A stretch of DNA of 64,000 bases from assembly GCA_016839555.1 (NCBI GenBank), contig JAEOUA010000006.1, forward strand, positions 187,982 to 251,981, in the 5' to 3' direction. The translations under genes were made by a program, and so were the position numbers. Position 1 is the stretch's first letter. The number at the start of each line of letters is the position of its first letter. The notes under the pieces were generated by a model that was given only the letters and a program-made list of their open reading frames with translations, was not told the origin of the DNA and made no database searches. The DNA is from Promethearchaeota archaeon (GTDB lineage: Archaea; Asgardarchaeota; Lokiarchaeia; Sigyniarchaeales; SOKP01). Shown here piece after piece: positions 1 to 64,000 of the stretch.

Positions 1-168
1 CATAACGGGAATTTCAAATAAAATACCCTGGAAAGAGAATGAACAAATTAAATTCACAAATCTGAGTTTAAAAAATTCCTTAATTGTTGCAATAAATACA
101 ATTAATTATTTTTATTAAAAATTCATTATAAAATAAGAAGGTGAATAAAAATTTCAAATGAAATTGAA

Positions 169-1503
169 GTGAATCTAACAAAATTCACATTTCTTAAACC
201 TTATATAGACAAATGTTTAAACTATTTAAAAGATAATTGGAGGAAAAATGGTGATTGGGGTTGTCCTGGAGATAATCCAGATTCTGAGAGTAATACTTGG
301 AGTACAGCAAGTATTCTCTATTTATTTTTAACCATGGAAACGGTTGGAAAGGAATTTGCTACAAATGCAATAAAATGGCTTTTAAATTGTCAAAATGATA
401 ACGGTAGTTTTCCAGTTCTTAAGAAAAATAAAAATAAAGATAAAGAATTCATAATACCCTCTTCATTTGCTATGTTAACATATTATGTATATCTAAGAAA
501 AAATCCCAATGATGAATTAAATAAAGAAATCGAGTCAGGTTTTAATAAAGTTCTTAATTATATTCTTGATAACAAAGAAGTAATTAAAACAGAATTGGGT
601 TATGAAATGTATTCATGGCGTTTTCAAAATATAGAAAAAAAAAGCGGTACTATTGAGACTGCTATTGTTTTAATGCATCTTCATAAAATTTTGGATTATG
701 AATTTAAAGAGGAAAAGAAAAAAGAAATTATAAAAGTTATAGAAGGGGGAATAAATTGGTTTTTAAATGCATTTAACTCTAAATGGGGTAGAGATCCTAA
801 TGATAATAAAAGAAAAGAGTGTCCAACGGCGTATGTGCTTATGGTTTTAAATGAATGTAATATAAATTCAAATGAAATTAGTGAGGCAATAAATTTCCTT
901 AAAAGTAGACAAAAGAATGATGGTTCTTGGGGCCCATATTTTGAATATAAGAAGCAGACAGGAATGGGATTAGGAACTGAAGTAGTAGCATTTTATTTTT
1001 CTACTCCTATTATAATTAAAGCATTATTTTCTAATGATAAGAAAAAATTAGATAACACAAAAATTAAATCTATTGTTTGGTTAATAGAAAACATGAAAAA
1101 AGGGTATGTTACTCATGATGTAAATCCAGAGATTTTAATATGGACAACTAGAGATTCCATTTTTTCTGCAAGAGTAGTCCAAAGAATTTCAAATATTTCA
1201 TGGTTAAATAAAATAGCAGATAATTATTCTAATTTAGAATATAACAATAAAGAATTAAAAGAAGAAAATGAAAGATATAAAAAGAGGATGATTAATCTTG
1301 TAAATGAAGGAATCAAGAATAAATATAATCCCCTAATAAATTCCATAATTTTTATCACAACAGTAATGGGATTATTAATAATAACTTTTATAGTTCTAGT
1401 ATTTCATGAAATGTTTCCAGCTCAATCAATTCCTTTGTGTTATACAATAGGTATAGCGATAATCTCAATAATTAATAAAATATTATGGGATAAAAAAATA
1501 TAA
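169..1503 (+). CDS. Repeat protein resembling prenyltransferase/terpene-cyclase alpha-alpha toroid (QW-like) repeats, with C-terminal transmembrane anchor
   Basis: Repeated motifs of the form GDWGCPG...NTWSTA, QNDNGSF and NDGSWG are typical of prenyltransferase/squalene-cyclase beta-subunit repeats. A hydrophobic C-terminus (IIFITTVMGLLIITFIVLVF) suggests a membrane anchor. Shine-Dalgarno-like aaggtg lies upstream. Confidence 0.45.
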   Translation: MNLTKFTFLKPYIDKCLNYLKDNWRKNGDWGCPGDNPDSESNTWSTASILYLFLTMETVGKEFATNAIKWLLNCQNDNGSFPVLKKNKNKDKEFIIPSSFAMLTYYVYLRKNPNDELNKEIESGFNKVLNYILDNKEVIKTELGYEMYSWRFQNIEKKSGTIETAIVLMHLHKILDYEFKEEKKKEIIKVIEGGINWFLNAFNSKWGRDPNDNKRKECPTAYVLMVLNECNINSNEISEAINFLKSRQKNDGSWGPYFEYKKQTGMGLGTEVVAFYFSTPIIIKALFSNDKKKLDNTKIKSIVWLIENMKKGYVTHDVNPEILIWTTRDSIFSARVVQRISNISWLNKIADNYSNLEYNNKELKEENERYKKRMINLVNEGIKNKYNPLINSIIFITTVMGLLIITFIVLVFHEMFPAQSIPLCYTIGIAIISIINKILWDKKI

Positions 1504-1841
1504 TAGAATTAAATAAAAAATACTATTTTACATTAGATTTAGAAAGTTGGATAAATATATATCATTTTAATAACTACCGATAAATTTAGATCTAAATTAT
1601 CTTCATAGTCTTTTTAATCTTTCTTTTTTAATAAAAAATCTATTTCTAAAAAGGTTAAAACCATTTATTGTGAAAGGGAGTGAAATAAGAACAAAAAAGA
1701 TATAAAATTTTAGATTATAGTTTAGCGAGCCAATCTTTCAAATTTATAAAAAAAAAGTTATTTTATTTAAGATTCATTAATTTTGAAATGAACTAGGTGA
1801 CTTAAAAATACAATCAGAAAATGTATTTTGCTATTAATTCA

Positions 1842-3356
1842 TTATGGAATAGGATTCTCAGCCTCAGGGAGTAAAATGATGAAATTACATCCTTTTGTAT
1901 GATCTCCCTTTACCCTGTCTTCCAACCATATTTTACCTTTAAAGAGATCAATAATTCTTTTCACGAGTGACAGCCCTAAGCCCATTCCGTCAAGACTTCT
2001 CTTAAAGGAAAAGTCTCCCTGAAATAAGGTTTCTTTTCTGCTATCCTCAATACCTATCCCGTTATCTATGAATTCCATTTTTATGTAGTGTGTATTTTTT
2101 ATGTGTTCTCGAGTAATCTTTATAAGGATCTCTAATGGCATATCTTCATTATGTTTAATTGCATTGAATAAGAGGTTCTCAAACACTTCTCCTAAAAGAT
2201 CATTAGCATAGGCATACATATATTCCTTTGTAGATTCAATTTTGATGGATAAGTCTCTGTTTTGATAAAGTTTCTTTACTTGTGCGACTTTTTTTTCTAA
2301 AAGAGGGTTAATTTCAAATTTTTCAGTTATTATTTCTTTATCCTCGAGTTTCGAAAATTTTATTACATTTGAGATCAGTTTTGAACCATTTATAACTTGA
2401 TTTTCAATTATTTGGAGAGATTCCTTGAGTTCCTTAAGTTTATCTGGGGAATTAATAAATCTCTGGCAACTATTAACTCCAATTAAAATGACTTGCAGTA
2501 TATTATTAATATCGTGGGCAATTAAATCCATAAGAAAATCAGCTCGATTGTAGGCTTCCTCAAATTTGTTCTTTGATAAGTTGAGTTTTCTAAATAAAAG
2601 CTGGACGGGATTTTTAAGACCAATCTGAATGATTGCTTTATAAAGAAAATAAAATGCAATGATTTTAAAGATATGACCGATTAAATTGGGGAGTTCATAT
2701 GCACTTAAATATAAGGTAAAAGAAAACTCAGATATTATTAAGGCTACGAGAAAGGCATTGATTAAAAAATAAATACTTTTTTTAAACTGTTTTCTGAAAT
2801 TATGGATTAGAAAAATTGAAATTATTATGATTACTATTATAATATATTCGCTAATAATTTTAAATGGGGTTAACCCTGCTCCTTCGATAAAAGTATCGGG
2901 AAAGACACCAAAGAATATCATGCTTATCAAGGCGCTTGTTATTAAAGTATAAATTGCTATTAATATTTTTGGTTTTTGTTTTTTACTGATTGCCCAGATA
3001 CCTCCCAGTATTGAAAATACTTGCAGAAATCTAGCAGCAATCCAAAATTGAGATGCAAGATTAGTATCAGACCCTGCGATAAGGATCATTCCTGGAAAAA
3101 CTAGTGTATGAATAAAATCAATGATCGCTACATATATCGAAGAAATACCCAGCACTAAAAAAAAGGAATTATCAATTTCTTTTCGTGTTGTCCAAGCAAT
3201 CACAAAGATTACGCAAGCTATGATTATAGAATAGAACTCGGCGATTGTATGAAAAAGAAGATAATTATGAAGCCGTGTTAAAATAACTCCCATTAGAATT
3301 AAACTGACAAGAGCAATCTCTAAGAAAGCTTTCTTATAAGTGGCAATTTTTCTCAT
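1842..3356 (-). CDS. Membrane-bound sensor histidine kinase (N-terminal polytopic sensor domain + HisKA + HATPase_c)
   Basis: About 7 hydrophobic helices in the first 250 aa. H-box IAHDINNILQVI, N-box NLLFNAIKHN, G-boxes IDNGIGI and GMGLGLSLVKRIIDLFKGKIWLE. No response regulator gene is adjacent. Confidence 0.8.
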   Translation of the reverse strand: MRKIATYKKAFLEIALVSLILMGVILTRLHNYLLFHTIAEFYSIIIACVIFVIAWTTRKEIDNSFFLVLGISSIYVAIIDFIHTLVFPGMILIAGSDTNLASQFWIAARFLQVFSILGGIWAISKKQKPKILIAIYTLITSALISMIFFGVFPDTFIEGAGLTPFKIISEYIIIVIIIISIFLIHNFRKQFKKSIYFLINAFLVALIISEFSFTLYLSAYELPNLIGHIFKIIAFYFLYKAIIQIGLKNPVQLLFRKLNLSKNKFEEAYNRADFLMDLIAHDINNILQVILIGVNSCQRFINSPDKLKELKESLQIIENQVINGSKLISNVIKFSKLEDKEIITEKFEINPLLEKKVAQVKKLYQNRDLSIKIESTKEYMYAYANDLLGEVFENLLFNAIKHNEDMPLEILIKITREHIKNTHYIKMEFIDNGIGIEDSRKETLFQGDFSFKRSLDGMGLGLSLVKRIIDLFKGKIWLEDRVKGDHTKGCNFIILLPEAENPIP

Positions 3357-3410
3357 TTAAATATTTCTATAAAATGAAAGATAGATTTAATATAGCTCTT
3401 TATTATTAAA

Positions 3411-3543
3411 ATTATTAAAATATTAAAGTATTATCATATGAAAGTATAATTAAACGGTAGAATCAAGGATGGACAAAAAGGACATAAATAAAATCGAAAA
3501 AATAATAAAAGATCGAGAAAGCGGTAATAAATTCTTTATCTAA
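3411..3543 (+). repeat. Dispersed copy of promoter/leader element plus decayed 5' end of an AhpD-like gene (encodes only MDKKDINKIEKIIKDRESGNKFFI*)
   Basis: About 85-95% identical to 14093-14222 (the promoter region and first ~24 codons of the CDS at 14149). It contains the shared motif tattaaagtattatcatatgaaagtataattaaa...ggtagaatcaaggATGgacaaaa. The reading frame ends with TAA at 3541-3543. Confidence 0.7.
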
Positions 3544-3759
3544 ATAAGTTTAAATGTATATAGAGCCTTTTTGCCTGTTTTATATTATCAATTTTTTTCT
3601 AATTTTCATATTTATTAAATTTAACATAAGGAATTTAATTGAGTTTTAACCATATTAAGCAACTTTATATTAAACAAATCTTATGGAGACTAAGAGAAGT
3701 AAAAAGATTTGTTTCACTGTTTATTAATATACTTCACTTGTTAGCAGGGGATACTATAA

Positions 3760-4575
3760 TTATAATAACAGCTCAGCTTTGGATATAGGTTCAGCTTCCT
3801 GCCAATAATATTCAAAAATTGCTTTTGACCACTCCGTAATATTGGTATCATTTTCAGCGAGCAAGCATTCAGAATAATCAATCTTTTTAGAATCAGAGAA
3901 AAACATTAGGACTCTGGATTCTGTGATGAGTAGAACTATTTTGAGATCATTCAATTTACGGATGGTTTCAGGAATTCCTGCTTTACTACTTAATTTCTGA
4001 AAAACCTCTGGTTTTGGACCTTCAATGTAATTTTCCCATTCCTCCGTTTGAACATATTTTTTGATTAACTTATCATGCATTATACTTCGAATAGCAATTT
4101 TCTTATTATTTATTTTTTCTTGGATAACTGGCAGATCAGTATCCAGCGCTTGTTCTGTAACGGACCAAATATATTCTTCGGCATCTCGTATAATTTGAGA
4201 CCATAATTCAATATTCTCCATTGTTTGGGTTTTTATTTTACAATTTTTCAAAATCCCCATATCTAATAAAAGATGTTTTGGAATAGCATTAATTTCATGA
4301 GAATTTATAAAATCTCGAAATCTAATATTTACTTCAAAATAATCTAAAGCCTTATTGATCAAGTATCCAAAATTTGTCCGATAATAAGATTTATCTTGAT
4401 TTTTCCTTATTAATTTATTTTTTAAAAGCCGTTTTACATGTCTGGTAATTTCTGGACCAGGAACTTCCATTTTTTTTTCAAGATCAGAGTGTCTATAAGT
4501 TTGATTGCATGTTTCTCTAAATATATTGTATCTTACTTCATGAGATAACTCAAAAAAAAGGTCATTAATTTTCAT
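3760..4575 (-). CDS. Archaeal-type transcriptional regulator, N-terminal winged HTH (ArsR-like) with DUF1724-like C-terminal domain
   Basis: The N-terminal 70 aa have an ArsR-like HTH pattern (RYNIF...GPEITRHVKRLLKNKLIRK). Overall size and layout match methanogen/archaeal HTH-DUF1724 regulators. Confidence 0.5.
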   Translation of the reverse strand: MKINDLFFELSHEVRYNIFRETCNQTYRHSDLEKKMEVPGPEITRHVKRLLKNKLIRKNQDKSYYRTNFGYLINKALDYFEVNIRFRDFINSHEINAIPKHLLLDMGILKNCKIKTQTMENIELWSQIIRDAEEYIWSVTEQALDTDLPVIQEKINNKKIAIRSIMHDKLIKKYVQTEEWENYIEGPKPEVFQKLSSKAGIPETIRKLNDLKIVLLITESRVLMFFSDSKKIDYSECLLAENDTNITEWSKAIFEYYWQEAEPISKAELLL

Positions 4576-4850
4576 TTTAAATCATTTTGTAATTTTAATT
4601 TGATTCCAAATAACTATTAACCCTTTAAACTATTTTAATCTTTTTTATCTTTTTAAAACAATTCTTGTAATTTATAATATTAACACCTAATCCTGTTTAG
4701 TTTATAACTTTGAGATGATTCGGGTTTTTTTTAATGAATTCAATATTAATTAATTTTTAATGGAGAATTTATAAAAAAAGATCAATAATTATGTTTTTAA
4801 ACGAAACTGAGATGTAAATAAGGAAAAGAGTAAAAGATAAAAAAAAGGTA

Positions 4851-6086
4851 TTAATCTTTAAGGTGAATTTTATTTTGATTAACTTTTTCTAAAAATTCTA
4901 TCAGAATTCTATAACAATCCCAGAGATTTTGAAAATCCAATTTATCGATAGTATCTTCTACTGTATGATAATGTGTTGCAAATCCTTTTTTTGGTGCCCC
5001 TATGATTGAGCAACAAGTAATATTATTTTTAGAATATGCCATGGAATCTGTAAAAGCCGTTAGATTACCTATTGTATGTGAAATGTCTAAATCTGTCGCG
5101 ATTTTAGACAATTCTTCGCCGAGATCTCTAGAAAGATGAACTAATGAGCGTAATTCCATAATATCTATTTTCAAATTAGAATCCTTGCCCCCAACCATAT
5201 CAATATTAACCACAAGGGCATCTTTCAATTCAGTAAAATGTTGTTTAGAAAAGCGTTTACTTCCTCGATCTCCAATTTCCTCACACCCATGTGAAACAAG
5301 CCAAACTTCAGTATTTTCTAATCCTCCTAAGGTGTTTAAGTACTTCGCAATTTCAAAAATAATAGCAGTAGACGTTAAATTGTCATTTGCTCCCATAACT
5401 GGTGTATATGAAACACATTTAATTATGGTATAAATTAGTAAAGGGATTAGGGTCGTCTGAATTATAATTAAACTTAAATCAACGGCGGGGATAAATATGA
5501 ACGGAATTTCAAGTACGTAAAGTATTATTTTCAAGATGTAAATTCCAAGCAAAAGAAAGCTTAATATAACTGGTATTCCCATAATTTTAGTGAAATATTT
5601 TGGCCATCTTTTTAAAATTGGAAATTCCCAATTAGAATCATGATGACCTCCAATTAAAATGGTATGTTTAACTTCTTTTTTTGGTTTGAATTTCCCATAT
5701 ACATTAGTGGATTCTTTTGTTTTAAAAAGAGGATCTATTAATTCAATATTGCGCATTAGATTTGTTTGAATAATTATTACTGAGATCACCATCAATATTA
5801 ATAAAATCAATAGAGCTATGAGATTAGGATAAAAAAAGTAAATCCAATATATGACAGTAGCAAGTATTATATTTATCATGGGAATACGAAATGCCGCTCG
5901 ATAGGAACCTGGATGACAATAAAACTTTTCTATTACTGCATCATCAGTATACTTTTTAAAGGTTTCTAAGATAAATGTGGCGCATTCTGCTTCTTGTGTA
6001 CTACATGGCGCTCTAGGACCAATAGTATCACATACGGTTTGGATTGTTCTCTGCATTGAGTTTTTAATCTCTTCTTTTCCATTCAA
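4851..6086 (-). CDS. M28-family Zn peptidase with transmembrane segments inserted in and before the catalytic domain
   Basis: M28 ligand motifs HHDSNWE, GANDN, SHGCEEIGDRGS, NIDMVGG and HTVEDT are present. Two long hydrophobic blocks (around residues 65-110 and 165-225) interrupt the domain. Confidence 0.6.
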   Translation of the reverse strand: MNGKEEIKNSMQRTIQTVCDTIGPRAPCSTQEAECATFILETFKKYTDDAVIEKFYCHPGSYRAAFRIPMINIILATVIYWIYFFYPNLIALLILLILMVISVIIIQTNLMRNIELIDPLFKTKESTNVYGKFKPKKEVKHTILIGGHHDSNWEFPILKRWPKYFTKIMGIPVILSFLLLGIYILKIILYVLEIPFIFIPAVDLSLIIIQTTLIPLLIYTIIKCVSYTPVMGANDNLTSTAIIFEIAKYLNTLGGLENTEVWLVSHGCEEIGDRGSKRFSKQHFTELKDALVVNIDMVGGKDSNLKIDIMELRSLVHLSRDLGEELSKIATDLDISHTIGNLTAFTDSMAYSKNNITCCSIIGAPKKGFATHYHTVEDTIDKLDFQNLWDCYRILIEFLEKVNQNKIHLKD

Positions 6087-6164
6087 GTATAAAATACCTC
6101 CAGTTTAAATTACTTTAAAAAAGAATAGAACTTAAAAAAAATTAAAAAAATGAAATTTTTAATT

Positions 6165-6602
6165 TTATCCCCAATAACCTAATTCTTTCATTATTTCCAT
6201 CGCAAACTCAAAATAGTCTCCAAAAGCCATGGTATCTTCAGTATTACCCTCTATTTTCATCGATCCCCCCATATATGCTGCTGTCCCATCGACCTCTCCC
6301 ACCATAACTCCTGATAAAGTTTTCCAATCTGATTCCATTGAAAATGTAGCATTTTCATTTTCTCCTTCACCATAATCAAATTTACCATCTCCAAGTGAAA
6401 TCCACCAAGTAAAATCTTTATCATTTAATTTCATTTGCGCTGTAACTCCCTCTAGAAAATTTAATTCTTCAACTAAATCTTCATTTTCTAATGAGACTTG
6501 TTTTATAAGTTCCATTAATTTCAGCATATTTCTTGGTTCCTCAGACATTTTACCACTTTCTTTCATTTCTTTTAATTCTTTCGCTAAATTTTCATCAATC
6601 AT
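6165..6602 (-). CDS. SCP2 (sterol carrier protein-2-like) lipid-binding domain protein
   Basis: 145 aa with an acidic N-terminus and a glycine-rich C-terminal half (GVMVGEVDGTAAYMGGSMKIEGN) typical of the SCP2 fold. Confidence 0.5.
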   Translation of the reverse strand: MIDENLAKELKEMKESGKMSEEPRNMLKLMELIKQVSLENEDLVEELNFLEGVTAQMKLNDKDFTWWISLGDGKFDYGEGENENATFSMESDWKTLSGVMVGEVDGTAAYMGGSMKIEGNTEDTMAFGDYFEFAMEIMKELGYWG

Positions 6603-7184
6603 CTTTTTCTCCTTTTTTTCTGTTTTAATAACTTATTATTTTATTAAATATTTTTTTTCTTATTTATTCTATTTTCCATATTACAATTTTTTTCCTGTGA
6701 AGGAAAAGATTTGCTATTTTAGCTTTATTGTAATAATTGGAACCTAGTAATGAAATGAATTTTCTTTTATTCATGTAAATTCGAATATCTATTATTTAAA
6801 TTGATGAGATTAAAATATAAAAAGATATCGTTAAAAATGGTTTTAATACAGAATTTAAATATATATTTAAAATTTTAAAGATTTCGTGAATAATTTCTAA
6901 GTTGCCCGTTCTTATTAAATTATCAGAATATAGGAGATTTTATTTTATTAAAATTATTTTAAATTATTCAGTTCTATTTTAATTTTTTCTGAAAATCAAA
7001 ATGAAAGGAGAAAAAGCAAAATCTGTTTGTTTATTAGTTTAATTAGTATTTTATGTTTTATTTAAAGATGGTTAAGTGATATATACTTAGTATTGATCTT
7101 AAGAAAACATTTAATAACTCAAGTAATATAATTTTATATATAATCATTTTACGAAATAAATAAAACGGATCAAAGGTTAAATCA

Positions 7185-7964
7185 ATGAAACTTGATGGTA
7201 AGATATTTATAATAACTGGAGCTGCTGAGGGAATAGGGGCTGCTATTTCAAGATTATTATCAGAGAATAATGCTAAATTGGTTTTAGCAGATTTAGAGAA
7301 ACCAGATCTTCAGTTGGATAATTCAATATCAATTCAATATGATCCATTATCATTAAAAGAAGTACAAGCTGTGGTTTTAGAAGCAGTAAATCATTTTGGG
7401 CCTAAAATTGATGGTATCATCAATACCATTAGCACATGTCTCGTACGACCAGTATCAAAATCAGAAGTAAATAATTGGGATTATCAAATGGATTTTAATT
7501 TTAAAAGTGTTTTTTTCTTAAACCAAGCATTAGCTAGACAAATGATTGAAAATGGGAATGGAGGAGTATTTCTAAACTTGGCAACGACCGCAGCCTTATC
7601 GGGAGCTAGTAATATAGCGGCATATTCAGCAAGCCAAGCTGCGATTATGAATCTATCTAACACTATGGCATTAGAATTAAGGGAATATAATATCCGTTCT
7701 AATTGTCTTATTATTCCTTATATAGAAGCCACCGCAATTAAATATGGCGAATTATTTTATGGCAAAGATCCAGAAAGAATACGTCCTATGGCCTATACAT
7801 TTTCGCCGATGATGGAATTAATTGAACCATCTGAAGTTGCAAAGATCGTTCTATTTTTAGTCTCAGAGGATTCACAAGTAATGAATGGGCAGACTATTGG
7901 AATTTTAGATGACGAATTAACAAACATAAGAAATATATTAAACAGAATAAGATTAAAAGGGTGA
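7185..7964 (+). CDS. Short-chain dehydrogenase/reductase (SDR) with degenerate catalytic motif (YSASQ instead of YxxxK)
   Basis: TGAAEGIGAAI Rossmann motif. The Ser-Tyr region reads AAYSASQAA, so the catalytic Lys is replaced by Gln. The stop overlaps the next gene by 4 bp (ATGA). Confidence 0.75.
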   Translation: MKLDGKIFIITGAAEGIGAAISRLLSENNAKLVLADLEKPDLQLDNSISIQYDPLSLKEVQAVVLEAVNHFGPKIDGIINTISTCLVRPVSKSEVNNWDYQMDFNFKSVFFLNQALARQMIENGNGGVFLNLATTAALSGASNIAAYSASQAAIMNLSNTMALELREYNIRSNCLIIPYIEATAIKYGELFYGKDPERIRPMAYTFSPMMELIEPSEVAKIVLFLVSEDSQVMNGQTIGILDDELTNIRNILNRIRLKG

Positions 7965-8746
7965 AATATATGAGATTAGAGGATAAAATTATAATAGTAA
8001 CAGGAGCAGGTTCTGGGATTGGAAAGGGAATAAGCATAAAACTTGCTCAAGAAGGAGCACATATTATTGTTGCTGATATTAATGAAGATGCCGCTAATGA
8101 AACAGCTGAAGAAATAAAAAAAATCGGACGGGAAGCTCTTGTAATTAAAATAGATGTTTCAGATAAAGATAGTGTTAAAACCTTGGTTGATAAAACTATA
8201 GAGAAATTTAATAGAATTGATATAGCTGTTAGTAATGCAGGAGTCTCTAGGATGGCTAAATTTGTAGATATTACGGAAAAAGATTATGATTTCAATTTAG
8301 ATATTAATGCGAAAGGAGGATTTCTTGTTTCCAAATATGTTTCCGAAGTAATGAAAAAACAAGAATCAGGGAAGATTATTTTCACGATTAGCATGGCTGG
8401 AAAATGTGGAAGTCCTTTATATGCCCATTATAATAGTTCCAAAGCAGCTCTTCTTTCTTACATGCAAGCATTGGCAATGGAATTAGCTCCCAATATTACG
8501 GTGAATGGTGTGTGTCCCGGATTAGTTCAGACTTCGATGCAAGAAAGAGAAATAAAATGGAGTGCTGAACTCCAGGGAATAAGTGAGGATTTGGTTAAAT
8601 CTCAATATCTTTCCGGAGTACCTCTTCAAAAGCTTGAGACAGCTAATGATGTTGCTAACTTAGTAACATTTCTAGCTTCAGAAGAAGGAGATTATATAAC
8701 TGGACAAGCTATTAATGTTACCGGTGGAATGATTTTAAGAAGATAA
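7961..8746 (+). CDS. SDR family oxidoreductase (classical, 3-oxoacyl-ACP reductase/sugar dehydrogenase-like)
   Basis: TGAGSGIGKGI, NAG, and the YNSSKAAL YxxxK motif. Translationally coupled to the upstream SDR. Confidence 0.85.
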   Translation: MKYMRLEDKIIIVTGAGSGIGKGISIKLAQEGAHIIVADINEDAANETAEEIKKIGREALVIKIDVSDKDSVKTLVDKTIEKFNRIDIAVSNAGVSRMAKFVDITEKDYDFNLDINAKGGFLVSKYVSEVMKKQESGKIIFTISMAGKCGSPLYAHYNSSKAALLSYMQALAMELAPNITVNGVCPGLVQTSMQEREIKWSAELQGISEDLVKSQYLSGVPLQKLETANDVANLVTFLASEEGDYITGQAINVTGGMILRR

Positions 8747-8784
8747 AATAAATATAAAAATTTAAAAAATAAAGTGAAAAAAAA

Positions 8785-9585
8785 ATGTTTGATATTTCAA
8801 ATAAGAAAATAGTTGATTTATCTCGGATGATGGATCCAACAGATCCTCTCCATGCCAGAGAAACACAATGGAGGAAGCAAAGAGGGAATATCCCTCCAGC
8901 ATATATCCCAGAAGAGGAGATTAAAGTAGAACCCTATATTTTTATGGCTGATAGATGTATGTGTGAATGGTTAACAATGTGGAGTCATGCAGGAACACAT
9001 CTTGAGGTTTCAATTCATTGTTATGTTCATGGAGCAACAGAAATTCCTAACAAAATGATGTATAGTATTGGTGAAGTTCCTTTAGATGATCTCTGTGGTG
9101 AGGGATATGCTGTGGACCTTACATTTGTAGGAGAGGAAAAAAGAGCAACTGATCCGAATGTCATAACGGATCGATTAGAACGACTTAGTGTATGTGGTCC
9201 TCAAGTTCTTCCTGAAGATATTGAAGAATGGGAGGAGAGGAACAATACTCATATTGAAAAAGGTGATATCGTTTTTCTTCATACTCAACTTGAAATTCCT
9301 GATATTCCTATTATTCCTAAAGAAACTTGTAGCTATTTAGTCCGAAGAAGAAAAATAAAAATGATAGGAACAGATGACCACACGATTATTTATGGGGGAT
9401 TAGGGCATATGTTCCTACATGAACGTCGAATGCCAGTCGTTGAGATGTTAACTAATTTAGATAAGATTGGCAATCAAAGAGCTTATTTTGTTGTTTCACC
9501 ATTGCCTATAAAGGGAATTGGAGGCTCTCCCTCTCGAGTATTTGCTTATGTGGACGAAATCATAGAAAAAGAAGAAGCAGAATAA
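8785..9585 (+). CDS. Cyclase-family protein (kynurenine formamidase-like, HxGTHxD motif)
   Basis: WSHAGTHLEVSIHCYVHG fits the HxGTHxDxPxH signature of the putative-cyclase family. Confidence 0.55.
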   Translation: MFDISNKKIVDLSRMMDPTDPLHARETQWRKQRGNIPPAYIPEEEIKVEPYIFMADRCMCEWLTMWSHAGTHLEVSIHCYVHGATEIPNKMMYSIGEVPLDDLCGEGYAVDLTFVGEEKRATDPNVITDRLERLSVCGPQVLPEDIEEWEERNNTHIEKGDIVFLHTQLEIPDIPIIPKETCSYLVRRRKIKMIGTDDHTIIYGGLGHMFLHERRMPVVEMLTNLDKIGNQRAYFVVSPLPIKGIGGSPSRVFAYVDEIIEKEEAE

Positions 9586-9591
9586 AATCTA

Positions 9592-9606
9592 TTTTTTTTT
9601 TTTTTT
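9592..9606 (+). terminator. T15 run immediately downstream of stop codon; archaeal-style oligo-T terminator candidate
   Basis: An uninterrupted run of 15 T begins 7 nt after the TAA at 9583-9585. Confidence 0.35.
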
Positions 9607-9669
9607 AATTTTAATATAAGTTTTACTAAAAATATATATAAGAATAATAATAAAAATATGTGATTTGAA

Positions 9670-10341
9670 ATGACGGAATTCATTTTCATGTTAACATATG
9701 ATGATGTTACCAGAAAAGATGCGATTGAAATTTATGAGGGAATTAGAAATATTGAGGATTTAAAATTCGTTGGCTTCAAGAATATTGGTTTGAAAATGGG
9801 TGAATATGAGAGATTAGTTAATATGATGAAAGAGGATGGAAAAACAATTTTTTTAGAAGTGGTTTCTGATTCTGAAGAAGAATCCATAAAATCTGCCAAA
9901 GTTGGATTGGAATTTGGAGTAGATTGCTTAATAGGTACTATGAAACCCTATATTGATGCCTCTCTTAAATACATTAAAGGAAAACCAATAAAATTTATGC
10001 CTTATATCGGAGATGTGGTGGATCATCCTTGTATCTTAAAAGGAACAATTGAAGAAATGCAAGAGGATGCTAAAGAAGTAGAGGTTAAGGGAGTAGATGG
10101 AATCAATCTTTTAGCTTATCGGCATCAAACGATCGACGTGGAAGAATTAATTAAAAGAGTAATGGATGTAATGAGGACTGAGCTGATTGTCGCAGGAAGT
10201 ATCAAAACTCCCGAACAAATAAAAAAAATGGATGAATTAAATGTCTGGGCCTTCACTATTGGAACGGCAATCTTTGATAAGAAATTCGTTCCCGAAGGAT
10301 CCTATGCGGATAACATCAAAAAAGTATTAAGTTTTATTTAA
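9670..10341 (+). CDS. Hypothetical protein, alternating beta/alpha (TIM-barrel-like) pattern, part of sugar-utilization cluster
   Basis: 223-aa ORF with Shine-Dalgarno-less AT-rich upstream. No confidently recognisable catalytic motif. Its position between the cyclase and the transporter suggests co-function. Confidence 0.35.
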   Translation: MTEFIFMLTYDDVTRKDAIEIYEGIRNIEDLKFVGFKNIGLKMGEYERLVNMMKEDGKTIFLEVVSDSEEESIKSAKVGLEFGVDCLIGTMKPYIDASLKYIKGKPIKFMPYIGDVVDHPCILKGTIEEMQEDAKEVEVKGVDGINLLAYRHQTIDVEELIKRVMDVMRTELIVAGSIKTPEQIKKMDELNVWAFTIGTAIFDKKFVPEGSYADNIKKVLSFI

Positions 10342-10365
10342 TAATTACAAGGAGAAGATTTAAAC

Positions 10366-11745
10366 ATGTCAGAAAAATCTCAAAAAAAATTAACAAAATT
10401 GGCATATGGTATAGGCTCCATCGCAGATACTGGATCATATTCAATTATAAGTACATTTTTACTTTTCTTTTTAACTGATGTGGTCTATCTTAACGCATGG
10501 CTTTCGGCATTAATTTATATGTTATCATATGGCGTCTGGAATGCTATAAATGATCCCATCGTAGGCGTTTTATCCGATCGCACACATACACGATGGGGGC
10601 GCAGAAAACCATGGATAATGGTTGGCGCTCCACTATGTTTATTATTTTATATTTTAATATGGGGACCGCCTGTGGGCATTGGTTCTATAGGTATTTTCTT
10701 TTTCATGTTAATTGTTGTTGCGGGTTATGAATTTGCATATAGCATGGCTGCGGTCACTTGGTTTGCGGTTTTTCCAGAGGTATGGGTCACCGTAGAGCAG
10801 AGAAGTGAAATTGTCATATATAGACAAGTCTTTGCTATTATAGGGGGTGCTCTAGCCGTAGGGCTCTTTCCTGTCATTCAAGTAACATTTTCTGAATCTT
10901 ACGGGGAATTAAGTGGGTGGACTTGGGCTGGAACTATTCTTGGAATAATATTTACCATCTGTTTTTTAATTTCATTATTAGGAATTAAGGAGAGAAAAGA
11001 ATATTCATTAGATAAACAAATGTCATTATTTAAATCCATCAAAACATCCTTAAAAAATAAATCTCTCCTCACCTACATGGTCATCGATCTTATGACATGG
11101 AGTATGTTTGGTTGGATGGGGGCTATAGCACCATTCTTTATTACCCACTCACTTGGTTTAGGTTTAGAAATAGTTTCTCTCATCATGATTCCAAATATGC
11201 TTGCTACAATCATCTTTTTTGCTCCATGGAGAAAAATTTATATTCGATATGGGCCCAAGAAAACGTTAGCCGTAAGTTGTATAGCTCAAATATTAGTATA
11301 TTTGATGGTTTTTGTTATAAATGATATATTAGGGCTAGTTTTATGGGGTTTTTTCTTAGGATTGAGTACCGCAGGAATTTTAATAGCTCGTGAGGTTATG
11401 ATGGGAGATGTTGTAGATGAAGATGAGATTAAGACCGGCATTAGAAGGGAAGGATCATATTTTGGATTCATGATAATGGTTGAAAAATTTTCGTTAGTAT
11501 TGATTGGCCTATTCACGGCAATACTATTGGATGTGATTATAGGATATGATCCAAAGCTACCAGATCCTCCAATGATGGACCTCTATATTCGAATAGGAAT
11601 GGTAATAATGATTGGAATTTTTACTATAATACTCATAGTCTTTTTGAAATTATATCCTTTAAACAAGGATAAAGTTGCTGGCATTCATGAAAAAGTTGAG
11701 ATATTGCATAAAGAGAAAAAGGAACGATTAAAGAGTATTAATTAA
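10366..11745 (+). CDS. MFS sugar:cation symporter of the GPH (MelB/glycoside-pentoside-hexuronide) family
   Basis: GPH signature ...NDPIVGVLSDRTHTRWGRRKPWIM. About 12 hydrophobic helices. Shine-Dalgarno aaggaga upstream. Confidence 0.8.
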   Translation: MSEKSQKKLTKLAYGIGSIADTGSYSIISTFLLFFLTDVVYLNAWLSALIYMLSYGVWNAINDPIVGVLSDRTHTRWGRRKPWIMVGAPLCLLFYILIWGPPVGIGSIGIFFFMLIVVAGYEFAYSMAAVTWFAVFPEVWVTVEQRSEIVIYRQVFAIIGGALAVGLFPVIQVTFSESYGELSGWTWAGTILGIIFTICFLISLLGIKERKEYSLDKQMSLFKSIKTSLKNKSLLTYMVIDLMTWSMFGWMGAIAPFFITHSLGLGLEIVSLIMIPNMLATIIFFAPWRKIYIRYGPKKTLAVSCIAQILVYLMVFVINDILGLVLWGFFLGLSTAGILIAREVMMGDVVDEDEIKTGIRREGSYFGFMIMVEKFSLVLIGLFTAILLDVIIGYDPKLPDPPMMDLYIRIGMVIMIGIFTIILIVFLKLYPLNKDKVAGIHEKVEILHKEKKERLKSIN

Positions 11746-11770
11746 AAAAAATAATTGAGGTGTAATTATT

Positions 11771-12103
11771 TTGGGTGAAATTAAAATCATTCGAAAAGAA
11801 GAAGCTAAGGATTGGTATGAAGATGATGAGTTGTGCCGTCTTTACCGCGAAGATGAAGATATGGTATTTGGAACTTCTTATTTAGGACCAAATGAAATAG
11901 GTGCGGTTGATCCAGGCCATGAAAATGGAAGAGAAGTTTTTTTCTGTGCCACGGGAAAAGTAATCGTTGAATTTTCTAAAGATAAGACCGAATTAAGCGC
12001 AGGAGATGCTGTAATTATTCCGAAGAGGGAGCCTCATAAGTTAATCAATAAATTCAATGAGCCAACTCTAATCGTATGGTCATTGGCTCCACCAGATAAA
12101 TAA
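11771..12103 (+). CDS. Cupin-domain protein
   Basis: 110 aa with G(x)5HxH(x)nE-like and PxH motifs (GHENGREVFFCATG, PHKLIN). GAGGTG Shine-Dalgarno upstream of a TTG/ATG start region. Confidence 0.5.
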   Translation: MGEIKIIRKEEAKDWYEDDELCRLYREDEDMVFGTSYLGPNEIGAVDPGHENGREVFFCATGKVIVEFSKDKTELSAGDAVIIPKREPHKLINKFNEPTLIVWSLAPPDK

Positions 12104-12115
12104 GGGATGAGATGA

Positions 12116-13654
12116 ATGGGAGAATATATACTTACTTTAGACGCGGGTACTACGGCTTCAAAAATTTCATTATTTGATACACAAGGAAACTTAAAAAGCA
12201 TTTCTACTCATGAATATGAATTATTGACGCCAACAGCTCTTTCTGTAGAACTTCCAGCTGAGAAATTTTGGGAAGCTTTCAAGTTGGGAACCCAAGATGT
12301 TCTAAAAAACTCAAGGATTAATCCAGCAGATATTAAAGCTTTCAGCTTATCTGCGCAAGGAGAAACTCTAATTTTAATTGACAAAGAAGGAAAGCCCTTG
12401 CGTAATGCTATTTCATGGATGGATAATCGTGCTCAAAAACAAGCTGAGACTCTTTCTCAAGAATTTTCAAATGAGGAAGTATACAAAATCACAGGACAGG
12501 TATCGATAGTTCCCACTTGGCCTGCATCAAAACTTCTTTGGATAAAACAAAATGAGCCTCAAATTTTCGAAAAAATACATAAAGTCTTATTAGTGGAAGA
12601 TTATTTGATTTGGAAGTTAACCGGACAATTTGCTTGTGAAGGTTCCTTAATTTGTTCCACGGTTTATTGGAATATTTCGAAAGAAAACTGGTGGAATGAA
12701 ATGTTAGAGTATTTAGGTCTTTCTTATGGGCAATTACCAGAAATAAAATATTCTGGAGAATCAGTAGGAACCATAACAGCAAGTGCCGCCAAAGAACTAG
12801 GTCTAAGTAATAATGTAATTGTTTCTATGGGTGCTCTTGATCAGGCTTGTGGAACTATCGGGGTTGGGAATGTTAAGCCAGGAATATTTACGGAAAACAC
12901 GGGTGCAGCATTAGCAATTTGCGCAACTCAAGACAAAAACACACCTACTTTCGATACTAAAAGAAGAATGCCAGTACATTATCATGGATTACCGAAAAGA
13001 TACATGTTTCATACTTTTACCACTGGCGGGATGGTTCTTCGTTGGTATAGGGACAAATTTTGTCAAGAGGAGATAAAAATTGCCAAAGAAAAATATGTTG
13101 ATCCGTATGATTTAATTGGAGAAATGGTTGCTGAGGTACCCGCAGGTTGCGATGGGTTAGTGATGCTCCCCCATTTACAAGGTGCTATGGCTCCAGAGGA
13201 TAATCCAAAGGCAAGAGGTGTTTTTTATGGATTTACTTTAAAACATGGAAGAGCTCATTTTTCCAGAGCAATAATGGAAGCAATTGCGTTTATCGTACGG
13301 AGAAATTTAGATATTATACAAGATCTAAATATCTCAGTAAATGAAATCCGTGTTTTAGGAGGAGGTGCTCGAAGTGATGTATGGAATCAAATTAAGGCAG
13401 ATGTTACCGGAAAAACTTTGGCAAGGACCGTTAATGAAGAGGCTGCATGTCTTGGAGCAGCCATCTTTGCTGGAAAAGGTGCTGGTATTTATTCCAGCAT
13501 CGAGGATGCAGCTAACCAAATGGTTTCTATAAAACAGAGATATGAACCAAACCAAGCAAACAGAGAAATTTATGATGAAGCTTATAAGAAATATATTAAA
13601 TTATACGAAGATTTGATAGATATGTTTTCTTTAGAAAAAGAGTTAAAGGAATAA
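12116..13654 (+). CDS. FGGY-family carbohydrate kinase (xylulokinase/ribulokinase-like)
   Basis: N-terminal LTLDAGTTASKISLFD, the central FGGY N/C domains, and C-terminal GGGARSDVWNQIKADVTG. Confidence 0.85.
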   Translation: MGEYILTLDAGTTASKISLFDTQGNLKSISTHEYELLTPTALSVELPAEKFWEAFKLGTQDVLKNSRINPADIKAFSLSAQGETLILIDKEGKPLRNAISWMDNRAQKQAETLSQEFSNEEVYKITGQVSIVPTWPASKLLWIKQNEPQIFEKIHKVLLVEDYLIWKLTGQFACEGSLICSTVYWNISKENWWNEMLEYLGLSYGQLPEIKYSGESVGTITASAAKELGLSNNVIVSMGALDQACGTIGVGNVKPGIFTENTGAALAICATQDKNTPTFDTKRRMPVHYHGLPKRYMFHTFTTGGMVLRWYRDKFCQEEIKIAKEKYVDPYDLIGEMVAEVPAGCDGLVMLPHLQGAMAPEDNPKARGVFYGFTLKHGRAHFSRAIMEAIAFIVRRNLDIIQDLNISVNEIRVLGGGARSDVWNQIKADVTGKTLARTVNEEAACLGAAIFAGKGAGIYSSIEDAANQMVSIKQRYEPNQANREIYDEAYKKYIKLYEDLIDMFSLEKELKE

Positions 13655-14023
13655 TCAAAATTTTTAATTATTTTTTTTTATCTTTTATTTTATTCTGTTG
13701 CGAATTATATATAATGAGTATATTTATATCTGGTATATAATATCTCTTCTTTATTCCAAGAACCAAATTAAATGATTAACCAAACCAGACATTAAGTTAA
13801 TTTTTTGAAAATTGAGAAATAAAAAAAAAGATTTATTAGTATAAATCATTAATTACAAATTCTAAATCAAGATCTTGGAGCGTATTTTCTAATGGATATC
13901 CATTTTTAGGATTCCATCCAAATTTTTCACACAGTTTTTTATAATTTTCCTTATACTCTACAGTAATTCCTTCATTTGGACCACTAGTTTGCGGAGGATC
14001 ACCGATAGATCTCCCAGGCATTA

Positions 14024-14157
14024 AAATTATTAAAATATTAAAGTATTATCATATGAAAGTATATTAAAAGGTAGAATCAAGGATGGACAAAATATTAAAA
14101 TATTAAAGTATTATCATATGAAAGTATAATTAAAAGGTAGAATTAAGGATGGACAAA
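14024..14157 (+). repeat. Tandem duplication (2 x ~65 bp) of promoter/leader element ending in ATGGACAAAA, immediately upstream of the AhpD-like gene
   Basis: Unit 1 at 14024-14092 and unit 2 at 14093-14157 are near-identical (tattaaaatattaaagtattatcatatgaaagtata(a)ttaaaaggtagaat[ct]aaggatggacaaaa). The second unit supplies the real start codon at 14149. A third copy lies at 3411-3543. Confidence 0.7.
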
Positions 14158-14505
14158 ACGGACATAAATAAAATCGAAAAAATAATAAAGGATCGGGATA
14201 GCGCCAATAAATTTTTTAACTCGATAAATTCAGAGGTGTATAGAGCCTTTTTGGATATGGAAAGCGCTACATATCGCACGGGAGTGTTAGAAAAGAAGTA
14301 CAAGGAAATGATAGCCCTCGGAATTTCGGTAGTGATTAATTGTGAATCGTGTATGGAATGGCATACAAAGGAAGCATTAAGAGCCGGAGCGTCAAAAGAA
14401 CAAATTATTGAAGCAATTGAAGTTGCAATCGAGATGGGAGGGGGTCCAGCTACGGTTGCCAGTAGGTTTGCTCTTAAGACGCTTGATTATCATACTAATA
14501 AATAA
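14149..14505 (+). CDS. Carboxymuconolactone decarboxylase (AhpD-like) family protein
   Basis: 118 aa; CESCMEWH motif typical of the CMD/AhpD-like fold. Confidence 0.65.
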   Translation: MDKTDINKIEKIIKDRDSANKFFNSINSEVYRAFLDMESATYRTGVLEKKYKEMIALGISVVINCESCMEWHTKEALRAGASKEQIIEAIEVAIEMGGGPATVASRFALKTLDYHTNK

Positions 14506-14601
14506 AAATAAAAAGTCGAATATTCAAGTATTTTATTAATTTTTAATAAAAAAACTTTTAAATTTTGTATTTTCAATATTAAATGGAGTGAGATAAAAGA
14601 T

Positions 14602-15609
14602 ATGGAAAGTAATTTGACGGAAGGAGAATTTATCTGGGCAATTGGCGGCAAAATTGAGAATAAGTGCACGGTTGGTGATACCACTGTATATAATATCGAT
14701 GCCGATGAATGGTATAGTAGCGAAAACGGGCAATTAGCACCGATGCCTCACCCCGTCCAAGGCGCTGGCTGGACCTTTTTTCAAGACAAAATTTTTTGTT
14801 TCGGGGGAAAAACCGAACCTCATAAGGGCTGCTGTGATTATGTTCAGGTCTACAGTTTGGAGGAGGATAAATGGGTGCTCTATGAGAAAATGCCGAAGGC
14901 GCGCAGTAAATTGGGGAAATTTTATCCGGTGGTAGACGATCATTATATCTATCTTTTTGGAGGGGATGATGAGAAGGGGCCAGCGAGTCGCGTGAATTGG
15001 AATTGGAAATATAATCTATTGAATGATGATTGGAATACTGAGGTGGCGGATGCTCCATATTCGCAGTCATTTCCTGTGCCCACCTACCATAATGGTTGGC
15101 TCTATTATTCTACAGGGAACACGGGAAATGAACCAGAGCAAAATACTTACGCTGGGGCATTAAATCAGCGCTATAACATACAGACAGATCAATGGGAAAT
15201 AATGGATCCATGTCCCATTCCCACCACTGACGGCTCTGGAGATAAATGGTGCGATGAAATGCATTATATTGGTGGATGGAACACGAATGAAGAATTTTAT
15301 AACCCAGACAGAGAAAATTATAAAGGTCCTGTTAAAAGGCAACATTTAATCTATAATTATGATTCTAATACCTGGCGATTTGAGGCAGAATTACCGGGAA
15401 ATTGGCATCATGGGGGCACCCGCGGCAGCAAGAATTTTCTCTGGCGATTTTTAGGCACTATTGATGAAGATATCGATATAAGGGATCACAATCCTCACTC
15501 AAATAAAATCCATCGATGGAATGGAAAAAAATGGACTGAAATGAAGGAGGCTCCAGTTCGGAAAATGAATTTTGGAACAATTTATACTACAATCGGGCCA
15601 AAGATTTAA
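14602..15609 (+). CDS. Kelch-repeat beta-propeller protein
   Basis: Repeated blades of the form ...IYxFGG...(W)... (AIGGK, FCFGGK, IYLFGGDDE, YIGGW). Local GC content is visibly higher than the surrounding DNA. Confidence 0.7.
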   Translation: MESNLTEGEFIWAIGGKIENKCTVGDTTVYNIDADEWYSSENGQLAPMPHPVQGAGWTFFQDKIFCFGGKTEPHKGCCDYVQVYSLEEDKWVLYEKMPKARSKLGKFYPVVDDHYIYLFGGDDEKGPASRVNWNWKYNLLNDDWNTEVADAPYSQSFPVPTYHNGWLYYSTGNTGNEPEQNTYAGALNQRYNIQTDQWEIMDPCPIPTTDGSGDKWCDEMHYIGGWNTNEEFYNPDRENYKGPVKRQHLIYNYDSNTWRFEAELPGNWHHGGTRGSKNFLWRFLGTIDEDIDIRDHNPHSNKIHRWNGKKWTEMKEAPVRKMNFGTIYTTIGPKI

Positions 15610-15610
15610 T

Positions 15611-16957
15611 TTATTTTTTTCTCTTTTGTACTCGTTTTGATTGTTTTTTGAGAACTCTATAAGTTAAATAGAGAGAAGGGATTAACAAAATATCTCGAAT
15701 TCCGATAGTTGTGGAAAAATTTGAGAGAGAATTTTTCAATTCGATAATAAATTCTCTAAATAATTGTCTACTTTTAATATCTCCTGTTTCTTCAATTGTT
15801 AATAGGAAATAAATTGAAATTAAAGCAATAATAATAGATATAAAGAATAAAATGAATACCCCATTGAATGTAAAGGAGAATGGAATATAATTAAAGTTAA
15901 GATCAAATTCTGAGGGGTTTAGATAATCGAATATCACACCTCCAATGATTGGAGAAATCCCTAGCGATATAGAGGTAATTATAGTGGTAATAGCTAAATA
16001 GGAAGTTCCTTCTTCTTTTGGTGTCAATTTTAGGCTTATATTTCCTGTGGAAAGAATGATGCCTGATGTTGCTACACCTATGAATAGATATGTTACTACT
16101 AATAGTGATATTAAAATTATACTATTATTTAAGATTGTTGTAAATGAGAATAGGAAAGTACAAAGTATAAATAGAGGACAGCATATTTTAAGCATAGTTT
16201 TATTACTATATTTGTCAGTAAGTCGACCAAATATCCTAAAGAAAATTATATTAGAAACTTGGCTGAGAATGGTTAAAGCCATTACAAAGGTTAACGGAAA
16301 TTTCAAATTCATTAAAAGATATACCGTAAAAAAAGGAGTAATTAAATTAAATCCAAAGCTCCAAAAAATTAAAAAAGTAAGAAGGCGTTTATAATTTTTA
16401 TCTTTAAAGGGAGTTATTACTATTTTTGAAAATCTCAATTTATTTTCACGTAGTTTCATAACAGGTTCAGGAACTTTAGATATAAAAAAGATACTTATCA
16501 TTCCAAACATGAACGCGATAAGAAATAAAAAAGAATAAGAGAAAAGTTCATGTTCAAGAAAGTTACTTTTCCAAAATTCAATAAAGTTAGCAGCGATTAA
16601 GCTTGTAAAGAGAATAAATATGGAAGAGATAAATTGTCGTTTGCCGAAAAACCTTCCCAATTCATTTTTCGGAACTAAATCATTCATCCAAGAAGTCCAC
16701 GCCGTTTGACCTAGTGAAGAAAACAAATATCGTAGAATGAGAAATACCATAAAAAAAAAGAGAAGTAACTCTGATTGGAAAAAAAAAGGAATTAAAGCTA
16801 TTAATAAAAGAGAGATTCTATAAAAGAGGAGAAAAGAAATGGTGATTAATTTTCTTTTTCGAACTTTTTCAACCAAAAATACGGCAAAAATTTGACTTAA
16901 TTGACAGAATGCAGGAATAGCAGCGATAAGCCCTGTAATTATAGGAGATGCTCCCAT
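15611..16957 (-). CDS. MFS-type transporter (12-TM)
   Basis: Polytopic hydrophobic profile with a two-fold 6+6 arrangement and a cytoplasmic loop FKDKNYKRLLTF. Lys/Arg-rich C-terminus. Confidence 0.65.
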   Translation of the reverse strand: MGASPIITGLIAAIPAFCQLSQIFAVFLVEKVRKRKLITISFLLFYRISLLLIALIPFFFQSELLLFFFMVFLILRYLFSSLGQTAWTSWMNDLVPKNELGRFFGKRQFISSIFILFTSLIAANFIEFWKSNFLEHELFSYSFLFLIAFMFGMISIFFISKVPEPVMKLRENKLRFSKIVITPFKDKNYKRLLTFLIFWSFGFNLITPFFTVYLLMNLKFPLTFVMALTILSQVSNIIFFRIFGRLTDKYSNKTMLKICCPLFILCTFLFSFTTILNNSIILISLLVVTYLFIGVATSGIILSTGNISLKLTPKEEGTSYLAITTIITSISLGISPIIGGVIFDYLNPSEFDLNFNYIPFSFTFNGVFILFFISIIIALISIYFLLTIEETGDIKSRQLFREFIIELKNSLSNFSTTIGIRDILLIPSLYLTYRVLKKQSKRVQKRKK

Positions 16958-17389
16958 ACTTAAGGCAAAAGCAATTAAAAAGTACCTGAAGTCAAGTTTA
17001 CCATTATTTGGGAGGTAAAGCCATCGTTTAAAACATATTTAAGACCTTTTCGTACATCTTCTTGGGTTAAGGTTTCTTTTAGCAAGAATTTCATTGTATT
17101 ATGAATTAAATTTCTTTTTATTTTATACTTAAAAAAATGGTTGAAGTTCTTTTTAATATCTATCTAATTATTTAACTTATTCTTTATTATAATAAATAGA
17201 TTTTAATATAATAAGATTTAAATAACAATTTTTACTTAATGAATATGGGTAAGAAAATGAGGTTTAAAAAAACATTTACACAAAATTATTCCAAAAAGCT
17301 CAATTTTATGGATTTTTACCCACAAATTCAACGAGAGTAAATGTTATAATATAAACTTCCAGAAATAACTTTTCTGAGGTGTTATTATT

Positions 17390-19120
17390 TTGAATATAAA
17401 TAAATTAAAATTCAAAAAAGAGAAAATTATACTTACAACGTGCATTGGTCAATGTGTTCATGTTGCTGGAACGCAAAATTTCATTAATATCGCAGAAAAA
17501 TTAGGGTTTAAATGTGTTTTTTTAGGTCCAGCTAGACCTATTTCAGAAGTGATAGAAGCTATTAAATTGTACAATCCTGAAATAATTGGATTAAGTTATC
17601 GATTAACGGCTTCTACAGTAAAACCACTACTCGAGGAATTTTTTAAAAAGATTGAAAGATTAGACCAACCCCCTGGTAAATTAATTTTTGCTGGAACTCC
17701 AGAAGTAGTGGAAATTGCTAAAAAATTTAAGAGGTTTGATCATTATTTTGTTGGAGGAGAACCACGGTATGAAATTATTTCTGTTTTAAAAAATTCTGAA
17801 ACTAATGCTGAGGGATTATTGGAGATTCCTTCGAATCTTATATCTCGGATAGAATGGAAAAAACCATTTCCCTTGTTCAGAGCCCATTTTGGTCTTCCCA
17901 GTTTAGAAAAAACAATTGATGGGATTAAAAAAATAGCACGGGCAAAAGTATTAGATGTAATTTCTATAGCGCCCGATCAAAACACACAAGAGAATTTTTT
18001 TCATCCAGAGGACCAGAATAAAGAATCATCTGGAGCAGGAGGGGTTCCTTTAAGAAGTTCTGAAGATTTTAAGAAATTAGACAAGGCTCGGTTATGTGGC
18101 AACAAACCATTATTACGAATTTATGCCGGAACACGAGATTTCATAAAATTAGCAGAACTCTATCAAAAAACGATAAAAAACGCATGGGCTGCGATACCAA
18201 TTTTTTGGTTTAATCAAATGGATGGAAGGGGGCCTTTAACTTTAAAGGAATCCATTAAACAACATTTAGAAGCAATTAAATGGCATGGAGATCATTCTAT
18301 TCCTGTTGAAATGAATGATCCGCATCAATGGAGTCTTAGAAATGCACCAGATGCGATCGCCGTCGCGGATATGTATTTATGTGGAATAATTGCGAAAAAA
18401 TTAGGAGTAAAACATTTTGTTGCTCAATATATGTTTAATACCCCGCCGAATCTCTCTTTTGACATGGATTTAGCCAAAATGTTAGCTAAAAATGAGCTAT
18501 TACTGTCTCTTCAGGATGATTCCTTTCGAATTATAAAACAAGTCAGAACAGGGTTAGCAAGTTTTCCATTAAACTTGAATAAGGCGAAAGGACAGTTAGC
18601 AGCAGCTACTTTGATCCAATTACTATTAAAGCCTGATATAATACATATTGTTAGTTTTTCAGAAGCATCACATGCGGCATTACCAGAAGATATTATTGAG
18701 AGTTGCGATATTGTAGATCAAGTTGTCCATCGAATGTATTCAAGTAATATAACCTTTCATAATAAGCAAATCGAAAAAAGAAAACAATCTTTAATCCAAC
18801 AAGCACAATGGATTATAAATCTAATTCCAAATTTAGCCAAAGATCCTGAAGAACAACGGAATCCGTGGACAAACCCTAATGTCTTGACTCATTTAGTCAA
18901 ATATGGAATCTTTGATGCGCCACATTTGATAAATAATCTATTCGCTAAGGGAGAAATCAAAACAGACCTAATAGATGGGGCATGTTGTTCTATTGATAAT
19001 TGCCTTCAAGAACCCATTAATGAAATAGAAAGAATTACAAAAATTTTAAGTAATTTGAAAGAATTTAATTTTAATAATCTTATAATTAAGGAGTTATCTA
19101 AACAGGAGGTGATAAATTGA
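17390..19120 (+). CDS. Cobalamin (B12)-binding Rossmann-domain protein (MtaC/MetH-like, atypical CxHxxG) fused to ~440-aa C-terminal domain of unknown function
   Basis: Residues ~12-130 align to the corrinoid-binding domain pattern (ILTTCIGQCVHVAGTQNF...GFKCVFLG...EIIGLSYRLT), with Cys in place of Asp in DxHxxG. Strong Shine-Dalgarno and an overlapping stop/start with the next gene. Confidence 0.45.
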   Translation: MNINKLKFKKEKIILTTCIGQCVHVAGTQNFINIAEKLGFKCVFLGPARPISEVIEAIKLYNPEIIGLSYRLTASTVKPLLEEFFKKIERLDQPPGKLIFAGTPEVVEIAKKFKRFDHYFVGGEPRYEIISVLKNSETNAEGLLEIPSNLISRIEWKKPFPLFRAHFGLPSLEKTIDGIKKIARAKVLDVISIAPDQNTQENFFHPEDQNKESSGAGGVPLRSSEDFKKLDKARLCGNKPLLRIYAGTRDFIKLAELYQKTIKNAWAAIPIFWFNQMDGRGPLTLKESIKQHLEAIKWHGDHSIPVEMNDPHQWSLRNAPDAIAVADMYLCGIIAKKLGVKHFVAQYMFNTPPNLSFDMDLAKMLAKNELLLSLQDDSFRIIKQVRTGLASFPLNLNKAKGQLAAATLIQLLLKPDIIHIVSFSEASHAALPEDIIESCDIVDQVVHRMYSSNITFHNKQIEKRKQSLIQQAQWIINLIPNLAKDPEEQRNPWTNPNVLTHLVKYGIFDAPHLINNLFAKGEIKTDLIDGACCSIDNCLQEPINEIERITKILSNLKEFNFNNLIIKELSKQEVIN

Positions 19121-20229
19121 TGAAATTTTGTGTAATTGGAGCAGGTTCAGGAGGAAGAGCTTTTGCTGCGTATTTGGCATCGAAAGGATGTCATGTGCAT
19201 CTTTATAATCGCTCTTTTTCAAGAATCGAACATATAAAAAAGAAAGGTGGTATTAAAGCAAAAGGGGCCGTAAAGGGTTTTTTTCCACTTAAAAAAATTA
19301 CAATTAATTTGGAGTCCGCAGTAAAAGATGTAGATATTATAATGATTGCAATTCCCGCTTCAGGACATAGAGATATAGCAAAAAAACTAGTGCCTTATTT
19401 GTCACAAGACCAAATAGTAATACTTAATCCTGGTAGAACATTTGGCGCTGTTGAATTTAAAAGAGTGATTGAAAAAAGACGGAGCGGATTAAATATTTTT
19501 ATTGCCGAAACGCAAACTCTTTTATTTACAACTAGGGCATTGAAGAGGCATGGAGTTAGAATATTCAAGATAAAAGAATCTATTAAATTTTCTACTTTTC
19601 CTGAAAGATATAATTTTTTCATCGAAGATACATTAAAAGACATCTTTCCACAATTCCAATCTGTTGATAACTATTTTGAACTTACCTTAAATAATGTGGG
19701 GATGCTACTACATCCAACAATAACGTTATTAAATTCAGGAGCTATTGAAACCGGCAAGGAATTTAAATATTACAGGGAGGGGGCAACAAAAAGCATTTGT
19801 AAAATCCTTGAATCAATACAATTTGAAATTAATCAAATTCTCATGAAAATAGGTTTAAAAAGATTTGATTTTTGTTGTTGGGCCACTCAAGTATATGGAG
19901 TTTCTGGAAAAACGATTTATGATACGATCCAAAAAATTGAGGCATATAAAGAAATTGAATCTCCTTCAAAATTAAAAACGAGATATTTTACTGAAGATGT
20001 ACCCACCGGTCTTGTCCCTTTGGCCTCTTTGGGTAAGTTTTTAGATGTTGATACCCCCACAATTGATTCAATAATTCATTTATCAAGTATTTTATGTGGT
20101 GTTGATTTTTGGGAAGAAGGACGAGATATTGAAACATTAAACCTTATCGCTTTATTGAAAGATGAATTAACCCAAAAAGATGTAATAACAAAAGTATATA
20201 ATAAAAAAGAAATATCTTATATAATATAA
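19117..20229 (+). CDS. NAD(P)-binding opine dehydrogenase-like (octopine/nopaline DH family) oxidoreductase
   Basis: N-terminal MKFCVIGAGSGGRAFAAYLASKGCHVHLYNR Rossmann motif. About 370 aa with the C-terminal helical domain typical of the opine-DH/G3P-DH-like fold. Shine-Dalgarno aggaggtg. Confidence 0.55.
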   Translation: MMKFCVIGAGSGGRAFAAYLASKGCHVHLYNRSFSRIEHIKKKGGIKAKGAVKGFFPLKKITINLESAVKDVDIIMIAIPASGHRDIAKKLVPYLSQDQIVILNPGRTFGAVEFKRVIEKRRSGLNIFIAETQTLLFTTRALKRHGVRIFKIKESIKFSTFPERYNFFIEDTLKDIFPQFQSVDNYFELTLNNVGMLLHPTITLLNSGAIETGKEFKYYREGATKSICKILESIQFEINQILMKIGLKRFDFCCWATQVYGVSGKTIYDTIQKIEAYKEIESPSKLKTRYFTEDVPTGLVPLASLGKFLDVDTPTIDSIIHLSSILCGVDFWEEGRDIETLNLIALLKDELTQKDVITKVYNKKEISYII

Positions 20230-20313
20230 TTTTTTTTTTAAGAAGCAACTCATTTTTTTATTAGAGTAAAAATCTAACAGGTAACAAAACAGAATGAAAC
20301 ATTAATCATAAAT

Positions 20314-21111
20314 TTAATAATAGCCTGCCATTTTAAAGCATATAATTCCACCAAATTGGTCGATACGCTTCCCAGCGGGACTTTCCCCGAAAATAACTTT
20401 AGTTATAATTCCTTTATTCTCTGCAATTTGTTTAAGCCGATAAATTCGGTTTTTATTTTCATGATTTTCGAGAAATTCATCCGTTAAAAGAAGGTAATCG
20501 ACTTTTTCTGCAATTGAATTATCTTTTTTCCCGCCTTCATAAATTAGATTCTCTATCTCTTTTAATCCATACACAACTAATATATTCGGATTATTTGCGT
20601 TGATGGATTTTTCAAGTTCTTTAATTAAAAAATAAGCTTCTTCTGAAGTTATACGTTTAATTATTTTCTGGGTTTTTTCTTGCTCTATGAGATAACGTAC
20701 TCCACTTAATTCATTAGCATTTCCAGCAATCTGCCCAAATACTACTTGTTTACTTCCTTTTGAATCTATGAGCCAGCGATGATGTTTTTGTATATGCTCC
20801 AAAAATTTAGTTGTGCAATTGGATCCCTGAGGTTCTGCCAGAAGGACGCTTTTTAAACCCGAATCCATCAAAAATCTTAAGAGATCGATTAAATCTTCAT
20901 AAAAGTGATACATATCCTTTTCACTGGTATGCTTCCATTTTCTAGGTAATTTCATAGTCTTATATTTTCTCACCGTTTCACTAAAGACCTTCCATATATG
21001 AATTGCTTGCTCATCACATCCCACTAAAATGCAGACCGCAAATCCGCGTTTTTTATTTTTCTTTTTCCTTTTACCCATTGTAATTATCAAAGAGTAATAA
21101 GTCAAAAACAT
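20314..21111 (-). CDS. Hypothetical protein with Lys/Arg-rich N-terminus; possible eRF1/Pelota/VLRF1-like fold (unverified)
   Basis: 265-aa ORF. The probable true start is the internal MGKRKKKNKKRGF. Segments VVFGQIAGN and FGGIICF loosely resemble eRF1-family domains 2-3. Confidence 0.3.
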   Translation of the reverse strand: MFLTYYSLIITMGKRKKKNKKRGFAVCILVGCDEQAIHIWKVFSETVRKYKTMKLPRKWKHTSEKDMYHFYEDLIDLLRFLMDSGLKSVLLAEPQGSNCTTKFLEHIQKHHRWLIDSKGSKQVVFGQIAGNANELSGVRYLIEQEKTQKIIKRITSEEAYFLIKELEKSINANNPNILVVYGLKEIENLIYEGGKKDNSIAEKVDYLLLTDEFLENHENKNRIYRLKQIAENKGIITKVIFGESPAGKRIDQFGGIICFKMAGYY

Positions 21112-21281
21112 TTTGGCTTATATTTTAAGAAGATTATAGTTTAACGGTAATGAATAATTGCGGTAATTTTTTTTTTGATTCTTTAAAATTTTATCAAATT
21201 ATTTAGTAGATAATATTATAGATTTTTTTTCTAAACTCTCAGGTAGTTCTCTTTTATTAGAAAATAAGAAGATATAAATAT

Positions 21282-21536
21282 GTGTATGTGTATGTGCAAT
21301 ATATGGGATCAAAAAATATTAGTATTACAGAGGATGTTTATAATAAATTAATAAAAATAAAGAAGGAAGATGAAAGTTTCTCTGAATTATTTTTAAGATT
21401 ACTCAATTCGCAAAAAAGTAATATAGAGGATGCATTTGGAGCTTGGAATCTCACAGAAGAAGAGAAAAGGGATATTTGGGATGATATAACGAAAAGAGAA
21501 GGAAGAAAATGGCAAAAATCTAGCTTCGAGGAGTAA
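21282..21536 (+). CDS. vapB: VapB-like antitoxin (small acidic protein upstream of PIN toxin)
   Basis: Its stop lies 2 nt before the PIN gene start. Small and charged. A likelier start is at 21303 (MGSKNISIT...). Confidence 0.5.
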   Translation: MYVYVQYMGSKNISITEDVYNKLIKIKKEDESFSELFLRLLNSQKSNIEDAFGAWNLTEEEKRDIWDDITKREGRKWQKSSFEE

Positions 21537-21538
21537 AA

Positions 21539-21946
21539 ATGATTGTTTTGGATACAGTTGCCTGTATTGATTATTTAAATGGAGATGGAGACTTAAAAAG
21601 TCTTTTAGGCAAACAGGAGGACTTTTTGCTAATAACCGCAATTACTATATATGAAATAAATATTGGTTTAGAGAAGACAAGAAGAAAAATATCAGAAGAA
21701 CGTTATAGAAAACTTAATAATAAATGGATTAAGTTCATATCCGGGATGCAAATTTTAGCTCTTGGATTCAAAGAGGCAAAGAAATCAGCTGAGATATATG
21801 ATGAATTAGTTTCTAAAGGACAAATAATTGATGATAATGATATTTTAATAGCAGGTATTATGCTAGCTAATGGAATCATTAAAATCATTACAAGGAATAT
21901 AGACCATTTTAATAGAATAGCATCTTTGGACGTATTATCTTATTAA
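21539..21946 (+). CDS. vapC: PIN-domain ribonuclease toxin VapC
   Basis: MIVLDTVACIDYL (Asp4), ITAITIYEI (Glu), IIDDNDILIAG (Asp) and ITRNIDHF (Asp) are the canonical PIN acidic quartet. Confidence 0.8.
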   Translation: MIVLDTVACIDYLNGDGDLKSLLGKQEDFLLITAITIYEINIGLEKTRRKISEERYRKLNNKWIKFISGMQILALGFKEAKKSAEIYDELVSKGQIIDDNDILIAGIMLANGIIKIITRNIDHFNRIASLDVLSY

Positions 21947-22181
21947 ACTAAATTTATATTTTTGATTGTCTCCTTTTAGGTTTTTTAAAAAACTGTGATT
22001 AGATAATATACCCGGATGATTAGGATTACAGTGAATAATACTGATTGTATGATAAATTTTGGTACAAGAGAGAAGAAGATAATAAGAAGAATTTTCAGCG
22101 AAAAGGCTAAGCTAATAACGATGAGAGCCCTTACTTGGACTTTTTTCGAGTGGCTTTCTTTATATAAATTTTCTCCACAAA

Positions 22182-23291
22182 TTACCAGAGCAATCCCGAA
22201 AATAGTATTATATATATTAACATTTCATAGTCCGGACTGCCCGTTATAAATCCCATATAAGCTAATAAATATAAAAGATATCCCAATCCTAAGCCTCTAA
22301 TCATAACTACCGTAAGATAGTCGAATTTTTCAACAGTATTCATGGCTTCAAACCTTATTTTTGAAGTAAAGAATATATAAAAAGTAAATAAATTCATTAC
22401 GATTACAATAATCATTAAAATATTGATATATAATTTGCCTTGGGCGACGCCCCACATCATTAATATGAAATAGGTAATAGAATTCAAAAATGTAATGGTA
22501 GCAGAAGTAATAATTACCGATGTTTCAAGCGTTAAATTATATTTAGATAGTTTCATAAGCTTATGAGAACGTACCAGAAAAAGAAAGGCAAAAATTAATG
22601 CCGTTACTAAAATTTCAATCGCTGGAGCTAATTCTAACCTTAATGCTAGTAACCCTATAATTACGTGGAATATACCTGCAAGAAAGAAAATTTTCGAGGC
22701 TATACTTATTTTTTTAGTATTTTTTTTGATAAAGGAGTGCTTTTGCTCGATAATAGATACTGATTCTGAATCATCATCGAAAAAGGAAAATAATTTACGG
22801 AGAATTTTTATACTTAAAATCCCAGAGAGATTAATTTTTCCAGAAAATAATTTTTTCATCAGATCACGTCGATCAAGCGTCCCTTCTGAAAGTCTCTTAA
22901 AGATTGAGAGGGGTGCTATTAATTTTTGGTCCCATCCTATTTGCTTTTTCTTTAAGGAGTCTGAATCTTTCTCGACTAAGCTTTCTATATTAATAGTTCC
23001 TTTCTCAATTATGAGTAAAACGGCACCATGTCCATCGGATGTATGTAAGAGAATTTTAAAATTAAGATCTTGGGCAAATATCTTGAATTTTTCATTTGAA
23101 TTTAATGGATATAGTATTTTCTTTAGGAATACTGCGAATTTATTTGCTGCAGTCTCTAAGGATTGTCCCTCACTTGGATTTTCCTCAAAATTTTTTCTAA
23201 TATCCATTTCCCATTCCTTGAGTGTGTATATTTCTTTTACTTCTTTCATTTTTAATGGATTTGATTCTTGATTTGATCTGCTTGGCGCCAT
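22182..23291 (-). CDS. SCP2-like (alkyl-sulfatase C-terminal-like) domain fused to 6-TM membrane domain
   Basis: The N-terminal ~170 aa (FKILLHTSDGHGAVLLIIEKGTI...FSGKINLSGILSIKILRKLFSFF) resemble the Alkyl_sulf_C/SCP2 domain. The C-terminal ~190 aa are hydrophobic. The 5' end overlaps the upstream sulfatase ORF in another frame, so the start is uncertain (internal Mets at 23249 and 23207). Confidence 0.45.
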   Translation of the reverse strand: MAPSRSNQESNPLKMKEVKEIYTLKEWEMDIRKNFEENPSEGQSLETAANKFAVFLKKILYPLNSNEKFKIFAQDLNFKILLHTSDGHGAVLLIIEKGTINIESLVEKDSDSLKKKQIGWDQKLIAPLSIFKRLSEGTLDRRDLMKKLFSGKINLSGILSIKILRKLFSFFDDDSESVSIIEQKHSFIKKNTKKISIASKIFFLAGIFHVIIGLLALRLELAPAIEILVTALIFAFLFLVRSHKLMKLSKYNLTLETSVIITSATITFLNSITYFILMMWGVAQGKLYINILMIIVIVMNLFTFYIFFTSKIRFEAMNTVEKFDYLTVVMIRGLGLGYLLYLLAYMGFITGSPDYEMLIYIILFSGLLW

Positions 23292-24519
23292 TATTTAAAA
23301 TATTACGCACTATGAATGAGGGTTCTTGTATTGCTTTTTCTTTTAAAATCTTATTTTTTAGGATTAACGTATCGAGATATAACTCCTCATCAATTAATCT
23401 ATGGCCTTTTATAAGAATATCAAGGATATATAGAGCTAATTGATATTTATTATTATCTAGGAGCATCTTAGCATGATTATAATACTTATGAGCATTATTC
23501 AATTTTAAAAATTCTATTGCTATTTCCTCTGATTTTGCGGGAAAGAGGTCGGAGGGGTTTCCAGAATCATACCAACCATGATATAATCGATATACAGCAT
23601 GAATAGCGAATCTATAATCTCCATAAAGCGGTTTAAGATAGTCATGAGCTTTAAATTTCTCAGGATATATTTCCAGCATTTCATGGAAAATTTGCTCAAA
23701 CCATTTTCCTTCATTTAATCGCTGTACTACCTCATCATGAACAAAATGCATCGCTTCCGCAGTAATTTCTAATACATCTCTTACTTTTTCTTTTCCCTCA
23801 ATGAGCGGTCCATGCCCTGGAATTATATACTTCGCGTCTTTTTGCAAAATATGTTCCATGGCGAGCGCCCAGTGTTTTGGATATCTTTGCACCTTATAGG
23901 GATTTCCCACATTGGGATAAGAAGATATCATAAGATCTCCTGAGCATACCAATTCTTTTTCAGAGACCCATAACCATAGGGAATCATCAGTCTCTCCCTT
24001 ATCATGATTTAATTCAAATTCAAGTCCCCCTAATTCAAATCGATAAGGTGTTTTCCCATCAAGGATAATAGTTGGTTCTAAGACATCATGAGGAGATACT
24101 ACTTCATCTTGACTTCCCGCAACTGACGCGAATTGTTGAGCGTTCAGCCACTTATGATACTCATCCAGCATTTGATATTTTGCAAATCGATTTAGGCAAT
24201 TTTCATGTGCAATAATCTGGGGCATTTCCCATCCATTTTCCTTGATTTCTGAAATAAAGGGTTCAAACCCATAGCAATGGTCGAAATGCCCATGACTGTA
24301 GATTAAATATTTGATTGGTTTCTGAGTAATATCTCTAACAGCCTGAAAGTTTCGAGGACCATATTGTTTTAATGCGATATCAAACACCACCAACCCTTCA
24401 TCAGTTTCAATAATGCCCATATTTCCGAATGAGGGAATTAAATGGCATGTATTATCATTAAAGCTCTTCTGGGGAAACATTCCGACAAAAAATTTTATAT
24501 CATTTTGAGAATAACTCAT
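23197..24519 (-). CDS. MBL-fold alkyl/aryl-sulfatase catalytic + dimerization domains (SdsA1/Bds1-like), lacking its own SCP2 C-domain
   Basis: YSHGHFDHCYG HxHxDH motif. About 440 aa with a helical region after the MBL domain. The SCP2-like domain is encoded by the next ORF. Confidence 0.65.
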   Translation of the reverse strand: MSYSQNDIKFFVGMFPQKSFNDNTCHLIPSFGNMGIIETDEGLVVFDIALKQYGPRNFQAVRDITQKPIKYLIYSHGHFDHCYGFEPFISEIKENGWEMPQIIAHENCLNRFAKYQMLDEYHKWLNAQQFASVAGSQDEVVSPHDVLEPTIILDGKTPYRFELGGLEFELNHDKGETDDSLWLWVSEKELVCSGDLMISSYPNVGNPYKVQRYPKHWALAMEHILQKDAKYIIPGHGPLIEGKEKVRDVLEITAEAMHFVHDEVVQRLNEGKWFEQIFHEMLEIYPEKFKAHDYLKPLYGDYRFAIHAVYRLYHGWYDSGNPSDLFPAKSEEIAIEFLKLNNAHKYYNHAKMLLDNNKYQLALYILDILIKGHRLIDEELYLDTLILKNKILKEKAIQEPSFIVRNILNNGAKQIKSRIKSIKNERSKRNIHTQGMGNGY

Positions 24520-24684
24520 ATATTATCCTCTCATATTCTTTCTATTTCTTTTTTTAATTTTATTTCTTATTTCATATTTCTTTTCTTTTATTTTATAATG
24601 GTGCTTATTTTTGTTATTATATTTATTTTAGGGATTTAGTTAAATAAAGCTAAATTATTATATTATTTAATTATCGAAAAATAA

Positions 24685-25857
24685 TCATTCAGGTATTTTT
24701 ATTGGGTATTGTCCATATTTACGCTTAACATTCTGCATTGCTTCAAATCTATCAACTGTTACCGCTGGATTAATGGAATGCCCTGAACTGAAGATATATC
24801 CCCCACCTGGTGCTAATTCACGGATTAACTTTTTAGAATACGCTCTTATTTCATTAATTTCTCCTATTGCGAGCATTATAGGGCTTACATTTCCAACAAA
24901 AGTAATCTTATCTCCATACTTCGCATGCAACTTAAAGATGTTATAATCGGGATTAGCTGTCGTTGGTTCAATAGGGTTAATTGCATCAATTCCGCAATTG
25001 ACAATATCATCGAAAATTTCCATTAAATCCCCATCAGAATGTAATAATATCTTACAATTGCGTTTATGGGCCGCATCACATATCCTTGTTAACCAAGGAA
25101 AAATGTATTTTCGATATAATGCGGGTCGCATAAATAAACCATTCTTAAAGCCGTAGTCATCCCAAAGTATTACTAATTTCGCATCATTTTCTGCCAATAT
25201 CTTCACCAATTCCAGCGTGAACTCTCCCCTATCATCAAAAATCTTTTTTGCGTGTTTATGTTTTCCGAGAATCCTTGAAAACGTTTCCAATCCAAATCCT
25301 TCCCATGTACACTCCATTAAGGCCCCGGTTGCGGGAACTGAAAAAATTTCATTGTTTAACTCCTCTTGTACTTCTCTACCAGCATAAAATGAATTTAGAC
25401 GTGCTTCTGAATGGGGATCAGGTAGTTCATAACTTTCATAATCCTCAAAACTGTTAAAATGGCCCCCATAATACCCTAATATTGGTGTCCCGTCTTTTTC
25501 ATAATATTCAAATTTCATAATTCTTCCATACTCATCGATAAATCCTTTTCCTCCCTTTAAGATTACTCTTGGGAATAATGATGAAGCAGTTATTTGAATA
25601 TCAAGGTCCATGCGTCGGAATAATTCATGCGAATAGCGGTATTCCGCTTTTATAATATTCTTTTTTTTCATAAAGTATCGTAAAATACGATTCTTAAAGG
25701 GGAGATATTTCAAAATAGATAATCCATAATCCCCTTTAGTTGGTTCTAACCCGTACTGCTTAGTTATAGTATTATTAGTGAACGCACTTTCCCATGCGGG
25801 GACTTTATCTGGTTCTTCATGCTCAATTGTCGTTAATACTCTAGTTTGTGCATCCAT
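24685..25857 (-). CDS. Uroporphyrinogen decarboxylase (URO-D) family protein, MtaA/CmuA-like methyltransferase candidate
   Basis: 390 aa; the N-terminal EEPDKVPAW and the overall length and pattern match the URO-D/MtaA family. Confidence 0.6.
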   Translation of the reverse strand: MDAQTRVLTTIEHEEPDKVPAWESAFTNNTITKQYGLEPTKGDYGLSILKYLPFKNRILRYFMKKKNIIKAEYRYSHELFRRMDLDIQITASSLFPRVILKGGKGFIDEYGRIMKFEYYEKDGTPILGYYGGHFNSFEDYESYELPDPHSEARLNSFYAGREVQEELNNEIFSVPATGALMECTWEGFGLETFSRILGKHKHAKKIFDDRGEFTLELVKILAENDAKLVILWDDYGFKNGLFMRPALYRKYIFPWLTRICDAAHKRNCKILLHSDGDLMEIFDDIVNCGIDAINPIEPTTANPDYNIFKLHAKYGDKITFVGNVSPIMLAIGEINEIRAYSKKLIRELAPGGGYIFSSGHSINPAVTVDRFEAMQNVKRKYGQYPIKIPE

Positions 25858-26056
25858 TTTTATTCATTTTAAAAAAATATTCTTAATTAAAAACCTTGCT
25901 TAATTTAAAACGTTTTCTTTATTATAATTAGGAATGACTATATAGACCAATTATAATATTAAAGCTATAATGAGAGTAAGATAAATATTCCAGTTTTTAA
26001 AAAAATATAAGTCAGAAAAAAATGGAAAAAAAAGAAAATATAAATTTAATTATTAT

Positions 26057-26848
26057 TTAAAATTCATAACCGCAATTGCGGCATAGGTGTTTCTTACCAT
26101 ACATAGGTGTTTGGCCGAGGTAGCTGATTACTTTCGATTTATCTTCGACTGTTCGAATATCCTTCCCGACAGCACCACATTTTGGGCACGAAATCCGTTC
26201 TCTTCCTCCAGTTACTTTTTCTACTTCGGGAGGTTCGTAAAATTGTAATTTTTTCTGAGCCTCTTTCAAATTTTCTTTGGTATTTTCAAGAGTGGTTGTT
26301 AATTCTGAAATTTTTTTATCTCTTTGATCTATTGTAGTAGTGGCTTGCTGTAATTGTTGTTTTATATCAGATAAATCCTCAGCCTTTTGAGTTCCTTTCT
26401 GTAGTTTTTGTTTAACTTCTGACAATTCTCCTTGAAGAGTTGAGATATTTTCTTTAGAACTATCTAATGAGGTGGTCAATCTACTTTTCTCATTTTCAAG
26501 ACTTCCAACTTGGCTTGTGAGTGCCTCTACTTTGGGAGTTAAATTCTCTACTTTCGAATTTAATTCTGCATTTTGAGAACGCAAATCCTCTAGTTTGGAG
26601 GTTAAATCACTATTTTGGGTATTTAATTCATTAATTTTTTGATCTTTTTCGGTGCCTTTTTGCCTAGATTCTTCAAGATTTTGAGTGGTCGTCGCTAACT
26701 TTTCTTTAGTCTCAGCTAAATCACTTTTTAATTTGGAAAGGTCTCTCTCAAGGTCATTAAGTTTTTTACGTAAATCTAATAACATTTTACCCTCAACCTT
26801 TTGAGGCTTATCGGGTCTTTCTTCCACCTTTTGCCAATCTATAGACAT
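26057..26848 (-). CDS. Coiled-coil protein with conserved MSIDWQ N-terminal head and C-terminal C4 zinc ribbon (paralog 1 of 3)
   Basis: N-terminus MSIDWQKVEERPDKPQKVEGK. About 180 aa of heptad-like Leu/Glu/Lys/Gln-rich sequence. C-terminus CPKCGAVGKDIRTVEDKSKVISYLGQTPMYGKKHLCRNCGYEF. Confidence 0.6.
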   Translation of the reverse strand: MSIDWQKVEERPDKPQKVEGKMLLDLRKKLNDLERDLSKLKSDLAETKEKLATTTQNLEESRQKGTEKDQKINELNTQNSDLTSKLEDLRSQNAELNSKVENLTPKVEALTSQVGSLENEKSRLTTSLDSSKENISTLQGELSEVKQKLQKGTQKAEDLSDIKQQLQQATTTIDQRDKKISELTTTLENTKENLKEAQKKLQFYEPPEVEKVTGGRERISCPKCGAVGKDIRTVEDKSKVISYLGQTPMYGKKHLCRNCGYEF

Positions 26849-27031
26849 AATTGATTCACACTTGGTTTATGATATATTAAGATTTATGTTATATAATAAT
26901 TTCGATACTCATTTAATTTCGTAGTAATATTATAATTAATAAATCAAGAATTAATATATCTTTTTTTTTTAAATTATTATTGTAATTCTTCTCTTCTAAT
27001 ATAAATTATTCTCATTTACCTATTTCTTAAG

Positions 27032-27922
27032 CTAGAATTCTGTCCCACATTTTTTACACACGCGCTTCTTCGCATAAATTCTCGATTGTCCCATATAACT
27101 TATCACTTTTGTTCGATCTTCCATCGTTTTAATATCTTTCCCAACGGCTCCGCACTTGGGACATGCAATACGTTCTTTTATTGGTTCTTCTTCTTTCCTT
27201 GCTGAGGGTCTTCTAAAGGTTGTTTGTTCTTTTAGGACTGGTTTTTCTTTAATAGCTCCTGTTTGTTGAACTGGTATCGTTCCTTTCAAAAGATCCTTGG
27301 TTCCTTCAAATTTTGAGTTTAATTCTGAAATTTTTGTCTTTTTTTGATTAATCTGATTAATTGCTCGCTCTAATTGTTCTTTTATTCTTGTTAATTCAAG
27401 GTTTTCGGATGATTTTTCTTTAGCCATTTCCGAGAGCTGCGTAGATAGTGTTTGTGTTTTTGTAGTTAATTCTCGGATCGATTCGTTTGAATTCTGTAAT
27501 CTGAGGTTAAATTCTGAAATCTGAGCATCTTTTAGTTTAATCTTTGCATTCGCATCTTCTAAGTTTAGTTTATATTGGGCTACTTCTTCCTCTAACTTTT
27601 CTGACGACATAGTAGCTTGAGTAAGTTGCATTTCAAGATCCTTTACTTTAGTTGTATAGAGTTTAAGTCTCTGATTTAATTCGTTAACTTGTTGATTTAA
27701 ATCTTCAACTATTTTTTCCTTCACTTGTAAACTTCGCTGTGTTTGTTCGAGTTCTTTTGTAATGGAAATTAATTTTTTTTCAGTTTCAAATTGTTGGTTC
27801 TGAGTCTGAGCAAGTTGTTTTTCTAGCCTCTCGTTTTCATTTCGAATGTTTAATAAGGTTTGACCCTCAATTTTTAATTTCTTATTTGGGTTTTCTTCCG
27901 CCTTTTGCCAATCAATACTCAT
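27032..27922 (-). CDS. Coiled-coil protein with MSIDWQ head and C-terminal C4 zinc ribbon (paralog 2 of 3)
   Basis: N-terminus MSIDWQKAEENPNKKLKIEGQ. C-terminus CPKCGAVGKDIKTMEDRTKVISYMGQSRIYAKKRVCKKCGTEF. Confidence 0.6.
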   Translation of the reverse strand: MSIDWQKAEENPNKKLKIEGQTLLNIRNENERLEKQLAQTQNQQFETEKKLISITKELEQTQRSLQVKEKIVEDLNQQVNELNQRLKLYTTKVKDLEMQLTQATMSSEKLEEEVAQYKLNLEDANAKIKLKDAQISEFNLRLQNSNESIRELTTKTQTLSTQLSEMAKEKSSENLELTRIKEQLERAINQINQKKTKISELNSKFEGTKDLLKGTIPVQQTGAIKEKPVLKEQTTFRRPSARKEEEPIKERIACPKCGAVGKDIKTMEDRTKVISYMGQSRIYAKKRVCKKCGTEF

Positions 27923-28092
27923 AAATTATCTCACAATTATTCTAATAAGATGATTGTCTTAATATATCTTTTTTTTTTTGTATCTTATAAATTTTATTTC
28001 TAAGATGAAAAATCTATTTTTTTATACAAAAAGATGATTTCACCTTTGCGGTTTACAAATGATGTGTTAAATAACCTTTGATCCTTATGTAA

Positions 28093-28917
28093 TTAAAATT
28101 CTGTACCACATTTTTTACACACACGTTTCTTTGCGTAGATACGCATTTGACCTTGATATCTGAGAACTTTTGATCGATCCTCCATTGTTTTAAGATCTCT
28201 TCCAAAAGCACCACATTTGGGACAACGGACTCTCTCATCTATTGCTGTGGGTTCCTCAATCTCTACTTCAGGTGGAGGATTATATAACTCATCAATTGGA
28301 TGATCAGATTTTTCCATTTTTAAGATAAGATTTTTCAAAGCGGTCGATTTTCCTTCAAGTTGCGATGTCAATTCTGAAATTTCCGAGTCTTTTTCCTGAA
28401 GTTGTAATGATAACTCCGAAATCTTCTGATCCTTTTGGTCAGTTTTTGGCACGATCATTTTTTTTTCTTCTAATTGAGCGGATAATGCCGAAATACGTCC
28501 TTCTTGTTTATTAATAGTTTGATGAGCTTCTTTTAATTTTTGATTGGAATGGTCTAACTTTAACTTAAGATTTGCTATTTCTTCGTTATAATCATATGAA
28601 ATAGAAGATAATTTATCTAAACTGATTTCAAGATCTTTAATTTGAGTGGCATATGATTCTAAGGTTTGATTTAATTCTAGTATTTGCGAGACCAAATCTT
28701 CATTAGCTTTTTCTTTTTCTGCAGCTTTTCTTTCGCTCTCCTCTAAATCTCTAGAAATCTGTTCTAAAATTTCTTTCGTATGAGATAATTCATCTTTTGT
28801 TTCAATAAGCTCTCTTTCAAGGTTGTTTGTTAACTCTCGTAAACCTATTAATTCTTTCCCGTCTATTTTTTGTTTTTTATCAGGCTTTTCTTCTGCCTCT
28901 TGCCAATTTATAGACAT
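28093..28917 (-). CDS. Coiled-coil protein with MSINWQ head and C-terminal C4 zinc ribbon (paralog 3 of 3)
   Basis: N-terminus MSINWQEAEEKPDKKQKIDGK. C-terminus CPKCGAFGRDLKTMEDRSKVLRYQGQMRIYAKKRVCKKCGTEF. Confidence 0.6.
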   Translation of the reverse strand: MSINWQEAEEKPDKKQKIDGKELIGLRELTNNLERELIETKDELSHTKEILEQISRDLEESERKAAEKEKANEDLVSQILELNQTLESYATQIKDLEISLDKLSSISYDYNEEIANLKLKLDHSNQKLKEAHQTINKQEGRISALSAQLEEKKMIVPKTDQKDQKISELSLQLQEKDSEISELTSQLEGKSTALKNLILKMEKSDHPIDELYNPPPEVEIEEPTAIDERVRCPKCGAFGRDLKTMEDRSKVLRYQGQMRIYAKKRVCKKCGTEF

Positions 28918-29192
28918 AACTAAGTCATAAATAATAAGAGCAATTTATTTATATAAATTTTGTCCTCTTAAATCAAAAAATTATTTGAATAAAAATTCAA
29001 TATTTTAGATAATAACATCTGCAGGATATATGAAAAAATATAGCTGGTAAACGATTTAATTGTGTCTTTTTTATTATTTTGAGATAAGAACTCAATAATT
29101 AATCTATTTATATGGAAATTTATCTAGATCAAATTTTAAGTAGCATTGCTTTAAAGTTTATTAAACTTCAGCAAAATTATATTTTACTACTT

Positions 29193-30413
29193 TTATTTTA
29201 AATAATTAAGAGCTGTTAAGGCATATATTTTGGTTAAATTAATCAAATCTTTAACATAAACAAATTCATCCTCCGCATGCACCTTATTTTCTGGTCGGAT
29301 TGAGCCAATGAGAATGGTTTCAATGCCTTTTTCTTGGAACCAATGTGCATCTGTTGTAGGAATAAAAGTTGCAACTTTTCGGGGTTCTCCATATACACTT
29401 CTAATAGAGTGCTGAACGGCAGTTGCAAATTCTGAGTTTTCATCAATTAAGCCGGGATCGAATACGATGGGCATCTGAACAGTGATGTCTAAAAGCGGAT
29501 CCTCTTCTTTCATACGTTCCACATATTCTAGAATTCGTTCTTTGATAGGCATAACATTTTGTTCCGGAATTGTATTAATACTGCAATGTAGAAAACACTT
29601 CCCCGGCACAATAGAAATCTTATTTCCTCCATGTATTTCGGCCAAATTTAGATCGCTTATTTTTGAAGGTAATCCTGGAGGCATGGGATATTTAGTCTCA
29701 TTTTTATTCAATTCTTCCTTAAGCTCAATAAGAAAATTCATTAATTTAACCATTCGCTGGATGGCGTTAATTCCAGAATATTCATTACGGTATGGTTCTG
29801 GGACATCTGGAGCATTCATTCCATGTGCTTGTTTTCCATTGATGGTAAAAGTCGCAAAAATAGCTCCACCTGTATATCCAATCGGATTTTCTGCGGGAGC
29901 ATCTCCTAATAAGCATGAATCGCCTTGAATGATATTTTTATCAAGTAAATATTCTATACCCCGAAGTCCACCCGTTTCTTCATCTATCACTGCAGCTATA
30001 GTTAATTTTCCATGAAGTTCTACTCCTGCTTGTTGTAAAGCTTTTGCGGCAAAAAGTTCAGCGGTAACACAAGATTTATCATCAGAAGATCCTCGACCAT
30101 AAATTTTATCATTAATATGTTCACCACCGAATGGATTCTTCGTCCAACCTTTGAATGTTTCTACTGTATCCATATGTCCGTAAAAAATAAGAGATTTGCC
30201 ATCTTCCCCTCCAAGCTCTCCAATGACATTGTTCCTTTTAAGCTTTGGATTTAATCCTAGTTCTTGCATCTTTGCTTTTGTAAACTTGGCTATCTCTTTA
30301 TATTGAGAAGGGGGATTTTCTGAGGGAATTTGGACAATTTTTTGATGAAATTGAATGATTTCATCCTTCATTTTATCTATTATTTCCAAAACATTCTTTT
30401 CTTGTTCATTCAT
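29193..30413 (-). CDS. M20-family metallopeptidase/deacylase (ArgE/DapE/CPG2-like)
   Basis: FYGHMDTVE, GRGSSDDK, the dimerization-domain segment, and C-terminal HAEDEFV metal-ligand motifs. Confidence 0.8.
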   Translation of the reverse strand: MNEQEKNVLEIIDKMKDEIIQFHQKIVQIPSENPPSQYKEIAKFTKAKMQELGLNPKLKRNNVIGELGGEDGKSLIFYGHMDTVETFKGWTKNPFGGEHINDKIYGRGSSDDKSCVTAELFAAKALQQAGVELHGKLTIAAVIDEETGGLRGIEYLLDKNIIQGDSCLLGDAPAENPIGYTGGAIFATFTINGKQAHGMNAPDVPEPYRNEYSGINAIQRMVKLMNFLIELKEELNKNETKYPMPPGLPSKISDLNLAEIHGGNKISIVPGKCFLHCSINTIPEQNVMPIKERILEYVERMKEEDPLLDITVQMPIVFDPGLIDENSEFATAVQHSIRSVYGEPRKVATFIPTTDAHWFQEKGIETILIGSIRPENKVHAEDEFVYVKDLINLTKIYALTALNYLK

Positions 30414-30518
30414 AAGAGGTCTTTAATATAGGTTTAATCAGATTAAATAATTATATATGAGTGTTATGAATTTATAAACTTTTAAATCCTTATGAAAATA
30501 AAATAAAAGGATTTAGCA

Positions 30519-31406
30519 TCAAAAATCTTTTCCATAAATCTCTTTAAGATATTTTTCGATAAGCGGCTTATATTCATTGGGATCATGTTTTTGAATTTTA
30601 TTTAATAAAGACTTTGCTTTAGCATTTTTCGCGTCCAATTTTAATAGAAAATTACACGCATCATATGCCGTATCATATATTTTCATTTGGTAAGAGACTA
30701 AGGCTAGATTATACCAATTAATTAGATCCTTTGGAGCCACATCAAATCCAATATGGAAGTAATCGTTCAGCTTTATACAACCTTCAATATATTTGGAAAC
30801 TTCTTCTGAGGGGCGAATCACATTCATATGACCATCACATAAGATATCCACATCTAATTTTGATAATTCTAGCAAAGATTTCTCAAACTCATCATGATTT
30901 CCCCCTATTGATTCGATTCCTCCCCCACAAATATCTCCCGAAAACAAAACTTTATCCTTATTGATTGACATCAAAAATGCCATTCCGCCGGAGGAATGTC
31001 CAGGGATGTGATATGCCTTAATAGAATACGGTCCAAATTTTAAGCTACTAGTTTTATCCGTGAATAGATCCGTTATCTTGAAATTTAGATCTTGATCCTT
31101 ATTAATATAAGATTGGATCATTTTAGAATCCTTTATATGCGCATAAAAACGCATTATGGGATTTAACTTAATTAATTCTTTACATCCCTCCACGTGATCA
31201 TAGTGTCCATGTGTAATTAAACAGTGTTTCACATTCTTGGGGTTTAATCCAATCTTTGCTAGTTCCTTTTCAAAATCAAATCCAATGCCGGTATCGATAA
31301 GGACTAACTCCTCCACACTATTGGTATTTAAAAGATAGATTGTACTTGAGGGTTCCCCTATCGTGCATTCTTTAAGAATATAAAGATTGTTTAGTATTTG
31401 TCGCAA
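30519..31406 (-). CDS. MBL-fold metallo-hydrolase with C-terminal TPR-like helical tail
   Basis: ITHGHYDHVEG HxHxDH motif, downstream ligands HIPGHSSGG and DGH, and a helical C-terminus. Confidence 0.7.
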   Translation of the reverse strand: MRQILNNLYILKECTIGEPSSTIYLLNTNSVEELVLIDTGIGFDFEKELAKIGLNPKNVKHCLITHGHYDHVEGCKELIKLNPIMRFYAHIKDSKMIQSYINKDQDLNFKITDLFTDKTSSLKFGPYSIKAYHIPGHSSGGMAFLMSINKDKVLFSGDICGGGIESIGGNHDEFEKSLLELSKLDVDILCDGHMNVIRPSEEVSKYIEGCIKLNDYFHIGFDVAPKDLINWYNLALVSYQMKIYDTAYDACNFLLKLDAKNAKAKSLLNKIQKHDPNEYKPLIEKYLKEIYGKDF

Positions 31407-31594
31407 ATTGAAATAAACCTGAACATTAGATTAAAAAAATATATAATATATCTTTATTAATTAATTATTTTTTTTATTGTTTAAGAAAAAATTAATTTCT
31501 TTTCTGATGAACAATGGATACATTTTTCATCTTCATCCAAAAAAATATATAGTAATAAGTAAATTATAAAAATAAGAAAAAAGGTGTTGAAAGG

Positions 31595-32407
31595 ATGGAA
31601 TACTTTATCCCCACAGAAGAGAAAAAATTAAAAGATTATGACCCTGAGATCGTTGCATGGGAGAGGGAAGAATTGGGAGATCTTCAAACTCCGTTAACGT
31701 ATAAATTTCCCTCTTATGGTGAAAATATTAAAGAAAAAAAATTTTTCACTGTAAAAGATTATGAAACGGCTTTATTTTATAATAAGGGTGAATTAATTGG
31801 CGTGCTTAAAGGTGGAATGTATGAACTAAAAGAAGAAGGGAAAGTAAAAGGGACGGAAATAGTATGGGTCGATACTTCCCTTCTCAATATCCCTTGGACC
31901 ATCCCAAATAAGACCGGTATCCCTACAAGAGAGGGCTATATGATTGGACTCGAAGGGGATCTTAAACTTAGGATAAATGATGCAAAAATTTTTTATAATG
32001 ATATTGTTGCGGGAAAAAAAATGTGGACGGTTCAAGACCTCAGGGATTGGATTATGAGCACTTTAATCACTTCCTTAAGGGATATTTTCAAAGATTATAC
32101 CATGAGAAATATATTTCTGGAAAAACGCGATAGAGTAATTAATTTAGTTATTTCAAAAATTACAGAAGAATTTGCCCAGTTTGGATTAGAACTTATTACA
32201 TTCAATATCTTAAATATTGATACACCAAAAGATATGGAAGAAATCTTATATTCTAATAGACCTTTTGGTCAAAGAATCGTTAGGCGATTTATTGATAGAT
32301 GGAACGAATTTTCTGCAAGAGTTAGAAATTTTTCCAAAAGAGTTGATGATTGGTTTAATGAAAGTAGAGAGGACATATTAAACAGTAAAAAAAAGGAACC
32401 AGATTAA
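31595..32407 (+). CDS. Hypothetical protein (possible SPFH/band-7-like fold, unverified)
   Basis: 270-aa ORF with Shine-Dalgarno aaaaggtg. No recognised catalytic motif. Confidence 0.3.
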   Translation: MEYFIPTEEKKLKDYDPEIVAWEREELGDLQTPLTYKFPSYGENIKEKKFFTVKDYETALFYNKGELIGVLKGGMYELKEEGKVKGTEIVWVDTSLLNIPWTIPNKTGIPTREGYMIGLEGDLKLRINDAKIFYNDIVAGKKMWTVQDLRDWIMSTLITSLRDIFKDYTMRNIFLEKRDRVINLVISKITEEFAQFGLELITFNILNIDTPKDMEEILYSNRPFGQRIVRRFIDRWNEFSARVRNFSKRVDDWFNESREDILNSKKKEPD

Positions 32408-32507
32408 ATTATTAAAAAAATTATAATCATAAATCCCTTAAGCTTTTTATTTTATATTGAATGCTCACCATTAATCACTAATAAAATAATAATTAGAGAG
32501 CTATACG

Positions 32508-33011
32508 ATGAAAAAATCATTCAGCATAGTCTTAATAGGAATGCCTGGATCGGGAAAGAGCACTATAGGTCAATTATTAGCGAATAAATTGGATTTTGAA
32601 TTTATAGAACCTGACAAATACATAGAGGAAAAAGAACAAATGAATTTACAGGAAATCTTAGATAGGAAAGGTATTAATGAATTTATTAAAATTGAGCAAG
32701 AAAGAATTTTAGAATTACTTCCACTTAAAAATTACATTATTGCCCCCGGGGGAAGTGTTATTTATTCTAATAAAGTGATGGAGACTGTCCAAAAATCCTC
32801 CATTATAATATTTTTAGATGTACCTTTAAAAATTCTTCACGCACGATTAAAGAATAAGGAAACGAGAGGTATTGTAGGATTAAAAAATGTTTCTATAAAA
32901 AATCTTTATGAAGAAAGAGTACCCTTATATAAGAAGTATGCTGATATTGTAATTTCTTGTGCTGGGAAGAATCCACTGGAAATTGTCGATGAAATCATTC
33001 AGAAATTATAA
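32508..33011 (+). CDS. aroK: Shikimate kinase, bacterial P-loop (AroK/AroL) type
   Basis: Walker A LIGMPGSGKSTIGQLLA, acidic FIEPDKYIEE, and the APGGSVIY (GGG-like) motif; 167 aa. Confidence 0.55.
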   Translation: MKKSFSIVLIGMPGSGKSTIGQLLANKLDFEFIEPDKYIEEKEQMNLQEILDRKGINEFIKIEQERILELLPLKNYIIAPGGSVIYSNKVMETVQKSSIIIFLDVPLKILHARLKNKETRGIVGLKNVSIKNLYEERVPLYKKYADIVISCAGKNPLEIVDEIIQKL

Positions 33012-33090
33012 ATTTTTTATAGGAGCATAATCCAATTTCATTAGAGTACTTAATAATATACAAAAACTATTAACAATTAATAAAGATAGA

Positions 33091-33813
33091 ATGATGAAGA
33101 AAAAAGCATCTTGCGTTGTTATTTTTAGCGGAGGGCAAGACTCTACAACTTGTCTTGTATGGGCGTTAAAAAAATTCGATAAAGTATCTGTTATTAGCTT
33201 TAATTATGGGCAAAGACATAAAATCGAATTAGAGTGTGCTAAAAATATTATTGATATTTTGAAATCGAGAGAAAAACACCAGATTGAATGGCTCGGAGGG
33301 AATCAAATTGTTGAATATAAAATCGTAGATATATCATTTGTGTCTGATTTATTACAAACGGCTATGATTCAGGAAGAAGAAATCACTTATGATGAAGAAA
33401 CAGGGCTTCCAACTACTTTTGTCCCCGGAAGAAATATTCTATTCATAACCGTTGCAGCAGCCTATTCATACCAAAAAGAGATAAAGCATTTAGTAGCCGG
33501 AGTTTGCCAAACCGATTATTCAGGATATCCAGACTGTAGAGATGCTACTATAAAATCCCTACAAGCCACTCTGAAATTAGGGTTGGATTATGACATCATT
33601 ATTCATACTCCGCTTATGTGGAAAACTAAGGCAGACACCATTAAATTAATGGAAAAATTAGGGGGATTAGAATTATATAAATATACTCATACTTGTTATA
33701 GGGGAGAACGGCCAGCTTGTGGCAAATGTTTTGCATGCCAGCTTAGATTAATGGGCTTTAAAGAGGCAGGATTAGAAGATCCATTAGAATATAAAAGTAG
33801 AGAAATTATTTAA
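33091..33813 (+). CDS. queC: 7-cyano-7-deazaguanine (preQ0) synthase QueC
   Basis: PP-loop VVIFSGGQDSTT. C-terminal Zn cluster CYRGERPACGKCFACQLR. Confidence 0.85.
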   Translation: MMKKKASCVVIFSGGQDSTTCLVWALKKFDKVSVISFNYGQRHKIELECAKNIIDILKSREKHQIEWLGGNQIVEYKIVDISFVSDLLQTAMIQEEEITYDEETGLPTTFVPGRNILFITVAAAYSYQKEIKHLVAGVCQTDYSGYPDCRDATIKSLQATLKLGLDYDIIIHTPLMWKTKADTIKLMEKLGGLELYKYTHTCYRGERPACGKCFACQLRLMGFKEAGLEDPLEYKSREII

Positions 33814-33827
33814 AATAATCTAAGAAA

Positions 33828-34283
33828 TTATTCATGATATATAGCCATACTGCTTTTAGATTCTCCCACTTTTACGATAATTTCTTTGTTTGAATAAATC
33901 TCCTTCAATTTATCATGAATATATTTCGCTAATAGCTCACTGGTGGTGGCAGGTAATGGTAATAAAGAAACATCAGATTTAGGAAACACATATCTTTTTT
34001 TAGGGGTTTTGACCTCAATAGAATCACCGTCTTCTTTAATTTTTATATCAACAGCTTGAGTCGGGACGAGAATATAGTGATCTAAGGGTTCTACAATGGC
34101 CTTTAATTCTTTCTTAAGTTCCATAAAATCAATGACAAAATAATTTTCATCCAATTTACCGCCGACTTCCACAGAGACGTAATAATTATGACCGTGTAAT
34201 CTTGAGCATTTGGGATGTTCTTTAAGAAAATGACACGCGCTAAATTTAACCTTTGATTCATTTACAATTATTTTATAACTCAT
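33828..34283 (-). CDS. queD: 6-carboxy-5,6,7,8-tetrahydropterin synthase QueD (PTPS family)
   Basis: CSRLHGHNY catalytic motif; 151 aa. Confidence 0.8.
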   Translation of the reverse strand: MSYKIIVNESKVKFSACHFLKEHPKCSRLHGHNYYVSVEVGGKLDENYFVIDFMELKKELKAIVEPLDHYILVPTQAVDIKIKEDGDSIEVKTPKKRYVFPKSDVSLLPLPATTSELLAKYIHDKLKEIYSNKEIIVKVGESKSSMAIYHE

Positions 34284-34391
34284 TTTATTATCCTGTAGGT
34301 TTGAATAATTTACTCTAATTAAATTTTTTCACAGATTTTTATTTAATGGTATTTTTGTTAAGTAATATAATTTTTAATTGACTTAATAATT

Positions 34392-35246
34392 TTATAATAA
34401 ATTAAGAAATTTATGAGCCTGAATTGATAAAGAGATATTTTCTGGTGGCAAATATTTTGCTGCCCTATAAAATATTTGGTTTAATTTCTCATTTGAAATT
34501 GAAAATTTCTTTTTTAATTCTTTTTGTTCTAAATAGACGGGTTGGATTGCCAAGCCTATATGGTTACCATCTTGATATCTAATATTCGAAAGCTCGTGAG
34601 CAATCCAATCAATATCTTTAATTTTTGTGTGAGAAGTAACAATAATTTTGGTAAAGGTGAGTACATTCACAGATGTCATAGTTCTTATGAATTCTAATTC
34701 TTTTCTTACAAGTTTTTCCCATAGATTAAATTCGGCTGCTTGTGAGCTTCTATCTTTAATATCACAGCAGCAATAATTAAAGAGTTCTTTAATTTGAGCT
34801 AATTCTACTTTATTTGGTAGTACTGTAGCATTAGTTTCTAAATATAAGGGAAAATTAATACCATTTTTTTTCAATGATATTCCTATTTCTAAAAGGAACT
34901 CAAGTTGGCACATAGGTTCTCCTCCAGTAAAGCTCATGGAATGCAGATCATTCGTTATAAGGTTTTTAATAATTTTAATTAGCTCTTGGATCTTGATAGG
35001 ATTATTTGCAATGGTAAAATCTTGAGAAGAGGGTTTTTTTTCATACTGATAATGTTTCAGTTTAAAATCTTGAGAGTTGGGTGTATCACAGAAAAAGCAG
35101 CCAGAAGTGCCAAATTCCTTATTGGCAACATTACAGCCCGCAAATCTTAAAAATATCTGTTTTTTGCCAAAACAACTTCCTGGAACTGTTCCGCCTTCTC
35201 CTTGAAATGATGAGAATATTTCCGAAAGATAGCCTTGCTTTTCCAT
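34392..35246 (-). CDS. queE: 7-carboxy-7-deazaguanine synthase QueE (radical SAM)
   Basis: N-terminal EIFSSFQGEGG and an atypical Cys cluster AGCNVANKEFGTSGCFFCDT, as in QueE-type radical SAM enzymes. Confidence 0.65.
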   Translation of the reverse strand: MEKQGYLSEIFSSFQGEGGTVPGSCFGKKQIFLRFAGCNVANKEFGTSGCFFCDTPNSQDFKLKHYQYEKKPSSQDFTIANNPIKIQELIKIIKNLITNDLHSMSFTGGEPMCQLEFLLEIGISLKKNGINFPLYLETNATVLPNKVELAQIKELFNYCCCDIKDRSSQAAEFNLWEKLVRKELEFIRTMTSVNVLTFTKIIVTSHTKIKDIDWIAHELSNIRYQDGNHIGLAIQPVYLEQKELKKKFSISNEKLNQIFYRAAKYLPPENISLSIQAHKFLNLL

Positions 35247-35435
35247 CTTAGTAATTTTTTATTATCAAACTATTTTCTAATCTGCTTAAGGTAGTATTAT
35301 TTATTAATGCAAATATTATTTTAGAGAGGAAAAAAGGTGATTTTATTAATAGGTAAGTATTGAAAATGAATTAATTGAAAAATAAAAAAAAATTCAAATA
35401 AATTGAAGCAATTATAGAAAAAATGAGTTTATAGT

Positions 35436-35966
35436 TTAGGTAAATCGTTCATCTAATAAGACTCCACAATTTGGGCAAAATTTCTTTTTTCTCTCAAACG
35501 GTTCAATCGTACCATATTTTTCTAATTGTTCCCTTAGATATTTATATATATCATGAAACATCTCATCTTCAATTGAGATTAATTCTAAGTTACCTTCTTC
35601 ATATAATTTTATTTTTTCTTTCTTTCGTTCGAGATATTCCTTCCCAAAATAGCCCCAATATTCAATATATACATCAAAATCAGGTAAATACCAATCATAT
35701 TTTATAATATGACCATTTACTCTAATTTCGCCCTCGTAGATATGTTTAATCTTTAATCGGTAAAGGTAATTATCAATAATTAGTTCTCCTCGAGATTTTA
35801 CAATATGCCCATCTAGGCACTTCAATTGTTCTGGATATTCTGAAGTATCTCCTTCTTTGGAGTCCTTTAATGATTTTCCAATAAAATAATGGATTGTAGT
35901 AAATAGAAGTGTTAAAACCACTCCACCAAAAAAGAAAAATAAAAATATTTTTCCCGTGAAATACAC
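35436..35966 (-). CDS. Membrane-anchored protein with possible PD-(D/E)xK nuclease-like core and C-terminal zinc ribbon
   Basis: N-terminal TM helix. The middle segment IIDNYL...HIYEGEI...DWYLPDFDVYIEYWG has D...E.K-like spacing. The C-terminus carries a terminal Cys pair (CPNCG); an upstream Cys (QLKCLDGH) may complete a zinc ribbon. Confidence 0.3.
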   Translation of the reverse strand: MYFTGKIFLFFFFGGVVLTLLFTTIHYFIGKSLKDSKEGDTSEYPEQLKCLDGHIVKSRGELIIDNYLYRLKIKHIYEGEIRVNGHIIKYDWYLPDFDVYIEYWGYFGKEYLERKKEKIKLYEEGNLELISIEDEMFHDIYKYLREQLEKYGTIEPFERKKKFCPNCGVLLDERFT

Positions 35967-36446
35967 CCCAAGAGATATATATAAATCAGAGTATATAAAT
36001 ATAATAGGACTTTTGGATTAATGGTTTGATGTAAAAAAGAAATGCAAAATCTTCTAAAAATCTTGTTCCATTTTTAATAATTTATGATTTATTTTTTGTT
36101 ATTAATAATTGCGTACATCTTAATTAACTTCAAGATATTTTTCTGGCTCCTTTTGCATAACTTTATATATTATATCTATTACCTTTTCTATCCCCCCAGC
36201 AGAATTAATTTCTTCCTCAATTTTTTGAGAATTCTATATTTCATCCTATTTAATCGAGAATATGAGATTCTAACTTAAAATGATTTACTTTATAAAATAT
36301 TAAATTCAAAGTATTAAGATTTAAGAATTAATAGTCTGGAAGTGAAAGTGTAAAAAAAAGGAGAAACTAGGAATATAACAAGGAATTTATATTATATCAT
36401 TATAATTATATATGTAGAGAATGAGAAAACAGAGTTAAGAATAATT

Positions 36447-37314
36447 TTGACCATGAAAGAGGATTCCGAAATAATATCTAAGAAAGAGCTGTATAAAATA
36501 AGAATAAAAAAGATTAAAAATGAAATCTCGGCAGCAAACAAACTTTTAAAACAAAATATTGAACCACTTGAGATTGCCGATAAATTTTTACATGAGTCAT
36601 TTAAAATAATGAAAGAGGGACTATCAAATCGATATCCGAAACTTTCCGAACAAGAAATAAACCAAAAAATACGTAATATTCTTTCTCTTCAAGAAAAAAT
36701 TAAAATTTATCAAAAAAAAGTGAAAAATTCTGGCTGAATTAGAGGATATCTTATCCAGATTAGAAAAGATTTTTACAGATATAGAACTTAAATATGTTAT
36801 TGTAGGAGGGTTAGCAGTAATTCATTATGGACATATAAGAGCCACCCAATATATTGATCTCATTATTGAGGATAATCCTTCTAAATTTTCAAAGTTTTTA
36901 AAATTACTCCAATCATATGGATTTGATGTGATGCATGATCAATTTCAAATGGCTTATCAGGAAAAAACAAATTTTTCTATTTTTGACAAAAAAAGTTTCT
37001 TAAGATTAGATATTAAGGTCGCTTATAAGCAGAGAGAGCATGAAGTGTTAAATAATGCAATTCAGGACAGTATTTTAGGAAAAAAATTATGGATCGCTCC
37101 TTTAGAATATATATTAATTGGAAAAATATTATATATAGGACAAATTGCAGATATTCCTAAATCTGAACTATTAGAATATCAAGATATTATTGATTTTTTA
37201 ACTCTTTTTCATGCCAATAGGGAAAAGCTAGATATTAAGTTTTTAAAAAAGAAAGTAAAGGACATGAATCTAGAAAAAACATTTATAAAATTGCTTAAAA
37301 TAGAGTTTGAATAG
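36447..37314 (+). pseudogene. Frameshifted gene: coiled-coil N-terminal part (36447-36737) plus nucleotidyltransferase-like C-terminal part (36736-37314) joined by a +1 shift in an A-run
   Basis: Frame +1 is open from 36724 and encodes ...LAELEDILSRLEKIFTDIELKYVIVGGLAVIHYGHIRATQYIDLII..., an NTase-like GG...D.D segment. It has no in-frame start before the GTG at 36928. The upstream ORF ends right after an A8/A5 homopolymer at 36712-36727. Confidence 0.4.
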
Positions 37315-37396
37315 ATTTATTTTATTTTAACAAGTTCTATGTGCAAAAATTAGCGAGATTTTAAATAAAAAGAAAAAAATAAAGAAATAAAAAAAT

Positions 37397-37780
37397 TTAG
37401 AGAAAAGTAGCAATTCCTATTAAAATTACAATCAAGAAGTAGATATAGAGAACTCTACCAAACCAGATATGAACTTTTCGAAGTTTTGGTTCTTGTCTTT
37501 TTGTAGCGAATAATCCTCCCAGGGCGGAAAAAGCCAGCAGGATAAGGCCGATTAAGCCGAGAATTGAATGGAGGAGCATAAATTTTAGACCTCCGAGCAA
37601 AATAAGACCGATCACACCAAAAATTAACGCAATCACTATAAAGATTTTATGTATTAAGAACCACTGTTTAGGTTTATGGAATGCAACAGCAATTAATGCT
37701 ATTGATAAAGAAACTAATAATCCTAACATCATAAGAAAATGCGGAGAGGTAAATAGATCAATTAAACTCATTATATGCAC
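37397..37780 (-). CDS. Small 4-TM membrane protein
   Basis: 127 aa; four hydrophobic helices separated by short Lys/Arg-containing loops. Confidence 0.4.
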   Translation of the reverse strand: MHIMSLIDLFTSPHFLMMLGLLVSLSIALIAVAFHKPKQWFLIHKIFIVIALIFGVIGLILLGGLKFMLLHSILGLIGLILLAFSALGGLFATKRQEPKLRKVHIWFGRVLYIYFLIVILIGIATFL

Positions 37781-37993
37781 CCTATAGTTTTTTAATTAAA
37801 TATTTTTATGAAGTTATTAATTAGCTCATATTTAATCTTTTATTCTATTTTTTATAAAAGTATAAAATTTAGTGAAAAAGTCTTAATTTGAGAGATTTTA
37901 TTTTCTTTTGGATAAATAGCAATTAAATTCAGAAAAAATCAATAGATTAATTAAATAAAATTTAAATTCCATGAGTTAAAATAACACTTAATC

Positions 37994-39457
37994 ATGCAAG
38001 ATAAAGAAAAAATTATTCGGGAATTAAGCAAAGGATACGCTCCTCAAGGAGAAGGGGCAAAACCCCAAATCGCTAAAGTTTATGACCTTACATTTAAACC
38101 ACTTGTTAATAGTAAAAAGCTGGACTTTTTTTTTGAGTTATATGAGGAGAGTGATCCTATCCTAAAGGCATGGGCATTCTTAGGAATATATCAAATTTTA
38201 GAGAATAAATCTTATGAAACAGAAAAGACCTTAAATCTATTGCATGAAATTATCATTGATATATTAAATAAAGATCAAAATATTTCATTTTGGAGTGGAT
38301 CAATTAAAACGGAAACAACCTTACGGGAACATCATGCGAAACGGATAAGCTGGTTGGATCATTATTTTGTTTTCGAACCAGTCTTTGATTATTGTAAAGC
38401 TTCCATCGGGCAATTGGACAATGTGATCGGAGAATTATTAGAGGATGTCCTTTCTAAGAGATCCGACTCAAGGGTAGAAGACTTATTAATTGATCATGGG
38501 AAACAGGTAAGCAAATACAATTACGATGCAAAGCTGCATTTAATTAGGGCATTCGAGAATTTAAATCAATATTCAGAATTAAAAGAGAAACAACAGATCA
38601 CAGAGATTTTTAAGCAGTTCTTACATGGACTTAAAGAGGAATTAAAAGAATTACGTGAAATAGATACTGAAGATAAGAAAAAAAGGATTTTGAATGATGA
38701 AATTATACGAATTGCTGCAAAACTGGACCTTGATTTAGAGCAGGAAACACTTTTATTTATAGAACAATTAGATCGCCCATTTAATGCATTAAATCAAGTT
38801 GCTGAAAAATACAAAGATAATGAGCAATTCCGTTCTCTTTTATTAAAAAAAATAAAACAAACCAAGAATCGTTATTTTATTACAGATATCTTGCGAGCAT
38901 TCTTGGTAATTAAGGATAGAATCGGAAATTGGAAAGAAATGGTAATAGATTATGTGAAAAAGTATGAATTAAATGATGCTGATTTAATTATTGATTTAAA
39001 TAAAGCGGATCTGTTGAGTGAAGAGATGTTAGTTAATTATCTAAAAAAAGGAAGCCAGTGGCACCTCGAATTTATCCGCGAATTTTTAACCACCCATCCG
39101 GAAAAAATAAACGAATGGAAAGGGTTACGAAATGAACTTGTTTCAATTCTGCAAACTTTTAAGGATGATCAAGCTCAAGTAAGACCTGGTTCGTTATTTT
39201 ATGAAAAAAAGAAGTTAGCATTGCGATTAATCATCGATTTAAAATGGGATGAAATGATAGACTTCGCATTAAAGAATTTTGAAAAATTATCTGATGATGA
39301 ACTGATGAAAATTGCACTCTTCTCAGTTATTACTTCTAGAAACAAAAAACTTCTGGATGATTTACGAGCGTTAATGGATAAGGATGAGCAAACCAAAGCA
39401 TATGTCAAAAAATTCTGGAAATATCTTGAAGCTCGAGATTGGCAGTTTTTTTATTAA
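37994..39457 (+). CDS. Hypothetical all-helical protein (HEAT/ARM-like repeats possible)
   Basis: 487-aa ORF rich in Leu/Glu/Lys helical segments; no known motif recognised. Confidence 0.35.
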   Translation: MQDKEKIIRELSKGYAPQGEGAKPQIAKVYDLTFKPLVNSKKLDFFFELYEESDPILKAWAFLGIYQILENKSYETEKTLNLLHEIIIDILNKDQNISFWSGSIKTETTLREHHAKRISWLDHYFVFEPVFDYCKASIGQLDNVIGELLEDVLSKRSDSRVEDLLIDHGKQVSKYNYDAKLHLIRAFENLNQYSELKEKQQITEIFKQFLHGLKEELKELREIDTEDKKKRILNDEIIRIAAKLDLDLEQETLLFIEQLDRPFNALNQVAEKYKDNEQFRSLLLKKIKQTKNRYFITDILRAFLVIKDRIGNWKEMVIDYVKKYELNDADLIIDLNKADLLSEEMLVNYLKKGSQWHLEFIREFLTTHPEKINEWKGLRNELVSILQTFKDDQAQVRPGSLFYEKKKLALRLIIDLKWDEMIDFALKNFEKLSDDELMKIALFSVITSRNKKLLDDLRALMDKDEQTKAYVKKFWKYLEARDWQFFY

Positions 39458-39506
39458 ATATTCACAAATTTAAATTATATTCTATTGAGAAAAATAGATA
39501 CTAATT

Positions 39507-40454
39507 CTAATCATCAAGGGTGTCTATAAAATTCTCTAGAGAATATTTATATTGAAATCCTAATTTCTGCAATTTAGTAGTATCCGCTAGATTCCGTTTC
39601 AATTCATTAATCCCGGAATTTTTATATTCCGTTTTTGGTTCTTTTCCAAGTTTATGAGCAATCATCTCAACCAGCGTATTTACAGAATATTCTTTAGGAC
39701 CTGAGAGATTATATTCCTCATTAAAGCATGATTGATTTCCCAAAATCAGTCGAACTGCGCTACAAATATCATTTATATGCATAAAAGCTCGGGTTTGAGA
39801 GCCATCTCCAAAAATAGTAAGAGGCTCACTAGTCTTGATTTTGTTAATAATGATACTGATAATGTTGCTTTGTTCTTTTCCATACACAGAAAATGGTCTT
39901 ATAATTGTATAATTCAATCCGAATGTACCAAATACTTTTACCACTTCTTCACCCATGAGTTTAGTAAATCCATACAAATTTATGGGTTCTTTCGGAGTTT
40001 TATCATTAATAGGTAACTTATCAGGTTTCCCATAGATTTGTCCAGAAGAGAGGTGAATAAAATGGGATATGTTATTATCTAACGCTTTTTCAGCAATAAT
40101 TTTAGTTCCAAGGACATTCACAGTAAAATACTTATGATAATTCTCTCTTATCCCCTTGCGAACGCTAGTTAGTGCAGCACAATGTATTATATAATCTATT
40201 TTTTGGAAGTTTGGAAATATCCACCGCTTAGCTATAAAATTTTGCTCCCAAAACTCTAAATTCCCCAATGAATATCCTTGCTGCTCGAGTTTATGTTTCA
40301 GTTTCATAACTGTACTCTTTGAGCTTCCGTGTGCGATAATATTAAATTGATTATTCAAGAAATATCTGGTAAGCCAAGAACCGATATATCCCGTCGCTCC
40401 AGTAATTAAAATAGTTTTCTTTTTATTTTTCATGAGTGTAATAGTAAAAAACAA
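39507..40454 (-). CDS. NAD-dependent epimerase/dehydratase (extended SDR, UDP-sugar 4-epimerase-like)
   Basis: ILITGATGYIGSWL Rossmann motif and the YGFTKLMGE YxxxK motif. Confidence 0.8.
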   Translation of the reverse strand: MFFTITLMKNKKKTILITGATGYIGSWLTRYFLNNQFNIIAHGSSKSTVMKLKHKLEQQGYSLGNLEFWEQNFIAKRWIFPNFQKIDYIIHCAALTSVRKGIRENYHKYFTVNVLGTKIIAEKALDNNISHFIHLSSGQIYGKPDKLPINDKTPKEPINLYGFTKLMGEEVVKVFGTFGLNYTIIRPFSVYGKEQSNIISIIINKIKTSEPLTIFGDGSQTRAFMHINDICSAVRLILGNQSCFNEEYNLSGPKEYSVNTLVEMIAHKLGKEPKTEYKNSGINELKRNLADTTKLQKLGFQYKYSLENFIDTLDD

Positions 40455-40638
40455 CTATTTATATTAAGTTAAATAAATAACCATAAGTATTATTTCTTAA
40501 TTTTTTATTTTCTGCTACGATTGAATATTTAAAAAAAAAACTAAGCTATAAATTTCGGTCTCCAATAAATATTTATGTTCTATAAACTTTTTTTCATAAT
40601 AATTAAACAAAATTAGTTAGTATTCTTAACTATTAATT

Positions 40639-41226
40639 GTGAAAAAGATGAGAGCATTACTTTTAAATGGCACAATAGATACAAATCCAGAAATCGAGAA
40701 AATTCATAATATAGTTATAAATTTATTACGGCAAGCTCAGTTTCATGTGAATGACATACTCTTAAAAGAGAGAAATATTGCCCCTTGTCAAGGATGTTTT
40801 GATTGTTGGGTAAAAACGCCAGGGCAGTGTATAATTGATGATTATGGTCGGAAAATAACTGAACAATTGATACGCAATGAGTTAGTGGTTCATTTAAGCC
40901 CTATAACTTTTGGCGGATATTCTTCGGAATTAAAAAAAGTAATAGACAGGTCCATTCCTATAGTTTTACCTTTTTTTAGAAAATTTGAAGGAGAGATTCA
41001 TCATGAGCAACGTTATAAAGAGAGACCATCTCTAATTGTTATAGGGTATCAAGATAGTCAAAACTCGAAACAAGAAGAGACATTCAGAGAACTTGTCTAT
41101 AGAAATTCATTAAATATGGTACCCCTAATTTATAAAGCCTTAATTTATACGAAAAATCAAGATATATCTGGTTTTCAAACTGACTTTAAAAACATTTTGG
41201 AGGAGGTAAAAAGATATTATGAGTGA
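40639..41226 (+). CDS. Flavodoxin-like fold protein (NAD(P)H-dependent FMN reductase / iron-sulfur flavoprotein-like) with CX2CX2CX7C motif
   Basis: LLLNGT... fold signature. Cys cluster APCQGCFDCWVKTPGQC. Confidence 0.5.
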   Translation: MKKMRALLLNGTIDTNPEIEKIHNIVINLLRQAQFHVNDILLKERNIAPCQGCFDCWVKTPGQCIIDDYGRKITEQLIRNELVVHLSPITFGGYSSELKKVIDRSIPIVLPFFRKFEGEIHHEQRYKERPSLIVIGYQDSQNSKQEETFRELVYRNSLNMVPLIYKALIYTKNQDISGFQTDFKNILEEVKRYYE

Positions 41227-41899
41227 AAAAGGAAACGTACTTTTATTAGTGGGAAGTCCCAGAGCAAAAAAGAGCACATCCTCATCACTTGGTAAATATC
41301 TGTGCGAAAAGTTAGAGGAGGCAGGTCTTTCAATTGAATATGGTTATATTCACAGGTTAATGATGAGAAAAGAAAAGCAAGACCAATTTATCGAAATGGT
41401 CAATGACGCCTATATGATTATTCTATCATTTCCGCTCTACGTAGATCAATTACCAGCGCCAGTTATTAGAGCTATAGAGCTTTTATATAAAAATAAAGAA
41501 AAGATAGTAAAGTGCGAAGAGAAAAAGTTCCTTGCAATTTGTAATTGCGGTTTTCCTGAAGCTTCTCAAATTGATTTATCACTAGAGATATGCAATAATT
41601 TTTCAGATGCTATGAATTTTCAATGGAGAGGCGGAATTAAATTGGGAGGTGGAGAGGCTATTCACGGAAGGGATTTAAAAAAGATGGGGAGGATGGTTCG
41701 AAATCAAATGCAGGGATTAGACTTAGCTGCTGATGCATTATTAATCGATAAACCAATTCCTATGGAAGCTAAAGAGTTAATTTCTAAACCTATTATCCCT
41801 GCACGAATGTATAAAGTATTGGGCAATATTGGTTGGAGAATGCGAGCGATTAAAAATTGGAACTTTTTCAATTTGAAAGAGCAACCTTATAAAGATTGA
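41219..41899 (+). CDS. NADPH-dependent FMN reductase-like flavodoxin-fold protein
   Basis: VLLLVGSPRAKKSTSSSLGKYL N-terminal motif. Overlaps the upstream gene by 8 bp (operon). Confidence 0.5.
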   Translation: MSEKGNVLLLVGSPRAKKSTSSSLGKYLCEKLEEAGLSIEYGYIHRLMMRKEKQDQFIEMVNDAYMIILSFPLYVDQLPAPVIRAIELLYKNKEKIVKCEEKKFLAICNCGFPEASQIDLSLEICNNFSDAMNFQWRGGIKLGGGEAIHGRDLKKMGRMVRNQMQGLDLAADALLIDKPIPMEAKELISKPIIPARMYKVLGNIGWRMRAIKNWNFFNLKEQPYKD

Positions 41900-42024
41900 A
41901 TATAAAGAATATTTGACCTATAAAGTGCCAATAGATTTTCTCCTTATTTTGCTTATTTAAATATCACTATATAATTTCCATTTATTAATTTGAATCCATT
42001 TATTAATATTTGTGAGTTAAAAAA

Positions 42025-42774
42025 ATGGATTGTAAAAATTGTGGCAAATGCTGCATGGATGTCGATGCTATTTTGCTTTTACCATCAGATTATGAAAAAT
42101 TAACGAGAATCGATGAAAAAATTAAAGATAAAACACAAAAGGTTTCAGATATCTTCTATCTCATACCTAATGATCATAATATTTGTCCTTATTTTGATAT
42201 GAATTCAAAAAAATGTTCTATCCATAAATTCCGCCCAAAAGTGTGTAGAGCATATCCCTTTTCTTATCGAACGCCGAGTGCGGGTCCTTCTTCTTCAGCT
42301 GTCAATTCAGTTCCGATTAATCCTCAAAGCTTATATCTTACTCTTTGCGAGAGATTCTGGACTATCAATCAAGAAGATTATAATGAAGGCATTAAGGCCA
42401 TATTTCAATTAAGAAGAGAAAAGTTCAATTTGGGAATTTTATCAGAAAAAGGAACGGCTACTGAGAAAGAAAGAGAAATAAGAGCCTTTGAACAATCATT
42501 AGACGGAGAAACAAAACAAAAGAAGTTTCCCTTTGACTTATATCTATTTATGATAGAGCAAAATAAAATGTTATTTTTAATGTTTCTGAAGCTATTTGAC
42601 GCCTATTTTGATAATCCTGAAGAGCAAAAAGAAGAATATGAAGATTTTATTGAAAATTACATCGCAAAGTTTAAAGAGAATCCAAAAATACTCCAAAATG
42701 CTTTTGAAGAATTACAAAACCGATGGAAAAAGAATAAAAAGAGATCTTTTAAGTTCTCTCTTACTTTTTATTAA
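42025..42774 (+). CDS. YkgJ/UPF0153-family protein (putative Fe/Zn-chelating CxxCxxCC domain)
   Basis: N-terminal CKNCGKCC signature and downstream C...C pairs. Confidence 0.55.
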   Translation: MDCKNCGKCCMDVDAILLLPSDYEKLTRIDEKIKDKTQKVSDIFYLIPNDHNICPYFDMNSKKCSIHKFRPKVCRAYPFSYRTPSAGPSSSAVNSVPINPQSLYLTLCERFWTINQEDYNEGIKAIFQLRREKFNLGILSEKGTATEKEREIRAFEQSLDGETKQKKFPFDLYLFMIEQNKMLFLMFLKLFDAYFDNPEEQKEEYEDFIENYIAKFKENPKILQNAFEELQNRWKKNKKRSFKFSLTFY

Positions 42775-42810
42775 AAATAATTTTAAAAATAAAAATTAAT
42801 TTTTTTAATT

Positions 42811-44871
42811 ATGAGCGATCAAGAGTATGAATTCCAAGCAGAAATTAGAAAATTACTTGATATTTTAAGCAAGTCACTCTATAAACACAAAGAAATTTTC
42901 TTAAGAGAGTTAATAAGCAATGCGGTGGATGCGGTAAAAAAAGTTAAATTCATTTTATTAACAAATAGGGACATTGAAGATCCAGAACAAGAGCAACGAA
43001 TCGATATCTATTTTAATCCTGACAAGAATATTTTAACAGTGCGGGATTATGGAGTAGGAATGACAAAAATGGAATTAATAAACGACTTGGGTACTATTGC
43101 GGGTAGTGGTACTGAAAAGTTCATAAAAAAGCTGAAGGAAATGAGGGAAGAGGAGGAAGAAACGATCGATCTTGATATTATTGGGCAATTTGGGATCGGG
43201 TTTTATTCGATTTATATGGTTGCTAAAAATGTAAAAGTAAGGACAAAATCATATTTAAAGGAAGAAGAAGCTTATGAATGGGAATCCGATGGTACAGGGA
43301 AATTTAAAATAAGACCCATAGAAAAGGATAAGCGGGGAACTGATGTAATTCTCTATTTCCATGAAGAAGACAAAGAATATCTTAATAGATTTAGGATAGA
43401 GAATATTATAAACAAATATTCTACTTTTGTGCCGTTTCCAATCTATGTATATGAATTAGAAGAAGGGGAAATCCCCGAAAAAGGTAAGATTAAGGTTGAA
43501 GAAAAGGAAGGTGAAGAGAAGGAAGAAATTAAACCCATTAATAAGGTTGCTCCTTTATGGACAAAAAACAAGAATGAAATAACGGATGAAGAATATAAGG
43601 AGTTTTATCATTACGTTTCCAATCGCTATGATGACTATTTGCATGTGATTAATTATCAAGTGGGAGGACAAGTGCGTTTTCGCTCAATATTGTTCATTCC
43701 AGAATCACCCTCTCAAGAAATATTTCTACCAGAAACGGATTATGGATTATCTCTATATTCGAAAAATGTAATGATCATGAAGAATTGTAAGGAGTTAATC
43801 CCCCAGTGGATGAGATTCGTCAAAGGTATATTAGAATCAGATGATATCCCTTTAAATATTTCCCGAGAAACCATTCAAGCAAACCGTAAAATAATGAAAA
43901 TGAGTAATCTAATTGTTAAAAGAGTTATTCGAGAGTTAAAGGAAATCGCTGAAAAGGATGAAGAGAAATATCTAAAAATTTGGGAAAAATTTGGCCATTT
44001 TATCAAGGAAGGAGTTATTTCTGATGTTGCTCGAAAGGATAAACTAAAAGACCTTCTTAGAGTTAAAACTTCTAAAACAGAGAAAGAGGAATTAATTGGG
44101 CTTAAAGAGTATGTAGATCGAATGAAAGATGATCAAGAAGAGATATTTTATTTGGTAGGAGAGGATCTTGAAACAATGAAATTATCGCCACATTTAGGCT
44201 ATTACGAAAAAAATAATTTAGAGGTTATTTTATTGGATGAACCTATCGATAACTTTTTAATGATGAATATCAATGACTACAAAGTAACTATAGGCAAAGA
44301 AGAAAAGGGAGAAGGCGAGGAAGAGGCAGAAGAGGAAATCAAATACATTCAATTTTCACCAATAGATGTCACCGAACGGAAAAAAGAAAAAGAGGAGGAA
44401 GAAGAGGCGAAAGAGAAGAAAACAGAGGACAAAAAAGAGGAGCTTCCTGAAAATCTACAGAAATTTTTAAAATTTGTTGAAGATGTTTTAGAGGATAAAA
44501 TAATAGAAGCGAAAACATCTGATCGTTTATACGGAAGCGCATGCCGCTTAGCAAATCCCGCAGGAGGACCTACCTCGAGTCAACAGCGCGTGATACGTTA
44601 TTGGACCCAAACCCAGTCGGGAAAACGCTTTAATATCCCTAAAAAAATACTCGAATTCAATCCAGAGTATCCTACAGTGAAAAAATTAGTAGAATTACAT
44701 GAGAAAAACCCGGACAATAAGATCCTTAAACCGGTGATTATTCAGTTATTTGAAAATTGTCTGCTGGCCGAAGGAGATTTGCCAAATCCTTCTTCTATGG
44801 TGCCACGAATTAATCAGCTTATTAACTTTTTAATAGGCAAAGATAAAGATGTAGATACAACAGATTCTTAG
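42811..44871 (+). CDS. htpG: Hsp90-family chaperone HtpG with two Glu/Lys-rich insertions
   Basis: ELISNAVDA (GHKL N-box), NDLGTIAGSGT, IGQFGIGFYS and PLWTKNKNEITDEEYKEFY Hsp90 motifs. No C-terminal MEEVD. Confidence 0.9.
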   Translation: MSDQEYEFQAEIRKLLDILSKSLYKHKEIFLRELISNAVDAVKKVKFILLTNRDIEDPEQEQRIDIYFNPDKNILTVRDYGVGMTKMELINDLGTIAGSGTEKFIKKLKEMREEEEETIDLDIIGQFGIGFYSIYMVAKNVKVRTKSYLKEEEAYEWESDGTGKFKIRPIEKDKRGTDVILYFHEEDKEYLNRFRIENIINKYSTFVPFPIYVYELEEGEIPEKGKIKVEEKEGEEKEEIKPINKVAPLWTKNKNEITDEEYKEFYHYVSNRYDDYLHVINYQVGGQVRFRSILFIPESPSQEIFLPETDYGLSLYSKNVMIMKNCKELIPQWMRFVKGILESDDIPLNISRETIQANRKIMKMSNLIVKRVIRELKEIAEKDEEKYLKIWEKFGHFIKEGVISDVARKDKLKDLLRVKTSKTEKEELIGLKEYVDRMKDDQEEIFYLVGEDLETMKLSPHLGYYEKNNLEVILLDEPIDNFLMMNINDYKVTIGKEEKGEGEEEAEEEIKYIQFSPIDVTERKKEKEEEEEAKEKKTEDKKEELPENLQKFLKFVEDVLEDKIIEAKTSDRLYGSACRLANPAGGPTSSQQRVIRYWTQTQSGKRFNIPKKILEFNPEYPTVKKLVELHEKNPDNKILKPVIIQLFENCLLAEGDLPNPSSMVPRINQLINFLIGKDKDVDTTDS

Positions 44872-45008
44872 ACAACATTCTTTTATAATTATTAAAATGC
44901 AAAATATCAATATTTTTATTCATTTTAAAGACTAGTACCATTTAGTCAATATTTCTTGACAAAAGGTCAAGACATTTAGAAATAAATTGATTAATTCTTT
45001 TAATATAC

Positions 45009-45476
45009 TTGATAAAAATGAATGCAAGTGACATATTTGATAAAATTTCTCATCCAATGCGAATCAATATCCTGAAGGTGTTAGCTAAAAATCCTATGGG
45101 CTTTTCCGAGCTTAAAAGAACTTTTAATATTAGCAGTAGTGGACAATTAGATTTTCACCTCAAAAAGCTTGATGATCTTATAATGGTAAATGAAAATGGG
45201 AATTATGACCTAACGGAAAGTGGGTATTCCGCTCTCAAAATGTTGAAGATGATTCGAAGGCAAGGATGGCATAAACGATCCTTTCTTATTAATATAGTGG
45301 TTTATATTTTATTCAATAGTTATTTTCTATTTTTATCCTTTTACGGAGGAATTAACATGGAAATCCTAGTGATTTACCTTCCCTTTATTTTACCGATACA
45401 TACTGGATGGATTATTTTCTACACCTATTGGACGATTGTGAAACGACGAGTAGATTTTAACACTTATCAAGATTGA
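45009..45476 (+). CDS. ArsR-like winged-HTH regulator fused to C-terminal membrane segment
   Basis: HPMRINILKVLAKNPMGFSELKRTFNISSSGQLDFHLKKL wHTH, followed by two hydrophobic helices. Confidence 0.5.
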   Translation: MIKMNASDIFDKISHPMRINILKVLAKNPMGFSELKRTFNISSSGQLDFHLKKLDDLIMVNENGNYDLTESGYSALKMLKMIRRQGWHKRSFLINIVVYILFNSYFLFLSFYGGINMEILVIYLPFILPIHTGWIIFYTYWTIVKRRVDFNTYQD

Positions 45477-45618
45477 ATATTTTTCTTTTTTTTTAATAAT
45501 TGAGTTAATTCATGATAATGATATGAAGATATTTTAATATTTGAAGAAATATGTTTTACGCTAATATTAGAACACAGAATGTTTAAAAAAAAAATAAAAA
45601 AATAAAATATTTTTAAAA

Positions 45619-46911
45619 TTACCATATAAAAAATCCAAATAATTGCATCAATATACTTTGAGCAAACACCACGATGAGTAAAATATATTTTTCTCGCCGA
45701 GAGATTCTTTTCTCATTTAGAAATGCCGCTATAGGCAAAAGCAAGAAAATATAAATAAACATAGCACCCCTTGCTGTTTCTCCGTGATCATATGCACCCG
45801 TTAGGAAAATGAACACAATTGAAATGATTGCTGAGAGTGCAAACATATATATTGTAGAGGAGGTATCATTATTAGCCCTATTACTTCTTAACACGCGTAG
45901 ACCATAATACATAAGAACAATTAAGACAGGTCCAGAGAAAATAAGAATATCTAATATGTTTGAAGCTCTTGTAATTATATAGCTTAATGGAGAGGCGAAT
46001 GCGAAGCCTTGACTTTCAGAGGAGGATGTAATGAGAAAATTTTCGAGATAATTAAACCCAGATATGAGAAAAAATAATGTATAAATCAATAAAATGCTTG
46101 TACAAATGATAAACAATTTTGTGCAATTTATTATGTAGGTGATGAATTTATCCTTTCTTTTCATGGTCTTATTAGACTTATTAGTGAAATATGATTTAAG
46201 AATTTCAAAAATAAAAAGACAAATAAGGATAAAGCCCGCCATAAATGATACAAAGCTTGCTAGAAACCCGCATATCACACACCCTATTATACTTATTTTT
46301 GCATTTAGATTGATGTAGAAATAAAACACACCCAGAATTAAGGTAGTTATAATAGCATAGATGTTTGCTAAATAATATATTTGAATAGCGGGTAATAATA
46401 AATAGAGAAATGCCATATAATGGGATAATTCTTTGTTAAAAAAACGTTTAAAAATTCCATTAAGAAAATATATCGAAAAAGTAGATGATATAACACATAT
46501 AGCTATAGCAATAAGCCCAGGGTCTTTAAAGATTAGATATAGTAAATATATTATACTTACTGCTCCCGGAGGATGAGTCCGCGTATGAGTCCCAAGTGTG
46601 GTTTGTATATCATTATAATCGCTGATAAATTGAAATACATTCTCTATATTAAGCGCATCATTATATAGTCCACCCATTTCTCCTATTGATCCAGATATCC
46701 CAGCAGACCAGCCATTTATTAAATTCGAGCAAATAATAAGAATAATCCCTGAAATAGTGATAATCCATAGTTTGTTATATTTTTCATCTTTATAAATAAA
46801 ATATGTGATTAAAAAGAATAGAACCCCTGTTCCCATAAATACACTGAATTGAAGGATGTTTGGTATAGAAAAATATCCCCATATAGGCCAGATCCTAAAA
46901 TTGGTGGGCAT
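45619..46911 (-). CDS. Polytopic membrane protein, possibly GT-C-type glycosyltransferase (PMT/ArnT/DUF2079-like)
   Basis: 430 aa with at least 10 predicted TM helices and short loops; weak resemblance to GT-C glycosyltransferases only. Confidence 0.3.
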   Translation of the reverse strand: MPTNFRIWPIWGYFSIPNILQFSVFMGTGVLFFLITYFIYKDEKYNKLWIITISGIILIICSNLINGWSAGISGSIGEMGGLYNDALNIENVFQFISDYNDIQTTLGTHTRTHPPGAVSIIYLLYLIFKDPGLIAIAICVISSTFSIYFLNGIFKRFFNKELSHYMAFLYLLLPAIQIYYLANIYAIITTLILGVFYFYINLNAKISIIGCVICGFLASFVSFMAGFILICLFIFEILKSYFTNKSNKTMKRKDKFITYIINCTKLFIICTSILLIYTLFFLISGFNYLENFLITSSSESQGFAFASPLSYIITRASNILDILIFSGPVLIVLMYYGLRVLRSNRANNDTSSTIYMFALSAIISIVFIFLTGAYDHGETARGAMFIYIFLLLPIAAFLNEKRISRREKYILLIVVFAQSILMQLFGFFIW

Positions 46912-46977
46912 TGGAAATCTTCTTCCTATCGGGGGTACTCTAGCTAATTGATTATTTGGGGGTACTGGTATAGTTAA

Positions 46978-47232
46978 TTAAATTCCCAGAGGGAGCTTGG
47001 CTCTCATTTGATTTGCCACATTCACTCCAGCAAGAGGCACATTAAAAAGTACTGCAAGAAAATAGAAAAAACATATGAATCCAATGAGAGCAAATATAGC
47101 TAAAATGTAATTAAATATATTTTCAGAGCCGAAAAGCTTCATTAAATCTTCCGAATTAGAGTTATTAATATCTAAAATTTTAGATTTTTTATTATAATTT
47201 GTTTTATTTTCCATTTCTTTCAATTCATTCAT
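46978..47232 (-). CDS. Small single-TM protein
   Basis: 84 aa with one central hydrophobic helix; sits between the membrane protein and the ABC operon. Confidence 0.3.
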   Translation of the reverse strand: MNELKEMENKTNYNKKSKILDINNSNSEDLMKLFGSENIFNYILAIFALIGFICFFYFLAVLFNVPLAGVNVANQMRAKLPLGI

Positions 47233-47337
47233 CTTTTATACTCCATCTAAATAATCATAAAATGTTTATTCTAATTATTAACCAATTCCAAATTAAATAT
47301 TAAAAAAAATATAAAAAATAAAAAAACATAATAAAAT

Positions 47338-48318
47338 TTAAGATTCCATTCGTTCGAGCGATTCTTTGAACTTCTTGTTTCTTTTTACCCTCTTGATAAT
47401 GATATACGATACGACTGCCACTATAGCGATAATAATGATTCCTAAGATGAGCCAGACTATCCAGCGCATATTACTATAATCAGTGGTAATTCCATAGAAA
47501 GGCATATTATTTTCATCCAAGAAGATAATATAAGAGCTTAATCCCATCTCATCAAAACCTATCCTAACGGTATAGTTTGAAACCCCTTCCAAATCCAGAA
47601 TGAGCTCATTATTTCCCATCCTTACATCCTCATCATTGAAAAGATCTACAAGAATATATAAATAAAAATTAGCCGGAGTCGCGACCGCGCTTTGATTGAC
47701 AAAGAAATGAAATAAAAATTCTTCGGCAGTAAAGTTAGAGAGTTGGGGCGTATAAGGATTGGTGTCATTGTTAACATGCTCGACATAGGAATTATAATCA
47801 TCGAAAAATTTTTTTAAATACTGAGGATATTGGAAGACATAAAAGACTTGTGGTCTGCTTGTATCATCTTCAAATGCAGGGGTAGTATATATTTGATTTA
47901 CCACATACAAGCCAAAATAATTCTTATCAATATATGTCTTATTAAATTGGCTATTTAAGATTCCTAATTGCTTTCTTGGAATTAAGAAATAGGTAAATAT
48001 TTCTGATGCATTCCAAATATCATTGCTCCAGCTCCTTATTACAAATTCACCTGAGAGGCCGGGAAGTATTGAATAGTCTCCAAAATAGTTGTTTGGGAGA
48101 TATGAACTGCTTACTGTAGAGTTCCATGAATTATAATTGAATAGAGCGATTTTCTTTTCCACGCTAGTCTTTTCAAGGTTGCTTTCCGGTGTTAAAGTTA
48201 TAGGTTGCCCCATACCAGGACGAGGACCGCTTATTGAAAAGATAATCCCTGGAAGGAAAAAAAGCCCTATTAAAACGACAACTACAACAATTATTATGAT
48301 CTTCTTCTTTTTTTCCAT
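47338..48318 (-). CDS. Membrane-anchored extracytoplasmic protein (N-terminal signal/anchor, C-terminal TM + basic tail), ABC-2 accessory candidate
   Basis: Lys-rich N-terminus followed by a hydrophobic helix, an Asn/Tyr/Phe-rich middle, and the C-terminal helix IVWLILGIIIIAIVAVVSYIIIKRVKRNKK. Confidence 0.4.
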   Translation of the reverse strand: MEKKKKIIIIVVVVVLIGLFFLPGIIFSISGPRPGMGQPITLTPESNLEKTSVEKKIALFNYNSWNSTVSSSYLPNNYFGDYSILPGLSGEFVIRSWSNDIWNASEIFTYFLIPRKQLGILNSQFNKTYIDKNYFGLYVVNQIYTTPAFEDDTSRPQVFYVFQYPQYLKKFFDDYNSYVEHVNNDTNPYTPQLSNFTAEEFLFHFFVNQSAVATPANFYLYILVDLFNDEDVRMGNNELILDLEGVSNYTVRIGFDEMGLSSYIIFLDENNMPFYGITTDYSNMRWIVWLILGIIIIAIVAVVSYIIIKRVKRNKKFKESLERMES

Positions 48319-48354
48319 ATTTTTACCTCGTCAACTTTTTTTTAAGTTTTAATT

Positions 48355-49206
48355 TCATAATTGTTTCCTCTTGAAAATTATTGCTGCTAAAGTGAAAGAG
48401 ACTCCCGCATAGATCAGCATAATTAATATCCCCGCTAAAATCGTAGGTGTTTGCCATGTCCTCATAGCAAACCTTCCAAATGATATCTCAGTAAATCTTT
48501 CTTCAACTGTGGTAGGGAAGTCTTCATAAATAATCGAACCCATTAATCTGCCAGCATAATCTAATGAGTAAAGAGGTTCTATTTCCGGAGAGAGTAGCGT
48601 TAAGAGCTGTGTAACTATACTAAAACCCACAAGCAAAACCAATATAGAGGATATAATCGTTATATTTACTGTTTTCATAACAGAGCTAAATAAAACAACC
48701 ACACAACTTACAGAAAAGATAAATAACAAAGCAATTCCGAAGGAATAAAAAATGGTAATAGGGATGGGGCCTCCATAATAGTAAAAACCAGCTAATATTG
48801 CTATAAAATAAAAAATTGCCGATAATCCAATCATTAAAGTATAATTCGCAAAATATTTTCCAATAATCAATTTATACCTATTTATTTTCGGAAACATGAT
48901 ATATCCCGTTTCATTATCATATTCTGAGCAAATAATACCAGAGAATAAAAGACATATGGCGAAAATGAGCATATAAGAAAAAATACTGACTGGACCTCCT
49001 CCAATACTGTTATTCAAATATTCAATGAGATTTTCTGGAAGTGGATTTCCAGAAACTAAAGAGTTTGGTAATACGCATGATATTAAACCTACAGCAACCA
49101 TGACTATTGCGAAAAATACGAACTTTTTCCATTGTTTCTTTAATATGAAAAAATATGTATAAGAAATGGGACGGAGTTCCCGTGACAAATAACTTAATGT
49201 TTTCAT
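48355..49206 (-). CDS. ABC-2 type transporter permease
   Basis: 283 aa with 6 TM helices; start/stop abuts the ATPase gene. Confidence 0.6.
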   Translation of the reverse strand: MKTLSYLSRELRPISYTYFFILKKQWKKFVFFAIVMVAVGLISCVLPNSLVSGNPLPENLIEYLNNSIGGGPVSIFSYMLIFAICLLFSGIICSEYDNETGYIMFPKINRYKLIIGKYFANYTLMIGLSAIFYFIAILAGFYYYGGPIPITIFYSFGIALLFIFSVSCVVVLFSSVMKTVNITIISSILVLLVGFSIVTQLLTLLSPEIEPLYSLDYAGRLMGSIIYEDFPTTVEERFTEISFGRFAMRTWQTPTILAGILIMLIYAGVSFTLAAIIFKRKQL

Positions 49207-50258
49207 TATATTACCCTCCCTTCTTCTATTTGAGATCGAGTAGGCTCTTTTTGGATTAATTCTTCATATATTCTTTCTAATTGAGCTGTTCTAGGTTGAG
49301 AGAATGATGTAACTTTAAAATCAGATTGGAATTCTTGTAATAAAATTTTTAGTATTTCCGCTTTCGACTCATTTTTGCCGTCAAAATAGATTCTAAATTC
49401 TTTAGTTAGTGGATAATAATTTATAGATTGTTTAGATATATTAGGATCTAAACTTTTAACCAAATAGGGATTTAATTTCTGGATCATCTTATTTTGTATT
49501 TCTGGTAAATCTGCCTCCTTTATCTCATTAAGAATGTTTACAATTACTTCATTTGTTCTCAGATTTACTCCTAAATTTTCAATCGTATCAAATTTAATTA
49601 TTTTGCCAAGATTAATCAAAGCAATCTTATTGCAAATTTCCGAAATTTCATGAAGAAGATGAGAAGCTAGAAAAATAGTTTTTCCTCTCGCTTGTAATAG
49701 TTTTAAGAACCTTCGAAGCTCGAGTCGAGCATTAGGATCTAAGCCCATTTGTGGTTCATCCAGAATAATAATCTCAGGATCATGGATTATTGCTTGAATA
49801 ATTCCTAGTTTTTGATTCATCCCTTTAGAGAACTTATCAACTCTGGTATATTTCCATTGGTATAGATTAAAAAGTTTAAGCAATTCATCTATGCGATCAT
49901 CTATTTTATTCCTTGGATAATCAGTAAGTTTCGCAAAATACTTCAATAAATCATATGCTGTCATTTTATAAAAGGAGGGGATATCGATTAGAAAGCCCTG
50001 AGGTATTAAGTGTCGTGAATTTTTCACGAGATTTTGAAGATTCCCCTTCTGATTTTTTATTAGAATTTCCCCTTTATCCGGTTTTAGGATATTTGCGATC
50101 ATTTTTATGGTTGTTGTTTTTCCGGCTCCATTTGGACCAACCAATCCGATGAGCTCACCTTTTTGAACTTCCAGATTTATATTATCCACTGCTTTTAGTT
50201 TTCCATAGCTTTTACTTAAATTAACCAGTTTCAAAATAGTTTCAGATATTGTTTTCAC
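49206..50258 (-). CDS. ABC transporter ATP-binding protein with C-terminal accessory domain
   Basis: Walker A GLVGPNGAGKTTT, signature LSKGMNQKL, Walker B IIILDEPQMGLD. Confidence 0.85.
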   Translation of the reverse strand: MKTISETILKLVNLSKSYGKLKAVDNINLEVQKGELIGLVGPNGAGKTTTIKMIANILKPDKGEILIKNQKGNLQNLVKNSRHLIPQGFLIDIPSFYKMTAYDLLKYFAKLTDYPRNKIDDRIDELLKLFNLYQWKYTRVDKFSKGMNQKLGIIQAIIHDPEIIILDEPQMGLDPNARLELRRFLKLLQARGKTIFLASHLLHEISEICNKIALINLGKIIKFDTIENLGVNLRTNEVIVNILNEIKEADLPEIQNKMIQKLNPYLVKSLDPNISKQSINYYPLTKEFRIYFDGKNESKAEILKILLQEFQSDFKVTSFSQPRTAQLERIYEELIQKEPTRSQIEEGRVI

Positions 50259-50582
50259 CTTTTTTCATAATCTCTTTCGAGTTTTTTAGTAGTTTTTATT
50301 TGATTTTTTTTAAAGTATAATTATTTGAAGGATAAGTGCTTGTTTTTTAATAGATAATTTAGACCTTTTTCAAATAATTTTTTAGAGATTATTCTAATTT
50401 AAAAGGTAAAAATTATTATAGATACTTAAATGCTTTCGCACCAATCTTCCAATAAAAGGTTGTTATCAGACCATTGGTATGAAATATTTTAAGAATAATT
50501 ATAAATAATTATATTAGGATAGCATTAATACAATGGCTTTAGCAGAGTGAACCTAATATAACTTCATCATTCCCTTTAAGAT

Positions 50583-50900
50583 TTGATTACAATGGATAAG
50601 AAAAAATATAGAACTGCAAATATCATTATTCAGACCATTTTAGAGGGAATTATAAGAGCAGAGCGAAACAGAGCAAATGAAAAAAAGGGAATTGTGAAAT
50701 CTCATCTCATTGATTATTGTAAATTAAAAACTTCAACCGCAGAGAAATATTTATCAAAATTAATAAATGCGGGATATATTGATTCTTATGAGGAACCATG
50801 GGGTGAGAGAACTATTAATATTTATAAAACGACAGAAAAAGGCAGAGAACGATATGAATGGTTTGTAAAGATTAATACAGAGATGGGGGAAACAATTTAA
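50583..50900 (+). CDS. Small winged-helix transcriptional regulator (PadR/archaeal wHTH-like), paralog A
   Basis: 105 aa; the helix-turn-helix-wing pattern (LIDYCKLKTSTAEKYLSKLINAGYIDS...INIYKTTEKG) is shared with the protein at 57548. Confidence 0.45.
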   Translation: MITMDKKKYRTANIIIQTILEGIIRAERNRANEKKGIVKSHLIDYCKLKTSTAEKYLSKLINAGYIDSYEEPWGERTINIYKTTEKGRERYEWFVKINTEMGETI

Positions 50901-50935
50901 TGAATGAATATAAAAAAATAAAAATATAAGTTAGA

Positions 50936-51649
50936 ATGAAATTGACTGAAAAAGAAAAAAATAATAAAAATAATCTAGAAAAAAAATCTTCGTGGTACTT
51001 AAAATTAGAAGAAAGTGGAATAAATTATATCAATAAATATAAATATTATTTGATTTTAAGCGCTTTACTTCCAATATTTCTTATTATTATTCAAATAATC
51101 AATACCTCTTTCATTGCATTAGTAGAAAAGGATATACCGCTAATAGGCTTCAAGTATTTGATAGGATTTGAAATATTTGCTCCAAGATTTAAACTGATGA
51201 CTATATCAGTGATTGGTTTGGTTAAATTTATTTACCTATTTAACTGGAATAGAAAGCTTATTGATTATCGAGAACAATATAAAAATTTCATGAAAAATAA
51301 CAATTCCGTGAAGGAGGAACCCCTCCCAAAAGAAAGTTTTCCTCTTACCAGATTATTTTATGAGATTATCTCACAAATGAAGATTTCCAAGGTAATCTTC
51401 ATTCTTATTAATGTAATTTGCTTTGTCTATTTTTTCTGGAATTTTGTATTTTTCTTAGTATCTCCTCCCATCCCTCAACCATTATTTCCATTATTTCGTA
51501 TAATTGGATTATTTAATTTTATCTCTCAGTTGATTTTGATTGCTTATTTAATTTTTGAATGGAGACACTTTTATCGTTGGAATAAAAAATTAAAGAAACT
51601 ATCTAATTTTGAGAAAAAAATATATTCCGAATTATTTCAATCTGAATAA
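50936..51649 (+). CDS. 4-TM membrane protein partnered with wHTH regulator (module A)
   Basis: 237 aa with a TM1-TM2-loop-TM3-TM4 topology similar to the ORF at 56795. Confidence 0.4.
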   Translation: MKLTEKEKNNKNNLEKKSSWYLKLEESGINYINKYKYYLILSALLPIFLIIIQIINTSFIALVEKDIPLIGFKYLIGFEIFAPRFKLMTISVIGLVKFIYLFNWNRKLIDYREQYKNFMKNNNSVKEEPLPKESFPLTRLFYEIISQMKISKVIFILINVICFVYFFWNFVFFLVSPPIPQPLFPLFRIIGLFNFISQLILIAYLIFEWRHFYRWNKKLKKLSNFEKKIYSELFQSE

Positions 51650-51778
51650 TATAAGAAATTTCTCAAATTATTTTTTCTAAGTAAAAATATTTTCAATTCT
51701 CTCTAATTACTCATAATTAGATATTTTAATTTTCAAGATTTATCTGTTTTAAAATTAATAAAAATTATATAAATTAAA

Positions 51779-52699
51779 GTGTTTTTTTTGAGTCATAATG
51801 AAAGAAAAGCTAAAGAAATAGATAATGCAATAATTCATATTGATCTAGAGGGCTGCATTAAATGTAAAGCTTGTATAGATGTATGTCCAGCACGATTATA
51901 TTATTTTAAATCGGATCAATTGCAAATTTTGGATATATTTGAGGATACCTGTATTGAATGCGGGCATTGCACTGCTATATGCCCGGTGGAAGTTATTCAC
52001 TTAAAAATTCATCAAGATAAACTATTAGAAAACGTTAAACCAAGAGAAAGTCTTCCCTCCTATGAAGAATTTTATAATCTATCATTTAATAGGAGATCTA
52101 TAAGGCAATTCAAAGAAGAGCCTATTCCTAAAGATCTATTCGAAAAATTATTAAAAATCGTTAATTATTCACCTACTGCAAGTAATAGCGAGAATGTGTG
52201 TCTAACTATCATACAAGATAAACAAAGAGTATCAAAAATTTCGGAAACTATTACCACTCAAATGAAAAATTTTATTACATTAGCCGAGACACCCCAAGGA
52301 CAAAAGGCATTAGAAGAAATGCTATCAAAACAAGTATATAAGACGGCAATGGAGCGTCTCCCACAAATTAAGGACATCCTTAAGATTATTAATCAAGGAG
52401 TAGATTTCTGGTGTTGGAATGGTGAACTTATTATTTTGCATGGGGACATAGAAACAGATTTTATAAAAGAAAATTGTTCATTAGCTGCGGCCCATATAAT
52501 GCTTGCTGCAGAATTATTGGATTTGGCTACTTGTTCCTTAGGTTTTCTTACTTATTTCTCTAATCAATTTCCACAAATTAAAAAATTATTAAAGGTCCCA
52601 AATAAAAATCATATTGGATATGCTCTCGCTATAGGATATCCTGATGTTGAGTATAAAAGGATTCCAGCGAGAAAACCACTAAAAATAGAATGGATTTGA
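51779..52699 (+). CDS. 2x[4Fe-4S] ferredoxin domain fused to nitroreductase-family flavoenzyme
   Basis: CIKCKACIDVCP and CIECGHCTAICP cluster motifs, then the nitroreductase signature RRSIRQFKEEPIP...VNYSPTASN. Confidence 0.75.
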   Translation: MFFLSHNERKAKEIDNAIIHIDLEGCIKCKACIDVCPARLYYFKSDQLQILDIFEDTCIECGHCTAICPVEVIHLKIHQDKLLENVKPRESLPSYEEFYNLSFNRRSIRQFKEEPIPKDLFEKLLKIVNYSPTASNSENVCLTIIQDKQRVSKISETITTQMKNFITLAETPQGQKALEEMLSKQVYKTAMERLPQIKDILKIINQGVDFWCWNGELIILHGDIETDFIKENCSLAAAHIMLAAELLDLATCSLGFLTYFSNQFPQIKKLLKVPNKNHIGYALAIGYPDVEYKRIPARKPLKIEWI

Positions 52700-52725
52700 T
52701 TTAACTTTAAGGTGATCCAAAAAAA

Positions 52726-53010
52726 ATGAAAGAGATAGTATTGAGAGATGAAAAATGGGGGGAAAATGAGCATCATATTTTAAAGGCAGTGTTAAAGGAT
52801 AATGGTGAATTAGTGTTTGAGGGTATTGATATGGGAGATTCGGTTAAGGAAAGGTTTGATGATTTTGATTTTGAATACTGGCATACCATAGAAGAAAAAT
52901 ACATACACGATATTTTGTTATTTCTCATTAAAGAGAAATTTAATAAAATCTCAGAAGTGTTAAAGTGGTTAAAAAGTAAAAATATTCCCTATACTTCTCA
53001 GAGTTTTTAG
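52726..53010 (+). CDS. Hypothetical small acidic protein
   Basis: 94-aa ORF with Shine-Dalgarno-like aaggtga upstream. Confidence 0.3.
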   Translation: MKEIVLRDEKWGENEHHILKAVLKDNGELVFEGIDMGDSVKERFDDFDFEYWHTIEEKYIHDILLFLIKEKFNKISEVLKWLKSKNIPYTSQSF

Positions 53011-53034
53011 CGCATTTTTTTAAGAACTTTATAA

Positions 53035-54528
53035 TTATCTTTCTAATTTTTTACCCCTAATCATGCTAAATTCTACATTATCTCCCGTTTTTTCTCTCCA
53101 TTTTTTTAGTCTGTTTTTCATATCTTCGAGCATATCTTTATAATCATTTTTATTAATTAAATTTTGTAATTCCCAAGGATCATTTTTTAAATCATAGAGT
53201 TCATCCATATATCCTTCATTATAGATATATTTATAGCGGTCAGTAATCACTAATCTTCCCACAATAGTAGTAAAATGGCCATGGGTTTCGACGAAAAGAT
53301 CTTCCCTCCAGTCAATATCCGCTTTCGTACATAGGGGCAAAAGACTTTTGCCATCGATGGGGTTATCAAATGATGTTTCTGCAATATCTAAAAAAGTGGG
53401 TCCGTAATCTACATTGCTTACTAAATTCTCGCAGGGTCCCGGCTCAAATAAATCGGGATATCTCATAGCTAAGGGAACTCGTATTAATTCTTGTGGCATA
53501 TAAGCATCTTTATCAAAATGTCCTCCATGACATGCAAGCGCATCGCCATGGTCAGCTGCCCATATGACAACTGTATTGTCTGTTAGTCCCAATTCATCTA
53601 ATGTATTTAAAAGAATACCACCTGCTTCATCAATTAAAGTTTGTTCAGCGTAATTTACTGCTAATACTTTTTGCCATTCTTCCCATGGTAAGGGATTTGG
53701 TAAAATAAGTTGTTTATCTTTACTTAAGAGATATCCATTTTGTTTTTTATAGAGTTCTGGCTTACTATCCAAATGATCTATAAAATTAGGGTGCTGAGGG
53801 ATTTTTTCAGGATCATACATATCTATATATTCTTGAGATGCAACATATGGCTCATGCGGACCCCAAAAATCAATACGCATATGAAATGGTTGCTTATTTC
53901 CCTCTTTTGCGATTTTTTTTAAAGTATCACACGCCATACTCACCAAAAAAAAAGCCTCATGAGTTTCTTTTGGCGTGGTCATTACAGAGGAGACATATTC
54001 TGAATACGCCGGAAATTTGAAAGAATAGAGATCTCCCTCTTTTATTCCGAGATTTCTCGAAATAGGGTCAATAAAATTCTTTTTAATACGAACTTGAATA
54101 TATTCCAAATCATTTTCTTTTAAATACTTCTTATATTCGGGAGTGGTGTAGGGATTTCCATATCCAGGTACAGAAAACCCTTTACAATTGAAATCCAAAG
54201 CCGTACCTCTTCCCGCATGCCACTTACCAAAATAATAGTTTTCATAGCCTGCATGCGCTAATTTATCAAAATATAATTCATCTTTATAATCTTCATTTGA
54301 CTCATTTTTTATTTCACCATGATTATGCGGATAAAGCCCCGTTAAAAGGGTTCTTCGAGCAGGTCCACATAGGGGGGATGCAGTATAAGAATTGGTGAAC
54401 TCAACCCCTTCTTTCGCTACTCTCTCAAAGTTCGGTTTATGAATCTCTGGACCATGACCCATTTGCCCATGCCCATAATATGCCTTATGATCTTCAAAAA
54501 GTAGAATAATATTTGGTTTTTTGCTCAT
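53035..54528 (-). CDS. Formylglycine-dependent sulfatase (arylsulfatase, alkaline-phosphatase superfamily)
   Basis: N-terminal PNIILLFEDH and the sulfatase signature SPLCGPARRTLLTGLYPHNHG (C-x-P-x-R). Confidence 0.85.
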   Translation of the reverse strand: MSKKPNIILLFEDHKAYYGHGQMGHGPEIHKPNFERVAKEGVEFTNSYTASPLCGPARRTLLTGLYPHNHGEIKNESNEDYKDELYFDKLAHAGYENYYFGKWHAGRGTALDFNCKGFSVPGYGNPYTTPEYKKYLKENDLEYIQVRIKKNFIDPISRNLGIKEGDLYSFKFPAYSEYVSSVMTTPKETHEAFFLVSMACDTLKKIAKEGNKQPFHMRIDFWGPHEPYVASQEYIDMYDPEKIPQHPNFIDHLDSKPELYKKQNGYLLSKDKQLILPNPLPWEEWQKVLAVNYAEQTLIDEAGGILLNTLDELGLTDNTVVIWAADHGDALACHGGHFDKDAYMPQELIRVPLAMRYPDLFEPGPCENLVSNVDYGPTFLDIAETSFDNPIDGKSLLPLCTKADIDWREDLFVETHGHFTTIVGRLVITDRYKYIYNEGYMDELYDLKNDPWELQNLINKNDYKDMLEDMKNRLKKWREKTGDNVEFSMIRGKKLER

Positions 54529-54886
54529 ATTACTTAATTTAATTTTAAAAAATTATATAGTTTTTTTATTATATTCCTATAGTGAATAAAAAAGTATTAA
54601 GGTTTTTAAAAAGAGATTAAATTATACACTAACTCTCATCAGTTTTATAATCAATAGGTACTTGGATTTCAGTTATTTATTCTTCTTGCTTTTTTTCTCT
54701 AAGATTAGTTAAAAAAATAAAGTTTTTTAAAATAAAGAAAATAATAGGATTATAGTTTAAAATTCTTATTTATATATTTTTTAATTATATAAAATATATT
54801 TTCAATTTTAATATCATATCTTATCAACAGATTTAGTAAAAAATTTGTATTAACCTTCCTTAAAAGGTATAAGAATATAGAAATAC

Positions 54887-55468
54887 TTGAAGAGTATGGA
54901 TGAATTAATAAAAATATTACGAAATTCGATTGAAGGGGAAAAAGTAGCAAATTTTAAATATGAATTATTTTCAGAACAAGCACTAAAAGAAAATTTGCCA
55001 GTGATTGCGTATGTATTTAAGGTAGTAGCATATGCAGAAACCATCCATTTAAGGATTCATATGGATTCCCTTGAACGAATTAAAGAAGATTCTTCGGCAA
55101 TCGAAAAACAAATACAAATAAATAAAGTAGAATTGAAAAATCAAGTCAATAGGACAATAGTAAACTTATTAAATTCTCGAGTAAGTGAAACTTTTGAATT
55201 TTTAGATAAATACAGGAATTTTGCGTTAATAGCAAAAAAATACCAGGAACCGATAATCGAAAAGAATTTTTCAAACGTAAAACGAGCAGAACGTTCTCAT
55301 GCTGAATTATTTCAAGATTATTTGATTTTTCTGGATGATAATAAAGAAATCGAATTTAAAAAACTCTATGTTTGCGAGAAATGTGGGACTGTTAGAACCG
55401 AAATTCCATCAGAAAGATGTCCAGGTTGTGAAAATCTTTCTAATTTCTTTATTGAAATACATAAATAG
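54887..55468 (+). CDS. Rubrerythrin-like diiron protein with C-terminal rubredoxin-type CxxC...CxxC
   Basis: Ferritin-like ExxH motifs (AYAETIHLR, AERSHAELF). C-terminal CEKCG...CPGC. Confidence 0.65.
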   Translation: MKSMDELIKILRNSIEGEKVANFKYELFSEQALKENLPVIAYVFKVVAYAETIHLRIHMDSLERIKEDSSAIEKQIQINKVELKNQVNRTIVNLLNSRVSETFEFLDKYRNFALIAKKYQEPIIEKNFSNVKRAERSHAELFQDYLIFLDDNKEIEFKKLYVCEKCGTVRTEIPSERCPGCENLSNFFIEIHK

Positions 55469-55632
55469 CTCATTATTTATACGCTCTTTCTATCGTAACA
55501 TATCAGAATTTAGGACCATTTTATCGAGATTAATAAAATATTATTTCAAGATATAAAAAATATAATAAACATATTTTATTTGAGCTTTTATTATCAAATT
55601 GTAATTTATCCCAATATATAGGAGTTTAATAG

Positions 55633-56094
55633 ATGTTGGAATTAAATCAAGAGAAAATTCATGTAAAATCTAAGCCAGAATTAGAAAAAAAGGAGTCATT
55701 TATTCCCAGAATGTATAGCCTCACTCATTCTGATATCACTGGTGATTTATTCCTAACGGTTGATATGGAGTATGAGGAGGAGGAGCTTTCCAATTTTTAT
55801 ACTAAAATAATGCGTGATGAAGTGCTAGCACAATGGCAGATCAACAATGGAGTAGATGAATTTCATATATATGTTCATGTAAGTGGAGGATTCGTCATTA
55901 GATGGGCGGGAATGAGAGATAGAATCCTCCGGCATTATTTACCTCATACAATAAGAGTTATGAGATATGGTGATGCTCAATTGTTTGATACATTTCCTTT
56001 TTTGGATGACGCACCTATCTTCGTTCATTTTAAATCAAATAAAAAAAAATATAATAAAGTTGAGAAATACGGGATATTTAAAGACTATACCTAA
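55633..56094 (+). CDS. Hypothetical protein
   Basis: 153-aa ORF with Shine-Dalgarno-like ataggag upstream; no recognised motif. Confidence 0.3.
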   Translation: MLELNQEKIHVKSKPELEKKESFIPRMYSLTHSDITGDLFLTVDMEYEEEELSNFYTKIMRDEVLAQWQINNGVDEFHIYVHVSGGFVIRWAGMRDRILRHYLPHTIRVMRYGDAQLFDTFPFLDDAPIFVHFKSNKKKYNKVEKYGIFKDYT

Positions 56095-56173
56095 TTTAGA
56101 TTAGTTTATAGCGAATAACAGGTTTCATATAATTCTATTTGTATTTAAAAAATATTACAAAAGGTACATAAAA

Positions 56174-56632
56174 ATGATTCATGAAGAGAATACAAAAGTA
56201 AGTATTAAATTAGATAAGGATCTGATATTTAAGTCCAAATTTGATTTTGAGAAAACAAATGAAATTTTTATCGACGAAACTTTAGAAAAATCGGGACAAT
56301 TGATTGGTCCTGATGCTGCAAGCTTATTAGGAATGGCGATTATAAGTTGCTTGAGTGCAAGTTTTTTATTTTGCTTGTATAAGCGAGATCTCTCTCTCGA
56401 CGATTTAGAAGCGCATGCAGATATTTCATTTTTTAAAAATGATAAGGGATATACTAGAATACATCAAATTAATGTGAAAATCATTCCAAAAACAGATAAT
56501 CCTAATGTATTAAAGCGAATAAAACAATGTACACGAGAAATGCGAAGCGGAGATATGTTTTTTGAAGAAACATGCATAATTACCCCCTCAGTAAAAGAAG
56601 GCATTATGATTAATGTCAATGTGGATATTTAA
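56174..56632 (+). CDS. OsmC/Ohr-family peroxiredoxin-like protein
   Basis: GPDAASLLGMAIISCLSASFLFCL matches the OsmC Cys-containing core motif. Confidence 0.6.
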   Translation: MIHEENTKVSIKLDKDLIFKSKFDFEKTNEIFIDETLEKSGQLIGPDAASLLGMAIISCLSASFLFCLYKRDLSLDDLEAHADISFFKNDKGYTRIHQINVKIIPKTDNPNVLKRIKQCTREMRSGDMFFEETCIITPSVKEGIMINVNVDI

Positions 56633-56794
56633 CCTTATTATATTTCCGGTAGAAAATATTATTAAGGGCTTATTGCAGAAATTAATTAATAAATTCATTA
56701 AAATGAGGATTATAAGTCCCTAGCCATTATTTATCCTTACATACTTAAATAGGATTATGCCCTTGTATTATTTAATACCTTTTGAGGTAATATT

Positions 56795-57526
56795 ATGAAA
56801 GGTCTGGATAATAAAAAAAATAGATTACTAGATAGCCAAAAATTATTATTTGGAAAATTAAAGAAATTAAATCAATTATTTAAAATACATTATACATCAT
56901 TAGTTTTGTTTTTCTTATTTGCCCTTAGTAATATTATTTTTTGGATGGCTTTATTAATTATAGGACAAGCTAAACCGGAATTATTTCAGAGATATGGCAT
57001 CTTCGGAATGGTAGTGACTTTTATTCTAATAATCGTTCTTTTTCTTCTATTAATTGTTTTAGCACTACAAATATATTATTATAGTTTTTTTATTATTAGA
57101 GGAGATCGCTCTCTTAAACAGTTTAAAGGTGATAAAGAGGCGAAAAATACTCATTATAATGGAATAGTCCCTTATATTAATAATTTCTATGCCTTTTTCA
57201 ATCGATATTCAAAAGAGAAAACAAATTATAGTCAATTAGTTTTTAGCTTTTTATTAGTCAATTTCTTTTTGGGATTTTTTATATTTTTTATAGCCACGCG
57301 ATTCATCGATCCTAGTATTACGATGTTATCGGTAAAAATTTGCGGTCCTATATTATTCCTCCTGATGGTAATCTCTTGGATCATGGACATAATAATCTCA
57401 ATGAAAATTAGAATTAAAATCGTGAAATGGGAAAATCTTTTTCCTAAATTAGAAGAATGGGCTCAAGAATTAGAAAAAAATTTTATAAGAAATTCGAATC
57501 ATAAAGATAAGGAGGATGCCTTATAA
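56795..57526 (+). CDS. 4-TM membrane protein partnered with wHTH regulator (module B)
   Basis: 243 aa; same topology class as the ORF at 50936; directly followed by the wHTH gene. Confidence 0.4.
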   Translation: MKGLDNKKNRLLDSQKLLFGKLKKLNQLFKIHYTSLVLFFLFALSNIIFWMALLIIGQAKPELFQRYGIFGMVVTFILIIVLFLLLIVLALQIYYYSFFIIRGDRSLKQFKGDKEAKNTHYNGIVPYINNFYAFFNRYSKEKTNYSQLVFSFLLVNFFLGFFIFFIATRFIDPSITMLSVKICGPILFLLMVISWIMDIIISMKIRIKIVKWENLFPKLEEWAQELEKNFIRNSNHKDKEDAL

Positions 57527-57547
57527 TTCTTAGGTTGGTGTTTTTCA

Positions 57548-57841
57548 ATGAGCTCTTCAAGGCGTAGTAAATTCGAAATTTGGTCCGAGATATTAGAATA
57601 TTGTTTAAGAAAAAAAAGAAGTCAAACATGGCTATTACGAAATACCCGTTTAAATACTAATGCAATAAAAGATAATCTTCAATTTCTCTTATCTCGAAAT
57701 TTAATTGACCAGATAAATGAGGGTGAGGTAATAAAATATCATATAACATATAAAGGGGAAGAAGCATTACAGAAATTTTATACTCTAATAAATGATTATT
57801 TTAATTTAAATCAAGAAAGTAGAAAAAAAAAGAATTATTAA
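57548..57841 (+). CDS. Small winged-helix transcriptional regulator, paralog B
   Basis: 97 aa; shares its pattern with the protein at 50583 (...NLQFLLSRNLIDQINEGEVIKYHITYKGEEAL). Confidence 0.45.
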   Translation: MSSSRRSKFEIWSEILEYCLRKKRSQTWLLRNTRLNTNAIKDNLQFLLSRNLIDQINEGEVIKYHITYKGEEALQKFYTLINDYFNLNQESRKKKNY

Positions 57842-57946
57842 ATAAAACATATTTTTAAATTATTTCTTTTTTTTTAAACTTTTAACTACTACATTTATAA
57901 TAGTTAGAAAAAAAAGGGGATATAAAAAAAATAAGGATTTTGGATC

Positions 57947-59029
57947 TTAAAAAATCCTATTATTAATGTTGGTTTGGAAATGTGGAAAATGAGAGGGTCT
58001 ATTTTGGGAGATTACTCCTCGTTTTGAAACTAAGTAAAATTGGACGGGCACATTATCATAGATTAATGTTATTCCACGCCATTCATTATTGCCATTTGAA
58101 TTAATTTCCACTACATCTCCTAATCCAACTCCTTCTCTTACTGAAAATTCTACTTGTAATTGTTTCAAAGCTTTAATAAATGTCTTATAATAGTTGATCT
58201 CCCCTTCTTTAAGGGGTTTATCTCTAAATCTTAATGCTTCAATTGCGAACGCATTTAAAATATCAGCCCCCATATAATTCCAAGCTTTTGGATTTGCATA
58301 AAATTCAATTCCAATGAATTCATTATTAATAAAACATGCAATCCCGCATTGATTTTCTATATTTGTAAAATGTTTGACAATCTCTTGCGTTTGATTTTGA
58401 GAAGTTTTTGTCATATCAAGATAACTCTGAGTTGGAGCGAGATTTGGAGCGAAATTCATCTCAGATCTATAAGACTGGATCTCTCCCCATACAGCACCTT
58501 GTCCTGCGGAAGATATTGCATCAAATGCGATATTGGGATGGAGCCGCATACTTGATGACTTAAATCCGCGTGCCTTCTTATAATTCCATCGTGATTGTTC
58601 TATGCATTTTGCAGGTATACTATATTTATGTGGTTGTGGATGAGGGTTTGGTGGTGGTGGAGGATTTGTTCCTATTGGAGGAGTTGATTGTTTGCTGAAT
58701 ACTTGATGTTTTTCACCAGGAGGTAATAAGATAGGTTCCCAAATGGTTCGATCTTGTTTTCCTCCATGAACGGTCATTCCAAACGGGATTAAAATTTGTT
58801 TATTACTCTTATTAATTACTTCTAATTGATTTACTGAATTGGTTTCTAATACTTCAATTAATTCTAATTTTTCTGCTTCTTTGATACTAATGAAATCAAT
58901 AAATTTATTTTCTTGAAGGATAATAGGAATAATTGTCATATTCTTATGAGTTTGAGGAGCTTCAAAACTAAGCAATACGGATGGTTCAATAAAAATAGAC
59001 TCGGCAATCTGAATACTTTCTGCTTTCAC
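57947..59029 (-). CDS. Hypothetical two-domain protein with proline-rich linker (PPIGTNPPPPPNPHPQPH)
   Basis: 360 aa. Its start abuts the stop of the upstream ArsR-like regulator (operon). No recognised motif. Confidence 0.4.
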   Translation of the reverse strand: MKAESIQIAESIFIEPSVLLSFEAPQTHKNMTIIPIILQENKFIDFISIKEAEKLELIEVLETNSVNQLEVINKSNKQILIPFGMTVHGGKQDRTIWEPILLPPGEKHQVFSKQSTPPIGTNPPPPPNPHPQPHKYSIPAKCIEQSRWNYKKARGFKSSSMRLHPNIAFDAISSAGQGAVWGEIQSYRSEMNFAPNLAPTQSYLDMTKTSQNQTQEIVKHFTNIENQCGIACFINNEFIGIEFYANPKAWNYMGADILNAFAIEALRFRDKPLKEGEINYYKTFIKALKQLQVEFSVREGVGLGDVVEINSNGNNEWRGITLIYDNVPVQFYLVSKRGVISQNRPSHFPHFQTNINNRIF

Positions 59030-59031
59030 AC

Positions 59032-59457
59032 TTATTTCACCTCTTTTTTATTTTTATTAATATTTTCACTTTCTTTTTTATTAACAGATTTTTCTTCATA
59101 AAGTTGGTTTATAAATTTATTAACAATATCTTTTCCATTAGGTGTTAATTCTACCCCATAAGAATATTTGACTTTTCCATTTTCAGTCGCTCCATTAATT
59201 CGAATACCACGATCTGAAGGCAATTCTTCTGATTTTCGTATTTCTTGATGAGTTTTTACTAACCCACCTTTTTTTAATTCGTTTAAATGGTAATTAAGCC
59301 GTTGTTTTTGAACTCCTATCTCATCGGCAATATCTATGGGCCTTTTCGCTTCTTCTGAGATTTCCTTCAAAATATCAGCTCTTATAGGGTTTCTAAATAC
59401 AAGACCAACTTTTTCGAATATAGGTTTCTTTTTTTCTTTTCTACCCATATTTTTCAC
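59032..59457 (-). CDS. ArsR-family winged-HTH transcriptional regulator with charged C-terminal tail
   Basis: NPIRADILKEISEEAKRPIDIADEIGVQKQRLNYHLNELKKGGLV is a classical ArsR HTH. Confidence 0.55.
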   Translation of the reverse strand: MKNMGRKEKKKPIFEKVGLVFRNPIRADILKEISEEAKRPIDIADEIGVQKQRLNYHLNELKKGGLVKTHQEIRKSEELPSDRGIRINGATENGKVKYSYGVELTPNGKDIVNKFINQLYEEKSVNKKESENINKNKKEVK

Positions 59458-59768
59458 TTATATTTATATATTTTTTTATAGTAAAAATATTTTTTACTGT
59501 ATAACAAAAACAAAACTATATATTTAAATCTATCGATTTTTTTAAAATCCGTAAAAAGTTCATATATAGTTAATAAGATGAAAATATGAAGTTTGAAATA
59601 AAATAGAAATAAAATTTGGTTAATTTATATTCTTTTCTTGCTTATTTTTTATTGATTTAATGCATCTAAGAATTTTAGAATTCAATATTTTCAATAATTA
59701 AAAAACATTAATAATACTAACATACAGAAATTATATATTATAGAATTTAAAGCGTATATCAAGCTAAT

Positions 59769-60566
59769 ATGAATATTCTTTGTAGCGGATTGAAAGAATT
59801 TAAATCGGGAAAAACCACTTTAACCTTAAGTTTAATCAAATATTTAAAAGAAGAAGGAGAATCAGTTTGTGGATTTAAACCAAAAGCAGGGAATAATATA
59901 TGGTATCACTGGAACGCGGTAATGACTTCCCTAAAAAAGGGAACGATTTATGGAATAGATGTTCAAAAATATTATGATGCTTGCGACAGAACAATTCCTA
60001 TTACAACCTTAAATCCAATTCATCGTTTATGGGTTCCGGAATCCCGGGATATTGTTTGGGAAGAACTTCCGAGCTTCCTTTTAGATCGTATAACCCTAAA
60101 GGAGAAGCAATTTATAATTATCAATACACATTGTAAATTTCCCGTGAATAAGGATTATTTTAACGAAATTTTACGGAATAGTGAACAGATAAAAATATCA
60201 GATAGAGAGGATCTAAATCAAATTACTAACCTTTATGAGGAGTCAGATGAATGGGCATTTTCAGTCCTTTCAAATAAATTTGACTCAATAGTTTTTGAGA
60301 GTTATGCGGATATTGGATTACCTTGGACGGGATTATCGGAATTAGATTTTGTATTTGTGGTTGAACCTTTTAAAATTTATATTTATGAGGGAAAGCGCTA
60401 TTTAAATGCATCTAAAATTGTTTCCAGTATTTCTATAGAGCAGAAAACAGAGGAATTAATCGAACTTATAAAACCGATTACATCTATAAGAATCCCTCCT
60501 TTTGCTGATAATATTATAGGAAAAATTACGAATTATCTCAGACCTCATTTAAAAGAGTTGTTTTAA
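59769..60566 (+). CDS. P-loop NTPase of the DTBS/CobQ/CobB N-terminal (AAA_26-like) type
   Basis: LCSGLKEFKSGKTTLTLSLIKYLKEEGESVCGFKPKAGNN matches the G..SGKT...L...G..V..FKP pattern of dethiobiotin-synthetase-like P-loops. Confidence 0.4.
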   Translation: MNILCSGLKEFKSGKTTLTLSLIKYLKEEGESVCGFKPKAGNNIWYHWNAVMTSLKKGTIYGIDVQKYYDACDRTIPITTLNPIHRLWVPESRDIVWEELPSFLLDRITLKEKQFIIINTHCKFPVNKDYFNEILRNSEQIKISDREDLNQITNLYEESDEWAFSVLSNKFDSIVFESYADIGLPWTGLSELDFVFVVEPFKIYIYEGKRYLNASKIVSSISIEQKTEELIELIKPITSIRIPPFADNIIGKITNYLRPHLKELF

Positions 60567-61007
60567 TAATTTCTTTTTTATTTTTTAGAAAAATATAATA
60601 AACTGTCCGTTTTTTATTAGAATTCTAAGATTATGCCCAAAACGTAATATTATGAGTATTTTAACCCATTTTTTCTTGTTTACCAATATATTTATATACA
60701 AGTTTTTCTTAAATCTTTATGAGATCTAACTATAAAAAAAGTGGAAATTGTGGTATAAGTCCACATGAAGCCGTCTAAAACAAGATTTCTTCGATGGGCT
60801 TTTTTGCCGACTGTGGGCATCTAAGGTAAAACCTTACCAACCATCCAAGACTTTTTGGCATTTCGCCATTATTTTTTTACTTTTTTTTCTATATTTTTTA
60901 CATTATATTCTTTTAATAACAGTTTTATGGGATATTATATTCAGAATTTTGTGATTAATTTGCTTTTTTTTTATTTTTCTAAGTAAAGAAAATATTCTGT
61001 TTCTTTT

Positions 61008-61775
61008 ATGGTGATAATGATGATTTTATATATAATTCTTGGAGTTATTGGTTTTATAATTTTGTTTCTAATAATACTAAGCTTGCCTCGAAAAGAAAAT
61101 GAAAGAATTCATAATATTGAAGCTATTGATAATCCGGACGTGGTGAAAGGATTTGAAACAATGGCAAAGACACCGGCTTTTGCATGGATTCATAAAAAAA
61201 TAGTTTCAAAATTAACTGAATTCCTTCCTGAAGGAATTATTGTAGATTTAGGCTGCGGCTCTGGAAATTTAATAGTTAGATTAGCTAAAAAATTTCCAAA
61301 TTCAGAAATAATTGGGGTAGACAATTCTTCGGAGATGCTTAAAACGGCTAAAGAGAGAGCTGAAAAAAAGATAAAAAGCCGAAAAATAAAGTTTAAAAAA
61401 GGTTCAGCCAATAAACTGCCCTTCAATGATAATTCCATAGATTTTGTAGTCAGTTCTTTATCACTTCATCATTGGATAAATCCTACTGAGGCATTGCAGG
61501 AGATATATCGTGTTTTAAAGAAGCACGGATATCTTATAATTTTTGATTTCAGGCGTAATTCTCGGAAATTTTTTTATGGACTTCTAAAATTTGCCACGAC
61601 AATCGTTGTTCCAAAAGCATTAAAAGATATAAATGAACCTTTAGGATCTCTGCTTTCCAGTTATACCGAAAATGAAATGAGGGAAATATTCAACCACACT
61701 TCTTTCGATAAGATTGATATTGAGGCTCTAATGGCGTGGGTGTTCATTATCGCAAAAAAAAATAAAGATATTTAA
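61008..61775 (+). CDS. Class I SAM-dependent methyltransferase with N-terminal TM anchor
   Basis: VDLGCGSGNL motif I, IGVDNSSEML motif II; hydrophobic N-terminal helix. Confidence 0.8.
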   Translation: MVIMMILYIILGVIGFIILFLIILSLPRKENERIHNIEAIDNPDVVKGFETMAKTPAFAWIHKKIVSKLTEFLPEGIIVDLGCGSGNLIVRLAKKFPNSEIIGVDNSSEMLKTAKERAEKKIKSRKIKFKKGSANKLPFNDNSIDFVVSSLSLHHWINPTEALQEIYRVLKKHGYLIIFDFRRNSRKFFYGLLKFATTIVVPKALKDINEPLGSLLSSYTENEMREIFNHTSFDKIDIEALMAWVFIIAKKNKDI

Positions 61776-61785
61776 TTTTATAATA

Positions 61786-62304
61786 TTATTCGCTCTCATA
61801 TTTTTTTATTTTGGGAATTAATTTTGGAACATGCTCCTTATATACTCTATATTCCTCTTCAAAAAGATCTTCTAAGATCTCTTCTTCGCGGTTAATCATC
61901 CAATTATAAATAATTATCGCAATGATAAAGATCCCAGCACTTAATAGAGAGATTGAGAGGAATATAAATGCCGCATAAAATAATAATATAGCAAGATATA
62001 ATGGATTTCTCACATGTCCCAAAATGCCGTTGGTAATAAGAGTTTCTGAAGGTTCATGTTCATGGAATAATAGTTTATGGGAGGGAACTCCAAAAATTAT
62101 AGCTAAAATCACAAAAAAAACAAAGAGAGAAATTCGAATATATATGAGAACATATTGATTTAAAAATGTTGAAAATTGAAGCCAGATAGAATCAATTATC
62201 CAAATTGCTGTAAAAACCAATGGAATAATGGCTTGAATAACATGTGAATAAGGAGCTTCTCGCTCTAATCCTTTTTTACGGTTTCTTTTCATGTTAATTT
62301 TCAC
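61786..62304 (-). CDS. Isoprenylcysteine carboxyl methyltransferase (ICMT)/phospholipid methyltransferase family membrane protein
   Basis: C-terminal VRNPLYLAILLFYAAFIF...EEEILEDLFEEEYRVYKEHVPKLIP matches the ICMT/PEMT signature. Confidence 0.7.
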   Translation of the reverse strand: MKINMKRNRKKGLEREAPYSHVIQAIIPLVFTAIWIIDSIWLQFSTFLNQYVLIYIRISLFVFFVILAIIFGVPSHKLLFHEHEPSETLITNGILGHVRNPLYLAILLFYAAFIFLSISLLSAGIFIIAIIIYNWMINREEEILEDLFEEEYRVYKEHVPKLIPKIKKYESE

Positions 62305-62465
62305 CTTATAGAAAAAAATCCATATATGTCTATATTATTAAATATCTTAATAATCTATTCAATTCTATTTTAAAAAGACGCGAATTTTATCATTGGTAAA
62401 GAAATATTTTCTGGTTATAGAGAGAGTTCTATTACTATATTGCTTTCTTTCAAAATCTTGAAATA

Positions 62466-63989
62466 CTAAAATTGATATTTCTCCCCATTTTGTAAAATAA
62501 CAGTATTATCAAACGAATTCTTAAACCAATCAGGATTTTCCGTGTGAACGGGAATTAGAACCTCTGGATCAATGGTATCAATAGCCCATAATAATCCTGT
62601 TGTTGAAGCATGACCAGAAGTATGGAATTTTTTATCAAATACCGGCTTACCTTGTATAATATCAAAACCATAGGTGTTAATATTCAAATGGTTCAACCAA
62701 TTTTTTAGCCTAATGAAGTCAAATTCTGATTCTTCTTCAAATGCTTCACTTGAAGAATATATATAAGCAGCATCTTCAGGTTTAATATCTAACAAATTAT
62801 TAATATCATAGAAGGAAAAAGATACGATATAATTTTTAGGATCTTTGGAAACTTCGAAGGGGTCAACATATTCTATTTTTTTTTGGATTTTGAAAATATT
62901 TTCTTCCCAATTACGAGGTCTTGTTCTTAGATCCTTATAGACTTTTATATTTTTTAGTCTATCAAGACCATCAGCGTTCTCGAGAGCATATAATAAGTAG
63001 GCAGTTTTTGCCGTTATTAGGAGTGTCCTCCCTAATTTTTCTGCAATTTTTTGAAATATTTTTAACCGCTCAAAGTTCCTTCCAGCAAAATCAGCAATAA
63101 TTAGACCTTTTGTTCTTTCAGCAGCATCTAAACAATTTTCATAAACTTCATCTTCTGTTTTATTATTAGGATCCTCTATAGAAGTCCTCGTCCCTTCGAT
63201 AATTAAAATAGAAGCATCTTTTGAATTCTGAAAAAATTGTTTACTTTTATATCCTTCTGTTCCATGGAGTCTAAAATCTCCAGTATACGCAAGTGTGATA
63301 TCTCCTTCCAATTTGTAAGCAGTAGAACCAAGAATAGAATGATCTACTTCGAAGGGATTTATGGCAAATTTAAAGGAGTAATCACATAATTCGCATATAT
63401 CACCATAATCATAAGGCTTCCAGTTACTTTTATTTTTTCTGAAAAAATCAAAAAATGGTGGAGGAATATCTTCTGCTGTGCAGATAAATTCTCTTCCCTT
63501 ATACATATTATTTTTTTTTTGATCTGATTTAATACATCTATCATCATTAGTGGGTACTCTCATTGAAAAATATGCTGTTTCCGAATCGAAGGTAGGTCTA
63601 TAACAATCTCGGATTGCTTTGAGTAAAGCTATTGTTTTTAAGGATGAAATTATGGGAATAGTTGGATCTAATAACCCTATATTACCATAATGGTCTTTAT
63701 GAGCATGGCTAAGTAATACTCCTTTAACATTTAAAGATGGATATACAGAAATATCCAAATCTGAAGGAATTAGATCTCTACGATAAATATTAAGCTTTGG
63801 AATAAGATTAAGGTTAAATAAATCATAAATACCTCTGGAGGTTCTTGCCTTCAAATATTCTTGAAAATATTTTCCATAAGTTTTAAAATTCATTCCAAAA
63901 TCAAGAAAAATACCTTCTCCCTCCTGTTCTAAATATATTTTAGTACCTCCTATGGTATCTGCTCCATCATAAATAGTTATAGATCCCAT
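62466..63989 (-). CDS. Beta-CASP family MBL ribonuclease (RNase J-like)
   Basis: HAHKDHYG (motif 2), the downstream D/H ligands, and the beta-CASP motif-C-like HTSGHAS. N-terminal GGTKIYLE...DFG. Confidence 0.6.
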   Translation of the reverse strand: MGSITIYDGADTIGGTKIYLEQEGEGIFLDFGMNFKTYGKYFQEYLKARTSRGIYDLFNLNLIPKLNIYRRDLIPSDLDISVYPSLNVKGVLLSHAHKDHYGNIGLLDPTIPIISSLKTIALLKAIRDCYRPTFDSETAYFSMRVPTNDDRCIKSDQKKNNMYKGREFICTAEDIPPPFFDFFRKNKSNWKPYDYGDICELCDYSFKFAINPFEVDHSILGSTAYKLEGDITLAYTGDFRLHGTEGYKSKQFFQNSKDASILIIEGTRTSIEDPNNKTEDEVYENCLDAAERTKGLIIADFAGRNFERLKIFQKIAEKLGRTLLITAKTAYLLYALENADGLDRLKNIKVYKDLRTRPRNWEENIFKIQKKIEYVDPFEVSKDPKNYIVSFSFYDINNLLDIKPEDAAYIYSSSEAFEEESEFDFIRLKNWLNHLNINTYGFDIIQGKPVFDKKFHTSGHASTTGLLWAIDTIDPEVLIPVHTENPDWFKNSFDNTVILQNGEKYQF

Positions 63990-64000
63990 TACTTATTCAC

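Follow-up and report, generated by a model that had tools for sequence, protein, structure and literature searches.

The closest described counterpart of the C-terminal module of the proteins analyzed here is the Zn domain at the C-terminus of the Lokiarchaeal gelsolin 2DGel, a domain with no assigned role (Akil et al. 2022, Commun Biol 5:890; PMC9433394). In that study, the Zn domain was reported as widespread, exclusively C-terminal, also stand-alone, and equipped with a conserved Tyr-bearing loop. It was proposed that the domain 'likely' binds a cellular feature; the Loki2DGel version did not co-sediment with rabbit F-actin, and the domain was not found consistently outside Loki. In the 64-kb window (the entire stretch of DNA that was analyzed), three tandem genes, referred to as A, B, and C, encode coiled-coil proteins ending in a module that is homologous to this Zn domain. 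Their head–rod–Zn-tag family is its main carrier, and no earlier description of such a family was found in the literature searched.

The three same-strand genes for proteins of 263–296 aa that had been proposed in the preliminary description were recovered exactly as ORFs, all on the minus strand. The array is organized as follows:

28918..29192, minus strand: spacer 5' of gene A, 275 bp, AT-rich, GC 19%
28093..28917, minus strand: gene A, ORF of 274 aa, first in transcription order
28837-28917, minus strand: head of A, residues 1-27
~28303-28857, minus strand: heptad rod of A, residues ~21-205, followed by a Pro-containing linker
28096-28233, minus strand: Zn module of A, final 46 aa
27923..28092, minus strand: A–B spacer, 170 bp, GC 21%
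27032..27922, minus strand: gene B, ORF of 296 aa
27842-27922, minus strand: head of B
~27305-27862, minus strand: rod of B, with a longer, Pro/Lys-rich linker
27035-27172, minus strand: Zn module of B
26849..27031, minus strand: B–C spacer, 183 bp, GC 16%
26057..26848, minus strand: gene C, ORF of 263 aa
26768-26848, minus strand: head of C
26240-26791, minus strand: predicted single helix of C, residues 20-203
26198-26239, minus strand: disordered linker of C, residues 204-217
26060-26197, minus strand: Zn module of C
25858..26056, minus strand: spacer 3' of gene C, 199 bp, GC 16%

The spacers are AT-rich, as had been noted (GC 16–21% vs 33–35% in the coding sequence); the lengths of 180–275 bp given for the spacer after each gene need correction, the actual values being 170, 183, and 199 bp, with the 275-bp stretch lying upstream of A. 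A conserved TATA-like motif precedes each of the three genes. In the spacer upstream of A, a TATA-like box AAAATTTATATAAATAA at ~28944-28961 is kept in the ortholog at locus L001, as found by comparing upstream regions, and points to a promoter of this gene's own. The A–B spacer contains a T-run after the A stop, an A11-GATATATTAA motif at ~27957-27979, and TTGTGAGATAA immediately 5' of the B ATG; both motifs are kept in the L001 ortholog, and the three elements probably act as terminator, promoter, and ribosome-binding site, respectively. An A10-GATATATTAA motif at 26951-26970, along with more TATA-like stretches, marks the B–C spacer as the putative promoter region of C, and the T8 and T7 runs immediately 3' of the C stop codon probably form an archaeal oligo-T terminator. 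A, B, and C would be transcribed separately. Rfam gave no match across the whole 64-kb window, and no tRNAs were detected there.

All three proteins share one layout: a 27-aa head, a heptad helix of ~184 residues, a disordered, Pro-containing linker of ~15 aa, and a 45-aa C4 zinc ribbon. AF2 modeling of full-length C (pLDDT 86.2) yielded a helix spanning residues 20-203 at pLDDT >90, a low-confidence segment at residues 202-216 (pLDDT <50), and strands 231-244 and 247-256, in agreement with the head–rod–zinc-ribbon architecture recognized in the preliminary description. The genes are indeed tandem paralogs, with pairwise identities of 57–61% in the head, 32–33% in the rod, and 57–78% in the Zn module; the family HMMs scored 83 bits (Zn) and 70 bits (head) on A, and 94 and 71 bits on B. 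All sequence features quoted earlier were recovered, namely the end motifs MSI[DN]WQ and CPKCGA...C[KR][KN]CG[TY]EF and the repeat given as an example from C. When the full proteins were compared with Pfam, NCBIfam, PADLOC, and PHROG, no model exceeded its cutoff, and only sub-threshold coiled-coil matches were obtained. A word-indexed protein search with the full-length protein retrieved nothing beyond itself, its paralog A, and a single ortholog cluster, and the same search with 46–53 aa module profiles returned only short proteins or fragments. The earlier statement that the architecture matches no family holds for curated families, but not for the C-terminal module, which had already been noted as the Zn domain on Lokiarchaeal 2DGel gelsolins and other proteins.

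This relationship was detected by profile comparison. An hmmsearch of PDB sequences with Zn-module profile A3 identified residues 283-332 of 7WHG_G (E 4.9e-5, 26 bits), and hhalign of profile A4 against the 7WHG_G Zn segment gave 96.5% probability and E 7.5e-10, showing homology with the Zn domain of Loki2DGel (KKK44901.1 / PDB 7WHG sequence; MKD1-2DGel). In both cases, a 45-aa (CxxC)2 module with a long hairpin and a conserved Tyr sits at the extreme C-terminus behind a flexible or helical linker. The cargo differs, consisting of two gelsolin domains in Loki2DGel and of a novel head and coiled-coil rod in the window proteins, and the window copies match the family consensus much better than does the gelsolin copy (~32% identity). 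A, B, and C all contain the pattern CPKC-x30-C[KR][KN]C, with four residues after the last CxxC in each; none of its four Cys varies among 18 family sequences. AF2 modeling of the isolated module (pLDDT 83; strands 21-34 and 37-46) predicts a C4 zinc ribbon built on a long β-hairpin, the tip of which is flanked by the invariant residues Y33 and Y40.

To describe the distribution of the Zn module, we collected 385 protein clusters carrying it at E<=1e-3, 177 of them at E<=1e-10. It lies nearly always at the extreme C-terminus, with a median of four residues after the last CxxC in the best 150 clusters. These 150 comprise 16 rods with the IDW head, 52 other coiled coils, 21 stand-alone forms, 6 Pro-rich proteins, 50 other proteins, and 5 lacking the CxxC pair. 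Coiled coils are its commonest partner class; further partners are Pro-rich proteins and Ras/Arf-type GTPases, among them an Arf-like GTPase (P0119) and P0104, in which a linker joins a Ras domain (E 5e-50) to a Zn module that occupies the position of the hypervariable tail and lipid anchor of a eukaryotic Rab. Stand-alone Zn-domain proteins measure 47–67 aa, and a form of 47 aa shows high conservation among Heimdallarchaeota MAGs. GNAT acetyltransferases occur near the stand-alone genes in two lineages; they are too common for this to be interpreted. All named sources are Asgard MAGs, except for one Bathyarchaeia-labelled record, and in contrast to the range reported for the gelsolin domain, they include MAGs labelled Thor-, Hermod-, Hod-, and Heimdallarchaeota.

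The head consensus comprises 27 residues, M-S-I-D-W-x-K-A-E-E-x-P-D-K-x-x-K-[VI]-x-G-x-x-L-L-D-L-R. The isolated head had no match in Pfam, and its profile retrieved nothing significant from the PDB; a visual resemblance to WH2/thymosin-like peptides was dropped as it lacked HMM support. Neither terminus maps to a well-characterised family with an established function. In some relatives the head is replaced (L017-L019), and in others a different C-terminus takes the place of the Zn module (L020, L021), which makes head and tail separable modules.

The heptad-like pattern that had been noticed in the rods lies far above chance: the a/d contrast relative to shuffled sequences reaches z = 9.0 (A), 8.8 (B), and 12.2 (C), with Fourier peaks at 3.5 and 2.33 residues. 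Uninterrupted over ~184 residues, the rod would extend for about 27 nm. The internal repeats mentioned in the preliminary description amount, at the DNA level, to a single one-heptad duplication in C (21 nt x 2.1, 26525-26567) and nothing further. Rod indels between orthologs measure 7, 14, 14, and 21 residues, all multiples of seven, and therefore preserve the heptad register. Protein lengths in the family range from ~220 to 417 aa, so no fixed spacing is implied, and rod length is not conserved. From one ortholog to another the rods lengthen or shorten independently, and an in-register A/B/C heterotrimer is not favored for this reason. As for SMC, Rad50, and ASRP proteins, the ABC-ATPase heads are absent from the window proteins, which are too short and lack ATPase motifs; the best NCBIfam scores in this comparison (46.9–51.1 bits vs cutoffs of 300–1000) cover arm regions only.

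We tentatively propose, at a likelihood somewhat short of even, that A, B, and C are dimeric scaffold or tether proteins with a shared docking tag; a scaffold or tether role was among those first suggested and is a reasonable candidate. They would be ancient tandem paralogs from a family restricted to Asgard archaea and would act as cytoplasmic rods. The coiled-coil members would dimerise in parallel and hold the conserved heads ~27 nm off the docking site, where the heads may engage another rod or a second partner, and the three paralogs may be subfunctionalised versions of one protein. The Zn domain would serve as a common address tag, linking varied cargo through a flexible linker to one conserved target; the candidates are ubiquitin, a membrane surface, and a protein complex, cytoskeletal or otherwise.

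An alternative that we consider unlikely is that the proteins are self-assembling cytoskeletal filaments of the intermediate-filament (IF), crescentin, or FilP-like kind, in which head and tail drive head-to-tail or lateral assembly of coiled-coil dimers. A long heptad rod with conserved end segments, a trait partly shared with crescentin and FilP/Scy, fits this idea, as do weak matches to Rod_CreS, Filament, Tropomyosin, and crescentin (8AFE, E 1.2e-3), and three co-conserved paralogs could co-polymerise. However, the matches fall below all cutoffs (Rod_CreS 22.7 bits vs 100; Filament 24.8 vs 40) and are typical of coiled-coil composition noise, while crescentin and FilP/Scy lack a zinc ribbon and such a head and have another phylogenetic range. 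The tail module is, moreover, common to gelsolin, GTPases, and stand-alone proteins, none of them filament formers, rod length varies within the family, and the AF2 monomer of C displays no contact between head and tail.

Quite improbable, in our assessment, is a nucleic-acid anchor. In such a model, the ribbon would attach to DNA or RNA, and the rods would either structure chromatin or the nucleoid or cooperate with the machinery of transcription or translation. Nucleic-acid binding is common among zinc ribbons, the module is basic (pI 9.3–10.1), and one member is labelled 'predicted nucl...' by JGI; the 47-aa stand-alone form is conserved in the manner of a core-machinery subunit. The best Foldseek neighbours, the Rpb9/TFS and RNase P Rpp21 ribbons, share with the module the generic fold class of Rpb9/TFS/TFIIS-type and Rpp21 ribbons, two CxxC knuckles clamping a β-hairpin, yet none of them is significant, and neither sequence nor fold comparison gave a significant match to nucleic-acid-binding ribbons. 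This alternative is further opposed by the occurrence of the module on gelsolin and on GTPases of the Ras/Arf type, whose counterparts in eukaryotes serve the cytoskeleton and membrane traffic, and by the lack of any observed linkage to information-processing genes.

Orthologs with the same three parts were identified at 16 genome loci and 53 metagenome loci, so the conserved termini recur in homologous genomes. The triple array is kept 1:1:1 in a second lineage (L001), with the ortholog of A at L001:10001-10930 (78% identical) and that of B at L001:11099-12064; L006 likewise carries three tandem copies, and protein B is identical to P0001 from a 603,911-bp NCBI contig. In a neighbor-joining (NJ) tree, C is the copy closest to the widespread single-copy family form. 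Between orthologs, dN/dS amounts to 0.20–0.34 in rods, 0.12–0.19 in heads, and 0.06–0.11 in Zn modules: all parts are under purifying selection, most strongly the Zn module and the head. Given the orthologs and this selection, the genes are real and not a low-complexity artefact. The diversifying pressure on the rods that had been suspected finds no counterpart in dN/dS values of 0.06–0.34 over all parts and register-preserving indels; the rods have diverged by the drift that is usual for coiled coils under constraint. Synteny of the locus is kept between lineages, and it lies among metabolic or housekeeping genes, with a peptidase, metallo-beta-lactamases, and URO-D as neighbours. An ADP-forming acyl-CoA synthetase, an MFS transporter, ThiI, and a metallophosphoesterase recur in one clade only, and no functionally informative conserved neighbour of the rod genes or the stand-alone Zn genes was found. 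A defence or virus-interaction family with rods under diversifying selection, which had also been suggested and to which tandem paralogs with diverged middles and weak PADLOC matches to the SMC-like arms of LmuB and JetC would correspond, is largely refuted and highly improbable, since dN/dS stays below 0.35 in every segment, the PADLOC (<=35 bits) and PHROG matches are noise covering coiled-coil arms only, the metabolic surroundings contain no nuclease, ATPase, or other effector that could serve as a partner, and the lack of relatives in IMG/VR also led us to reject a viral origin.

In relatives elsewhere (L008, L009, L042, L045, and L076), 30-nt inserts were observed that contain stops, form hairpins resembling a bulge-helix-bulge, and behave like spliced mini-introns. 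Translational bypass of the gene-60 type was rejected because two of the loci (L042, L045) lack matching take-off and landing codons, and P0027 was set aside as a contig-edge fragment. An exact 24-mer of the L008 insert was absent from JGI metagenome contigs, and a crude scan of the window and the loci for further split ORFs gave no convincing extra case. If spliced, the inserts would be examples of tRNA-endonuclease pre-mRNA splicing in Asgard archaea; their confirmation would extend the range known for mRNA splicing in archaea.

For the proposed dimeric tethers with a docking tag, comparisons can be drawn with eukaryotic proteins of similar design. EEA1 consists of an N-terminal Rab5-binding zinc finger, a dimeric rod, and a C-terminal FYVE domain; by analogy only, it follows the same logic, in which a parallel coiled coil separates a short binding element at the N-terminus from a small, basic zinc module at the very C-terminus. 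It has no sequence or fold relationship to the window proteins, and its rod is far longer (~200 nm vs ~27 nm). FYVE domains have 8 Cys, 2 Zn, and PI3P-binding motifs, whereas the window module has four Cys, and no FYVE match was found among the best 25 Pfam families per protein at E <= 1. In the ubiquitin adaptors NEMO, optineurin, and NDP52/TAX1BP1, a zinc finger likewise stands at the end of a coiled-coil dimer and docks on a highly conserved small protein, but the fingers are of other types, and a CALCOCO1 match (31 bits vs a cutoff of 36) is sub-threshold and covers the coiled coil only. Asgard archaea encode ubiquitin systems; binding of ubiquitin by the window proteins is pure conjecture.

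A broader reading, doubtful as a whole, would combine a pan-Asgard C-terminal Zn address tag, IDW-head rods, A, B, and C among them, acting as genuine tethers or spacers, and mini-introns spliced from the relatives. The tag would then recruit gelsolin, Ras/Arf-type GTPases, and many coiled-coil proteins to one cellular surface, a role that can be likened to that of lipid anchors or FYVE-type domains in eukaryotes. If this is true, the rods would represent a prokaryotic forerunner of golgin/EEA1-style tethering. With one small domain shared by gelsolin, Ras/Arf-type GTPases, and coiled-coil rods, finding its ligand would tell where many eukaryote-like proteins reside in the cell.

Three tandem minus-strand genes of the window, A, B and C, lie in that order in the direction of transcription and carry both the IDW head (a conserved 27-aa N-terminus) and the Zn module (a C-terminal 45-aa C4 zinc ribbon); a scan of the window for either element returned these three genes only.

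28093..28917, minus strand: gene A, ORF of 274 aa
27032..27922, minus strand: gene B, ORF of 296 aa
26057..26848, minus strand: gene C, ORF of 263 aa

The spacers measure 170 bp after A, 183 bp after B and 199 bp after C, with 275 bp before A, and have a GC content of 16–21% versus 33–35% in the genes; opposite-strand ORFs over the array are short (51–61 aa) and unsupported. The preliminary description of an array of head–rod–zinc-ribbon paralogs holds apart from its spacer lengths, and had left the strand unstated. A TATA-like AT-rich motif lies 5' of each gene and is kept in the orthologous locus L001, from a second lineage. An A10-11-GATATATTAA motif occurs on the minus strand upstream of B (27957-27979) and C (26951-26970), as well as in the L001 ortholog of B. 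The element immediately before the ATG of B, TTGTGAGATAA, includes GTGAGAT; the L001 orthologs of B and C have it too, and gene C of the window carries it in diverged form only. The upstream elements of B and C were probably duplicated together with the genes. From the TATA-like motif of each gene and the oligo-T runs 3' of A and of C, we infer that the three would form separate transcription units.

The proteins align end to end, with both ends conserved (N-terminal consensus MSI[DN]WQ.[AV]EE.P[DN]K..K[IV][ED]G..L; last ~46 residues CPKCGA.G[KR]D...C[KR][KN]CG[TY]EF) and a diverged middle; identity among the paralogs is 57–61% in the head, 32–33% in the rod and 57–78% in the Zn module. In between lie genuine coiled coils: positions a/d stand out from the rest of the heptad with z = 8.8–12.2 over shuffles, and hydrophobic periodicity has maxima at 3.5 and 2.33 residues. 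An AlphaFold2 model of C built on 21 aligned family sequences (mean pLDDT 86) gave a short helix at 5–10, a loop, a single uninterrupted helix at 20–203, disorder at 202–216 (pLDDT <50) and a beta-hairpin ribbon at 220–263; the architecture is established, as is the C-terminal position of the ribbon behind a flexible linker. At the standard rise of 0.15 nm per residue, the predicted 184-residue rod helix would span ~27 nm. Modeled in isolation with 51 sequences (pLDDT 83, strands 21–34 and 37–46), the C-terminal module is predicted to be a zinc ribbon whose long hairpin has two invariant Tyr, one on each side of its tip. The module is basic (pI 9.3–10.1) and the rods are acidic to neutral. Direct reading of the A, B and C sequences found no signal peptide or hydrophobic segment, and the proteins are therefore taken to be cytoplasmic.

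A search of the Zn-module profile against PDB-entry sequences matched residues 283–332 of 7WHG chain G, 'Lokiarchaeota gelsolin (2DGel)' (E 4.9e-5), and profile comparison with the Zn domain of that entry gave a probability of 96.5%, which places the homology of this C-terminal tag on firm ground. The module was named 'Zn domain' by Akil et al. 2022 (PMC9433394), who described it as widespread in Loki proteins, 'exclusively' C-terminal and also stand-alone, preceded by a 69–79 residue linker in the Loki and MK-D1 2DGel, and not associating with rabbit F-actin (PMC9433394). Every testable feature of this published Asgard group is present in the C-terminal module of A, B and C. The head had no match in Pfam or PDB, and a head–rod–Zn family was not found described in the searchable literature; A, B and C are best regarded as a new architecture on a known, uncharacterised domain.

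Pfam and NCBIfam searches with A, B and C returned no model above cutoff and only generic coiled-coil matches, among them tropomyosin, the crescentin rod and SMC/Rad50 arms. The defining features of IF/crescentin, SMC/Rad50, FYVE and defence families were tested and are absent from A, B and C, and membership in these families was rejected. Self-assembly of the proteins into filaments, with long coiled-coil rods and crescentin-like matches on one side and the absence of IF/crescentin features on the other, is unlikely. Anchoring to nucleic acid, one of the roles raised in the preliminary description, is more doubtful still; the basic Zn module speaks in its favour. A defence role, raised there too, is highly improbable, as PADLOC and PHROGs likewise gave only generic coiled-coil matches for A, B and C and an IMG/VR search found no relative of the family.

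Partners of the Zn module are promiscuous. When 1.84 billion cluster representatives were searched exhaustively by HMM, the module was detected in 385 clusters at E<=1e-3 and in 177 at E<=1e-10, with a median of 4 residues after the last CxxC in the best 150 of the 385, which were roughly classified by partner.

Partner classes of the Zn module, best 150 of 385 clusters (rough classification)
IDW-head rods: 16 clusters
Other coiled coils, often partial, some with alternative heads: 52 clusters
Stand-alone Zn module: 21 clusters
Pro-rich: 6 clusters
Other partners: 50 clusters
No CxxC pair: 5 clusters

By Pfam, protein P0104 (410 aa) has a ~165-aa N-terminal region ahead of a Ras-family GTPase (E 5e-50), which a linker joins to the module, and P0119 (587 aa) is Arf/Ras-like with the module at its end; P0146 (202 aa) also ends in the module and has no Pfam match. 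A rare departure from the C-terminal placement is P0094 (219 aa), in which two tandem modules at the N-terminus precede a C-terminal region of unrelated sequence. Stand-alone proteins (the P0034 cluster; loci L022-L027) are 47–67 aa long, and many Heimdallarchaeota MAGs contain the 47-aa form of P0034 at >=90% identity. The gene of stand-alone P0035 has a GNAT acetyltransferase gene directly upstream in divergent orientation and one for a VTT/DedA-family membrane protein after it; in a different lineage, a GNAT acetyltransferase gene lies two genes upstream of P0034. According to the published statement, the Zn domain was not consistently findable outside Loki (PMC9433394); given its occurrence in Heimdallarchaeota, Thorarchaeota and Hermodarchaeota, the module is pan-Asgard, which extends that statement. 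The two ends are also separable modules: two loci (L020, 6001-6663 and 6788-7519; L021, 827-1495 and 1665-2387) hold tandem pairs with IDW head and coiled-coil rod in which the tail MVHKGFLSDKELE, conserved as ...AP[EQ]I[IL]E.I....M[VA]HKGFLSDKE[LF][ED]..L and without a Pfam match, replaces the zinc ribbon, and Hodarchaeota members join the Zn module to a different N-terminus.

Proteins identical to B and A have been recorded from an NCBI contig of 603,911 bp. In the second lineage (JGI, ENA and Logan contigs), the syntenic locus encodes tandem proteins of 309, 321 and 279 aa. On one side of this array are genes for an M20 peptidase and a metallo-beta-lactamase; beyond its other end, URO-D and another metallo-beta-lactamase gene are found again, separated from it by additional genes. 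Each of the six proteins has a single partner in the other locus, at the same place in the gene order (1:1:1), A being 78% identical to its ortholog; the triplication therefore predates the split of the two lineages. Elsewhere in the window, three ORFs at 33091-35246 (240, 151 and 284 aa) match the QueC, PTPS (QueD-like) and radical-SAM genes of the L001 contig in length and order, and this synteny suggests a 7-deazaguanine (archaeosine/queuosine precursor) cluster. When one genome of each GTDB species was scanned, 16 loci emerged, every one in an Asgard MAG with the label Promethearchaeota, Promethearchaeia, Hermodarchaeota or Hodarchaeota; in L006 (isolate BC1) there are likewise three copies in tandem, adjoining an M20 peptidase. 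Scanned metagenomes contributed a further 53 loci, for the most part single-copy genes on short contigs. By neighbour joining on the head together with the Zn module, C groups with the widespread single-copy type and A and B form a derived pair, with support of 98% for A and its ortholog, 76% for C and its ortholog, and weak support elsewhere. Ortholog dN/dS (Nei-Gojobori) is 0.12–0.19 in heads and 0.06–0.11 in Zn modules, both under strong purifying selection, and 0.20–0.34 in rods. Between orthologs, rod lengths differ by 7, 14, 14 and 21 residues, in each case a whole number of heptads. The rods are thus drifting within the loose constraint typical of coiled coils, and the diversifying pressure proposed earlier left no sign in them.

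Outside the window, an in-frame, stop-containing, hairpin-forming insert of exactly 30 nt interrupts the zinc-ribbon coding region in five single-copy genes of the family (four different sequences, three sites), and deleting each insert restores the consensus protein exactly.

L008, 6889-6918: between MYAK and KHVC
L009, 6868-6897: between MYAK and KHVC
L042, 2378-2407: between TCP and MCG
L045, AATCTTAACCGAATTCCGGTTTAGAAGGAA: between TCP and MCG
L076, ATAGTTCATTAATCTCTAGTGAACTGGAGA: between HIP and MYAKK

The L042 and L045 inserts share a site and are identical at only 10/30 positions, and both keep the length, a 9-position stem (9/9 and 8/9 paired) and a 5-nt loop. Over the 41 codons 3' of the insert, pS between the two is 0.78 against pN of 0.045; this exon is thus under strong purifying selection and still translated in frame, and the insert must be removed or skipped in expression. 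Ribosomal bypass was rejected, as the two lack matching take-off and landing codons. A single arrangement fits all four sequences: exon 1 contributes a 4-nt strand; next come a 3-nt bulge and a 9-bp stem with a 5-nt loop ending UC; a 4-nt intron strand and another 3-nt bulge lead into exon 2. Pairing covers 4/4, 3/4, 2/4 and 3/4 positions of the central helix and 8–9/9 of the inner stem, and each junction follows the second nucleotide of the bulge, in line with the cut-position rule for bulge-helix-bulge introns. This geometry reads as a relaxed bulge-helix-bulge intron, making the inserts candidate spliced mini-introns in Asgard protein-coding genes. To our knowledge, the cbf5 intron is the only archaeal mRNA intron known. 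It is spliced in Crenarchaeota, a TACK lineage (PMC2738675); an (alpha-beta)2 splicing endonuclease with the L1 loop, linked to broad substrate specificity in TACK lineages, has been reported in Asgard archaea (PMC5829648). Between L008 (~6860-6985) and L009 (~6839-6964), about 118 nt are 100% identical, a stretch that takes in the insert with its two flanks, the last exon with the stop codon and ~18 nt of 3' UTR, against 74% protein identity and saturated synonymous sites (pS 0.74) in the gene bodies. An RNA structure constrained at the nucleotide level would be one explanation, recent transfer or conversion another.

For the function of A, B and C, we propose that the Zn domain would serve as a docking tag for one conserved target, and that the rods would act as dimeric scaffolds or tethers holding the heads ~27 nm away. 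This scaffold or tether reading, a role already considered in the preliminary description, is put forward tentatively, its chances falling a little short of even. Candidate targets of the tag include a protein complex, ubiquitin or nucleic acid. Eukaryotic Rabs end in a hypervariable tail and lipid anchor, which occupy the position that the tag has on the Ras-type GTPase P0104, a likeness by analogy. Because the position of the tag mirrors that of the Rab tail and anchor, a membrane or cortical target would be an attractive possibility for the Zn tag.
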